A DNA stretch of 64,000 nt from Podarcis bocagei (Eukaryota), in assembly GCA_964188305.1 (NCBI GenBank), contig OZ076895.1; one strand, written 5' to 3'. The translations under genes and the position numbers were made by a program. Of this stretch, positions 1-64,000 are shown one piece after another. The notes beneath the pieces are model-generated. The model did not search any database. It saw nothing but the letters and a program-made list of their open reading frames with translations, and was not told where the DNA came from. Every line of letters starts with the position of its first letter. Within the stretch, counting starts at the first letter, position 1.

Positions 1-119
1 ATGTCAACGCCAACACTCTGAATTGTGCTCGGAAATGTACTGGGAGCCAATGTAGGTCTTTCAAGACCGGTGTTATGTGGTCTCGGCGGCCGCCCCAGTC
101 ACCAGTCTAGCTGCCGCAT
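1..119 (-). mobile_element. 5'-truncated L2 fragment (same family as the full-length copy), running off the window start
   Basis: Reverse complement aligns closely with about 37811-37930 of the intact L2 (NAAARLVTG..RDHITPVLKDLHWLPV..RAQF). Confidence 0.88.
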
Positions 120-740
120 GACTGGTCTTGACTATCCTTGAGCTCCAACCTTTCTCTAGCATCACCACTGGAAACAGGATAGAATCTAACCCTTGCCTCC
201 AGTGTATTAAGGCATCAGGCTAGTTAAGAGGTAGGTACATGTAGCTCTGAACTCCGAAGAATAGTCAAGGGCTTAGGGAGAAAAGCCCTATGGGAAGAAA
301 AGACTCCGCTGCTGCCTGAGGCTACTGTCTTTCTTCTTAACTGGAAAGACAGTGCTATCCAGACCAGGCAGTAATTTGAAACAAAGACAGGTGACCTTGG
401 AAGCTACAGCTGGGTGTCACCCTTTGCTGGGTGTTCCCCTTTGCCACATGACCTTGACGTGTATTACAATATGAAAACTTAAACCAATCATGAAGGGGGG
501 GGAAGCAGGGGTTCATTAAAACTCAACTGTCTGTTAATAGGACTGGATAGTTACTCAGGTCAATCAGAAAGCCCGATGAAAAGGAAAAGTCTACAGCTGG
601 CAACTAAAAATTGACATTATTGTCAGTGGGACCTCGAGAGGCAGCATTTTTCATAACTGGTAAGCATTTTGCCAGTGAGCAAGATCAAATAATCTCCCCT
701 CAGTTTGCAGAAGAAGTTCATAAATAAAGGGCTCCTAATA

Positions 741-990
741 TTGAGGCTCCAATACTTTGGCCACCTCATGAGAAGAGAAGACTCCCTGGAAAAGACCCTG
801 ATGTTGGGAAAGATGGAGGGCACAAGGAGAAGGGGACGACAGAGGACGGGATGGTTGGACAGTGTTCTTGAAGCTACGAACATGGGTTTGACCAAACTGC
901 GGGAGGCAGTGGAAGACAGGAGTGCCTGGCATGCTCTGGTCCATGGGGTCACGAAGAGTTGGACACGACTAAACGACTAAACAACAACAA
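741..990 (+). mobile_element. RTE-BovB LINE 3' fragment
   Basis: Encodes LRLQYFGHLMRREDSLEKTLMLGKMEGTRRRGRQRTGWLDSV...W..LVHGVTKS.TRLND and ends in a (CAA)n tail, typical of the BovB C-terminus. Confidence 0.9.
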
Positions 991-2004
991 TATTATCACA
1001 TTCATGTAAACAGATCAAAATCCCTGACTGAAATGGGGCATGAAAGGAAGCTTCATCCAGATATACCTGTCCTTGTTCTACTACCATATGTTCAACGATA
1101 TCTGATGTGCTGTCTTCTATATGAGAGTACAGCAATTAAGAGGGAAAGGAAATTCAGGACACCATGGGCGAGATTTCATACAATCCTCTCAGAACAACTA
1201 GATCGTTGTAGATTGTCTACTAAAATTAGCTGCTCTCTGAAAGTTATCTTAGACCGTGCTGCCAGAAATTCCACTGCTGATCCCTGAATGTCAAGCAGTA
1301 TTAAAATGCATCACCATAAATATATGCAATGATGATTTATATAGAACTTTCAGTTTGCAATAATGCATCTGTCTATGGCTGATACTAACAGCTGTGGTCA
1401 GTTGGTTAAAAATTTAGGCAATAAGATACTTCAAGCTTTATGGTGAGAAATAAGTGTTTCAAACACAAGAGCGTGATAAACTTTAATGCGTTTCCCCTTT
1501 ATACGAATTCACACACATAGCTGAACAGTGGATTTTAAATTTCCAATATCTACTACATAGTAGATTCTAAACATGCGAATATAGCTGAGTATGCAGCAGA
1601 ATTTCCTCCTGCAGCATCATATTTGTAAAATACAAACAATTTATAGTTAAAAGCAGAAATAAGGCTCAGCCAAAAGATTTCAGCGAAGTAAATTATTCAT
1701 TTTTGTTGAAATAAATCCATTTTTATATAGCTCCAGATGCTTCTTGGCAACCTGAATATGCAGTTTTGAGGGGAGCAAAAGGAAGCTTAAAATATTAAGG
1801 TCTGTAAAATGCTACTGTTTGTTACAAAAAATGACAGACACAAGCAAATCCTCTTTGCTTAGCCTGTCCCTTTATGGAAAAGGGATGCAAGCATTTGCTG
1901 AATGTGTTTTAAGGGTCCAATTTACCTTAGGACTAGGAGCCTTTAGAGCTCATTTGTTTGAAAATACAAAGAATGTGTACAATTTGTACCTTTTCCAAAC
2001 ACAT

Positions 2005-2143
2005 GAGGACATACCAGTTAACCTGTGGCAAACCAGATGTTTCTGAATTACAGCTCCCATCAGACCCAGCAAGGCCCAGTAGTCAGAGATGATATGAGCT
2101 GTAGTTCAATCAACATCTGGAAGGCTACAGGTTAGCCATCCTG
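2005..2143. mobile_element. Degenerate palindromic hAT-type MITE
   Basis: AACCTGTGG..CCAGATGTT..TACAGCTC and GAGCTGTAG..AACATCTGG..ACAGGTT form inverted arms; related to 39829-39966. Confidence 0.6.
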
Positions 2144-3020
2144 GTGGACTAACAGATTCAAGCCTCTTGAAACATGTAACACTGTCTCAAAAGTCTATGC
2201 TACATGAAACATGATTTTAGGTATATTTAAACTGCTGCACAGCAGAAGGTGATTTACAGAATGACGAACGAAGCTCTGCAAAGCATTTGTTAAGAGGTTA
2301 CCATGCAAATATATTTGTTTGCTTTGTTTAAAATATTTCTTAATCGTCCGTCATTAAAATATATCAGCGTGAATAAAAAGTCACAACTACCAAATAAATA
2401 TAATGGACGCATATCCTCCCAGGCACATCTTCCCTTCCTCAAGAATAACAAACACTACCACCACCACCATCAAACACCACATAAATTAAAAACAGTTAAA
2501 AGATTTTTTAAAAACAACAACACAGTTAAAACAATTGTTTTAACAATTGTGGCCCTGTCTCTGCTTTGTAGCTGGTGCTGCAGCTAGGAGATGCAGAGTG
2601 ACTGCAGGTGCAGAGGTCACAAGACTACAGCTGCGCTCAGCGGCTGGGGCTGGCTTGCCTAATGGTGAGAGGCTCAGCAGGTAGAAGGCTACCAGGAAGG
2701 AAGAGATAGATGTAGATGGCGAAAAGACTGAATAGTAGAGAAGGGGCAGTGGGTATACTGAATCAAAAGCCTTGCTTCCTATTGTAGCTTTGCGGGGGGA
2801 GACCCCCAAAGAGAAAGAAGAATGGCAGCTGAAACTGATGGAGTATGAGGAGATGGCGAGATTGACAGGGAAGATCAGAAACCAGGAAGATCAAATATTT
2901 ACTAAAGACTGGAGTAAAATTGTAATTTACTTAAAAGACCACTGTAAACAGTTAAAATCTTTGGCATGGATGTAAGGACACTTGTAATGTGGAATTATTT
3001 ATGATAATTATGGTTAATTA

Positions 3021-3210
3021 CCATTTACCTTCCCGCCGGAGAGGTACCTATTTATCTACTTGCACTTTGACATGCTTTCGAACTGCTTGCTGGGCAGGAG
3101 CTGGGACCGAGCAATGGGAGCTCACCCCGTCGCAGGGATTTGAACCGCCAACCTTCTGATCAGCAAGCCCTAGGCTCAGTGGTTTAGAACATAGCACTAC
3201 CTGCATCCCC
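3021..3210 (-). mobile_element. Sauria SINE, 5' half only
   Basis: Reverse complement of the head (tRNA-like box A/B region to GGGAAGGTAAA) of the copies at 3241, 23328 and 55004. Confidence 0.88.
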
Positions 3211-3240
3211 TAAATAATAGATAGATAAAGGTAAAAGAGT

Positions 3241-3603
3241 GGGACACGGGTGGCTAAACCACAGAGCCTAGGACTTGCCGATCAGAAGGTCGGTGGTTCG
3301 AATCCCCGTGATGGGGTGAGCTCCCGTTGCTTGGTCCCTGCTCCTGCCAACCTAGCAGTTCGAAAGCATGTCAAAGTGCAAGTAGATAAATATGTACCAC
3401 TCCGGCGGGAGTAAGTAGGTCCACTCCGGCGGGAAGGTAAACGGCGTTTCCGTGTGCTGCTCTGGTTCGCCAGAAGCAGTTTAGTCATGCTAGCCACATG
3501 ACCCGGAAGCTGTACGCTGGCTCCCTCGGCCAATAAAGCGAGATGAGCGCCGCAACCCCAGAGTCAGTCACGACTGGACCTAATGGTCAGGGGTCCCTTT
3601 ACC
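3241..3603 (+). mobile_element. Sauria SINE with 13-bp TSD
   Basis: GGGACAC..GGTTCGAATCCC..GGACCTAATGGTCAGGGGTCCCTTTACC. TSD TAAAGGTAAAAGA at 3226-3238 and 3604-3616. Small internal duplication of CCACTCCGGCGGGA. Confidence 0.93.
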
Positions 3604-5904
3604 TAAAGGTAAAAGATGAGGCAAACTTAATTTTAAATATGGAATCCATGGAGGGAGGGAAGGAGGTCCGAAGGTTCAAAAGAACCTTGTATTTAAATGT
3701 TTGAAAAGGTTATGTTTTATATGTATGAAATTATCAAAAACCTAAAAAAAAATATTATTTTTAAAAAAGACCCCTAAAGAGTGGAATAGCCCTTGGATTG
3801 GAAATAGAAACCTAACATGCAGTTCCCCACCCAGTTAAGAAATTATAGCTGGATGTGAATGAAGTATGTAGCAACAAACGCTATATTTTCATGAGGACAT
3901 TTTTTGCCCTGCATTGTGTTAGTGCTCACAATTTAATACAAAAATAGGAAACTTATATGCAGTGTAGAACTTTGAACTGGGCTTGCATCAACAAAAATAT
4001 TGTGATTAATGACAGCTTTGCTCTTTAAGTGATACGTGTAACAGAGAAAGATCAATTGTGAGACTTCTAGTATAGTCCCAAGAGAAATCTGATGACTTTT
4101 AATAACGCATCCCTAAAGTCTGTGTGATAGAAATACTATTGTACATTACTTAAATCATAGCACAAAAAGGGAAAGGTAGGGAAAGATTCATTAGTTGCCC
4201 AAGAGAATACCAAAGTCTTAATTATGCCAGACAAAAATTGTTATATGAAGTGAAAGATTAGGAACTGTTTAATATATGCAGGCAGTGAGGCACCTTGTTT
4301 AGCATACTAATTGAATGTCATCTTAGTATTTAAGGGACAAGGGGGAAAGAGGCAATTATATTTTACTTTATTTCTCAGTGGGGGCAAATTGTAACAAAAT
4401 CTGGATTTACATAATCTGAATAGAGGAGGTATGCATTCTGTTCCAGATTTAAAAGACTATGCCTGTAGGGTCTTCCTTTTGGTTTATCCCCAGTTAATAA
4501 AAATGTCTCCTGACTCGAAAATAAAAATGCACAGAAAAATAAAAATGAAAACATTCCACAAATATTGGTGCAAAGCAACATGTGCTACAATGCCCAGAAC
4601 ACTTAAATTAATTCACTTCCACTTAAAACGCTCCTTGTTTTATTAAATACAATAAGTGTAAGACAAGGGATGTCAGCTTGAATACAGACTTAACTGAAGC
4701 ACTCTGTGCAAGTAAGAGAGGTGAAGAACACATTGTTGAGGCTTCCAAAAAGCTGCTCAGCTTGCCATCTGTGGCAAGTAAGAACTATTTCCTAGTGAGC
4801 AAGTGAACTTTCACAAGCTAGGGGTCTTGTTTGTTTCATGCTGTCAGTAACTAACACATGTGTGTGCTATGTGGGTTTTATCTGCAAGGTTGTGTTAACA
4901 GAGCAAATATGAGATTCACTGAATACTGGAAAGAAATTAGGGGATAGTGAAGGTAACTAGGTGCACTTTCATTTCAATTCCTGACTGAATTTGAGGAAGC
5001 AGCAGCTCTGGTGGGAAATAAAGAATAGCCCGGAAATAGAGAGCAAAAAGAAATAAAAAATTGTCAAGACTGGTAGTGCTGGTGGTCTTTTGCAGAATAA
5101 TTTGGAGGTCCAATGACACCTTTTGTTACTAGTGAAGCGCATAGCTTCCTATGACTGTTATGTGCAATTTCTTTTGTTCTGTTTCTATGGTATCATTTGT
5201 TTGTGTTCTTAAAGGTGTTGTAGGACACTCTGTGTAACAATTGATTAACAAGTTGAAATGGTGATGGTGGTGATAATTTCAAAACAAATATTTATCTGAG
5301 TGTACATTTATATCTATATAAAACTATATCTATATACAAAACTCAGGCTCATGAGTTCCCCATCTTCTCTGGCACCACCACAAAGAAGAGATTGGATGCT
5401 TTTGTTTCTGTTTCTATCTATCCACTCTTTGCCACTGTGTCCAAACCCTGACAAACTGTGGTTATTCTTAACTATGGCTTATGGAAACAAAGCGAGCTTC
5501 AAACAGTAGTATGGAAGTATGGCTCTTATGTTACACAAAACTATAGTTTAGCATTATCTCATAACTTGTGTAGCTCATGTCTGGGTTTCATCATTCAGTC
5601 TCATTGTCAGCTACTGTGAAAGAGAAATACCTGCATGGGAAATAACTCTGCAGTTCCCTCTAATCTTATCATACCAGTAAACCTCCATCTGTTTACAGAT
5701 GTTAACACTGTGGATATAAGACTGGCCCATGTGTGACTGATCTTATATCAAAATGTCAATGAATTAACCAGATCTCTAGTGTATTTAAGTGTGAAGATAA
5801 AAGGGAGGCAAAGGGATAGTTTATTGTTGTTGAGTATACATATAATCATACTGTATTCATACTGTTTCTGTGTCAGAACTGTCATGGAATGCAACTTTTT
5901 AGAC

Positions 5905-6043
5905 CAGGTGTGGGGAAACCTTTGGCCCCCCAGATGTTGCTGAAGTACAACTCCCATCAGCATCCACAAGCATGGCTATTTCCCAGGGATTATGGGAGTT
6001 GTACGTCAACAACATCTGGAAAGCCAAAGGTTTCCCGCAGCTG
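5905..6043. mobile_element. Palindromic hAT-type MITE
   Basis: CAG..GGGAAACCTTTGGC..CCAGATGTTG..TACAACTCCCAT pairs with ATGGGAGTTGTA..CAACATCTGG..GCCAAAGGTTTCCC..CTG. Degenerate 8-bp TSD. Confidence 0.75.
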
Positions 6044-7132
6044 ATCTAAACAATGACCTAAATATTTTATAGCCTAACTTATGCATGAAGAAATCCAACT
6101 GTATGAGAAATCCAAATGTAAAAAGATATATTTTATAATTTGCATATATCTATATCTATGTATATAAATGAAGGATGCTCCTTCAACATGTGTCTGGGCA
6201 GATCAAGAACATCTTCCATTTTTGTACTAAGAGCCCAGGCACCTTGATCTAATTTGTAAGTGTTTGTTAACAGAGTCAATTTCTATTTATTTCGCTTGAA
6301 TTGTTCCTTATGGACCCAGACACCCAATCAACACCAAGCTTAGTTAATTGGCTTCACTAGAATAAAAAAAAAGTAATTTAGCAGAATCAACAGCTAAAAC
6401 GGAGATGCAAAATGAAATCCAAAGTTAATCAATTTCAACAAGGAAGAGAGAAATCGTTTAGACCATAGGAGCTCTGCAATCCTATAACCTCCAGAGCATG
6501 AACAAATCATGATCAAAATGAGGGCCCTGAACTCAGCTTAGATTGTCTTTTATAAAGGTATCCACATTCAGCAGATAAAGAAGAGCACATAGTTACTAAG
6601 ATTTTGCATAAACTAACATTTATTCTGATACCTATTTTGGTATATGCAGTACTTATCAGATAGATGAGCCATTGCATATGGCATGACAAAAGGGAAACAA
6701 CAATTAGAATACCAGACTTATTTTCTAGATTTCCTAGATAGAAATTATATGAACTGGCTCTGTTCAAATTACATGGTAAGTCATAAACTATGTCTTACCA
6801 TGAATGGACAGCATGCTAGTGCATGCTCTTGAATTGTTACCATTTCACCCTTTACTCCCTATAGCCAAGAGAAACCACAAACCTTGACTTATCATGATGT
6901 GTGAACCAACATTAATAGTTTCTACCAAATCAACCATGACTGGTAAGCCAAGGACAAACCTTGGATTATTATCATGGTTTGCAGAGAAACAAGTTGTGAG
7001 TGCTGATATACTCGTCATGGTAACTCCAGCCTGATGGTTTGTTTCTCTTGGCTCCAAGAAGGATGGAGCAATGCAGGAATCATTCATCAGCATGGATTTA
7101 TTCCTTAACTGTGCTGTGTCAATATGGGCGGA

Positions 7133-7154
7133 CACACACACACACACACACACA
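7133..7154. repeat. (AC)n microsatellite
   Basis: Direct inspection. Confidence 0.9.
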
Positions 7155-7779
7155 AATACACAGACACTGGCTTGGATCCAAAGATGTCTTGCACAAGTGG
7201 TCTTTTGCTTCTATAAGGTAGCCTAGTCAAATTCTACAAATTCCCTTGACCTGCTGCAGTCTCCCATGCCCCATCACATTGCAGTCCAAAGGGTCCAACA
7301 GCTGTCAGGAATGGCTTCTCAGAGAAAGGAAGCTGTAGTAGGGGAATGATGATGAACTGTCACAACCCCATGCCAACCTGGTGCATATTCATGTGTTCTT
7401 TTCAAGTAGGGCAGCCATCCATGCAATATGGTAGGCTGGTTATTATAGACTCCCCGAATTATATTCAACTGGCCTGCAACTAGACCTATTTTTTGAGTTT
7501 CAGGAACATCTACCGATCAGTCAAGTTTCTTAGGTATCCTGTTTTTCTTTCTGAAGCACCCCCACCGCCGCAACCAAAGAAAAGGCCTGCTGAAATCGAT
7601 TCACTCTGAAAGGCACTAAAGTTGCACAGTTTAAGAAATATTTTGTAGACGTTAATCCATCAATTTGCAAATGTGGTAAATTAGTATTGACTAGGGTGAG
7701 TCGGACTATTACTGTTGTTTAGACCCATTGCTTATGTTTGTTTTAAAGGTATCTGATTGTTTAATATTGCATTGGCTTT

Positions 7780-8004
7780 GACTATCTAGAAAACAACACA
7801 TGCAAACCTTGGCTGACAAAAGGAACCACGGACCAGTTTCACAAGTAGTGCTAAGCCATAGTTTACCTAAACCAAGGTTTATAAAACAACAAACCATGGC
7901 TTACAAGCTTAGTGTGTTTGTGATTAACAAACTATATTTAAGATGCTGGGTTGGGTTTGGATAATTGAATTAAACCATGGCTTGGGTTATGTGCAAACCA
8001 GGCC
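7780..8004. repeat. Degenerate interspersed repeat rich in AAACCATGG motifs (MITE-like; similar patches near 5430-5570, 6780-7040, 30910-31250)
   Basis: Recurrent AAACCA(T/A)(G/A)G(C/T)TT motifs and a ...ATGTGCAAACCAGGCC end. Family not assignable by eye. Confidence 0.35.
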
Positions 8005-8544
8005 ACTGTGTCACCATTTGCAAGTCTAAAGCAGCCCTTCTTTTTATGTCGACCACCCAGTGATCAACTTATACAACTACACTGTAAGTGTCAGAAACCC
8101 CACTGCTGTTACTATGGATTTCCAAGTCTTCACACTCAGCACATGCTTACAAGGCAGAAGTTGACAGAATGTATTACTAAGCCATTTAGGGGCATCTTCA
8201 TGAATTCCTGTGCATCTTGTATGCCTTCTTCCTGCAACATCTGCAGCAAAACTTCTGCCAAGTGTATTACTCTGCTTTCCTTTGGTCCACAGCAGCAAGA
8301 CCAAGTGGGTGGTCGTGTCATCTGAGCAGCCCAAGACCTCCATACACACTGCCCAGGCTTGTGTCCCAAAGAGCTCACTTTGGTGTTGCTAATGCAGCAA
8401 AAACAATACAGGTGGCAGCAGTTACTGGTTTCTGCAGCCACAGCAGGCACCAGTGGTTTGACTTCACTCCCAGAGGCACATGCCATTGTCACCTGAGACA
8501 GACAGATGCCAAAAACAGCTGCAACAACTACTTGCACATGAGCC

Positions 8545-8798
8545 TAATAATAATAATAATAATTTATTTGCACCCTGCCCATCTGGCTGAATTTCTCCAG
8601 ACACTCTGGGCGGCTCCCAATCGAGTGTTAAAAACAATACAGCATTAAATATTAAAAACTTCCCTAAACATAGGATAGCTGCTTATTTCCTTGACATCTG
8701 ATGGGAGGGCGTTCCACAGGGCAGGCGCCACTACTGAGAAGGACCTCTGTCTGGTTCCCTGTAACCTCACTTCTCGCAATGAGGGAACAGCCAGAAGC
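8545..8798 (-). mobile_element. L2 3' fragment with (TTA)n tail
   Basis: Reverse complement matches the ORF end (VAPALWNALP) and 3' stem-loop of the intact L2. Confidence 0.85.
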
Positions 8799-11595
8799 CA
8801 CACCTGAATTTCCTAATTTATCACCTCATATTTATGATAAGTAAGGAAAACCATGTGTATTTGAAGAGGGATAGCTAATTGTGACCAGTAGTGGTAGGCA
8901 CAAATGATGAACAAAGTGTCAAAATACCACATAGATGATTTATCAAAATTACACCTGAAGGACAGGCATTCAGGTGCACTTAGAGGAATGAAGTTACATA
9001 CAGGAAAAAATGTATGTAACTAATGATCTGAAACCTGAGTATATTCAGCCTTGCTCTCTTTCCTATTACCTTTTAATATTAAAATAAAGCCCCTATGCTC
9101 CAACTTACATTTATACCATTAAGCTGACTAACATATGAATTATTCTAGCAGGTGGGCTTGTGTGGTTTTAAGAGCAATGCAACACAATCAACTGCATAAT
9201 ATCATATTTCCAGGACAGAAAAGGCCCAAGCAAGCCTAATTTTAACATTAAACTACTCAAGTTCCCATAGGGACCATTATTTCGTTTGACCCCAAGAATT
9301 AATTGAAGCCTTAAAACAAAATAGATTACCTATTTAATGCAGCTGAGTTGGACTTTAGCCTTTGTATGGCATGTCCGAATGCCAAGCCAATTAATCTGTG
9401 TTACCCTTATACTTTCTTCTTAAAATGAAGTGCCAAAAAAGGAAAACATACACCAAACAAACACTTCATGCAATCTTAAAAAATTAGACTGATAATCATT
9501 TTAAATCATACTAATTCTCCCTTTTGAAAGTGAAATGAAAAGACTGATAAATTGTTTTCCTTTGGTAAAGGGCCAAACATATGGTTTCCTTACTTTGAAT
9601 CAAGCACACCTGGCCAAATAAATCACACCAATACTGAAAACCAAATTTATTTCACAATTTCATATACGATGCACATTCTGGGTAGACAATGCAAGAACGA
9701 CCATGATACCAATAAGTAGAAGAGAGAACTAAACTGTCAAACTTTAAACCTGAAGGCTAAAAATGTCAATCTACAGTAAAAGTAGCAACATTTTTAAAGT
9801 AGGAACCAGCTGGCCAGACCAGTGAGACAAAAGCCACTGGGCATATTCCTTGAAATTCATGGAAAACAGATGGTGCAAGTGACTTAATATTAACAAGTTA
9901 GCACTAAATTGTTAATAATAGGTCTAACTGGAGTTATTGTTCTTTGAAAGCACCAAACACATTGTAATCGAAGAGTTAAACAGACCCACTATTTGAACTT
10001 TTATTTTTGCATGAAACCTTAGTTCAAATAAAATACAACACCCATGAGCATTTATCTTCTCAAGCTTAGAATTGTCCAAAGCTTTCTACAGGGAGTTAGT
10101 TCAACTACCTTACTGTGTAGTGAGCAAGGAAGAAGAAGAAGAGATTTGTGGGGCCATGTGCAAGCCTAGCTTCAGTCCTTTTCAATAATTATGGTAAGTG
10201 GAAGTACGAATAATTTGTTTGTCCCTTTCCCAGTTTGTTTAGAAGAAGTCGGTTCAGGGAATCTAGTCAATGTACAATGGCAGCTACCTAGAACATTAAA
10301 TCTCAAGTCCTGAAGATCACACCTGACTAAGAATAACCTTGCTATATTAAAATATATAGTTCTTTAGGTTCTTTGTCACAAGAAAATAAAATGAATGTCC
10401 AACTTGCATAATATAAACCCTTTTCAGACATTCAGCTGAATGTAGGTTGTGGGCACTATGGGATCATGGTCACAAGCAGTTTGCTGACTAAACACACACA
10501 TTTGCAGATATAAACAGAGCCATATGGTAGCCAGAAGATTATGATGGTTTTATATCAACTGGTTGCCCATCTGTGTGCTAATCCTGACAAACTCCTTACT
10601 AGTCTAGGTCAGGACCAAGCGAAAGACTGCTTTAAGCCCATAGGAACTTACCAAGCCCTTCAATCAGCTTTGGGTGCCCTGTTTCAATGGGCTGTAGACT
10701 GGAAGAAAGGTCTTGGGCAAGGAGCAAACTATTAAATGCAAGCTCGCTCTCCCGAGGCGATTGGCCCAAAGCAGGCCACATGGGGAGGAAGAAATGCCCC
10801 CTCACCCTCCAAAGAAAGCCACATTCCTTCCTCCTTGGGGTGGAGAAAACCCACTCACAAATGAAAGTAAGGTGTGACCTTTTCAGTGGTGGTAGTGGTA
10901 TTGGGACAATTCTGGAGATTCCCTCTTGGGAAGATCCAGCAGGCCCTCTTTTTTTAATCACTTCTAGATATGATCTTAAGATTATTTTATTTCAACAGGC
11001 ATTCAGAGTTTGAAATTTGTCTTGCCTGATTCATCTGCTACTGCTTTTTTAGTCTGAGTTTTACGTATTGATCTTTTGTTGCTTTAAATTGGTTTTATTG
11101 ACTGTACAGCACTTTGGATACACAAATATAGGAAAGTGGTTTATACATAATCTAAAAAAAACCAAAACAGTGCAGACATCTAGGCTTCTCTCTGTCTATT
11201 CAAGGAGCCTGGTACCTCCCCCCCCCCAAAAAAAAACCTTCTGTGGAAGACATTACACACATACATTTGTACACATGTATGGGTCTAGTTGCCCATGTGA
11301 ATGTACATTTATAGGTCATCGGGGATGAGGTCTGTTTCCATAATCCTCGTCTATGAACTTTGAAAGTATGAAGAGGGAATAATACATTCCCTAAACTTTA
11401 AAAAAATTAATTTAACAGAAAAACAGAAATTTGTACCGTGGGCAGAACAATAAGGTCTCAGTGTCTCATATATAATGGCCAATATAAATAATCTTGAATG
11501 AAACTGCAGGAATCGAATGGGGAGTTACAAATAATCTAATCACCTTGATGGTGAAAATGCTGAATTTTCTTTTCAAATGTTTGCTTTGTACTCAC

Positions 11596-11674
11596 CCATC
11601 ATGTTATATAAACTTTGTGGTGCAAACTGCCTTGGCATTTTCTGTATTGCTTCTTTGTAAACTGTAAGGGCATC
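11596..11674 (-). CDS. TMTC2: TMTC2 coding exon (79 bp; exon 7 equivalent; TPR)
   Basis: ttctttctctcttcgtccccccag|GATGCC...ATGATGG|gtgagt. Reads DALTVYKEAIQKMPRQFAPQSLYNMM(G), phase 0 in. Confidence 0.96.
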
Positions 11675-12226
11675 CTGGGGGGACGAAGAGAGAAAGAAAA
11701 AAAAATGTTCTTATTAGAGAATTCAGAAGCAATTTCTACATGCAAATTTAATACAAGAAAGATGCAATTGTCTTCATTAATCATGAAGAGGGTCGCATTT
11801 CCCACTTATAAAAAAGTCAACAAAAAAGATGAGTCTCTTCAACGCAATGCAGAATAATTTTCATCATTTCCCATCTAATTTGAAGAAGGGGAAATGGAAT
11901 ATTTAATAACTTCCAAAGGCTCATTAGCTTACATTTAAAATTCAGTAGAATTACACAATATACAAATTAGGATTTAACTACAGACAAGTATTTTTATTAT
12001 CATGTGATTCAAATGCTCACAATGATAGCTCTCAATCTACTATAAACACAAATCACTATTACAATCTGTATTGTTTCATACAAAAGGCTGGAAGAATATG
12101 AAGGACAACTGATTTATGCAGAATGCATAAAATACAAGCAGCTTTGCATTGAGGCTTATTCAGCTGGGCTACCTTAGCCCAAGCATAAACATACAAAAAC
12201 CACAGGACAAGGGTCAAAGCTCACTA

Positions 12227-12682
12227 GGGAGCTTAGAGATAGAGAAACTCCTTTGCATGCAGAAAGCCCCCAGTTCCTGGCATCTCCACATGGGGCTTGA
12301 AAAGACTCCTGTCTAAAACCCTGGAGAACTGCTGTCAGTCAGTGCAAAGAGTATTGAAGCAGATGCAGGACCTGCCTGCTCATAAGGCTCAATGAGGCAG
12401 TCACCTCAAGTAGCAGGCTGGGGACAACTGGGAGGTGCCATTTGCTGCCTCCTGCACTTGTCACCCTCTGCCACCTCCTTCACCACCACTCCTCCTGCCT
12501 GCTCCTCTCTGGCCTCCTTTATTCTCCCCCGCTGCATTTAGCATGCCAGGGCTTCCCTGGGCCACCTCCAGTAACACCAGGCAGTGGTGGAGGTGGAGAG
12601 ATGGAGCAGGTGTGTGTGCATTTTCTAGCCCTGGTTGGATGGACCCATGAGTATAAGGGTATAAAGCAGCTTCCTATGTTCC
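12227..12682 (+). mobile_element. tRNA-derived squamate SINE (Squam3-like), split by an insertion at about 12366-12633
   Basis: TTTGCATGCAGAAAG..CCTGGCATCTCC..AAACCCTGGAGA..GTCAGT..AGATG resumes at GATGGACCCA..ATAAAGCAGCTTCCTATGTTCC. The insert begins CAGG and ends CCCTG (hAT-like ends). Confidence 0.6.
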
Positions 12683-12983
12683 AATGGTTGTTCACAGTTT
12701 ATTTATTGAAATTGCTTGAAATTTATGTTCCTTCTCACAGAATGACACCCTCCCATACCCTTTGCAGATCTCTAGAAGTATCATGCTGGGTTCAAAGCCA
12801 TGTTGTCACAAATAAAAATTCTGCCTTCCCTGTGCTGCCTCGCGAAAGGCTCCAAACCTTCAGGAAATGCAAAGGTGGAACACTGCTAAGCACAGCTCTG
12901 GCCTCAACCAATTGGTTTTAAGCAACTATTATAATGAAGCTTGTGAAGGTATCTAACATGGTTGTGGAAGAAAAAGCTCTCAC

Positions 12984-13168
12984 CTCATACTGTCCTTGTT
13001 CATGGTAGAGTTTCCCCAAATTATAAAGGCAGCTAGTAACCGAGCTCTTGTGAGCATGTGGATCTTTTAAATTTTCATCAGGAATTTCTGAACACTTCAG
13101 GAATGTCTTCCTGGCTTCGTCAGCCTTGCCTTGGTTCATTAAGATGATACCAGTATTTAAATAGGCAG
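12984..13168 (-). CDS. TMTC2: TMTC2 coding exon (185 bp; exon 6 equivalent; TPR)
   Basis: tctctcacacag|CTGCCTAT...TATGAG|gtgag. Reads (S)AYLNTGIILMNQGKADEARKTFLKCSEIPDENLKDPHAHKSSVTSCLYNLGKLYHEQGQYE. Confidence 0.97.
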
Positions 13169-13822
13169 CTGTGTGAGAGAAAAACAAAAAGATATCACAC
13201 GTTCATATGAGATCCCACTATAGCCAGGCTTGCTTAAAACCATCAAAGCCATGAGGACTACAGTTGCTAGTACTTTTTTTGTAAAACTAGACCGATCTTT
13301 ACAATCTCCAACATGGTCCAATTCTTTATTGTCAAAACAGTATGTTATAAAGGATGGGTGATGAACCTGCAGCCCTCCAGATGTTGCTGAACTTGTACCA
13401 TCATGACTGGCAATGGTCACGTTATAGATTTAATGACTCTTGCCACAACCCACTCCCCTAGAGATTATGTACGATAAAATGCCACATTCTACTACTGCAA
13501 CAAGAAAAACATTTGAGCCCCAACAAGGTAGGTATGCGAGTCTGAAGAACAAACAAAGCTTCTGTCATAAAATTCAACAGGAATGGTAGCTATTCTCCAA
13601 ATAAATAAGGAAGGCTGGTAATGAGCAACCTTTGCACGTAGGGGGGCTTAGGAGGTATTATGAAAAATACCTATTCTGCAAGCAGAATCTCTCCCTTGCA
13701 CACAATTAATTCTTTACAGATAAAATGTATTTTTCAGCGCTCTTTTCCAAAAGTGGTATTTACACCACAGCACGAGAGAAAAGCCATCTTTTAAAAACAA
13801 ATGAACATGCAGCTTTACTTAC

Positions 13823-13908
13823 AGGCTAAAGTAGGTCTGCTTCCAATGGCCAATTTATAGTAATGTAGTGCTTCTGAAAGCCTGCTGTTCTCCTGTAGCA
13901 ACAACCCT
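13823..13908 (-). CDS. TMTC2: TMTC2 coding exon (86 bp; exon 5 equivalent; TPR)
   Basis: ttttaaatacag|AGGGTTG...TTAGCCT|gtaagt. Reads (L)GLLLQENSRLSEALHYYKLAIGSRPTLA, phase 2 in and phase 1 out, consistent with neighbours. Confidence 0.96.
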
Positions 13909-16900
13909 CTGTATTTAAAAGAAAAATGGAGGGGGGAAAGATAATTGTATAGAGAGTGAGAATTTAATTATAAAAAATAAAGTAACAAGAGTCAAATTTA
14001 TTGGTCTATATACTGGCAATGTACTGTAAAAGAAAAACGTTTAACCACAAGCAAGGAAGAAACTAAAAAGAGGTGAATTTCTAAGTACAAAAGCTGAAGC
14101 AGTTCACTAAAACATTTATATTTATATATGCAGAAAAAGGCTGTTTAAGGCAAGCACTTTTATAGCTGTTTATGTTATTTAGGATAATTTGTTCTGTTTA
14201 GCTCTCTTGATTAAAGAATCTGAATGCTAAGAAAATGGGATTTTATAAATATGCATTTTTGTAACCTCCAAAGCCTTGATGCAAAACCTCAAGATTTTTT
14301 TAAAAATGGTAACGCCATTTGTTGTGATGCAAATGATAGCCTATGTTTGCATGGGACTGGTCCTCCGCATGGTTGAATACTGTTATGAATAGTCAATAGC
14401 AATGTCTGCACACATCCTAGTAGTGTGTTTTTGGTTGGAAATGATTGAAGCTTTTGAAAACTGAATTATTTGTTCTTTCAAGAAAAAATGGTATCAAACC
14501 CAGGGCTTTGTATTAAATACAACAAAACATCTGTTGAATGCTTTCAGGAAGTGGCTGTGTGGTACATCCAAATAACACAGAAAAGTTTGAGAGGGATGTC
14601 TTCTTAAACAGCACGTATCTTTCAGAGAAAATGCATGCAGTCCACAAAGAGCAATCTTCTTGCTACAGAAACTGAACCCCACAAATTTTTGGTTCAGCTC
14701 CCACTTAAAATAAATTTCAGTGTTTGGAATTTCCATCAATGGCATATTAAATCTAGAGGAGAATACTACAAAAGAACAAAAAGACAGCTGCACAGTCTGG
14801 TAGCGTTCCTGCTGAAATGTTTTGAGAAATGTTTCTTTGCAAAGGAAATGTTTGGCTGCTGAAAACAAAGTTGAATACTGTGATGGTGGTACCAGTGATG
14901 GACAGAACATAGTGTCAATCTCCTGGATACTCTCAACCAATCATGGCTGGGAAGCATGGGAAACATTCAATCAAGAAGGAGAGAGGTTGGAAAAGGTTGG
15001 ATTTGTAAGTATAACTGCAAGATAGGGCCTTGCTAGTGATTTGTTTAGTAGATTTAACCTGATAAATTCCTCAGGTAGAGGGAAAGATAATAGAAAATGG
15101 CTAGAGTTGTTTCACAGACAGGGTAAAGCAGATTGCTACCTAGAATGGCTATCTACTATTAGTTCAGAAAGTAGCCTGACTGTCTCTCCATCTGTTCTCC
15201 ATAGGTTCGGCTGCCTCTTGAGATATCATCACCAAACCTAGCACGAGGGTTCCCAAGCTGGGAGCAGTGGTCACTGTCAATATTTGGATGCCAGTCATCA
15301 TTTTGTACCAATATGGCAGACCAAAATGTCACTTGGCATGACTTTCCCCATTTTTTTGGGGGGGGTATATGTTCAGCTGCCCCTCAATATATCAACAATC
15401 AGCCAATCAGAATCACACATACTTCATATAGGTATTGTTTTTTTTCTGAATCTGTGTGCTGTAGATAATTTTATCCCTAGCCCACAACTCTTGGCGGGGG
15501 TGGGGGGCAAGGGGGAGAGGGTGGAAGGCAGGCAGGAAATAATTTTATTTCATTTTTTGAACATATGGCATAGGACAGGAAAATTATTCTCCACAGTTTT
15601 CTGAGTTGAGTAGATAAGGGGGAAAAGTTTTCTTTTTAGTAAAGCCCCCCTTTTTAAATAATGTTATACTAAAATTACTTTGATACATTCCAACAAAACT
15701 TGTAGAGTGTTACATGCTTATATCAGTCACATATAAGAAAAAAAGATTGCGTGAGGACACTATTGAATAACTGAATCATGGAATACCAAAGGCTTCATCT
15801 CTCCATGGCATGGCCTCTCTATAAGCATGGCAGAAGGTCTTACATTAATGCCAACTTCTATTTACATAGATTTTTGGGGACCATACATTAACAAATTGAT
15901 TGTGTTGCGTAGATGCTTGGAAGGAGTCAGATTCTGCACTTTCCCTTGCCATCCTCTCAGGGATGGTCTACTGGAATCTTTGCAATGGAAGGCAACATCT
16001 GAACAGTTTTCCATTTACAACAGGTTAGACATGGAAGAGCATACAGTAACAGCATGATACAAGCTAGTGCGGTGTTCATGTGTTGCACTAGGATCTCAGA
16101 GACCAGAGTTCAAATCCCCACTCAGAAATAAAGTGACATAGGGGTAATTGATATAATTTTATTTTAGTGAATGATACATGCTGCCTGCAATCTTCTCTTA
16201 CGTGGAGTAAGTTACATGGAGCCTATTCATTTCATTGAACAGAGAAACAAGCCACAGAGTGGTTGGCTTAATATTACAACAGTTCACTCACGAGTTGGCA
16301 GTTTTTCTTTTTATTATTTTATAGGATTGAGAGAGCACTGCTGAACAAAGATCTAAGTTTGTGTACACCACTGAGGATGGATGACTTGTAGCCAGTGGCT
16401 AAACAGTTAAATATAGTAACTCAAATAATAATAGATCCCAAGTTCAGGCCTGCTGCCCACAGCTGTTGTACTTTTTCCTCTCTCTCCTGGCGATAAGTCA
16501 CTAGAATGATACTGTGCTAAGCCACAATGAAAGACAGAGACAAGAATAAAGCTCAAAAACTTTTTCTGGATAAAGATAGAAAATTGGATAACTATAGCAA
16601 AATTATATGATTGCATAGGATGCAAAATTGTAGTGATTATATTTGAAGAAGATGCAAGATATACAACTGGGAAAACTCCCTGAGAAAATGCAATACTTTC
16701 TCAGAGAGAAAATGAAGAAGAAAATCAGGTTTTTGCAACTATCTGAATAAAGACAGGATAGTTATCAAAGACCTGGAAAGATACTGGCCTGTGGTCGATA
16801 TATATGTGTTATATATTACATTCACAAACACCTGCATGCATGTTCCACAAAAATTATGCCTAAATCATGAAATTTCCCCCCATCTTCTAAAATACATGAA

Positions 16901-18339
16901 GTCCACAGAAGGACGACAAAGCATTTATAGACCAAGCTATGCTCTAGAAACGCTCCCAAACCCACTATTACTTCTTTGGCCTGTTCTTTTCTGTCCGTGC
17001 TGATGCCCAAATATTGGGCGCTATCCCAGAGAATTGGCATTCCTCCTTTGGTCTCTCAAAGTAAAACTGCACACCACTTTTCTTCCCTATTGTGCCACGC
17101 TGAAATAGTATGGGTAGGGGTGAAGGGATGTCTATCTGTAACTTTTCTCGTTACAGAAACAGTGACATAACATCGTCGTGCAAAGGCTGTTGCACCACAC
17201 TTGCAAGGAGCAAGATGCAATGCTGCAGGGAGATCCTGGTTTTTCTTTATTTTTTAAGAGAGACCTGAATATACCATCATTTGCAGATTGCAAACTGAGG
17301 TTGACTCTTAACAAGAAACAGAAGCTTTCAATCTCATCTTGCAGTATGAAAAGGAGAGGGGAAGCCACAAGATTCATGCAAGAACAACAAACGGTTGTCT
17401 GTTATTATGTCTGAACCATGCCATTGTAGTGGCCTTCTCTTCATCCATAACAATCACAAAGTTTGAGACAAAGCAGTGATGGGCATACTGAAAGGTAGAT
17501 GTAGAACAACGCTTCAGTCACAACAACACGTCACAACTTTGGGATACTAAAGCAAGCACAAAGGTTGAATTAATTTTCTAGTTGCTCTCTGCTTTGCCTA
17601 TACAGTTACTCTTTGATATATTCACTCCATAATCCCCTTGTTTTGGAAAGTCTCTATTGTTATGAACTTTAGATTAGATGCTTGCACATACTGAAACAAT
17701 TAACTATTGTTTTTGTAGTGCTCCGTATATAGCATCACTTTTGTATTATGTTTATGCCACTTGGATATTCTGCTCTCTTCATTAGAGGACCTCAGAACTA
17801 ATTTTCTGCTTTTATTAGCAGCTTTAATATTGGCATCCACTGAGGCAATACAGATTTATTTTTCCCTTCTGTTTCAGAATACAGACTGTTTTACAGCTGT
17901 TTTACTAGCTATTTAAAATTCATATAGATGCAAAATGAAGAGCAGATGCAAGAGTGAATATTGAATTCTGGTAAATAATTAGCCTTACTTAATACTGTTT
18001 ATAAACTTTGGTGGAACATAGTCTTGTACATGACCTAGAGATTCTTCATCAGGCAAAAATAAGGAAATAAAAATCTTTTTCCAAAAGTGAAATTGCCTCT
18101 GGATGGGTGTTTGATACCCTATCCCTTTTGCTGTAGTGTCCAAAAGAAATTGTTGAGTGGGTTTCTGCAGTTTTATTTCCACATTTAAAAGGAAAATATT
18201 TAACGAAGACACATATATTATACACACACAAAGGAAGAGAGAAGAATCATAAAATTTTACAATTGGAAGCAACTTTGGAAGTAATCTTAGAACCACATTG
18301 TTAAATTAGGAAATACAATACAGGATACATTTGCAGCAT

Positions 18340-18672
18340 TTTACTCTGTCAGATGGCTATCTAGCTGCCAGCAAAGAAGAGTCATCACTTTTTGACATTT
18401 TCTGTTCCATCGTCCAACAGTTTTCACCCTTAAGAAGGTTCTCCTAATGTTAGGTAACTTCGTAAGGGTAAAAACTGTTTGACGATGGTACAGAAAATGT
18501 CTTTGAGATACTGGAAGACAGGCATCAAATCTCTCCTTAATCTACTATAGCCAGTTCTTTCAACCATTTGTCACAGAACTTGGTTTCCAGACCCCTCACA
18601 GTCCTGGCTGAGCCTCTGGATCCACTCTACTGTATCAATGTCCTTCTTAAACTGTAATTCCAGAAACTGGCA
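18340..18672 (-). mobile_element. Old CR1/L3 LINE 3' fragment
   Basis: Contains GAAGGTTCTCCTAATGT, CCAGTTCTTTCAACCATT, TCCAGACCCCTCA, ATCAATGTCCTTCTTAAACTGT..CCAGAAACTGG, i.e. the reverse complement of the CR1 ORF2 C-terminal region (QFW..QFKKDID). Confidence 0.65.
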
Positions 18673-18694
18673 ACTTTGTGAAAGCAAACAAGTA

Positions 18695-18929
18695 CAGTCG
18701 TACCTCGGTTCTCAAATGCCCTGGAACTCGTAAGTTTCAGCTCCCTGACGATCAAAAACCAGAAGTGAGTGTTCCGGTTTATGAACGTTCTTTTGGAAGC
18801 CGAACATACAACGGGGCTTCAGCGGCTTCTGATTGGCTGCAGGATGCTCCTGCAGCCAATCAGAAGCCATGCTTTGGAAGTTGAACAGACTTCCGGTACG
18901 GATTCTGTTTGACTTCCAAGGTATGACTG
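18695..18929. mobile_element. Tc1/mariner (Tigger-like) MITE
   Basis: TA|CAGTCGTACCTCGG...CCAAGGTATGACTG|TA. Internal palindrome GCTTCTGATTGGCTGCAGGA-TGC-TCCTGCAGCCAATCAGAAGC. Confidence 0.8.
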
Positions 18930-18960
18930 TAGCAGCGTTTATGGGGCAGGAAATAATGTC

Positions 18961-19070
18961 TAACAACAACAGCAGCAGCAACAACAATTTTATATGCCGC
19001 CCATCTGTCTGGTTTGTCCCAGCCACTCTGGTTGGCTTCCAACAAATTAAAACACCAAGCACAGTAAAAT
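18961..19070 (-). mobile_element. L2 3' end with (TTG/CTG)n tail
   Basis: Reverse complement of the L2 3' stem-loop region, next to an (AAC/AGC)n repeat. Confidence 0.7.
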
Positions 19071-22000
19071 GAAACCTCCAGTTTAAAAGTGAAGAAACTC
19101 TGCTAGATATTTTTGCGAAGTATCTTGAACCAAAAACATGTGTTTCTCCAAACTCATTTATTTATTGATAACTGATATTTTGGAACTAGTGTAGCTTTCT
19201 AATAGATTTTTAAAAAAGATTTCCCCCACAAAACAGCTGAAATGTTCAGTCAGTTACCTAATAATCAATATAAAATGCTTGTAGAACCCGCTGCAAAAGT
19301 TCACCCTTGAGAAACAATTCCCACCCACACAAATTGTCTTAGATTGAAAAAACAACAACATTTTGCTTTGGGCTCTTATGTCAAAGTTAAATAAGGAAGC
19401 AGGAGACTGAAAACATATCTACATTGCTAACAATTCAACATACTAAAAAATAATGTTTCAGAGAAAATTATTTTGCATCTCTCTAGTTTGTACATTCTAT
19501 CCTTAAATATACTTTAAAGGCATGGCACATCAACGATAATAAGGATTAATTTCAAGTCAACTGTCAAGACATGATGAGTCTAAGTAAGGTAGAATTAGTG
19601 CTAGGCACAGACTTTTTGCAACATACAGATTTCCTACAGTTAACTTTTTTAAACTTGTAAAAAGACAAAAGATATAATTATTAGATGGTTAAAATAATTT
19701 ATTCTGATGTTTCCCAGGCAGTTTCTACTCCCTACCATCCTCTGCTTTTGAACTTTACACACTATAACCAGCCTTGAAAAGTCTCACATTGGCATAATTC
19801 AGACATTATGCTATAATAAGGCATGCCTAATGTCCTTCTTTTCTCACATCTTATCATCTCCTCTCCTTCTGCAAAGCTGGGAGGAGTTGCTCAGAAGCTT
19901 CTGCCTTTGATGAACCATAACTCACCATAATGTCTGAATTCATTGATTGTGATTAACTGTGGTTGTTTTAAGCCAGTCAGTGTTGGAAACCAAGCTTTGA
20001 AGTTGTCCTGTTTGAAATTAACTAAAGTTAACGCTAGTTTATGTTATCCACAGTTTGTTGATTCAGATGACATGACAAAGTGTAGTAAACCAAAAGTAGA
20101 AGCTTCCAAAATCTTCCTTCTGGATTTAGGATGCTGCCCAAGCTTAGCTAATAGGTCAAGTTTAGGCATATACTATATGCTGTATCTGCATGATATGATA
20201 ATATGCTAAACTTTTCATTTTAAAATGATGCAAATGTGTTAGGCTGATGTAGCTGAACTGATAGCAAGGCTTCATTCAGTGGAATGGAAATATAAGCAAT
20301 TTTTGGCACTCACCCCTCCCCCTGAATCCCTGCCAAATTTGTTCCAGATGACTGGGGATCCCCACATAAAAAATTTAGGGGAGCAGAGACTCAGAGTAAA
20401 ACTGCTGAAAATTGCTTCCTTCCTCATTTCACTGAAGGAAGCCTTACCATCAGCTGAGAAAAACCAGTTGATCCTAAATCTCTATTCATGTAGAGATACT
20501 TCCTCATGGAAATAATTTTGTCTGTGTGTCACATTGATAAAATATCACTTTTAATTAGGGGTGCATTGAATATTCATGATTTTTGCTTGCAATAGCAAGC
20601 ATAACAGCAAACCATTTGGCTCTTTAATTTAGAATAGTGATAAGCAACAGCCAAGAACCAAGGGTAGAGCAGGCTGGTTGACATTTTGGCTGTGAAACAA
20701 TGTGCACTAATCACAGACAAAACCCTATCCTTGTGTACTTGTTTTTGCATATGAATGCCACAAGCATGCATTATTACTCTGCACTGCAAGAATATACTTA
20801 TCCATAAATAGGGAAGATTTTGTATCTACCTATATTAAATATGATTTTAAAGAACCAGTTAATGCTATGACAAGTGATAAAATGATTTACTGCTGACATC
20901 TCCTTTCTTAAAGCCATCTTGGTTGGGACTTTTTGAACTCTTTCATAAAATTCTCTGAAAGCTCAAAAGGACCACTCTGAGTGCTTTCTTGACAGCCATT
21001 TATTCTCTCCAACCTTCCCTACACTTGCCTTCATTACTCTAGCCAAGTTCAAGCATTTGCCTGAACCATACCTATGTTGAAATGTGGGGATGGGGCATGG
21101 ACCATGGACAAAGCCCTGCTCCTAGCAATCCCATGTCCATCAGGCTGGTGAGTTCAGGCTCCAGCCTTCTGCTTTGAACAGGGAAGACGTGCAACACATT
21201 TTTACTTGTATTCACTTAAACCCGAGTAGAACCCTCTTAGCAATCGGGGACACTAATCAAGCAACGTCACCCATCATCCAAGGTGTTCCACTCCCATTCA
21301 AGAGAACAATAACCACCACCCCTACGTATGTTGCCCACTCAACAGCAGAAGCTCAAAGGGAATTCAAACAGGGGTGTTTGGGTGGGGCTTGCATGAGTGC
21401 CACACCCTCATCATCACATTTAAACACTGCATGTTCGGGAAAATATCAGAACATGGATGCTTTCAGCAAACTTACCAAGCAAGATGGGTAAGGAGGTAAA
21501 CCCTCTGCAAGGAAAGCTCTCTCACTGTTGGCCTCTCCTCCATCCCTTTCTAAGGGCCCAGAACCCCTGGCGATCTATAGCCCTACACCCTGTTGTTATG
21601 GTTTTATGACCTAAGAGAGACCCAAGAAACAGCTTCCTCCTTCTGGCTGCTGCTGCTGCTGCTGATAGAATATGAGGGCAGAGGTAGTCTGGAAGAAGGC
21701 TGAGTGTATTTACAGACCAAGCCAAAATTAAAAGGCATTTTTGGTTCGCCTCGTAAAAAGACCATTGTTTTCAACCTGGGGGAGGGTCACTTCAAAATCC
21801 ATTCAGTTCAGAAAATTGGCAACAACACTATATGAGCATGGTCAGTGGTAGTTAAGGCTGGCAGGAGGGTCAGAAGGGGGTGGGAATCATGCTTTGAAGG
21901 AACAGGGGTGGGGGAGATAATATATGTTCCTATGCCTGCCCCCAACCCCTTAACTATGGTTAAAGATTGGTTGTGTTTTGTTTGCACTGGTGATGAATTT

Positions 22001-23327
22001 GCTGCGGCTTACTTTGTATCCTGCGCAACACAATATGGGTATCATTATTTTTCCTCTTTCATCCACTTTTCTTTCTATAAAAGTAGTATTAAACCTAAGT
22101 ACTATATATTCCAAATTTGCAAAAGCCTCTGGAGGTAGATAAGCCAATAATTATAATCCAAAGCTAACAGGCTGGCTCAGACTGTTTTCAAATCAAAGGG
22201 TCAATTTTGTGACAGATCCTCATGGCTAGATATCTGTAAAAAAAATATGATTGGTTTGCAGCATGCTATAACCATGCACTTTCGAGTTTCCAGTTCAGAA
22301 TACACAGTTTGTAGGGAAATAAATGGTGCGTATACAAATTTAGAAAATTGAGGCACGGCTACTTGCCAGAGCATTCCAAACTGAGAAGCCTATCACCTTC
22401 AGGATAGCATTAGGGTGGCCAATTTGCACAAGTTACATGACTATGCAGGGAAGCACTGCACACACAGCAGGAAGTTTACTGAAACTTTTTCCTGTACCCA
22501 CTCACAGGGCTACACTTGAAAATTGTATTTCGTTTCAAAATTGCCTTGCCCATTCATTGTGTGCAAGCTGCTGTAGTAGAAAATTCAAGGATACCTTTGG
22601 CTGCACATTGCTCACTAAGATGGAAGGCAAGTCAGACACAACAGAATTTAGAATCTTAATTTCATGAAGTGTGTCCACAATTTTCCCTGAAGATTTAGTT
22701 TGTGTAGTTCCTGATAAACATAAGCACTGAAGTTACATATATTAGCAAGACAGGTTTCCTTTTTCCTGTGGCAGCTTGCCAGCTAACTATTGCCCATGGC
22801 AATTCTACTATTGTTTTCATAAACCACAGGTTTCTGTTGCACCTTTGGAAACAGCCAGTTGCCCCAGGACACAAATGAAGACAGAGTGAGACCGAGAGCT
22901 GGTGTTATTAAAAACGAATCCTTTAAAAACAATGGAAGCGTAATTTACACAAGGTAAATTGAAGAGCACATAAAACTTGGCTCAGGAATTCCAAAGAGCA
23001 TCTTCAACAGCTGAAGATGCAAATACATTTTTAAAAATATTAAAAGTAAAAGGTCTTGCTGTGATATTAATAACTGGCCACAGGCACATCAGGGCTAAGA
23101 GAAGTTTGCTCCCACCTGTTGTGGAATGCTACATCTAGGAGCATTGTTGCGGCCAGCCCTGGAAGATGGGAGACAAGGTTGCTTGGCATACGCACATATG
23201 CCAGTACCCATGTTGGGGGGGGGAGGAGTTTAGTAGCCTTGGTTATACCCCTAAGGGACTCTCTGGGCCATTGTTCACATCTCCCTGACCCCCTTCTGTT
23301 TTAATATAGGTCTACCAGTTGTTTCAT

Positions 23328-23670
23328 GGGACGCGGGTGGCGCTGTGGGTTAAACCACAGAGCCTAGGACTTGCTGATCAGAAGGTTCGAATCCCCATGA
23401 CGGGGTGAGCTCCCATTGCTCGGTCCCTGCTCCTGCCAACCTAGCAGTTCGAAAGTACGTCAAAGTGCAAGTAGATAAATAGGTACCGCTCCGGCGGGAA
23501 GGTAAACAGCGTTTCTGTACACTGCTCTGGTTCGCCAGAAGTGGCTTAGTCATGCTGGCCACATGACCTGTAAGCTGGCTCCCTCGGCCAATAAAGCGAG
23601 ATGAGTGCCGCAACCCCAGAGTCGGCCACGACTAGACCTAATGGTCAGGGGTCCCTTTACCCTTTATCTT
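23328..23670 (+). mobile_element. Sauria SINE with 14-bp TSD
   Basis: Full head-to-tail copy. TSD TACCAGTTGTTTCA at 23313-23326 and 23671-23684. Confidence 0.95.
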
Positions 23671-25889
23671 TACCAGTTGTTTCAGGGCTGTGTAGGAATT
23701 TCTTGCTTGCCTGCACATTTGGAACAGCAGAGTTTTTTCTTTCTTTCTTTGCCTACTGGATTCAGAGAAGATTGGTGTTTAGGAGTAGGTGCTGTTCAAT
23801 AGGTTGATATGGTCAATATGATTTCATGGTGAAGCTGGCAGGGAAGTGTGGGAAAGGTTATGGTTAGCTAAGGTAACAGGTGAGCACACTGCAGCACTGT
23901 CTGTGCTATGAGGCCCTTGGTCTGGATACAGAGCATTCTTGAGGCTTATCTGTGCACCTGCTCAGAGTTTTGGGGCCTGGGAAAGGAAATGCCTTGTCCT
24001 GTCCCTTAGAATGGGCAAGATTTGGCTCACCAAAAGCTGAAGTTAAGATCGCTTTCCCCACTATTCTCATTTCCCCATGCATATGTAGTTTAAATAAAAT
24101 GTGTTCATAGTTCAACCCATCACTTGTGTTTCACCTCTTAATTCCTGGATCCAGTCGCAAATATGCAGGATTCAGATATTGTAGAGAGCCACTTCTCTTC
24201 TGTCTTTTCAAAAAGAGATACTGAAGAGATAGGCATATCTTAATGGCACTTGCCAAGATAACAAATGAGGGGCACTGTCCTAAATCTCTGTAGAGGAGAT
24301 TTATAAAAGTTAAATGACAAATTAAGCTGAAAATCATTGATTCCTACATAATTGGCATTTGGCAAAGAATTCGGGGTTTAGCCATCCTCTTACATCAGCC
24401 AAAGGACTTAAAGGTAGGTAGTAACTCACCATCTATAAATCTCTGGAAGTGTTGGTTGAAAACAAGGGTTCATTCAGTATAAGGCAAATTAGCTAATACT
24501 CTGAGAAATATGTACTAGGAATGAATTTGGGAAGGGGAAACAATTAAAAACACACTGAAATATGAATGTATCAGTTGACAGATAACAACTGATACAGCAT
24601 GCCTGGGTTCAGTATAACCAAATTCCCAAAAAGTATTTTATTTAAAAGATTTATCTTCTGTCAATTAGCAAACAGCAGCAGGAACAACAACAACAATTCA
24701 GTGCAATTTATAACAATTTGATAATGGTCAGAATGCTAATGATCTTGTCACATCCTATATCCATATAAAGCACCATATAAACAATACCTTCAAAATGTAG
24801 CATTCATGACCAAATCAGTATATTCAAATGGGTTCATGCATCTGGAGGCTAGCATATGTACAGGCTTCTCAGTGAACATACATAGATGGAAACTAACAGA
24901 CATTACATAGGAGTGAAATCATGATGACTGTTGTGGGCAGTAGATGGAAGTAGTGTTATCTTCGCTGGAAGATATGAAGACCACAACATGTGTGTGTATG
25001 TGTGTGTACGTGCATGCGCTGTATTTCTACACTGAATAAGTCAAATATTTATGCATTATTACAGTTCTTCTTGCAATTCTGCATATGCCTGGCTTCAGAA
25101 AAGAGAGAACGAACAATAGCTTCAATAAGCCTGCTTTTAGAAATGTTCATGTTTGATCTTATGCTTTTTATTTTCAAAACTTACTCTTCATTACACATTT
25201 CTTGATCTCAACAGCATATTAGAAAATGAGCTTCCAATTCCTAAACAGGTGTTGTTATGAAGATTAATTTATCAATTACACATTACCACCAAACATTTTT
25301 TTTTGTAAAGCAATGGTTGCTACGGAGAAAGGTATATTGTGAAGCTGTATTCTAATTTCATTTCACATTAATTCATATGTACCACAACAAAGAAGACAGG
25401 AAGGTGCCATATGGTACACAACTTAAGTGGCCTGACTAAGCAAGTGGTAACTTTTCGGACAGGCAAGGCAGACTAGGGGGCTGACTGTATCTAGCTAGTT
25501 AAGGCTGCAGTGATTCTAAATAATCCTAGCACCAACATATATAGCACTGCACACACCACACACATTGTTTACAAACTTTTACTCAGAATAGTCCTATTGA
25601 AATGAATGATCATGACTAAGTTAGGATCATTAATTTCAATGGGTCTTTTTGAATGAAAAGCAAGTTGAATACCACCCTTTGTATTTACCAAGAGCCTTCC
25701 TATCCAGAGGTACTCAAAGATGCCTTCAAAAAGTCTTCACATAACACAAACTGATTAAGGAGGGTGACAAGTTCTTTCAGGAATGAATTTCATCATATCG
25801 GTGTGACAAGGCAGAAAACTCTCCTTAACCTCAACAACTTCACTGTGCAGCATATAGAACGCAGAACAGGAGATTCCCAACAGATATCA

Positions 25890-26215
25890 CACAGCAGGGA
25901 TAAATGATGGAGGAATGCATTCCCAAAGGTTCTGTGAACCACTTTTAGTACAAATATATTTGTGGGAAACATGACTCTGATCCAGGCCATTTTGGGCTTT
26001 AAAGTTAAGCACTAGTGGGGTAAAATTGGGCTCGGGAGTACTATATAGGCAAGTATTTCAGATGAACTAAATATGGTATTGTATTCTCTCTGAATTCCAC
26101 CACTGTTAGAAGGCTCACTACAAGAATACTGCATTAACCTTGAACTTCCAAGTCATTTTCTAAAGATAGCTCCATGCAGATTGCAACACAGTGGTCTAAA
26201 CAGGAGATCCCCAGA
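25890..26215 (-). mobile_element. Highly degraded L2 ORF C-terminal fragment
   Basis: Minus strand has ISCLDHC....ELSL (compare ISRLDYC..GLPL) and LVLNFKAQNGL (compare LVLTFKALNGL). Confidence 0.55.
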
Positions 26216-26654
26216 ACATCGAGGATGGGTGTCAAAGAGAAATGGCTATAATTGTTGATTCCCTAACTCAAGCTGACAGGCAAAGTTGTACTGCTTCAGG
26301 ATTTTTGGGCATGCTGAGAAATACTAGTGAATGGTCTCTTTGTTGGGGAGGGGCTGGGACACAGGCAAGGGCCTATTCAGAGACACAGCAGCAGAACACC
26401 AGATCTTTAGGGAAATCAACTTCTGCTACTCACCGCAGAACAGAGTTGAAATACATGATGATCTGATAAATGTGGAGAACAGAAGGAACCCTGTTTATCT
26501 GAGTTTGAAGTATGATGAATGAAAGGGCAAGGGGGCAGAGGCAGAAAAAACAACAGCTAAATATCATCTCCATTTCCAGGAGCCAAATAAATGGCCTCAT
26601 TCACAACCAGGTTTCGCAGATGAAAATAGCATAAGGAAAGCTATGCATACTTAC

Positions 26655-26769
26655 AAATTATAAAGCATATCAGCCATGTTGCTGCGGTAGTACAAGGCAT
26701 TCCTATAGGCGCTTTCAGCTTCAGAAATCTTGCTCTGACTCTTCAGAACATTTCCAAGGTTACCCCATG
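26655..26769 (-). CDS. TMTC2: TMTC2 coding exon (115 bp; exon 4 equivalent; TPR repeat)
   Basis: ttttctcttggcag|CATGGGGT...AATTT|gtaagt. With the G left by the previous exon it reads AWGNLGNVLKSQSKISEAESAYRNALYYRSNMADMLYN(L). Not in the ORF track. Confidence 0.96.
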
Positions 26770-27811
26770 CTGCCAAGAGAAAAAAAGCAGTGTTCAGAGA
26801 GAGAGAGAATCCAATTATATAGAATGTAGTACCTGAAGATCAAGAAGGACCTCAGGGAGAAAAACCCACACAACTCTCTCTTTTCTTTTCTCCATCCTGG
26901 AGCAGCAGAAGAAAACATCCTCTCTTTTTATTATACTGCATTGTTTCTTCTATTAGCAACAACAATATGCATGCTCTACAGTTTAATCCCCAGAGTGCAT
27001 ATATATTGGAAAAAAGTCATCTGTTGGTAGGATCAGGAGCAACACTGGAATGCTGAAAGTTGAGAGGAAACAAACAAGTGAGGCACAGCAATTGAATCAT
27101 GCAGCCTGCACAGGCCTCAGATAACAAAAGAGGAAATTCCCCTTGAGATAGCACACTTCAAGAGCATCAGCTTTGTAGCATGGGCACTTTTATACTGTTT
27201 TATTTATAAATGACTTCTATTCAGAAAAACTCACCTTCAGAGGCAGGACATAAACAATCAGGATTTCAATGGGACATAAAAGCAATTACCGTATCATAGG
27301 TATGCTTGAAATCAATAGACAAGTAGATGGATCAGGGAGCATTACCATGTACACTGAAGTACACTGGTATGCAAGAATAGACAAATGAAACATAGATTTG
27401 TGAACAAGTGAGTAGATGTCCCTACAACATTTGTGTTATGGTGTTAAACGGGAAAGTTCAAGCTATCGGATCTGGGCAACAGAAAACAAGAACATTATTG
27501 ATTCTGCCCAAGTCGCTAGGAAATAAAGAAATAGAAGATGGAGGGAGGGGAATTATAGGGATATCCATGGCTTGGTCAAAACCAAGGGATTCTCCTTTGC
27601 AGAATGCAATATTCTCTGCATCATTTTCCTATATATTTTTAGACTGACTCTCAACATTCTGTGTAGCTTCATATACTGTAGTTCAGCTCCAACATTTATA
27701 TCTTCCAAATCAGGCAGGTGCATCAATGTCTTAAGAGCACTAGGCTAGTAACTGGCTGGCAGAGGCAGTATTAAATAATGGACAATAGATACACTCACAT
27801 GTATCACAAAC

Positions 27812-27818
27812 ATAATAA

Positions 27819-27871
<53 letters not shown>

Positions 27872-28535
27872 CCCCGCCCTCCCTGGCCAGGGCCAGGCTC
27901 AGGGTGGCTACAACCAAATATAAATTACAATAAAATGTAATGGGGGGGGGACAGTAAATTAAAATACGACTTAAAATACAGTTTAAAATGCAGTCTCATT
28001 TTAGTAGTAGCCCATAAATCAAGACCATAAAGGGAGGAAACACCAGGTATTCACCCAAGCCAGCTATCCATGCTGGTCCTACATGGGAAAATTTATATAG
28101 CAAATCCCATATAAGGGGTCAGAGCGAGTCCAAGCCGAAGGCCAAGCAGACCAGCTCCATCTTGCAGGTCCTGTGGAAAGATGTCAAATCCCGCAGGGCC
28201 CTGGTCTCTTGTGACAGAGCGTTCCACCAAGTCGGGGCCAGTGCTGAAAAGGCCCTGGACCTAGTTGAGACCAATCTAAGCTCCTTGAGGCTCGGGACTA
28301 CACTACACTACACTTGATCTTAGCCAAAAGGGGACCTCCAAAGTGTTGTTATTTATGGACCTTAAGGTCCTCCGTGGGGCATACTAGAAGAGGCGGTCCC
28401 ATAGGCGCGAGGGTCCTAAGCCACATAGGGCTTTAAAGGTCAAAACCAGCACCTTAAACCTGACCCTGTACTCCACCGGGAGCCAGTGCAGTTGGTAAAG
28501 CACTGGATGAATGTGATCCCACAGCAAGGACCCCA
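27812..28535 (-). mobile_element. L2 3' fragment of a different subfamily, with (TTTA)n tail
   Basis: Encodes DHIHPVLYQLHWLPVEYRVRFKVLVLTFKALCGLGP. 3' hairpin at 27874-27908 and (AAAT)n at 27816-27864. Confidence 0.88.
28299..28331 (-). pseudogene. U2 snRNA 5' fragment retrocopy (about nt 13-37) with slipped GTAGT repeats
   Basis: Minus strand reads CCTTTTGGCTAAGATCAAGTGTAGT-GTAGT-GTAGT, 25 nt identical to vertebrate U2. Flanked by GGGAC direct repeats at 28294-98 and 28331-35. Confidence 0.85.
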
Positions 28536-29917
28536 TAAGGGGTCCTTTACTTCGCTTTGCTTTGCAAAGTAAAATTGCTAAGATGCTAGTATGGGACAAG
28601 CTTCTTTAGACCACAGAAGTATTTCATATTTCCTTTAATTAGTGCATTTAAATGAAAAAAGAAAGACTTCACAACCAAAACTACATGGGAAAGAGTGCTT
28701 CCTATGATACCATATACACAATAAAGTTAAACAAACACAACTGCAGCATTATCTAAAGTGTTTAAGATTGAAAGAACAGCACGATTGGCTTCAAATACCT
28801 GAAGGGGGATTTGGTCTTCTGTTTCGTGAATGGCAGGCCCTCGTGTCAGGCTGTTTTTGAAACTTACATTTTCAACCACTGTTTGCAATACAGCCTGGGA
28901 ATCGGCTGTTGAAAGAGGGAAATCCCACTGGCCATAAGCAACGCCTTGGGCTTGCCTAAGGTAGCTGTTTGGATCCCAAGCAAAAAGGTGTATGAACAAC
29001 AATAGATTTCTGTCAACGTACACATCTCAGAGTACTCAAAACACTCAATAAATGTACTTTTGAAATATTTAGATGTGGAGAAAACGTAGAGATAGCCACT
29101 TAAATGTCAGTTTCAATCTATTGGAGGAAATGAATCCCCTCCCTCATTTTATCTGAATGGCTTTTCAGAAAATGGGACATGGCAATAACGTCCAAATTAG
29201 CACATTATGTTTGGGCAAGAGAATATGTGATGTATTGAAAAATGAACACTTTTTATGTCTCTTTGGAATGAGTAATTTGGCAACGTTGTGAGACCTTATT
29301 CATTGCTTTTGCTAAATAGTGGATTGTAATATTTGATTGTAAGTGAGAAACATCAAATCTGGCAGGCCCAGACATGTGAAATAGTAGCTTTCACAATATG
29401 CACTCAACAAGTGGCCAAAACTAAATTACAGTCAATGGGTTCCAAATCTAAGTCAAAATGTACAATGAGGATGAGAAGAAGGATAGGGAACCTGTGGCCT
29501 TCCAGATGTTGCTCCCATCTTTCATCACCTCTAGACAGCAATGGGAATGGGTCTGGAAACTGGAATCCAACAGCATCTGAAGAGCAATAGGCTCCCCACT
29601 CGCTGGATTACAGGAATGGGAGCTATGTGTGTACCTAATACACAATGGAAAACAAACATTAAAAAAATATATGTAATGAGCATTGTTGGATTTCCTCTGT
29701 AATACTCTATATGCTCCTATTTCACAAACACACTTGGGGTTGAGAAATGGAATACTGGGTGGAGTTGAATTACGACTGGGCAGGTACTTGTCCTTGTGTT
29801 ACAGATGCATTTACTCTAAACAGGGACAAACACAACAAATGCCCAATCTGGATGACTGCCTACAGAAGACACTGATGAAACCACTTCCAAAGGTGCTCAG
29901 CTAATTAAACCACAGTA

Positions 29918-30271
29918 CAATGGTGCCCCGCAAGACGAATGCCTCGCAAGACAAAAAACTCGCTAGACGAAAGGGCTTTGCGGTTTTTGAGCTGCTTCGC
30001 AAGACGAATTTCCCTATGGGCTTGCTTCGCAAGACGAAAACGTCTTGCAAGTTTGTTTCCTTTTTCTTAACACCGTTAATACAGTTGCGACTTGACTTCG
30101 AGGAGCAACTCATAGAACGTGGTGTGGTAGCCTTTTTTGAGGTTTTTGAAGACTTTGGTGATTTTTGAAGCTTTTCCAAAACTTTCCCGACACTGTGCTT
30201 CGCAAGATGAAAAATTCGCTAGACGAAAAAACTCGCGGAACGAATTAATTTCGTCTTGCGAGGCACCACTG
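29918..30271. mobile_element. Tc1/mariner (Tigger-like) MITE
   Basis: TA|CAATGGTGCCCCGCAAGACG...CGTCTTGCGAGGCACCACTG|TA. Internal CGCAAGACGAA repeats, CpG-rich (young). Confidence 0.85.
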
Positions 30272-31427
30272 TATCATATTCTAAGTTTTCTTCATTTAAT
30301 GGAAGGAAATGCATACTAAGCAAGACAAGCTCTAAAACGTTTAGGTCTTGGTGATATATTGTTATTAATGTGTGCTTTAGGGTTAGAATATTGCTGGGTT
30401 TTATTCCTTATTTTCTTCCTATATCACTCAGCACTAACGCTATGGTTGCCATAAATTAGCAAGTTTAAAATAATACAAATACCTCTGTGACAAAGCAAAT
30501 TTCCTCTTTAAAATACTTCCATTTATGAAAACATGCCTCTAGCATTAGAGAACAGTTTTGGCTCTTGTTTCATATTCACTGACCATCTAAAGGCTGGAAC
30601 AGTTCTAGCCTTTCTCTTTAAAATTCTTTGTTTCCATTGTTTGCAGAAGCTGTCTTTACTGCCTTGGCTCCTTTTCAATTCATTTTTGTTCAGAGTGAAC
30701 ACTTAGCTGCAGCATAGTTACTTCAAAATTGACTTCATACATAACCATGAAACACTGTGGTATATTAAAGGAAAACTGACAAAATTGATTTCAGAACAAA
30801 TGTCAGTAGACCTAGTTCAGAGGTCACGGTGAAATTGTGAGCTTCAAGCTTATGCATTCTTTCCTTCCCATGCAAACTCTGTTCTCTCCTCTATCTTTTT
30901 TCTAGTGTGAGCAAACCACAGTTTCCCAAACTGTCCAAACTGGGCAAACAATGGTTTTGCAGAAACAACCATTTGTTTCCAATCCAAACTTGGAAACTCA
31001 ACTCAAACCATAGTTTCCAATTTTGATTTGAAAGCAAAGCATACGCTCCTTTTATGTCTCCCACCACCACCTCCAGCACAAAATGGTTTGTGCAAGTCTG
31101 GACCAGGCTTTTGTCCAAATTCTGAAGATAATCATGGCAGTCGCCTATGGCCTGATTGCCGCATTACAATGGTTAGGAGGGCACTTCCACTGCCATTGTT
31201 TCTTGGTTACAACCAACTCTAGCCAACCCATGTTTAAAAACCAAAATGGTTTATTTATTTATTAAAATTTATATAACTGATTGATTTCAAAAGATTATCA
31301 GCAAAAAATTATAAACAGTTAAAAGGAACTACTTGAAACATTCAAAAACTAGGCAAAATCAGTGCTAAGTTCAAAAACAGATTAAAACACACACCAACAT
31401 TCTACATATCTGATAACACTGATGTTA

Positions 31428-31802
31428 AAAAAGAAGAAGTAAAGGACCCCTGACAGTTAAGTCCAGTCGCAGACAACTCTGGGGTTGCAGCGCTCATCTC
31501 ACTTTACAGGCTGAGGGAGCCAGCGTTTGTCTGCAGATAATTTTTCCAGGTCATGTGGCCAGCATGACTAAGCCGTTTCTGGCGAAACCAGAGCAACACA
31601 CGGAAACGCCATTTACCTTCCCGTCGGAGTGGTACTTATTTATCTGCTTGCACTTTTTGGGGTGCTTTCAAACTGCTAGGTTGGCAGGAGCTGGGACCGA
31701 GCAATGGGAGCTCACCTCATCGCAGGGATTCGAACCACCAACTTTCTGATCGGCAAGCCCAAGAGGCTCAGTGGTTTAGACCACAGTGCCATCTGCGTTT
31801 CC
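31428..31802 (-). mobile_element. Sauria SINE with 14-bp TSD
   Basis: Reverse complement of the Sauria SINE. TSD TAACACTGATGTTA at 31414-31427 and 31803-31816. Confidence 0.93.
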
Positions 31803-31905
31803 TAACACTGATGTTATTTTACCCTGAATCTTCTAATGACATTTCCCAGTGACTTCATATATGCAGCACTGGGAACAAGATGGAACCCTGTGACTACCTA
31901 TTATA

Positions 31906-32147
31906 CAGTGGTACCTCAGGTTAAGTACTTAATTCGTTCCGGAGGTCCATACTTAACCTGAAACTGTTCTTAACCTGAAGCACCACTTTAGCTAATGGGG
32001 CCTCCTGCTGCTGCCGCGCCGCCGGAGCACAATTTCTGTTCTCATCCTGAAGCAAAGTACTTAACCTGAGGTAATATTTCTGGGTTAGCGGAGTCTGTAA
32101 CCTGAAGCGTATGTAACCTGAAGCGTATGTAACTTGAGGTACCACTG
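31906..32147. mobile_element. Tc1/mariner (Tigger-like) MITE, 242 bp
   Basis: TA|CAGTGGTACCTC...GAGGTACCACTG|TA. Near-identical copy at 55543-55784. Confidence 0.9.
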
Positions 32148-34065
32148 TACAGATATCTACTGAGGGTACCAGCCAAAATCAGCAACCAGAAGCACTAAAT
32201 GCAATAGCCAGTGGAACAGCTTATTCTGTCACTGGGGAAGATACTGTTCAATATAAAGGGGCTCTCAGCTGAACAGTTTTGATGAGCACCATTCACCTAT
32301 AAGTTTTAGAAGATTAGAAATAAATGCAATATGACCACTAAATCTCCTCTTTTTTGTTTGTTATTAAACTTTTATGGGCATCAAATTCCTAGACCATGAC
32401 AGATTAGGTTTGGTGTTATACATCATCCTGCACCACCTTTCCTAATCCTCACCACCTTTTCCTCACCACCTTTTCATAGCATGCTATAAAGTACAGTGGC
32501 AAAACATAAATAAAGATGTACAACACACATCAACTAGGTTCAGTTGCGCTGCAACATCCGCTACTTTCATTAGGGCTTGTGTCAATTCCCCTGAAACCAG
32601 CAGCTAAAGCATCTCTTTTCTCACGTCTGAAGCTCCTCAAAACAAAAAACAGTCTAATATTGTAGATACTAGTTTTCAAGGTGAATCACATCAGTTGCTT
32701 CTGTTCTCTGTCAAAAGTACTTGAAAACCTCTTATCTTCCCTTGAGCACTTGACTGATATTAATAATCATCAACACTTCTGTGACGCACTGAAGAAGTAC
32801 CTGCACTTCGCAAAGTAATTTTCAATAAATCACCATGGGGAGGTGCCTCAAAAGGCAGGATGTCATTGTGTGAGCCTGAATTCACTGCCTTCAAGTTGCA
32901 AAATCTCCTGGGGTGGGGTGAGGGAATCAGTGCAGAGCCGAATCATCATTTCAAATTTGCATATCACAGTGAACTGTTAATCCCACAGCATATTCAAGTA
33001 CATATTAGGCATTTGTGTTGCTCTGGCCTTCTGGAATGTACTGTTCAGCATTCTGAGTTCTACTACCATCGAGTGTAGAAAACATTTTTTAAAAACCTAG
33101 TTGAAAGCATCATTATTTCTGGGTGCTCAGGAAACAAAGCCCTTGGAATATCTTGTGCCCTGCAAAGCAAAAGGTATAAAACTGTATACACTTTTCTGGA
33201 ATACACTTTAATTTTATCTGCGTCTGGAATTTTATGTAATATGAGAAATCTGTCAGCATCTCTTAGATTAATTCTGTTACTGCAAGCCAAGGTTTTAACT
33301 CGCCAAAATAAATGCTCTTATAACTCATTTCTTAATAAATAAATGTTTTCTACAAGCTCAAGTTCCAAAATTAATCTGTTTTATGCATTCATTTTACATA
33401 CAAGCAAATATCTGCAATTGCTCATGCTAGCTCAAGTCTGACAACCAATATTTCTTATAACGTCCATAAGGTATACTTTTTTGCATTAGCAATGTCATGA
33501 ATATAGTTTGTTCAATGTCACTGTTCAATTTATTTCAAGAATTTAGGAATCACTACCAATGGGAGTTGGTATACACTAGTCAATTGTTCCACAAGTCTGA
33601 AATTCATTTTAGTAATACGAAAATAGATTTTACAAGAACTTTTGACAATGTGGTTGTAACAGCTTTCTTCAATCAAATGCAACTTATATGGTTGACACCA
33701 AAATGTATTGCTATGATCCCTATGATTTCTTCCTAGATTCATTGGTTCATATATGATATGCACAAAAGGACATGAAGGTGTTGACAAAATGTATTTCAAA
33801 ATCTGAGAGGCATTTGAGAGCACCCTGGGCAAAGAGACTAGAATGTGTTTATTTAATTGGAACCAATGGCCTGATCCTACAACTTACTACACCAGGAAAA
33901 AAGCAATTAGAATATATCATTATAACATCACAGCATAAGCTGTGCACGGGTCTTGCTGTGCAAATGACAGCTGATGTATGTATGCAAATAAAAATGGTTT
34001 TCCCAGGAGAAGCAAGTGGAGCCTGGCCAAGTGTTTAGAATTTGCTTTCCTATAGGATGTAAGAT

Positions 34066-34908
34066 ATCTGGCCCGGGGCGGGGCCTGGGGCCTCACAAGG
34101 ACTGCGTGCTGCTTGCTGCCTGCTGCCCAGGAAGACTCCCTGAGTGAGTGCCTGAGGGCCCTGCTCTTGCCACTTACCATCTGGCCTGGGGCGGGGCCTG
34201 AAGCCTCATAAGGACTGCGTGCTGCTTGCGGCCTGCTGCCCAGGAAGACTCCCTGAGTGAGTGCCTGAGGGCCCTGCTCTTGCCACTTACCATCTGGCCT
34301 GGGGCGGGGCCTGAAGCCTCATAAGGACTGCGTGCTGCTTGCGGCCTGCTGCCCAGGAAGACTCCCTGAGTGAGTGCCTGAGGGCCCTGCTCTTGCCACT
34401 TACCATCTGGCCTGGGGCGGGGCCTGGGGCCTCACAAGGACTGCGTGCTGCTTGCGGCCTGCTGCCCAGGAAGACTCCCTGAGTGAGTGCCTGAGGGCCC
34501 TGCTCTTGCCACTTACCATCTGGCCTGGGGCGGGGCCTGAAGCCTCATAAGGACTGCGTGCTGCTTGCGGCCTGCTGCCCAGGAAGACTCCCTGAGTGAG
34601 TGCTTGTGGGCCCTGCTTTTGCCACTTACCATCTGGCTTGGGGCGGGGCCTGGGGCCTCACAAGGACTGCGTGCTGCTTGCGGCCTGCTGCCCAGGAAGA
34701 CTCCCTGAGTGAGTGCTTGTGGGCCCTGCTTTTGCCACTTACCATCTGGCCTGGGGCGGGGCCTGAAGCCTCACAAGGACTGCGTGCTGCTTGCTGCTTG
34801 CTGCCTGCTGCCCAGGAGGAGTCCCCTGAGTGAGTGCCTGAGGGCCCTGCTCCTCCCTGCCACTTACCACCTGGCCCGGGGCGGGGCCTGACAGGCCTCA
34901 CTAGGACA
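34066..34908 (+). repeat. Tandem array of 113-bp GC-rich monomers (7 full units plus a degenerate partial unit)
   Basis: Units start at 34066, 34179, 34292, 34405, 34518, 34631, 34744 (unit 7 is 125 bp) and a partial at 34869. Each has GGGGCGGGGC, CTGAGTGAGT and CCACTTACC. Confidence 0.97.
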
Positions 34909-35169
34909 GTTGTTACTGCCGGAGAGGCACAGAGTGTTTTTAAAATGTTTTTAAAAATTTTCTTTGGATTTTTTGTATGTGGGGGGTGGGGGTGGGATGG
35001 ATGTTTGGTTGGGCTTGGGGAATTATTTTTTTTTTATTTTGATGTTTTTGTAATTTTTACATTTTTTTTGTTTGTATTGTTTTATTGGTTTTGTTTGTTT
35101 GTTTAAGGTGTTATTTTGTTTTTAGGGGGAGGGTTCAGGGCTGCCGGGGAGTGGGCCCCAGCCCACAAA

Positions 35170-38100
35170 ATGGCTGGGGCATGTTCCACAGGGGGGGATG
35201 CACTGGGACAACCGATCTCAGTGATCACGGGTAGGAGGAGGAGTTACGCTAAGACCAGACCATGTCATTACAGAGGAGGCAGGTTTAGTCGTTGTCTGAG
35301 GACTATCCCTGCCTCCGGGTCTGGTCCTGTCCGGATGGATACTAGAATCAGCAAGGGATACCCACGTGACCTGAAGGTGCTGCTGTGCAATGCCAGGTCA
35401 ATGATTCGTAAGACCACTGCCATCCATGACTTGATCATGGATGGAGGATTTGACCTGGCATGTGTAACAGAGACTTGGTTGGATGAAGCAGATGGGCCTG
35501 TCCTTGCCGCTGCTTGTCCACCAGGTTTCTCTTACGCACAGCAACCCAGGTCACGTGGGCGGGGAGGGGGGGTTGCAGTGATTTTTAGGAAGTCATTAGT
35601 TTGCACCAGGCGTCCTATTGGGAAGACCCAGTTTTCTGAGTGCATGTTCTGGAAGTTGGGCAATAGGGGCAGTACAGGATTCCTTTTGGTGTACCGACCT
35701 CCCCGCTGCACCAAGGATTCCCTGCCCGAGCTGCTTCAGGTCGTGGCGGATGTTCTCCTGGAGACACCCAGCCTGGTCGTCCTAGGGGATTTTAACATCC
35801 ATGCCGACACGGCCTTACAAGGGGCCGCTCGGGACTTCGTGGAAAGCATGGCCTCCATGGGGCTGTCCCTGAATAAGTCTGGCCCAACCCATAGCCGTGG
35901 ACATGCCTTGGACCTGGTGTTTACCTCTATGGATGTTGGTGATCTGACACTAAGTAAAAGCGAAATGAAAGAAGTGCCATGGTCAGATCACTTCCTGGTG
36001 CAACTGGACTTCTCTGCGACCCATCCCCTCTGCAGGGAGGTGGGACCAATTCGGATGGTCCGCCCCCGCCACTTAATGGATCCAAATGGTTTCCAGAGAG
36101 TGGTAGGGGATGCTTTATCCCATGTTGATGGCCTTTCAGCCGATTCCCTGGTGGCCCGCTGGAATGTGGAGTTAACCAGGGCTATTGACTGTTTGGCTCC
36201 GAAGCACCCTCTCCGATTGCATGGAGCCCGGACAGCCCCGTGGTTTTCCACGGATCTGAGGGCAATGAAACAATCGTTGAGACGGCTAGAGCGCCGGTGG
36301 CGGATAACTCATTCCGAATCTGACCGGACACAGGTTAGAGCTCAACGTCGAGCCTACCAAGTGGCGATAGCGACGGCGAAGAAGAATTTCTTCACCGCCT
36401 CTATTGCATCTGCAGAAAACAGCAGCAGGAGACTTTTTCAGGTGGTTCACAATTTAGCGGAACCACCTGCAACATCGGGGCCCAGTACGGGCCACATGTT
36501 CTCCTGCAATGATTTTGCAAAGTTTTTTGCAGATAAAATCGCCCAGATTCGGGAAGAAGTAGACTCCACCGTGGGAGCAGGGCCGGGGCGGGAGAGTGCT
36601 AGAGTTCTGTCTAGTCAAGTTGAGTGGGATCAATTTCAACCTGTTACCTCCGAGGATGTGGACAGGCTGCTTGGACGAGTGAAACCAACCACCTGTCTCC
36701 TGGATCCTTGCCCATCCTGGCTTATAAAAGCTAGCCGGGAAGGACTGGGCGATGGGCTTCGTGGGGTGGTGAATGCTTCCCTCCGTGAGGGAGCCTTCCC
36801 AGACCCGCTGAAAGAGGCGGTTATTAAACCGCTTCTTAAAAAACCATCTTTAGATGCGGCCACGATGGCCAACTATCGCCCAGTCTCAAATCTTCCATTC
36901 CTGGGCAAGGTGATTGAGCGAGTGGTTGCTGAACAACTCCAGGCACGCCTGGAAGAAGCGGACCATTTGGATCCCTTCCAGTCGGGATTCAGGCCTCATC
37001 ATGGGACTGAAACTGCCTTGGTCGCACTGGTTGATGATCTCCGGCGGGCTAGGGACAAAGGTGAGAGCTGTTTCCTAGTTCTGCTGGATCTCTCAGCGGC
37101 GTTTGATACCATCGACCATAGCATCCTTCTGGACCGTCTTGAGGGGCTGGGAGCTGGGGGCACTGTTATACAGTGGTTCCGCTCCTTCCTCCTGGGCCGT
37201 GTTCAGAAAGTGGTGGTGGGGGATGAGTGTTCAGACCCTTGGGCCCTCACTTGTGGGGTGCCTCAGGGTTCTGTCCTCTCCCCCATGCTTTTTAACATCT
37301 ATATGAAGCCGCTGGGAGAGATCATCAGGAGGTTTGGGCTGGGTGTTCATCAGTATGCGGATGACACCCAGCTCTACCTCTCTTTTAAATCAGAACCAGT
37401 GAAGGCGGTGAAGGTCCTGTGTGAGTGTCTGGAGGCGGTTGGAGGATGGATGGCGGCTAACAGATTGAGGTTGAATCCTGACAAGACAGAAGTACTGTTT
37501 TTGGGGGACAGGAGGCGGGCAGGTGTGGAGGATTCCCTGGTCCTGAATGGGGTAACTGTGCCCCTGAAGGACCAGGTGCGCAGCCTGGGAGTCATTTTGG
37601 ACTCACAGCTGTCCATGGAGGCACAGGTCAAATCTGTGTCCAGGGCAGCTGTTTACCAACTCCATCTGGTACGTAGGCTGAGACCCTATCTGCCTGCGGA
37701 CTGTCTCGCCAGAGTGGTGCATGCTCTGGTTATCTCCCGCTTGGACTACTGCAATGCGCTCTACGTGGGGCTACCTTTGAAGGTGACGCGGAAACTACAA
37801 CTAATCCAGAATGCGGCAGCTAGACTGGTGACTGGGAGCGGCCGCCGAGACCATATAACACCGGTCTTGAAAGACCTGCATTGGCTCCCAGTACGTTTCC
37901 GAGCACAATTCAAAGTGTTGGTGCTGACCTTTAAAGCCCTAAACGGCCTCGGTCCAGTATACCTGAAGGAGCGTCTCCACCCCCATCAGTCTGCCCGGAC
38001 GCTGAGGTCCAGCGCCGAGGGCCTTCTGGCGGTTCCCTCACTGCGAGAAGCAAAGCTACAGGGAACCAGGCAGAGGGCCTTCTCGGTAGTGGCGCCCGCC

Positions 38101-38202
38101 CTGTGGAACGCCCTTCCAGCAGATGTCAAAGCGATAAACAACTACCTGACATTCAGGAGACATCTTAAGGCAGCCCTGTTCAGGGAAGTTTTTAACGTGT
38201 GA
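35170..38202 (+). CDS. L2 LINE protein: APE endonuclease plus reverse transcriptase (1010 aa from the first ATG)
   Basis: APE motifs CNARS, VTETW, GRGGGV, VYRPP, GDFNIH, LDLVF, SDH. RT motifs NYRPVSNLPFLGK, QSGFR, LLDLSAAFDT, GVPQGSVLSP, YADDTQLY, LNPDKTE. L2-type C-terminus SRLDYCN...LHWLPV..R.QFK. First ATG at 35170 (the track starts at TTG 35116). No stops or frameshifts. Confidence 0.95.
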   Translation: MAGACSTGGDALGQPISVITGRRRSYAKTRPCHYRGGRFSRCLRTIPASGSGPVRMDTRISKGYPRDLKVLLCNARSMIRKTTAIHDLIMDGGFDLACVTETWLDEADGPVLAAACPPGFSYAQQPRSRGRGGGVAVIFRKSLVCTRRPIGKTQFSECMFWKLGNRGSTGFLLVYRPPRCTKDSLPELLQVVADVLLETPSLVVLGDFNIHADTALQGAARDFVESMASMGLSLNKSGPTHSRGHALDLVFTSMDVGDLTLSKSEMKEVPWSDHFLVQLDFSATHPLCREVGPIRMVRPRHLMDPNGFQRVVGDALSHVDGLSADSLVARWNVELTRAIDCLAPKHPLRLHGARTAPWFSTDLRAMKQSLRRLERRWRITHSESDRTQVRAQRRAYQVAIATAKKNFFTASIASAENSSRRLFQVVHNLAEPPATSGPSTGHMFSCNDFAKFFADKIAQIREEVDSTVGAGPGRESARVLSSQVEWDQFQPVTSEDVDRLLGRVKPTTCLLDPCPSWLIKASREGLGDGLRGVVNASLREGAFPDPLKEAVIKPLLKKPSLDAATMANYRPVSNLPFLGKVIERVVAEQLQARLEEADHLDPFQSGFRPHHGTETALVALVDDLRRARDKGESCFLVLLDLSAAFDTIDHSILLDRLEGLGAGGTVIQWFRSFLLGRVQKVVVGDECSDPWALTCGVPQGSVLSPMLFNIYMKPLGEIIRRFGLGVHQYADDTQLYLSFKSEPVKAVKVLCECLEAVGGWMAANRLRLNPDKTEVLFLGDRRRAGVEDSLVLNGVTVPLKDQVRSLGVILDSQLSMEAQVKSVSRAAVYQLHLVRRLRPYLPADCLARVVHALVISRLDYCNALYVGLPLKVTRKLQLIQNAAARLVTGSGRRDHITPVLKDLHWLPVRFRAQFKVLVLTFKALNGLGPVYLKERLHPHQSARTLRSSAEGLLAVPSLREAKLQGTRQRAFSVVAPALWNALPADVKAINNYLTFRRHLKAALFREVFNV

Positions 38203-38233
38203 CATTTTACTGTATTTCTGGTTTTTATGGAAG

Positions 38234-38272
38234 CCGCCCAGAGTGGCTGGGGAGGCCCAGCCAGATGGGCGG
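38234..38272 (+). other. L2 3' UTR stem-loop (probable RT recognition element)
   Basis: CCGCCCA(38234-40) pairs with TGGGCGG(38266-72); inner stem TGGCTGGG-GAGG-CCCAGCCA(38244-63). It sits just before the (TTA)n tail. Confidence 0.75.
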
Positions 38273-38286
38273 GGTATAAATAATAA

Positions 38287-38330
<44 letters not shown>
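38287..38330 (+). repeat. (TTA)n microsatellite, 3' tail of the L2
   Basis: About 14 perfect TTA units directly after the L2 3' UTR. Confidence 0.95.
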
Positions 38331-38475
38331 CCGTCTGAAATAAGACAAACAATGAAATTTAGAGGTATGTACAGCCAATACTGTCCACAATCCTATATTA
38401 ATTTACGCCAATTGTCTGAACTTAAGCTCTTAAGATGAACTGCAAACCATTGTTCAAACATTCAAAAGAAAGTTG

Positions 38476-38520
38476 CAGCCAGATGGGTGGAGTATAAACA
38501 ATACTATTACTAATAATTTT
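38476..38520 (+). mobile_element. Tiny L2 3' terminal remnant
   Basis: CAGCCAGATGGGTGGAGTATAAACAATACTATTACTAATAAT resembles 38258-38300. Confidence 0.55.
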
Positions 38521-39135
38521 ACTTAAGGAAGAGTTCACCTTAATTAACCACAGCCACTCTTCTCCTGATCCTACTAAAAACAAAAACAAAGAAAGCCACT
38601 GTTAAACGGTGTGACTCAACTAATTTGGAGTTATTTAAATATAACATTAACTAACCCCCCAAACCCTGAGTATATCAGAAAAGCAAATGGGCAAACATGC
38701 AGAGGTGATCTTCCCAATCTTTACTCTGCAGCTTCCGCTCAGTTAATGACTGGCAGATTCCCTGCCAACTTGGGGTCAAACAGACTGGCCTTTGCATATG
38801 AGAATTTTAGGCAGCAGCACAATATTCCTTTCAGCTGGTACTCTTGGGTATCCTTTCCTTCCCCGAAAGTGAGCAAAACTGTGTGTTATGCATTTTGGAG
38901 TAGCTCATTTTCACTTTGCTCACGAACTACATAAATATGAAATGGCGCTCTACCTGCCCTGTCGATCGGAAGGGCTATATTCCTATTTTATTTCTGTTTC
39001 TCAAGTAATCCTGAACCTAACAGTATTCTGCAGAACTTCTCCAATTGTTCTCAGAGCTCACTTTCAAAAAAAGTCTTCAGTTTATTTAACCTTTTTAATG
39101 AGAACTCCTAGAAAATTAAGTTCCAAAAATAACGT

Positions 39136-39286
39136 CTGTTGATAGCTCAGTCAGCAAAGCATGAGACTCTTAGCCTAAGGTCCATGGTTCGAGCCCCATG
39201 TTCAGCAAAATATTCCTGCACTGCTTGGACTTGGAGTAGATGTTCCTCATGGTCCCTTCCAATCCTACAGTTCTATGATTCTATGA
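39136..39286 (+). mobile_element. tRNA-Lys-derived SINE with CR1-type 3' tail
   Basis: Head TAGCTCAGTCAGCAAAGCATGAGACTCTTAGC..GGTTCGAGCCCC is like tRNA-Lys(CTT). Tail GGTCCCTTCCAA..TTCTATGATTCTATGA is like a CR1 3' end. Confidence 0.8.
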
Positions 39287-39528
39287 ATAATCTCACCCCA
39301 TATCTGCCAAATCAATCACTGCCAAATCAAATCAATTCTGCAGTTTCCATTTTATTAGGAGGTCCATTTTATAAGATGGGAGCAAACAACTTTTGGTATG
39401 GCAGCACCTGAACTTCAGTACTTCCTCCTGTTGCCATCTCTCCTGTTTTCTTCAGTGCCTTCCTTTTTCAACAAGCCTTTTTTTATCCCAGTCCCTATGG
39501 GAGGCAAAATTGTTTTTCTATTGGTTTT

Positions 39529-39744
39529 CATAAGAACACAAGGAGAGCCTGCTGGGTCAGATCTAGTCCACCATCCTGCTCTCTCAGTAGACAACCAGAT
39601 GCCTGTGGAAAACCTGCAAGCAGGACCTGAGCCCAAAGGAACTCTCCCCTCTTGTGGTTTCCAGCAACTGGTATCAAAAACATTGCTGCCCCCAACTGGA
39701 AAGGCACAGCATCGCTATCATGGATAGCTGCCACTCATAGCCTT
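39529..39744 (-). mobile_element. CR1 LINE 3' end fragment
   Basis: CATAAGAAC..AGAGCCTGCTGG..TCTAGTCCA.CATCCTG..AACCAGATGCC..TCCAGCAACTGGTAT: reverse complement of a squamate CR1 3' UTR with a GTTCTTATG tail. Confidence 0.65.
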
Positions 39745-39828
39745 TCATTGTTAAATTGGTTTGGGGGGTTTCATGACAAGCAATTCATAAAATGAGATGA
39801 AGTTGAATAAATGAATAATTCTCTAAGC

Positions 39829-39966
39829 CAGCGGTTCTCATCCTGTGGGTCCCCAGATGTTGTTGGACTACAACTCCCATCATCCCTGAGCTCCTGCCTT
39901 GCTAGCTAGGGGTGATGGGAGTTGTAGTTCAACAACATCTGAGGACCCACAGGTTGAGAAAGGCTG
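39829..39966. mobile_element. Palindromic hAT MITE with SPIN-like TIRs and perfect 8-bp TSD
   Basis: CTCTAAGC|CAGCGGTTCTCATCCTGTGGGTC...GACCCACAGGTTGAGAAAGGCTG|CTCTAAGC. Confidence 0.9.
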
Positions 39967-40574
39967 CTCTAAGCTTTGCTCAGGCATCCCTACATATGGG
40001 AATGGGAACACGGTCATTAGCCCCAGCTAGTGCTCCCGAGGGCCGGCCCTCCCCACTTCTCATTTTCTGGGGCTGAGTTTCTGCAGCAAGTTGGCTGATC
40101 TAATCATGCAGGTAACCTTGCACATTCAGGGGTGCCTCGTCTGCTGCACTTCAGCCTGAACGGACCGAGGGCTACAGGGGTGGGCCATTGGGAAAGCAAA
40201 AGAGAGAATGGCGAGAGGGGAAGCATTCCTATCTTATCCATCTTTATCGCAAGCTCTCTGTCTCACTTAGGAAAGCAGGCTAGAGGCATGTGTGTTATTT
40301 GTACCTTACAAAGAGTAGCTCTTTTAGTCTCACCTTTCCGGTAACTATCAATAAGCGGGGGGGGGGGGGAGGGCAGCAGAGAAAAAGACTTGTCCTCATG
40401 ACCACAAAGATAACCTAGTTGTTGGCTAAAGTGGTATATTTCCTTCATTTCAGATCTCGGCATTCCTACAAAGTTCGGATCTCTCCCTCATGTCCCATTT
40501 AAACCCCACCCCTTCAGATAAATAAATATATAAATGCAGGCCCAAATATATTCCTATGTCAAGGAGATAAAGAA

Positions 40575-40731
40575 CTACCTACGGTAACTTTTAGAAGACA
40601 TCTGAAGGCAGCCCAGTATTGGGAAGTTTCTTTTAATGTTTGATATTTTACTACGTTTTATATATGCTGTAAGCTGCCCAGGGGTATGGGCGGGGTATAC
40701 ATAATAATAAAATTATTATTAATTATTATTT
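40575..40731 (+). mobile_element. L2 3' fragment
   Basis: ACTTTTAGAAGACATCTGAAGGCAGCC (TFRRHLKAA)...ATGGGCGGGGTATA..TAATAA..TTATTATT. Confidence 0.8.
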
Positions 40732-42754
40732 AGAATCCTGAAATTCCAGTATTAAAGAAGTGCTACTGAGAATAAGGTTAATTAATACTGGATTCTCTGA
40801 ATTACATAAAAAATCATATCGTGTTAACTAGGAGAAGTTTATGTTGGTTATCTGATGTTGGAGTTCACTTAGTGAGAATCTTAAGAATTTGGGTTACTCT
40901 CTGCACTTAGTATTGCAGGTCTCATCTGCACTATACATTTAAAGCAGCATCATACCACTTTAAACAGTGGTGGAATCCCCCAAAGAATCCTGGGAAATAG
41001 GAGTGGTAATACAGAAAAACATCTGGAAGACAGCATAGATAAATTGTTAGTGCCATTTCACTTAAGAGTCATTGCTAGTTGTGCATTACTTGTCAACAAA
41101 TTATTTACTGGCTTGATTTCTCTGTTTGATTGAGTGGAGAACAAGCATTGCATTTATCTATTATTACATATATATCCCATCTTTTCTTCAAGCAGTATCA
41201 ATTGCTAGGCTGGGCAGCTAGTATGGGAAGATATTTTTGTTAAATCTTTTGTTTTTTTCTTAAGGAAAAACAAGTGATATCTACCTACCCCCTAGGGCCC
41301 AGAAAATATAAATCTGATATTACTATCAAAACATAAAGAAACAGAAATGCCAACCTGTTTACTCTCCCATCTTCTCAAAACTGATTCATTCATCAAGGGT
41401 TCTGTCCAGCACATATATGTACATTATGCATGAGCAAGCAAACAGCTTGATGCACAAAATGATGCAAAAACTACGTTTGTTCTCCTTTCTTTTTTGCTTC
41501 TGAAGGAATATCTGAAGTAGAAACTTAACAATTTCTCCAGAAACAAAATGCATTCACAGAAGATGCAGGAACAGCTCAGGCAATTCACTTCGTGAGAAAA
41601 ATGTACATATCTGCATAACAGCCAAAACTGTTCAGAATTGAGTGCTACGTTCACAATAGTCTGAAATCCCTTATGGACATGAAAAACATACTGTTGTGTT
41701 GCTGTGTCTATATACAACAGCAGGAACTATATTCTTCCATGTACAGTACATCATATAAGATATTTGCTGTTTCCACTGCTATAATAATGGAACCACAGGA
41801 AGTAGATATGAAGAAGTGTGTCTAAGAATGCGAAAGAGCTGAAGAGAAGAGAACTTTTCCAAGTTTTGGTAGCCTCTATGAACATCACTGAATCTGATCT
41901 GTCTCATATTTTGCTATGTAACTGTAGTTTCAGGAGTGCCAGATAATTTCATGATGCTATCAAATGTGATGAGTAATGTTGCCAGAAAACTAATACAGAG
42001 GTCTGAAGTTCTTCTAAAGGGGATAAACTTTCTAAACATTATCGGTTGAACCCAAAGGTTCCAACAGAAAGCCTCTTCCCATCAAATAAGGCAACCTTTG
42101 CTTCCCATCCATTTGTTTCTGAAATACTGGACTGTTATTTACAACAGGATAATAACATTATGCACCTCAGCACCCATTTCCCCACCCTTAGTCTGCATTT
42201 TTAAGCTACAATTTATAAAACTTTATTGCTAAATGTAGCTTGCTTTGCTACAAATAGCAATCAGCAGATCCAAGTCCTGGAGTATGCTTGAAAATAATAC
42301 TGTTTCTTACATATAAGCCATTTTGAATTTGTTTAAATCTAACCTAAATTTCCCAGGTGCACTGCTGCGGCCACACACCATGTGAAACAAAGACAGGCTG
42401 TTCATTCAGATATGCAGCTATTAACAGGTTAGATTTTCCTAACATTTCAAATACCTGGAAAATGCAACAGAGAGATGTTTCATCAGGGAAGCTGAGAATA
42501 AATCACCCTGTTTATGTAACAATACTGATGTTTCATTATAATTGTCAAAAGGACAGTACCACTAATATTAAATATCTATGTTGGCTGTCTTTTTCAAGTT
42601 TCAAGTTTGGCCATAATCAAAGGAAAACAAGAAAAGGGGGGAAAGTTGATCTGATTCGCATGTTTTAGACACCCCAGTAATTACCAAACTTTTCTTCACT
42701 TGTGGAAATATATTCAAATATCTGAATCAAAGACAAAGTTAAAACATGTTCATA

Positions 42755-43015
42755 CAGGCAGAGGGTTACATGGGGGTTATGTTCCAAGGAACCATGTGCC
42801 TCAGTGAAATCGCATATAATCAAAACCCATTGAAAATGCCTGCAAACACCCTGTTCCGCCCCCGTTCTGCCCCACCCTATCCTGCCCCACCCCACCCTTT
42901 TAGTGATGTTTCAGTGATTTCTTTTTGATGTTTCCGGGTCACTTCCAGGTTCGGTGCAATGCACATATACACGACCGTGCGCATATTTTAAGTGCGTAAA
43001 CTGGGGGCCTGTCTG
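42755..43015. mobile_element. Probable degenerate Tc1/mariner MITE
   Basis: TA|CAGGCAG...CCTGTCTG|TA ends and a CpG-rich interior; TIRs are weak. Confidence 0.45.
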
Positions 43016-43195
43016 TATTGCTTATTAAGTAGCAATTCATTATAGCATAGTTTGTTAGATATGTGAAATGTTTGTAAAACATTTTTGTGGTTGTTTTTAC
43101 TGCATGCTAAAATGATTCTTCTTAATATGGAATCAAAACAAATCTATATTCTATATGACTGTACTATTTGTATGGTATACTACTATACACTAGTG

Positions 43196-43411
43196 CATGG
43201 ATAGGCAAACTAAGGCCTGGGGGCCGGATCTGGCCCAATCGCCTTCTAAATCCAGTCAGTGGAAGGTCCAGGAATCAGCGTGTTTTTACATGAGTAGAAT
43301 GTGTCATTTTATTTAAAATGCATCTCTGGGTTATTTGTGGGGCACAGGAATTCATTCGGGGTTTTTTTCCAAAATATAGTCTGGCTCCCCACAAAAGTTT
43401 GCTGACCCCTG
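43196..43411. mobile_element. hAT (Charlie-type) non-autonomous element
   Basis: CATGGATAGGCAAACT...AGTTTGCTGACCCCTG. Same family as 53662-53980. Confidence 0.8.
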
Positions 43412-43544
43412 CGACTTGTGTATTTAAACTGTTCATAAATGCACATGTAGGATCCATATCCTAAGTGTTCAATCCAGAAAGAGAAAATAGAATTATAGAC
43501 AGTGGATTTTTTTTAACATAACAAAACAAAATAGAGAACATTAC

Positions 43545-44373
43545 CTTTAGCTGGATTTACTTTTATCCCTGACTTATACAGCATCTCTTCATTCTGCCAG
43601 TCCCCATTCCTGACAAAAGTCTTGAGTCCATAGAAAAATATTAATGCAGCTGTGGCAAAAAAAATCAAGTTCTTCAGAAAGCGTTTTTGCGCTTTGATGT
43701 AGAGGGCCCTGGTGCCCACAGTGATCAGCAGGCAGAAGCCCATACTAGGTATATACAAGACACGCTCTGCTATCACAAAGCCTACATAGAAAAAAAAGTT
43801 TGTGGCTGGAATAAAGGGCACAATTAATAAGGACAGAGACAGAACTACAATATTCTCAGTTGAGGGGAGTTGCGGTCTCTGCGGCAAGTGTTTGTTAATG
43901 CCGTTTTCTTCTTTAGATACAAAGCTGGGCTTCAACTCCAAGCTTTTATACTCCATTTCTGATAGGCAGTTATGGCCATTGGTGTTCTGCTTGCCATTTG
44001 TTACGTTTTTCCCATTGCATTCTCTCTCTTTGCTGGAGCTTTTCAAACCGGTGTAAGCAAGGAGGAGAAGTCCAGCATAAAAGGCCACTGTGTGTAGGTT
44101 CCTCCAGTCACTGACTGTTTTGAGAAGAGGCACAGCATCCATGGACCAATCAAAGCTAAGAGTGTCCGGGCACAGCAATAGCCAAAGATTTTTGGTTGGC
44201 AGGTAAAAAAAGGTCAAGGTTCGTGTTAGAAAACTCTCCGAGTCAGCTGCTGGGTTGTCAGAGTTGGAAAAGCTGGGAGGTTTGTTCCCCATCCAATAAA
44301 AGCGAAGACCTAGTAGCAAAGCTCCCCAGAAGATCAATAAACCAATGCTCAAAAGAAGGGGTAAATTCTTCCG
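43545..44373 (-). CDS. TMTC2: TMTC2 coding exon (829 bp; equivalent to mammalian exon 3; TM helices, DUF1736 region, up to KVNPAK)
   Basis: Translation RKNLPLLLSIG...MGNKPPSFSNSDNPAADS...LSFDWSMDAVPLL...FFYVGFVIAERVLYIPSMGFC...RNGDWQNEEMLYKSGIKVNPAK matches vertebrate TMTC2. Acceptor tttccctttcag|CGG at 44373, donor AAAG|gtaa at 43545. Length 829 = 276 codons + 1 nt. Confidence 0.97.
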
Positions 44374-44947
44374 CTGAAAGGGAAAAAAGAACAATAAATA
44401 AAATTACATTCATATTTTGGTTTTGGGGATTCTGAGGTTGCTTCAGTGAGCTTTTAAAAACCTTACCTAAAGAAACTATACAGTCCAACAAGCTTTTCCA
44501 GTACAATCTATTATGTCTAAATGCTTTTATAGTATTGCTTGTCCATCACTAAGGTTTGTTGTAAACCAGAAGCTACACCGTTATAAAAATAGAAATACTG
44601 TCTTATCTTGCAAATTTTCCACCTTTTTTGTGTGTGCGTGTGCAATTAGGCCACTTGCATGATTTGATTCTGCATGTGAGCATCTGGCATGTGCATGAAA
44701 TGGTCATGTGATTTCATCACACTTTGCTTAATCTGCTTTTTGCCTTACACAAAGAAGCTCCAGAATTTCAATTGCACAAGGAGCAATCTAAACTCACACT
44801 TGTAATAATGCAGTTGCAATCAGCATACTGAAAATCTGTCGCTCCTTTCCCATTCATTAACTCCAGTCTCTGCTTTAGCCTGGACATCAAATACACTTTT
44901 TTTCAAAGGACACGTAAAATTGTTTCTCTCCAGAATCCTCCCCATAG

Positions 44948-44951
<4 letters not shown>

Positions 44952-44985
<34 letters not shown>
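44952..44985. repeat. (CT)n microsatellite
   Basis: Direct inspection. Confidence 0.92.
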
Positions 44986-44988
<3 letters not shown>

Positions 44989-45866
44989 GTTTCTTTTTCC
45001 CTCCAGGGACGATCTGGAGCTCCATTCAAAATAGCAATTTCAGCTATACTGAGCTGCTATGCGGGGTCCAAAGGTCAAAGACATGAGCAAACTAGCTACA
45101 ACAAGTGCACTTTAAAGCATGCCTTTAGTTTACTTATGGTAGGCAGTAATAGCTTGACATTTGCTTGAACTGCTCATCATATTCATGCTGTATATCTTGG
45201 TCAATTATTTGGTTTCTGTGTGTGGTTTTTCTGGCTTCTGAAATTGCAGAAATTGCTTTAGCATCCCCCCCCCCATCATCCTCAGTGCTTACATATTGCT
45301 TAGGTGTTCACTGAGCTTTCCATAGTTTTAGATTGGAAGCCTTCCTAATAATCTCCAGCATGCCAACCATAACACAAGATAATGTTATGAGCCACAAAGT
45401 ATGCATAAATACACCATGCTTAAGAATTTCTGCTTCTCTCCCAAGATTCTTAAATGAAGACTGTGAAAGATAAAACTTTGACCATCAGCATATTTTAGAA
45501 TATGCTGCTACAGTATATCTTGTGGAATCAATACAGAGTACAATTAGCCAAATTAACAAGGAACCACAACTCAAAAGATGCGTTGGTAACCCTGGTGCCA
45601 GCACTAGCAAAGGTTACACGTGCATCTGTGATTGACCATTTTATGCAATACTGAAACTTGGAATATCACATTTTCCAGCATACTGTAGAACTGTAGCAAG
45701 CGTGAAGGTGGCAGGAAGCATGTGACAAAGTTGCCTTCCCTAACAACAGGGCATATGTTGCTTGACAAAAGCTCTTCTAAAAGTCAGGAAAGTGCAGAAA
45801 GTTGCGAGTTTGGGGAGCAGGGGCGGAGAATTCTGAACATACTAAGGAGCTATTGGAACCGATACA

Positions 45867-46185
45867 AGTAATAATAATAATCATTTTATTATTTATATGC
45901 CACCCATCTGACTGGGCTGCCCTAGCCACTCTGGGAGGCTCCCAACAAAATGTAATAAAACATAAACCATTTAAAAAATTCCCAATACTGTGCTGCATTC
46001 AGATGTCTTCTAAAAGTCATATAGTTATTTATCTGTTTTACATTTGATGGGAGGGCATTCCACAGGGCAGGTTCCCTGTAACTTCACTTCTTGCAGTGGG
46101 GAAACTGCCAGAAGGCCCCCATAGCTGGGTCTCAGTGTCTGGGCTGGGTGATGGGGGTGGAGATGCTCCTTCAGCTATACAGGGC
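45867..46185 (-). mobile_element. L2 3' fragment with (TTA)n-like tail
   Basis: Reverse complement matches the L2 3' hairpin and ORF end (LWNALP; HLHPHHP). Confidence 0.8.
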
Positions 46186-46420
46186 TTGGTTCTGAGGATC
46201 CAGGTGTATACACAAAAACTGGAAAGCCTGGAACCCCTGGAACCAGACCCCACAAGGTGGAGGGTGCCTTACTTGGCTTTGGGAAGGAGTCAGGAGGGCT
46301 CTGGCAGGGTCCTAGAACCCTCTCACCTACTTCCCAAACTTCTGCAAGCACTTGCCCAGCTTTGGGAAGGAGGCATAAGGGCTCTAGAACCCTGCCAAAA
46401 TTAATGGGCACTGCCATTCA

Positions 46421-46570
46421 AATAAATAACAACAACAACAACAACAACAATTTATTATTTGTACCCCGCCCATCTGGCTGGGTTTTCCCAGCCACTCTGA
46501 GCTGCTTCAGAATAAGATTAAGAATACATTAAAATGTCACACATTAAAAACTCCCCTGATGTCTTCTAAA
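46421..46570 (-). mobile_element. L2 3' fragment with (TTG)n tail
   Basis: (AAC)n at 46428-46450 followed by the reverse complement of the L2 hairpin (loop AAAA) and ORF end. Confidence 0.8.
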
Positions 46571-48558
46571 TGATGTTTATGTGTGCCAAGTCATGTGGTT
46601 GATTATATGGGGCAGGGCTTACTTCCCCCCCCCCCCCCTCAATTTTTTTAAATTTAAGTTGGCACCCTTGACTAATGCTTAGGTTGAATCCCTTTATTAT
46701 ATGCTTTTCCCTGATGCTTCACAATATAGGATTGTAGATTTGTGGGACTGTTTCCAGCCACATGGACCGAGGAAGCAAATTTCATCCACTTCTGTCAAAA
46801 AGAATGGAAGTCATAGCTTTAAAAAAACAAATTCCAATGGTGATTTCAGGGTGGAGATGGGAGAAAGAATGATGCAGACTCAGGAAGACACTGATCTCAA
46901 TCAAGACAGCCTTCACATCAAAACAAGCTGCTTTATGAAGTGTCAAACCTAATATTGTGGGCAGTGCGTATCTCAAACCATTTCCAAACACAACCTACAA
47001 ACACATCACCACTCTTAGTAGCTCATAACATGGTGCTCTGTAATAAATTTCAGTGAGGGTAGGATAATGATTGGAGTGGAAAAGCCAAAAGAGTTGTTTA
47101 TCCAGACATTAATTTAGGGAACAGCTCTATAAACAGTACTTTTATTTTCGGTATCTGCAGCCCTTGCTTTTTAGGCTATAAATTTAGAAGAGCCCAGCAG
47201 GAGGCAGAGTTCTTTATAATACTTGGCAACAAGGATTTGGATTACTGTACTCCCGAGCCCTAATCCAGCCCATCTGCCATATGCTTTGGCACCCTCATAA
47301 ATCCTCTAACCCTTCATCAGCTATAATTTTCCTCTGGGAAAGAAAACGAATGTGCACAGGGGGTTTTTCTTCCAAAGATCTGATTAAAAGCACAGCGATC
47401 ATGTGTGGCATTTCAATCAGTGAACCGTCTTGCACATTCACCAAACCCAACCAATCCATATATTGCATGATGCAATACTTTTGCTCAGATTCCGACTGCA
47501 CACCTCTACCATAAATACTGCTGAATTAAATTCCACAGCAGATTATCCCACACTGTAGCCCTTGTCAATGTGAAGTCCTCATTTATCCAGTGACATATGG
47601 TGTTTCCAGAAGGCAAGCATTATTTCCCTCTGCCCTTTCCTTATCCTTTTAGGAACAAACATCAAAGAAGCACACTCTGAAGATCTGAAAGCATGGCACG
47701 CAGCAAGAAAAGGTTCAACAACACACAAGACTATTCTCACATTACAAAGAGGTGTATATGCCGGCATTTATAAATAAATATAACCTTCCACACATCTCAA
47801 AAGAACATAAATGCCTTCAACCAATATAAATTGGGCTGCATTACACAAATGTTCAGAATTTTTTGTTTGCACAGACTATAGAAGGTAAGCCACTTCCTGA
47901 AGAGCTGGGTCACTTGGACTTTATTAAAGTGGTTCAGAGTACCCACAGTGGTTTTTATAGTTTCTAAAGCTCTCAGCAACCTCAGCTTCATGCATCTAAA
48001 GGTGACTGCATACAATATCCACTTGACATCTGGTGGTGGAGAGAGCCATGGACATCAAGGATCATTCTCCATTTGTTATCCATACTAAAGAGGTATTCGA
48101 AAATGTATTCTTCAGCAACGTGTCAACATTTTTATCATATAAATTCTAAGGGGTCTTCATATGTACACAAAAAAAGTATAAATCAAAAGGGTGTTGAAGA
48201 TACCCTAGATATTTGTTTTTGTTTTTAGATTTATAACTGCACCCTAACAATGCTTAGGGCTGAGAAGCAATCTGCAGGTGCCAATAAAATTATACAAAAT
48301 TAAACTTAAAATATTTAAAAAGCCATCAGATCACAGTTTTAGTAACACGCCTATACATTTCTAGCATAAATAGAGCAGCTGGAGAAAGAGGAGGGGGGAC
48401 TGTGAGTGCACAAGGGTGTTTCCCATAATTTGGACCCCCTGGGAAACTCAACAACTTGCTGTACCTGGAACGATGTGTGGAGAGTACAGCTGAATAGGAC
48501 ACAGCTGTGGGCATTCTGAGGAAGCGCCATCCACCTTGTGCCTGCCCATAAAAAGCAA

Positions 48559-48708
48559 GTCTAGATAGCTCAGTCAGTAAAGCATAAGACACTTAATCTC
48601 AGGGTCATGGGTTTGAGCCCCTCATTGGGCAAAAAGATTTCAGCATTGCAGGGGGTTAGACTAGATGACCATCATGGTCCCTTCCAAATCTAAAATGCTA
48701 TGGTTCTA
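48559..48708 (+). mobile_element. tRNA-Lys-derived SINE with CR1-type tail (second copy)
   Basis: GATAGCTCAGTCAGTAAAGCATAAGACACTTAATCTCAGGGTCATGGGTTTGAGCCCC followed by GGGTTAGACTAGATGACC..GGTCCCTTCCAA. Confidence 0.8.
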
Positions 48709-49276
48709 GTGAGAGACTAGGGTGATGTCTGCTGAACTCTTCTTTTTTGTGGATGAGCTGAGTTTGTTTGGAGGCTGAGAGTGGGGGGGTAGTCCAAAAG
48801 AGAATGAACTGATATTGATTTACATATGTACAATAGTAACTTTGTATTAATGTAACATTTTTATATGTTACTGTGTATTTTTGTAATGTTTTGTTTAAGT
48901 TGTCTGTTGTTGCTTCTATTTTGTACACTGCTTAGATTTTTTTAAAAAAATAATCAATCAAGAAAAACAAGGTCTCTGGAAGATACCACGCCCTCACAAC
49001 AAGTTCACACAAAAGCATTATATATCTATGTGCCCTGGACAAACAGCGTAGGCAAACAGAGACACATTGCAAGCTGCACTTCCATAAAAGTAGAAATAAT
49101 GAGTCTCCAAGCCAAAATGCAGCTAGTTTTTAGGAACGGTGAGAGATGTTGTTACATGGGCTGCTTTTTGAAGGCACTAGGATATCAGCACAGCTATATT
49201 TTGTTTGATGGATATGTTGCTTTGTTCAGTAGGTTTTTAAATGTGCTAAACCACCTGGTGCCTTTCAGATGTGTTC

Positions 49277-49412
49277 CAGTTGTTCTCAACCTTGGGTCCC
49301 CAGATGTTTTTGGCCTACAACTCCCTTGATCCCTAGCTCACAGGACCAGTGGTCAGGGATGATGGGAACTGTAGGACAAAAACATCTGGGGAGCCAAGGT
49401 TGAGAAAAGCTG
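49277..49412. mobile_element. Palindromic hAT MITE (related to 39829), apparently nested in an older related MITE (about 49255-49510)
   Basis: CAGTTGTTCTCAACCTTGGGTCCCCAGATGTT...AACATCTGGGGAGCCAAGGTTGAGAAAAGCTG. The flanks carry the two halves of a similar element. Confidence 0.8.
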
Positions 49413-50916
49413 CAAGCTTTCATAATTCCTGACCATTTGCCATGGTGGCTGGGGTTTAAGGGAATTTGAATCCAATAACTTCTGGAGGGCACAAGATTGG
49501 GGAAACGCTATGTTAAACATCCAATGGAATGCTGAACCTTTGGATAAAACCAAATTTCAAAGTTGGGCACAGAAGGGGGGGGGGATAGAAAAAAACTTGA
49601 CCGGCTCTTGGGAACAGGCCATGCCGGTTACTGCTTCTTTCAGGCAAAGCCAAGGAGAAAACTTCAAGTGTTCAAACATGCCTTCTGCATGTACCAGGCC
49701 TTGTAACAGCAGATGTTATATGCTGGGGTCATATTGCAGACTTTTGGGTGGACTACGGCAGCAGTAGATTCTTGTCTGCCATTTTCTGTAGTACAGAAAA
49801 CGTACAAATGAGGCTGAAATGTTCAAATGTTGCTAAGAGTTACAGCAGTTACAAAATGTGCTCAAATGATTATGCCAAGTGTTTCATTTGTTTGCAGTAT
49901 TATTAATACCTAATAGTGCCTTGCTAAAGCAAACCCAAAGCCAAGAAGCATGTTTTATTTCAAACAGAAGAAGAAAAAATAAGTAGTACATTAAAACTGC
50001 AGGAGGGGACACACTTTGCAAGCGAATTAACTAAATGGATTTTATGAGCAAAATGTCATTTAATCCCAAATTAAGCCTCTGGAAGGTCTAAGCAGCTTTA
50101 ACAATCCAGCAGTGGAAAACCATCCAATACTGAATTCTATTTGTAGTATAAATAGCAAGCTGGCTCTGGGATTGACAGAAAAAGCTATCCAGATGTAACT
50201 GGAATCCAATCAGCTGAAGTACCTGCCAGTCATCAACTGAGTCAGCATTATCTATATTTCCTCTTTTTATGTGCTGCTGCCTATGGATTTATCCCCTTTT
50301 ATGTTTGAATCGAGGAGATGAGGAAGAGGAAAGAATGACATGATAAACTGTTTCATACGGCTGGCCTACACATTACTTTCATCGCATAGAGGAAGTTGCA
50401 AATAGTTTCCACATGATAGATTTTGATGGTAACATAATATGTTATAGTGCTCTCCCTTTTCTTCTGCCTGGTATGGAGATTGGCTGCTTCCAGTCTCTAG
50501 GAACCATACAGACCAAATCTTAGGCTCCATGGTGCTTAGTCAGCAATGGGATGTAGGTTAGGAAGCATGTTAATCCTGGTAGTTCACTTGCACATGGTTT
50601 TCAGCCCACATTGCTTTTTATCTCATCTAGAGTGTACTTCTTGCAACTATTTGCATTATTCATATTAACTAGGGACAGACCAGGGTTTTATTACAAGCCA
50701 ATAATATATTTTTTAATAAACTCTGGCTGAGTTTGGACTTTGGCTGCAAACAGATGTAAATTTACCTAGGAGTAAGCACCACTGAACACACTGATTTACT
50801 TTCAAGTACATGCACAAAGGACTGCACTTTTACTATAGAAAGGTACCCTGAACATGCTTTTAACTCTCTTTATATTTAATGCCCATCCAACTGTGGGATG
50901 CTTGATTTCCTATAGG

Positions 50917-50920
<4 letters not shown>

Positions 50921-50958
<38 letters not shown>
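50921..50958. repeat. (GA)n microsatellite
   Basis: Direct inspection. Confidence 0.92.
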
Positions 50959-50961
<3 letters not shown>

Positions 50962-53661
50962 GCTTGGAACTACGGTCTGCTTTGGTTACCTGCAGTATTC
51001 AAGTTTTGTCTAGTAAACTTTTCCCATGAAAAATAAATGTTTTCAAAAACCATTGGGAACAATGCCAATTTGTATGATTGGCCTTTTGTTTTTTGGTGTC
51101 TTTCTCAGGGCTGCATTGGATCCCCTGTTTTGTCTGTGCTTGGCTTCCCAGCGACAAAGATGAGTAAGCAATGTATTAGTGGACTGCAGTTTGCTACTCG
51201 AAGAGTTCCATGCATTTACAGATGTGTGAGTTCATTTCATTTATTAAACATCTCTTCCACCTTTGTAGTTTCTGAATTCTTGGCATGGCACAGTTTGTGA
51301 AAGCGCATTGCTACAGACGCTGATCAATCCTCATCTTAGCGTATGATGCCTTGCCATAGCTTCTTTCTTTGAGGCTTATCATTCGTCTCAGTCTCGTAAA
51401 ACAGTGTTATCCTCAATGCGCTCTTTTTAAAATTGCTGCTTCTAGGATTAACTTTTACTGGCTTATTTTTTTTTACATTAATATTATCAGCAGCCTGAAG
51501 CCCCCATGACTGCAGCTTCACGGAATCGTAAATTTCACATAGTTGGTGAACACTTCTACTCCCCTGAGACAATCTAGGGTAAGGATAAGGCAATTTATAT
51601 TATACATCGAGAAATGTGAGAATTCTCTGTGGAAAAGGCTTTTCCTCAACCACTGACAGAACCCTGAGCTAAACAATGCATGGTGGTTGCAGCTAAAGGA
51701 TAAGCCAATAGCAGACTGCAGCTTTTTAGAATAGCCAGTCTTACCTCCCTAGCTCAAAATGCACACATACACAAAACAAGCTTCAAAGAAATCTAAGTTT
51801 CCATGTTGATGCCAAATTCCCAGGGAACCTCAGCTACTGAGATTTCACCTTCCTTTTTGAGGCACAAAACTTGTATGCTAAGTTCCAGAGAGTGGGTATC
51901 CCGGATGAAATGTTACTTCTCCCATGTGGGAGCAATGATGTGCCCACCCCAAGTGTAAGAAAAAGCAAGGGTTAGCCTTATAAATCATGTAAACTACATG
52001 TGTTGGTCTCACCCTCCCTCCCTCCCTCCCCCCCCCTCTCTCTCTCTGACTCTCCTTCTTTGGAGTTTGGCTTTTTCATTAACTTTCTATGTATTCTACT
52101 AAGTGGAAATTGGAATGGAGCACTATTAGAAGAAGAATGAAAGGAACAAATTAAAATTATGTGCAGCAAGTACCATTTTCTTGCTATGGATAATGAGTAT
52201 CTTACAATCCATTTATCAGCAAGCTCAGTATTAAAAGGTGCAAAACCTTCAAGCAACAGTAAATTACCGCAAATGTAATACAATAATTTGATGGGCTGGA
52301 CATGGGGTAGGAAGAGTCCTCCCAAAGCTGAAGATTTGTTAAATGCATGTTGTTATAAGACTTAAGAAATTATAAAATGACATGAAATTCTTTTGATATA
52401 CTTCTGAATCTCTTATACAGGTCAAAACATTTTAACATTCTTAATATAGCCGTTAGATCCTCAGCATACAAAGCTATCAGAAACTTAACAATTGATAAGT
52501 GGTAGCCTCAATCAAGTGAAAGGAAGGGGGGGACAGAGATCCTTGTGGAGAGAATAGAACAGGAAATGCTTATTCCATTTCATGGTATTGTAGCTGACAT
52601 GGTGACTTCTTTGTTAAACTAATGTCAGGAAATCAAATACTTAGCAGTCTTTTGCCTTCTAAAGGCAAGCTAATTCTAAAGTAAACTTCTAGAATGTTAA
52701 GCACCTAAAGAGTTCAATTGTTGATTCTGCACTGGAGACTGTAGGAACCCCTAACCTATTATGCCATTACGCAAAAAGCTATTTGAATGCCAGCTTTTGG
52801 AGTGATCTTGTTTAGCTTTAAAGAAAGAGATTTAGCCATTCCCGCCAGGGAGCAGACTATGGCTGAACCAGTTTTAGCTGTGAAGCAATTTGGTCTTTGT
52901 GGCTGAAAGCATTCTTTTTTCCTTCTGTTTGAAAAACAGCATATTCTTCAAACAAAGTTCAGTTTCACTGGATTGTTGTTGTTTTTTTAAGTAATAATTC
53001 CTATGTATTTTGTCAAAAGGAAACTTTTTTAAAAACGTAGATATACAGATGAGACACAGGAAAAACAAAAGTAACTGGATTTCATTTTTGGAGGGGGGAG
53101 AGTTGGAATCAATCTTCTTGAGTTCTCTTTAGCAGGCTTGCTGAAGTGCAAATGTGTTTCCAGCACCAATGAATTAAACTGCAACATTCTTTTTTACTCT
53201 GTGTGGTTCTGGTGCAACAAGCCAGCCATTATGAAATACATTCCTGTCTCATTAATGAGCTAAGCTTGGGAACCCAGCATTTTGGAAACATAAAGAGACA
53301 ATTTATAATGAGACTTCAACTCAGTGGGAAGGCTGAAGACGGCAGCCTCCTCTCAAAGTTATCATAATAGAAACTCCTTAATGAGTGAAAGACCTTCTTG
53401 AAGAGACTCAAAGCACCCTAAATATGAAGAGGATATATTATGTTACATGTATGCCCACCTTGCTGAGTTTCAGCTGAAGTAAAGGCCCTTTTGTGTCTTA
53501 GAAAAGCAGGCTGGTGCCAGATTTACATATATCAGAAGAAACAGGGCAAAGTTTACTGAACAGAATACCTCAAGCTCACACCTTCAAAGTGTTAAGGGAC
53601 CTGCAGTGCTCCAAGGCAAAATGGAGGCTGGCAACTGACAGCAATGGGGCAGAGTCTAGAT

Positions 53662-53980
53662 CATGGGTAGGCAAACTAAGGCCCGGGGGCAGGATCCAGC
53701 CCAATCGCCTTCTAAATCCGGCCCACAGACGATCTGCAAATCTGTGTTTTTACATGACTAGAATGTGTCCTTTTATTTAAAATGCATCTCTAGGTTGTTT
53801 GTGGGGTCTGCCTGGTGTTTTTACATGAGTAGAATGTGTGCTTTTATTTAAAACGCATCTCTGGGTTATTTGTGGGGCATAGGAATTCATTCATTTCCCC
53901 CCAAAAAATATAGTCCGGCCCCCCACAAGGTCTGAGGGACAGTGGACCAGCCCCCTGCTGAAAAACTTTGCTGGCCCCTG
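53662..53980. mobile_element. hAT (Charlie-type) non-autonomous element with perfect 8-bp TSD
   Basis: GTCTAGAT|CATGGGTAGGCAAACT...ACTTTGCTGGCCCCTG|GTCTAGAT. The nTCTAGAn target is typical of Charlie-group hATs. Confidence 0.9.
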
Positions 53981-55003
53981 GTCTAGATCAGTCAATATTT
54001 TCAATGGGCAGAAAAAAATGGAAGCCAGCATTGCTGATCCCCAGTTCTAACCTTCAGGCTTACAGAAGCCTGCTTATAAAATATGTTGTCACTCACACCT
54101 TGAATTGCTTACTTGTCAGGATTGTAAATGACATGGGACTGCAAAGCCTCTGTCATGTGCTTGAGAGGCTGCCTCCCAAGAAGATCATGATGAGTGGGTG
54201 GGGAGACCAACCTAGTCCCATCATTTGGTCAGAGTAGGAGCAACAGCATGGAGCTTCCTTCTCCCCTCCCTGCTGGAAGGGGAGGTTGGTTTGCTCCTTG
54301 CTTCCTCCCAAATCCTTCTCCTATTGTGCGATGTCTTTTAGATTGCGTATTTTATTGATTGCTGTAAGCTACTGGAGAGGAATTTTTTTAGATGAACAGT
54401 GGGGTAAACATTATGTTAAATACAATGGTTCAGCAAGAGATCTCCAGGGCACTTCTGTTCAGAATCCTCCATTTCAGGATCAATTCATATTGGTCCTTAT
54501 GAGGATAAATGTCAAGGAATCTATTCTTAACTGAGAATAACCAGTGCCCAAGGCACTTTTCAGGATATTTGCGAATGTGTGATTCAGCTCTGCTCCAGGA
54601 GCTGTTTTAAGTCCTGCAGATCTGGAACACCCAACTGTCTGCCTACCTGGCTTCACCTTTCCTAGATCTTGCCAAAGTAAGATGAATGGCAATCTCTGGC
54701 TTCAGTTGCCACTGCCTGCAGCTTCAGTCTTTATTGTGGCAAACCTTACACCATGAATTTCAACCCACCACGACAACACATCATTACAGTAATGCTAATA
54801 TACTCCCAGATTTAAAAAACAAATAAAAAATGTGTGAATTGAAATGTTGTATAAATACCTTTGTCACTTTTTCAGTTGTCTGCTATGTACCGGTAAATGC
54901 CTCTCCACAAAGACAAGCAATGCTAGTGCCTCTGCCGCTTTGATGAAGACCAAATATATTTAACAATTGCATAATACTAATTATGGGGCAGTAGTTTGCA
55001 TGT

Positions 55004-55354
55004 GGGACGCAGGTGGCACTGTGGGTTAAACCACAGAGCCTAGGTCTTGCCAATCAGAAGGTCGGTGGTTCAAATCCCCGTGACAGGGTGAGCTCCTGTT
55101 GCTTGGTCCCCGCTCCTGCCCACTTAGCAGTTCGAAAGCACATCAAAGTGCAAGTAGATAAATAGGTACCGCTCTGGCGGGAAGGTAAACGGCGTTTCCG
55201 TGCGCAGCTCTGGTTCGCCAGAAGCGGCTTAGTCATGCTGGCCACATGATCCGGAAGCTGTACACCGGCTCCCTCGCCCAATAAAGTGAGATGAGGGCCT
55301 CAACCCCAGAGTCGGTCACGACTGGACCTAATGGTCAGGGGTCCCTTTACCTTT
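55004..55354 (+). mobile_element. Sauria SINE with 12-bp TSD
   Basis: Full copy. TSD TAG(T/C)TTGCATGT at 54992-55003 and 55355-55366. Confidence 0.94.
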
Positions 55355-55542
55355 TAGCTTGCATGTATCTGGCACCAGATTCAATTCCATGCCTCTCCAC
55401 TTGAAAGGATCAGGTAGCAGGTGACGAGAAAAGTTTCTGTCCCAGATTCTGAAAACTTGCTGCCAGTTAGATCAAGCTAGATCAACCTTTGGCCCTCCAG
55501 ATCTTGCTGAATTACAGCTTCCACATTCTCATCAGTACTGTA

Positions 55543-55784
55543 CAGTGGTACCTCTGGTTACATACTTAACTCGTTCCGGAGGTCCGTTCTTAACCTGAAA
55601 CTGTTCTTAACCTGAAGCACCACTTTAGCTACTGGGGCCTCCTGCTGCTGTTGTGCTGCCGCCGTGCAATTTCTGTTCTCATCCTGAAGCAAAGTTCTTA
55701 ACCCGAGGTACTATTTCTGGGTTAGCGGAGTCTGTAACCTGAAGCGTATGTAACCTGAAGCATATGTAACCCAAGGTACCACTG
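55543..55784. mobile_element. Tc1/mariner (Tigger-like) MITE, 242 bp
   Basis: TA|CAGTGGTACCTC...AAGGTACCACTG|TA. Same family and length as 31906-32147. Confidence 0.9.
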
Positions 55785-58700
55785 TAGTACCCATTAGCAA
55801 AGTGCAACTGTTGCAAAAATCAACGTTTGAGGCTGAAGGAAATTTCCACGCGGCAGTGAAAAAAACCAAAGGTGTTTATTGCTAGCAATAAAGGCTCAGT
55901 GCGATTACTCTCCAAAGGCTGAGCAACCCGCCAGGGGAGGGGCTCATATGCATCACAACCATATGACTTGCACATGCATGAAGACATACAAGGATCCTGT
56001 TATGGAAACAGAGGCCTCAAATGAATTTTGCATGATTGATGGATTAAATGAATTTATATACCACCCTATACCCGGAGGTCTCAGTATGAGAGGCAGTATA
56101 AGAGATGCTGTGAAAATGCCCTGCATAGCTAGCCCCCCAGTGCAGATACATGAATGTTTACACAAAATTTGTCCCAAGCTTTTGCACTCTCTAAATTCCT
56201 AAAGGCAGCAGAGAGAAATAAACATTCAAAAGTGAGAAATGCATGTTGCAGCTATGTCATTTCCAGTAGCAAAAACACCCTCATTTTTATTTTAGTGAAA
56301 CCATGATACTTACTGTTGAAAAGCTGTTGCAGCAGAATTTCCAAAAAAGAGAAAAGGGTAGTGCCTTACAGAAATGTTGAAATATACTTTCATGCAATTA
56401 ATCTTATGCCTTTAGATGTATTAATATCAGAGGCAAAAGTTTTGAACACAAATGTCAACCCATGAAGTTAACAACAGGAAGTTATGCTTTGTAATAACCC
56501 TGAATCAGGACTGGTTTCAGCAGAATGAGCTGGTTAAAGTCCTGAAGTGTACCAGTTTCAGGACATATGGTGATGGTAGCAGTGCTGGGGACGTTTAGAC
56601 GCCTTCCCCATCTTAAAAGCAAAGCTAATTCGTGCAGTGGGGAGAAAAGTTCTGCCCCAGCCTTATCACTGATGTGCTAGGTTTCTACCTGAGTATGCGT
56701 TTCAAAAGTAAAATGTGAAGTTTTCAAAAATGACGTTCTCCCTCATCTGCGATCTGAAGTGGCACAGTTCATTCTACCACCTGTATTTAGATGTGCAGCT
56801 TCAAACTAAGTTTGTGCAGAGGGACGGGCCAAAAGCTTTTAATCTTGGTTGTGAAGATCAGTGCCATCTTGGCTTTGAGAATTTGACACACATCCCATTC
56901 CTTAATTTAAAACTCACACCACCACCACCCATATATTTTTTTTTAAAAAAAAACTCTGATCAAAATGCCATTTTCATTATGCACAAGTTAGTTTTGAGTC
57001 TTCCAGTTCTCTGGGTGCCTGCACTGTAAACTCACTACCTCATACCAATGTAATGTCCTAATTTAGGATAGTTCAGGAATAGATCGAAATATGTCGGCTC
57101 TAGAGGAAAGGAAAGGCTGAAAAGATGGCTGCTAGGTTGCCAGCAGTCAGCCTGAGGGCAGATAAGTAGCTCTACAGTTCATTAAAAATGCCAGTATCCT
57201 TCATTCTTTCACCCAGGAGGGGTTCCCAGAAAAATAAAATGCAGAGACAACATTCTAAACACTGGCATTTATATTTCCATAGAAAAACAATAATTTTATA
57301 GTACATATTTACTTTGGACTGGTTGTTCTTTTGCAGATATCTAAAGCACTTACTAAAAAAACATTCACGATCCAATAAAGCATGGGGAATTGAGAAAAAA
57401 AACATAGGAAGGAAAAGATACTAACCCCAGTTTAAGCAGACAATCAAAATCCCACATCGCCACCACTCAGAATGGCCTGGCCAATGACACTAATGACCTG
57501 AGATGTGTTTGGTTCAAGAAAGTGAACTCCAAGGGACAGACAGCGCTATGTTGTGCTGTCTCGTGTTCCCAAGGGGGGACTAAGGTACAGCAAGAGTGTA
57601 AATTGGCCAACTAAATGGAAAGCAGCACCCTGAGTAGTTTGGTGCATTGACTTTTATGACAAAGAAGTCTTGTACGTATACACAAACATGGGACTGAGCT
57701 GGAAAGCTTGCATAGGAAGCAAAAGGTTGTAAGAGCAAGCTGAGAAGCAAAGGGGAGAAGAGAAGATCTTTTCCAATACTTGTGGTGCTAAAAATCAGTT
57801 AGCAGCCAAGCTGCTAGGAAGGTCATGGCATCTGACCTAGAAGAGGGCACTCCTTATGTTTTCATTTTGAAACTACAGAATGCACCCATTTTTAAAATGC
57901 CTGCATGAGATCATATTGACTCGAAAACATCTCTACCTCTCAAAACATGTGCTTTGGCTCCCTTCCAAGACAATTTTCTCATGCTATCTGACCCATGGGA
58001 CATAGCTGGGGTGCACCTGAGCAGAAATTTCCCAAGAGACACTTTTCTGAGAAATATTCCAAGATTTTTCTTTTTCTCACCCCACCTTAAAAAAAAAAGT
58101 CTCGTAGAATTTTTTTTCCATATATCCACTCCCTGTTTGTGGTAAAAAATCATTCCCCCCCGCCCCAAATGCCTTGGAACGAATCCAGGCCATTGTGGAG
58201 GCTACAAAATGGTAGCCAAGCTGCCAATACAATTCCTACTGCTGTCATTTACAGTGGCAGCAGCCACAACAGCGTACTACCAACACTGCTAATTGTAAGC
58301 CCTACCCTAAGAAATAACTACATTGTACTGCTCTGCTCATTTGTTAAACTTTCCACCTATGGGAAGAGCTCAAGAGTCATATGAAGTTAAGGCATATCCT
58401 TAGAAAAGAACTGACTGGGTAAGTCTGATATTTTCATGGCAGCTAGCATATCCAAACATATATTGCATTTCCCCCAAGAGATTGTTTACAGATATAGAAC
58501 CAAACATTACTCCTGAAAAGTAAAAAGTAGCCACAGTGGCTCACAGTAAAAAAAATCCAAATTACCTATACCATTATTAGACCAACTAAAATGACATAAA
58601 ACTATGTGCAAACTTTCAAGCTCCCTTGACCTTTTCCCCAGGCTACATGGTTAAAGAAAAATGCGGTAAGGAAGAGAGAGGAAGGGCTATATTGCTCAAG

Positions 58701-58829
58701 TCATGTCTGTATTTGCCAATAATCTTACGACAGAGTGTTGGAGAAGCTAGTAAACTCTCAAAGAAGGCCCTTTCAAAAAACACACAAAAAAACAGTTCTT
58801 ACTCAGCTCTGCTTCCATGAGTTCTGCAT

Positions 58830-58915
58830 CACTGAGCCTGATGAAGAGTTCTGTGGAACCTGGAATTTCTATCTTCTGACATTTTGGTAGGCCTGATAAA
58901 GATATTGCCCTAATA
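58830..58915 (+). mobile_element. Probable Penelope-like element terminal (pLTR) remnant with decayed hammerhead core
   Basis: CTGATGA-A-GAGTTC-TGTG-GAACCT-GGAA followed by ..GATAAAGATATT, resembling reptile Penelope ends. Confidence 0.4.
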
Positions 58916-59052
58916 AAAGGTAAACTCGGAAAGCTGCCTGCGGACAAATGCCGGCTCCTTCGGCCTGAAAGCGAGATGAGAGCCACAGCCCCATAGTCGC
59001 CTTTGACTGGACTTAACCATCCAGGGGTCCTGTACCTTACCTTTACCATTTG
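58916..59052 (+). mobile_element. 5'-truncated Sauria SINE with 13-bp TSD
   Basis: GGCTCCTTCGGCC..AAAGCGAGATGAG..GACTGGACTTAA..CAGGGGTCC..ACCTTTACC. TSD TATTGCCCTAATA at 58903-58915 and 59053-59065. Confidence 0.85.
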
Positions 59053-59739
59053 TATTGCCCTAATATGTATTTTGAAGCATTATCCAGCATCCCAGATGAA
59101 GCAGAAAGAACACTCTGGGTGTTGTAAAATATTGGCATCTAGAAGCACACAGTTTCAAGTCATGATTTATGGCGCTGGGTGGAAAGCAGGGCAGTAGAGA
59201 AACACACCTTGACAGAGAAAGTTCTGTCTGTGCCCCAGGATATCCTAATGATATTCTCTGTGGTTTTTGCTTTGCTTCATTTATAGTGAATTTGCTATGT
59301 ATGAACCACTGCTTCTTCTATTGCTATAACTTAGAAACATTCTCTTCCCTTCCCAAGGCCATAATATAACAGGAAATTGTTTATTTTGATTCAACAACCT
59401 GGTTTAATAAATCCTGCAACATACTGAAGACAATATTATATAGCTTCAAAACCTACATGAGGGACAAAGAGAACTCAATAATGAGTGAAACTCTCCAAAT
59501 TTAGAACTTATCCATGTAAACAAAAAATGTGAACAGTGCGCAAGTACTTCTACTGTAAAATTGCACTGCATGTCAACATTAAACAGCAACAATACAAACA
59601 AAAATAGCTACTACCAAGAATTTCAAGAGGGAAAATTCTCAAAACCATAATTCAGTGTGACTGAAGACCACTGTGTCCCCATGGTATAATCTTACATGGC
59701 TTCCCAAAGCTGGGATTTCTTTTTTCCCCTCCTTTTTTA

Positions 59740-60790
59740 TTGTGGGAAGGTGTTCCCACAGATAAGGAGCCACAGAGGGGGAGTCACAATGGAAAAGGCC
59801 CTCCCTTCAGCTGCTACAAAGTTGACTTCAGCAGACCAGACAGGCTTCATCTGAAAACCTCAACATACAGGTAAGAGTATATTGGGGGAAAGTATATACA
59901 GGTTCCAAATTTTGAAAATTTCATAAACAGATATAAGTACCTTAAGATTGAGCTCGATAGCAAATTGACAGCCTGTTCTTTCAGAAGAGATATCATATGC
60001 ACATGCTAGGTCCCTCCTGTTAGTGCCCCTAACGACTGCATTGTGCACTGAAAGAACTAATGTTACTGTGATGTGCTCTACCTGGTAGCTCCACACAGGG
60101 CACCTTACAATAATCAAATATTCAGTTTATCTATGTATGGAACAGCCTATGCCTGTCCAGAAATGGCCTTACCTGCAACACCAGTCAAAGATGGGGAAAG
60201 AAAGCTTTGAACCTTTGGTGATGAAGGCTGTGTTCTTTGTTCTTCAGAAGGTATGCAGACCTGATCAGATCAGGCTGCTATCCTAACTCCTGGAAACAGA
60301 AACCATCCATCCACAGCCCCTCCATCATATTGGGCTTCAGTTTCTAATTTCAACTTATTGGCTCTTATCCAGTCCACCACTCATTGAAGCACCAATTCAG
60401 AACATGCACAGCCATACTCAGCTCAACTGTAACAGAGGAACAGAGCTGGGTATCATCTGCATACTGATGACACTCTGCCCCAAATCCATTCCCTATCACT
60501 TCATACAGATGTTAAACAACAGTGGGGGAAAGAAGATGGAGCCTTGTGGCACCTTCACAGCATAACTTCCAGGGGGTCAAAATGTAGTCACCTAATGATA
60601 CTCTCAGGTACAAGTCTCATAGGCAGGAATAGACCTCCTGCCTCTTGTTCCAAACCTGCAGAGACAGTCCAGCATGATACCATGGTTGATGGTATCAAAA
60701 GCCATGGAGAGAACCAAGTAAAGCAAGAAGGGTCACATTCCCTCTGGCCCACCCCATACAAAAGGTCATCCAATTTGTATAATCTTCCTC
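59740..60790 (-). mobile_element. Old, internally deleted L2 RT and C-terminal fragment
   Basis: Minus strand encodes AFDTINHG, VPQGSI...LFNI and CHQYADDTQL (about 60440-60700), with degraded C-terminal remnants down to about 59740. Confidence 0.75.
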
Positions 60791-60976
60791 TCGCCAATCA
60801 AAGCAAAGCCACTATATACTCCCTTTCAGAATGCATTTTCTGTTATGCTGTTCCAATTGCCCATCCTACCAGCTGGCTTGGTTCAAATTATTTCTTTAAA
60901 AATCTATAAATGCATTGCGATCAGCAAGTTTCCTGTCAGCATTAAAGGAGATAATCCAGGATTCTAGGGGTGAGAT

Positions 60977-61011
<35 letters not shown>
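60977..61011. repeat. (GATA)n microsatellite
   Basis: Direct inspection. Confidence 0.92.
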
Positions 61012-64000
61012 GGCATAAAGTTACAAAAAAAGGGAAAGTCAGAAGTTACTTGAAATAAGAGAGAGGCACACAAAATTATTACCTAGGAACCATCTAAATG
61101 CTAATTAGCAATAGTGTTAGAGTCTCGAATATCCAAGTATAATAAATGTAAATTGTGGTATATTTAGATTTTCTGCTTGCACAGGCGGCAGCACATTCTT
61201 CTCAAAATAAAAGTGGGCATCTTAAACCATAGCACTTAATACTAGGTCTGCACTTAATTAAAATGTACCCAAACATCTGTGTTTCTCTATTTAGAGGACA
61301 GACAAAGGAGACCCACAAGGAGAAAGGGTAATTAACAGGTGGTGTGGGCTTCCGACTGACACCTGACTGAAGTTATAGCACTGACCAGCTGCCTCTCACA
61401 CAGCACTCATGGTAATTACTTCCACTATCTAGTGAAGTGTGCAACAATGACATTCCTGTATATGCGCACCAAGAATATCCTTATCTCTTGTGAATGAAGC
61501 TGGGAGATTTCCAAGATTCCCAGGATTCCAGGCAATAATTGTTGTCCTGCCCTTGAAAATTCTCAGGAAAGCATTTCTAATTTTCACATTGAAAAAGACT
61601 AATTTTGGGAAAACTCTTATTTAAGGAAATATTCCAACTGAAAAGCCAAGTGTATGTGAAGAATGGTTCGTTTTCATTTTCTGGGAATCAGCGATGTTTT
61701 TCTCCTGATAACTTACACTAGCAGTCAATCCCTGCTCACTCTCAGCTTCAGGTAGAATGGGCGTATGTGGACATATGGATAGGATTAAGAAGATATGCAA
61801 AAGGGGTTGCAAATGAGTACATTAACAGAGAGGAAGTACATTTGTTCATACTTTTATTTCCTACCTAATAACATGGTAGATTTTCATCATATATAATGAC
61901 ATGAGAAGCATTAGTTGACTAATCCAGTGATTTCCATTGTTATCCCAACATTATCTTACCCTGTGTTTAAATTCATCCACAGACAGACTTCATTTTAGCA
62001 TTTGGCAATTTGCTTATCTGAATGATATATGTATTGCAATAAATTTATTATAACCATATTGAACTGGCTTAAAAAGGTCCTCTTTTATCAGTTTGTTCAA
62101 ATTATCATACCGTTCCAAGAAAGCAAAAAACACCTTTCAAATATGGTGTCTCTTGAAACATTGATCTTAAAAGGATATTGTAATTCCTAAAGTTACTTCT
62201 CCGGCATTTTTTTTTAAAAAATACTAGTCACACCCTGTAAGCCACAACTGACTGATATTATAGATTCATAGATTTTTCTATTCATCTTCTAGGATCAACT
62301 TAAGACACAAACCCACAATCTGAATAAAGCATGCATCATTTACTCCAGACAATATATGCTGAAAGATTATGCACTAATGTTACCAGCGTATAATAAATCA
62401 CATGGAATATATTGTCAGGTTGACATCTTGAGCTAATCAATAAAAGCAAGACAATGACTAACAGCTGAATCTATTTTCATGCAACCTACAACCCTTAACA
62501 TAGTTCATCTTGTTAGGTGTGCCGCAGCATGATAGGGATGGAAGATAATTTAACCTTGCATCAATTCGCCAGTTAAATTCCGTAGTGATGTCAGAACCAC
62601 TACATCTGCCTATGTTTCAGCTTTTTGTAATAATTATATGCTGTAATCAGTTAACGGATGGCTAGTGTAAAACCAACTCACTTTAATGATCTAGAGCAAT
62701 GACTCTGACCTGACATGGTCTTTTGCAATTACTGCAGCTCATCGGTGTGTGCTAAATTACGCTGACAATGCTGCCACTCTTAAGGACATTGTGCATCCAC
62801 CCCTCTTTGCTAATAGCCAAACTCATGAGATTAGACAACTTGCGCCACAAACTGCAGTAATTGTATTAGCTCCTAAAGGTATGTGTCTAATGGGAATTCT
62901 GCCTCATTTAGGCATCGTGCTCCAGCTGAAGTACTTTCATCAAGCTGTCCATCATTCCCTGGATAGGTTTTCAACATTTGCAAGCCCGCTGGGAAGAGAT
63001 GTGTGGTGTTTTATCAGATGTTCCAACTTCCACAGGTCAAGTTCTGAAAATGCCAGCAAGGAAAGAGCTAACAGCATCAATGAAATCTGAATTGCTGCTG
63101 GATATTAATCTGAATATAAACTTTCCTACTTGTGCAACAGTAAAAAAAATAATATCTTTGTGTTACTATAACTGTGGCACACGTAGCACAGATCCTAATT
63201 CAAACACACATAGGATGTAACAGGTAAAAACATATTGCTAAGACTCAGAAACTGAATAGATCGCTACAATAAACTTCACAGCCAGCAATCATACTTGCCT
63301 GGCATGGATTCAGTGCTCCCATTACTGGCTAAGGGATGAAAATGAGCATAAACTCACAGGAATCACCATAACCTAGGGAGAGGCCACCATATGTTGCTGG
63401 AAGACAACTCCCATCATTCCTGACCATTGCTGGGGGTAGTGAGTGCAGGTGTCCAGCAATGCTCTAAGAGCACTACAATGGTTACGTCCATCATAGCCAA
63501 CATAATGGAACACCTGCTATACATGCCATGACAGGTCTGCTGATTTTTGACCTCTAGTACAATTAAGGAATTAACATAAAATAGATATTGCACTGGCCTT
63601 TTTTTTTCTTTTTTTTAGATCACCACATCTCAGGACATTGAGGAAGACAATTGGCTTAATTATATTTAAGTGGGTGCATGCCTGCAGCATTGCAGCAACC
63701 TGACTGTTCTGTATAACCTGTTCATTTGAAGGCAGACCAGAAACAGGCATGAGTGGAAACCATACAGCCATTCAAGAGAAGTGGTAAACAGGCTAAATCA
63801 GAAACACAAATAGGTATTAGTGCAAGAACTCCACAGCATTCCTGTCCTTTCTCTTCATCGCAGGGCTTAGAACCCAGCAGAGCATAGAGAAACCATCTGG
63901 TGCTCTTTAGAGTCATAGAGATTAACTTTAGAAAGCAAGGTCACAGGAACCTTCCAGGCCACTATGCAACTGCAAACTGCTGACACAAAATTCCTTACAA

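Follow-up and report, generated by a model that had tools for sequence, protein, structure and literature searches.

The locus raises the question of whether a GC-box tandem array, a long endonuclease-reverse transcriptase ORF and a triplet tail, which follow one another in 64,000 nucleotides of Podarcis bocagei DNA (contig OZ076895.1; the whole stretch is called here the window), form one retrotransposon, to which clade it belongs, whether it may still be active and what role its array plays. The reading considered probable is that of a full-length, recent and coding-intact Podarcis L2 LINE with a monomer array as integral 5' UTR, which would multiply by target-primed reverse transcription and use the monomers as promoter.

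Organization and clade assignment of the element

Positions 34066–38330 of the window hold a single 4.26-kb element that runs from array through spacer, ORF and 3' hairpin to tail (Table 1).

Table 1. Features of the P. bocagei element (positions of the window)
Feature	Coordinates	Strand	Basis or content
5' array	34066–34907	+	TRF, pattern count, monomer split, alignment with the P. muralis array
Array make-up	34744–34868 (125-bp monomer); 34869–c. 34920 (start of innermost partial unit)		six 113-bp monomers, one 125-bp monomer and the start of the innermost partial unit
GC box GGGGCGGGG	invariant, in each array unit	+	pattern count
Spacer ("tether") between array and ORF	34908–35169	+	sequence, composition
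Single intact ORF, 1010 aa and stop	35170–38202	+	translation, domains, motifs
AP-endonuclease domain	~35392–36000	+	part of ORF
Reverse transcriptase domain	~36838–37596	+	part of ORF
3' UTR	38203–38286	+	two-step hairpin (38234–38272), then TATAAATAATAAA
Microsatellite tail, pure (ATT)14.7	38287–38330	+	TRF
ATC common to both junctions	34066–34068 (5'), 38329–38331 (3')		junction sequence

The seven 113-bp GC-box monomers described in the earlier note are found by TRF as an array of period 113 with 7.3 copies and 94% matches, in which the GC-box word occurs 7 times versus 0 expected. Differences among the six 113-bp units affect 0–8 of 113 positions, with none between monomers 2 and 3. Each unit features GTGAGT on the + strand and ATG/GTAAGT on the − strand. 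The tandem monomers lie at the extreme 5' end and are followed, before the first ORF, by a unique T/G-rich spacer of 262 nt (T 121, G 78) that contains runs of G and T tracts of low complexity. The triplet tail at the opposite end is 100% pure along its length, as had been noted.

The ORF is open on the + strand from a TTG at 35116 or, for the 1010 stop-free codons, from the ATG at 35170. Pfam assigns to it Exo_endo_phos (E 4e-13), Exo_endo_phos_2 and RVT_1 (E 4e-37). An amino terminus AP-endonuclease with motifs CNARS 73, TETW 100, GDFN 206 and SDH 272 is followed by a central reverse transcriptase with DLSAAFD 640, GVPQGS 696, YADD 729 and NPDKT 769, and the catalytic residues (N73, E101, D207/N209, S272-D-H, D640 and the YADD at 729) are intact. 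The claim of an uninterrupted endonuclease-reverse transcriptase ORF that keeps all catalytic motifs is borne out by translation, Pfam matches and motif positions alike. Exact-protein look-ups returned no record for this ORF or for P0001. The closest relatives are Podarcis muralis proteins with up to 98% identity over 1010 aa, including one of the same length (P0243, 98% identical), while a protein from Anolis (P0008) is 54% identical over its full length.

No ORF1 of at least 100 aa was found on the + strand between 34066 and 35116, in agreement with the earlier note. An ORF1 located upstream of the array is ruled out because the insertion starts within the array, both in the window copy and in the second full-length copy, from P. 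muralis (L002, OZ076956.1, positions 4897–9452), which is composed of a 111-bp × 9.8 array, spacer, ORF and (ATT)9.7 tail. The CpGs said to be retained are so in the ORF (o/e 0.53 versus 0.26 in the window) and not in the array, whose o/e of 0.24 at 66% GC equals the genome background; the L002 array has 0.16, and neither array is a CpG island.

Assignment of the element to the L2 clade is based on protein comparison. The ORF is colinear end to end with Maui (AAD19348, P0160), and identity is 39% across 986 aa, rising to 51.6% for the reverse transcriptase domain; Maui was identified in PMC2653535 and its L2 placement follows PMC3381678 and PMC13343379. Closest matches between different superfamilies reach at most 48% (PMC13343379), a value exceeded in the reverse transcriptase domain, and the GC content of the ORF (55%) is that of lizard L2 ORF2 (~55%; PMC7140322). 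These values argue against membership in another APE-type LINE clade that likewise has one ORF and a microsatellite tail, RTE/BovB or CR1. Such an origin is very improbable, even if Pfam domains do not tell these clades apart, the Rfam UnaL2 3' element is unmatched and a relative from Varanus was automatically named "Craniofacial development protein 2". This label is presumably traceable to a BovB-derived endonuclease. The element is thus classified, from its sequence, as a compact single-ORF L2, as had been proposed.

A single recent insertion

Two other organisms carry an empty site. A 2407-bp contig (record 17) from X6 matches 33300–34068 and then 38339–38620 with 7 letters between, so that 34068 is joined to 38339. 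In X4, a 328-bp record (record 10, depth 122.9) matches 33873–34068, and the same depth is met again at 38406 and 38437. Array, ORF and tail therefore arrived together: the segment from 34066/34069 to 38328/38331, with array, spacer, ORF, hairpin and tail, is one insertion. The ATC overlap of the junctions corresponds either to a target-site duplication of 0–3 bp or to junction microhomology, and no longer duplication was found at the junctions. L002 has an analogous overlap, TATG. In run X1, which would inform on the insertion within its own species, no contig spans the 5' or the 3' junction.

The possibility that the array is an unrelated minisatellite adjoining a 5'-truncated L2 was thus rejected and has a practically negligible probability. 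Adjacency and the lack of a clear target-site duplication bracketing the element speak for it; against it stand the contigs of two organisms that are devoid of both array and L2, the high repetition of the array in three organisms and the homologous array found at the same place in L002, a separate full-length copy located on a different chromosome. The element includes the array, as the earlier note had assumed.

The two empty sites also contradict an ancient insertion fixed throughout Podarcis species. Given a young insertion with an intact ORF, the window copy is a fair candidate for an active L2, in line with what had been suggested. This lineage-specific insertion also has near-identical sister copies, one of which (L003) is 97.7% identical over 1293 bp. 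A copy that is structurally intact, recently inserted and nevertheless functionally dead or fully silenced, in a family since immobile, is a less likely alternative that keeps some weight. It agrees with the 2–3% of residues that separate the window ORF from the P. muralis proteins, and with the array RNA of the window subfamily being a minority variant (see next section). It is opposed by the 1010 open codons with every catalytic motif kept, the absence of the insertion from two other organisms, the near identity of the array units and a CpG o/e in the ORF that is double the background. The preferred reading remains that of a recently inserted, coding-intact candidate for activity.

At its 3' end this candidate has, in place of poly(A), a tail of short tandem repeats preceded by a predicted stem-loop. 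The hairpin that the earlier note pointed out is supported by folding of the 98-nt 3' stretch (z-score −4.2) and is conserved in 11 copies across subfamilies, in which 93% of cells are paired. One compensatory change was detected among these copies, which is no better than in shuffles and not significant, and the predicted structure rests on conservation and folding energy rather than on covariation. The Rfam scan of 33500–38900 (E ≤ 1) gave no UnaL2 LINE 3' element and one chance match, IsrM. The (ATT)n tail is common to L002, L003 and L004. In the target-primed reverse transcription proposed for the element, the reverse transcriptase would recognise the conserved hairpin and the (AUU)n tail in the manner of "stringent" L2s from fish, and priming would take place on AT-rich target ends, ATATC at the window site and ATATG at L002.

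Evolution and putative role of the 5' array

In this family the 5' UTR includes the monomer array as an integral component that is present in many copies. Word depth in the array bins is ~5,000–450,000 versus 50–126 in the flanks (three organisms), and the expectation that other long copies carry the array with a varying number of units is confirmed by the two full-length copies (113 bp × 7.3 in the window copy versus 111 bp × 9.8 in L002). Three other copies show the usual 5' truncation and end in (ATT)n. The evidence so far runs counter to an array missing from the majority of copies that extend to the ORF start. No tandem array was seen in the 8 kb upstream of the L2 in Rhineura (L005) or Hemicordylus (L006), each represented by one copy that may be truncated. 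A degenerate monomer pattern gave 0 matches in a metagenome scan. Note that ENA contig L007 is an internal piece of the ORF that does not include a 5' end.

Comparison of the window copy with L002 indicates that the 5' end evolves fast and in concert: units are 93–100% alike within an array and ~82% between arrays, while the ORFs are 95–96% identical and the spacers 69%, with many gaps. Conservation between the two arrays is highest in the first 40 nt of the unit, GC box included. Monomer 7, on the innermost side, resembles the L002 unit type, and the innermost unit would retain the older sequence type. The GC-box monomers are seen as a putative internal RNA polymerase II promoter or regulatory region of the L2. 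With several units, the 5' end could still work after partial 5' loss and be rebuilt by unit duplication. That lacertid L2s independently reached the mouse-L1 solution, namely a stack of GC-box promoter units that is partly lost, rebuilt and quickly replaced, is a doubtful proposal.

RNA reads bear on this putative promoter role. On the array and spacer, first mates map to the + strand at 6–38x versus 0.5–1x on the other strand, and whether they are sense or antisense depends on the library chemistry. The commonest stranded chemistry is dUTP, under which the one-sided array reads are antisense to the L2. The other read class starts only from ~35046–35240 onwards. No pile-up of RNA starts, with many molecules beginning at one place, was detected in the mapped reads. 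The variant found in the array reads (A>G at 34133 and +C behind 34137) accounts for only ~3–5% of the DNA word depth of the same organism, so that host-gene read-through of a single locus, or of a few, may be the source of these reads. The known 5' ends lie in different unit phases (ATC/TGGCC in the window copy, CCC/AGGAGGAC in L002), so that no common start site is evident from these two copies.

These observations, together with the background CpG o/e of the array and the GTGAGT and ATG/GTAAGT motifs of its units, are consistent with an array that is integral to the element and not a sense promoter, the true sense start being placed in or near the T/G-rich spacer. The array could then be a by-product of 5' slippage or unequal exchange, or could act as antisense promoter, splice-donor block, host-factor platform or silencing target. 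This alternative as a whole is less likely, though it keeps some weight. A sense start downstream of the array could not transmit it, and the window copy and L002 carry 7–10 units; the conservation of the GC box and of the first 40 nt between otherwise diverged arrays points in the same direction. In addition, a threshold of at least 90% likeness to the window array leaves out reads from organism D's more diverged arrays, and the absent read class is therefore weak evidence. A promoter or regulatory role of the monomers is thus retained as the favoured, putative one.

Lizard genomes have many LINE families active simultaneously, and few studies address how these are transcribed. Should the L2 monomers prove to be promoters, the family would be a natural non-mammalian counterpart of mouse L1 and could help to explain the evolution of stacked promoters and to compare the pace of 5'-end turnover with that of coding sequence. 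The Podarcis L2 could also test host repression as driver of this turnover outside mammals. The promoter arms race is called mammal-specific in PMC5381506; if host repression does drive turnover here, this race would extend to a reptile and to another LINE clade. With its intact single ORF and its compact length of 4.26 kb, the window copy offers a convenient clone with which to begin such tests.

Relation to known systems

The likeness to mouse and rat L1 (A, Tf and Gf monomers and tether) is one of architecture: L1 is another clade, while the Podarcis element is an L2 that lacks ORF1. Both have ~100–200-bp tandem units followed by an unrepeated spacer before the ORF, a variable number of units, a diverged innermost unit and a 5' UTR that turns over faster than the coding sequence (PMC5381506 for L1). 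Mouse L1 monomers are CpG islands with proven promoter activity, whereas the Podarcis units are not CpG islands (o/e 0.24) and are putative promoters.

The fish elements Maui (Takifugu), UnaL2 (eel) and ZfL2-2 (zebrafish) share with the Podarcis copy one ORF of ~1000 aa (1027 aa in Maui) and a 3' stem-loop after which short tandem repeats, and not poly(A), form the tail. To our knowledge, no monomer array has been reported for them. The Podarcis tail unit is ATT and its 3' end does not match the UnaL2 element of Rfam. Fish L2s are AT-rich (PMC7140322), in contrast to the GC-rich Podarcis ORF. ZfL2-2 and UnaL2 retrotranspose in HeLa cells, ZfL2-2 without an ORF1 protein (PMC3880073).

Lizard L2s (Anolis L2AC01-17, "canonical L2" of Lepidosauria) are alike in their GC-rich (~55%) endonuclease-reverse transcriptase ORF, their many 5'-truncated copies and their recent activity in squamates (PMC7140322, PMC5389967). 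Most Anolis L2s have a second, AT-rich ORF without known domain (PMC7140322) that is absent from the Podarcis family, while the lepidosaur L2s of PMC13343379 (2026) lack ORF1 as the Podarcis element does. No description of a 7–10-unit monomer array was found for Anolis L2 in the accessible literature. Active L2 families in lizards are attributed to Novick et al. 2009 in PMC5389967 and PMC7140322, and PMC13343379 (Fig. 4 legend) records that some ORF1-less elements of the CR1 group bear 1–5 repeating subunits of 100–500 bp near the 5' UTR. The earlier note thus overstated the novelty of the system. These CR1-group elements share with the Podarcis one the single ORF and a species-specific subunit near the 5' UTR; they differ in the number of subunits per array (versus 7.3 and 9.8 units in Podarcis), and the word "promoter" is nowhere used for them in PMC13343379. 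The Podarcis element provides good documentation of an architecture known from the literature, and no new kind of system is involved. What is new relative to PMC13343379 is that array and body insert as one, that the units evolve in concert, as judged from their sequences, and that the 5' end diverges several times faster than the ORF.

Organization and clade assignment of the window copy

The element is built from a tandem array, a spacer, a single ORF and a short 3' UTR with a repeat tail (see table). The ORF codes for AP-type endonuclease and reverse transcriptase domains (Pfam) and carries the full set of usual catalytic motifs. ORF1 is absent, because the + strand upstream of the main ORF has no ORF of at least 100 aa. 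The GC-box word of the monomer is found seven times in the window, every one of them inside the array, against an expectation of 0. The array (61–63% GC) and the ORF (53–56%) stand out from flanks of 34–38%. The features read in the earlier note, namely an intact endonuclease-RT ORF, a 3' hairpin with a pure tail, and 113-bp GC-box monomers in the place of ORF1, are thus all found, while the retained CpGs that it reported hold for the ORF (observed/expected 0.53 versus 0.26 for the window) but not for the array (0.24).

Features of the window copy, of the related Podarcis loci and of the other L2 fragments of the window
Feature	Position	Strand	Basis or remark
Tandem 113-bp array	34066-34907	+	TRF: period 113, 7.3 copies, 94% matches
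T/G-rich spacer, array to ORF, 262 nt	34908-35169	+	Sequence, composition
Single ORF, 1010 aa, uninterrupted	ATG 35170 to stop 38202	+	
3' UTR, 84 nt, with hairpin	Hairpin 38234-38272	+	z-score -4.2 vs shuffles for the folded 98-nt stretch 38203-38300
Pure (ATT)14.7 tail	38287-38330	+	
L002, full-length copy, P. muralis	OZ076956.1, 4897-9452		Within a WD40/RCC1-repeat gene model
L001, 5'-truncated copy, P. raffonei			Ordinary kind
L004, 5'-truncated copy, P. raffonei			Ordinary kind
L003, 5'-truncated copy, P. muralis			Ordinary kind; 97.7% identical to window copy
Other L2 fragment	3-119	-	
Other L2 fragment	8545-8797	-	
Other L2 fragment	28152-28539	-	
Other L2 fragment	40556-40730	+	
Other L2 fragment	45869-46183	-	
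Other L2 fragment	46425-46559	-	
Other L2 fragment	60083-60729	-	

The closest proteins are from Podarcis muralis: P0001 (97%), the representative of a 90% cluster with 76 members, and P0243 (98%), which likewise has 1010 aa. They are followed by proteins from Varanus (50–58%) and Anolis (54%), and then by fish relatives (~39–40%) located on contigs of 3.4–4 kb. One fish protein cluster includes AAD19348, named as Maui (PMC2653535), an element placed in the L2 clade in PMC3381678 and treated as canonical L2 in PMC13343379. Alignment of the window ORF to Maui extends over residues 54–1008 (39% identity, E = 0), and the identity of their RT domains (51.6%) exceeds 48%, the top closest-match similarity between superfamilies in PMC13343379. 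The ORF GC content of 55% agrees with the description of lizard L2 as GC-rich (PMC7140322). On the basis of colinearity with Maui, RT identity and ORF GC, the classification as L2 proposed in the earlier note is accepted at the level of sequence. No match was obtained with the Rfam model for the 3' element of UnaL2.

Empty orthologous sites and the 3' module

Contigs of three DNA runs (X1, X4 and X6) and raw reads of one RNA run (X23) were placed on 33300-39100. A 2407-bp contig of X6 (organism D) covers 33300-34068 and resumes at 38339-38620 with 7 letters between; exactly the same number, CGTCTGA (38332-38338), separates the shared ATC from position 38339 in the window. X4 (organism B) supplied a contig of 328 bp and depth 122.9 that covers 33873-34068; this depth recurs at 38406 and 38437, and the 58 letters that run to the contig end fit the same empty site. 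Array, ORF and tail are therefore all missing at the orthologous site in two other organisms, and array and L2 body form a single young insertion. Of the three DNA runs, X6 and X4 show the empty site; the contigs of X1, the run that represents the window best and that may come from its own species, cross neither junction. The limits of the insertion are 34066/34069 to 38328/38331, and the ATC at both junctions implies a target-site duplication of 0–3 bp.

The 3' module, GGAAGCCGCCCAGAGTGGCTGGGG-loop-CCCAGCCAGATGGGCGGGG-TATAAATAATAAA-(ATT or GTT)n, is present in 11 copies of several subfamilies (window and loci). In their alignment 93% of the hairpin cells are paired, with one compensatory change, which is no better than in shuffles; support for the structure thus comes from conservation and energy. 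From 38228 on, but not before it, many reads and contigs match, as expected if subfamilies with differing upstream 3' UTRs have a 3' module in common. AT-rich target ends overlap the tail repeat in both full-length copies (...AGAT ATC/CGT in the window, ...CAA TATG/AAA in L002). Insertion would proceed by target-primed reverse transcription, in which the tail would pair with the nicked target and the 3' hairpin would be recognised by the reverse transcriptase; this model comes from work on UnaL2 and ZfL2. The 3' UTR deletion mutants of these two elements serve as retrotransposition-defective controls in PMC3880073, which is what that paper shows of them.

The 5' array, its evolution and its candidate promoter role

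Across the three DNA runs, summed word depth, a measure distinct from copy number, is roughly 5,000–450,000 in the array bins and 50–126 in most flank bins. In the junction bins (34852-35239) it is of the order seen in the array. Looking up NCBI gene models of the P0001 cluster by exact protein yielded four independent Podarcis loci. In L002 an array of 9.8 units of 111 bp (98% matches) is followed by a spacer, an ORF that is now broken and an (ATT)9.7 tail; an (ATT)n tail also terminates L003 and L004. The earlier note had considered that the array might be missing from other copies, or that longer ones might carry an ORF1 upstream of it: L002, another long copy, has the array, and no long copy has such an ORF1. 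The array is thus part of the L2 family. A 378-aa ORF across the L002 array (4864-6000, minus strand) is a periodicity artefact, because 111 is a multiple of 3, and not a gene.

DNA word depth climbs several-fold from the spacer bin 35046-35239 to the ORF bins up to 35627, and L001 and L004 are cut close to the ORF start, at 1102 and 1192 of the element. Such a rise could mean that many copies stop in this region, or else that the ORF is shared from there on by sister subfamilies whose 5' ends differ. The other L2 fragments of the window are mainly 3' ends with 69–94% nucleotide identity, or match at the protein level only. One of them, 94% identical, is cut by the window start, and some have (GTT)n in place of (ATT)n tails. 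They are 5'-truncated copies from several L2 subfamilies, of the sort usually left behind.

The ORFs of the window copy and L002 are 95–96% identical, versus 82% for the best monomer match and 69%, with many gaps, for the spacer. Units of one and the same array resemble each other far more: the six 113-bp units of the window array have 0–8 differences per 113 positions, units 2 and 3 being identical. Conservation between arrays is highest in the initial 40 nt of the monomer, a region that has an invariant GGGCGGGG core and that recurs in the innermost partial unit; indels lie in the middle of the unit. Monomer 7, the innermost complete unit (125 bp), resembles the L002 type in its AGGAGGA and CTCCT.CCTGCC motifs. 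Units 1–6 are a derived form that multiplied recently. The array thus undergoes concerted evolution, in which outer units apparently duplicate and an older unit is retained beside the spacer; mouse L1 also has this pattern (PMC5381506). Each monomer within 34066-34907 also carries TGA/GTGAGT on the + strand and ATG/GTAAGT on the - strand, both resembling 5' splice sites. A G-tract run on the sense strand of the spacer (GGGGGGTGGGGGTGGGATGG, 34975-35000) could form a G-quadruplex; a comparable run is found in L002 (6098-6130) despite the poor conservation of the spacer overall.

The empty sites, the independent array-bearing copy and a 5' end that evolves fast and in concert support the structural interpretation, while promoter function and current activity are plausible predictions. 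We infer a promoter role of the array because it lies at the very 5' end, is modular in build and has a conserved GC box in every unit, and because any LINE needs its promoter inside its own transcript. The 5' end of L002 (CCC/AGGAGGAC) lies ~45–55 nt downstream of a GC box and ~27–35 nt downstream of a CATAAG/CACAAG motif, which also favours this role. Other observations speak against it or are neutral: the array does not qualify as a CpG island; the window copy begins in another phase of the unit (ATC/TGGCC) than L002, perhaps because it was truncated and then joined through microhomology; and read-start pile-ups are not seen among the X23 RNA reads on 33300-39100.

About 12% of the X23 run (organism D) was read, and the placement covered arrays at least 90% like the window array, leaving out L002-type reads. 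First mates are on the + strand at 6–38x in array and spacer, the other class being at 0.5–1x; both read classes are present in the ORF. The direction of this RNA depends on the library chemistry: it would be sense with a first-mate-sense protocol and antisense with the commoner dUTP one. In the former case, continuous sense RNA at ~6–19x would extend from the array into the ORF. All array reads share a variant, A>G at 34133 plus an additional C behind 34137, that makes up only ~3–5% of the DNA word depth in X6, from the same organism. The array RNA therefore has its source in a small subset of arrays, which may be an active subfamily or a few loci that host genes transcribe through.

Comparison with known LINE architectures

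Active and diverse GC-rich L2 families in a lizard were established by Novick et al. 2009 (cited by PMC5389967 and PMC7140322). Insertion polymorphism is known for all 17 Anolis L2 families. Anolis L2 elements mostly have a second ORF (PMC7140322), unlike the Podarcis family, which is ORF1-less as are the lepidosaur L2 of PMC13343379. Lizard L1 5' UTRs have no tandem duplication, and a promoter arms race was suggested to be peculiar to mammals (PMC5381506). Some ORF1(-) CR1-group elements carry 1–5 repeating subunits of 100–500 bp near the 5' UTR (PMC13343379, Fig. 4 legend), a paper that never uses the word promoter. The under-described system proposed in the earlier note is therefore to be read more narrowly: its kind of architecture was already noted in the literature, of which Podarcis provides a well-documented new example, valuable mainly for its compact and intact clone.
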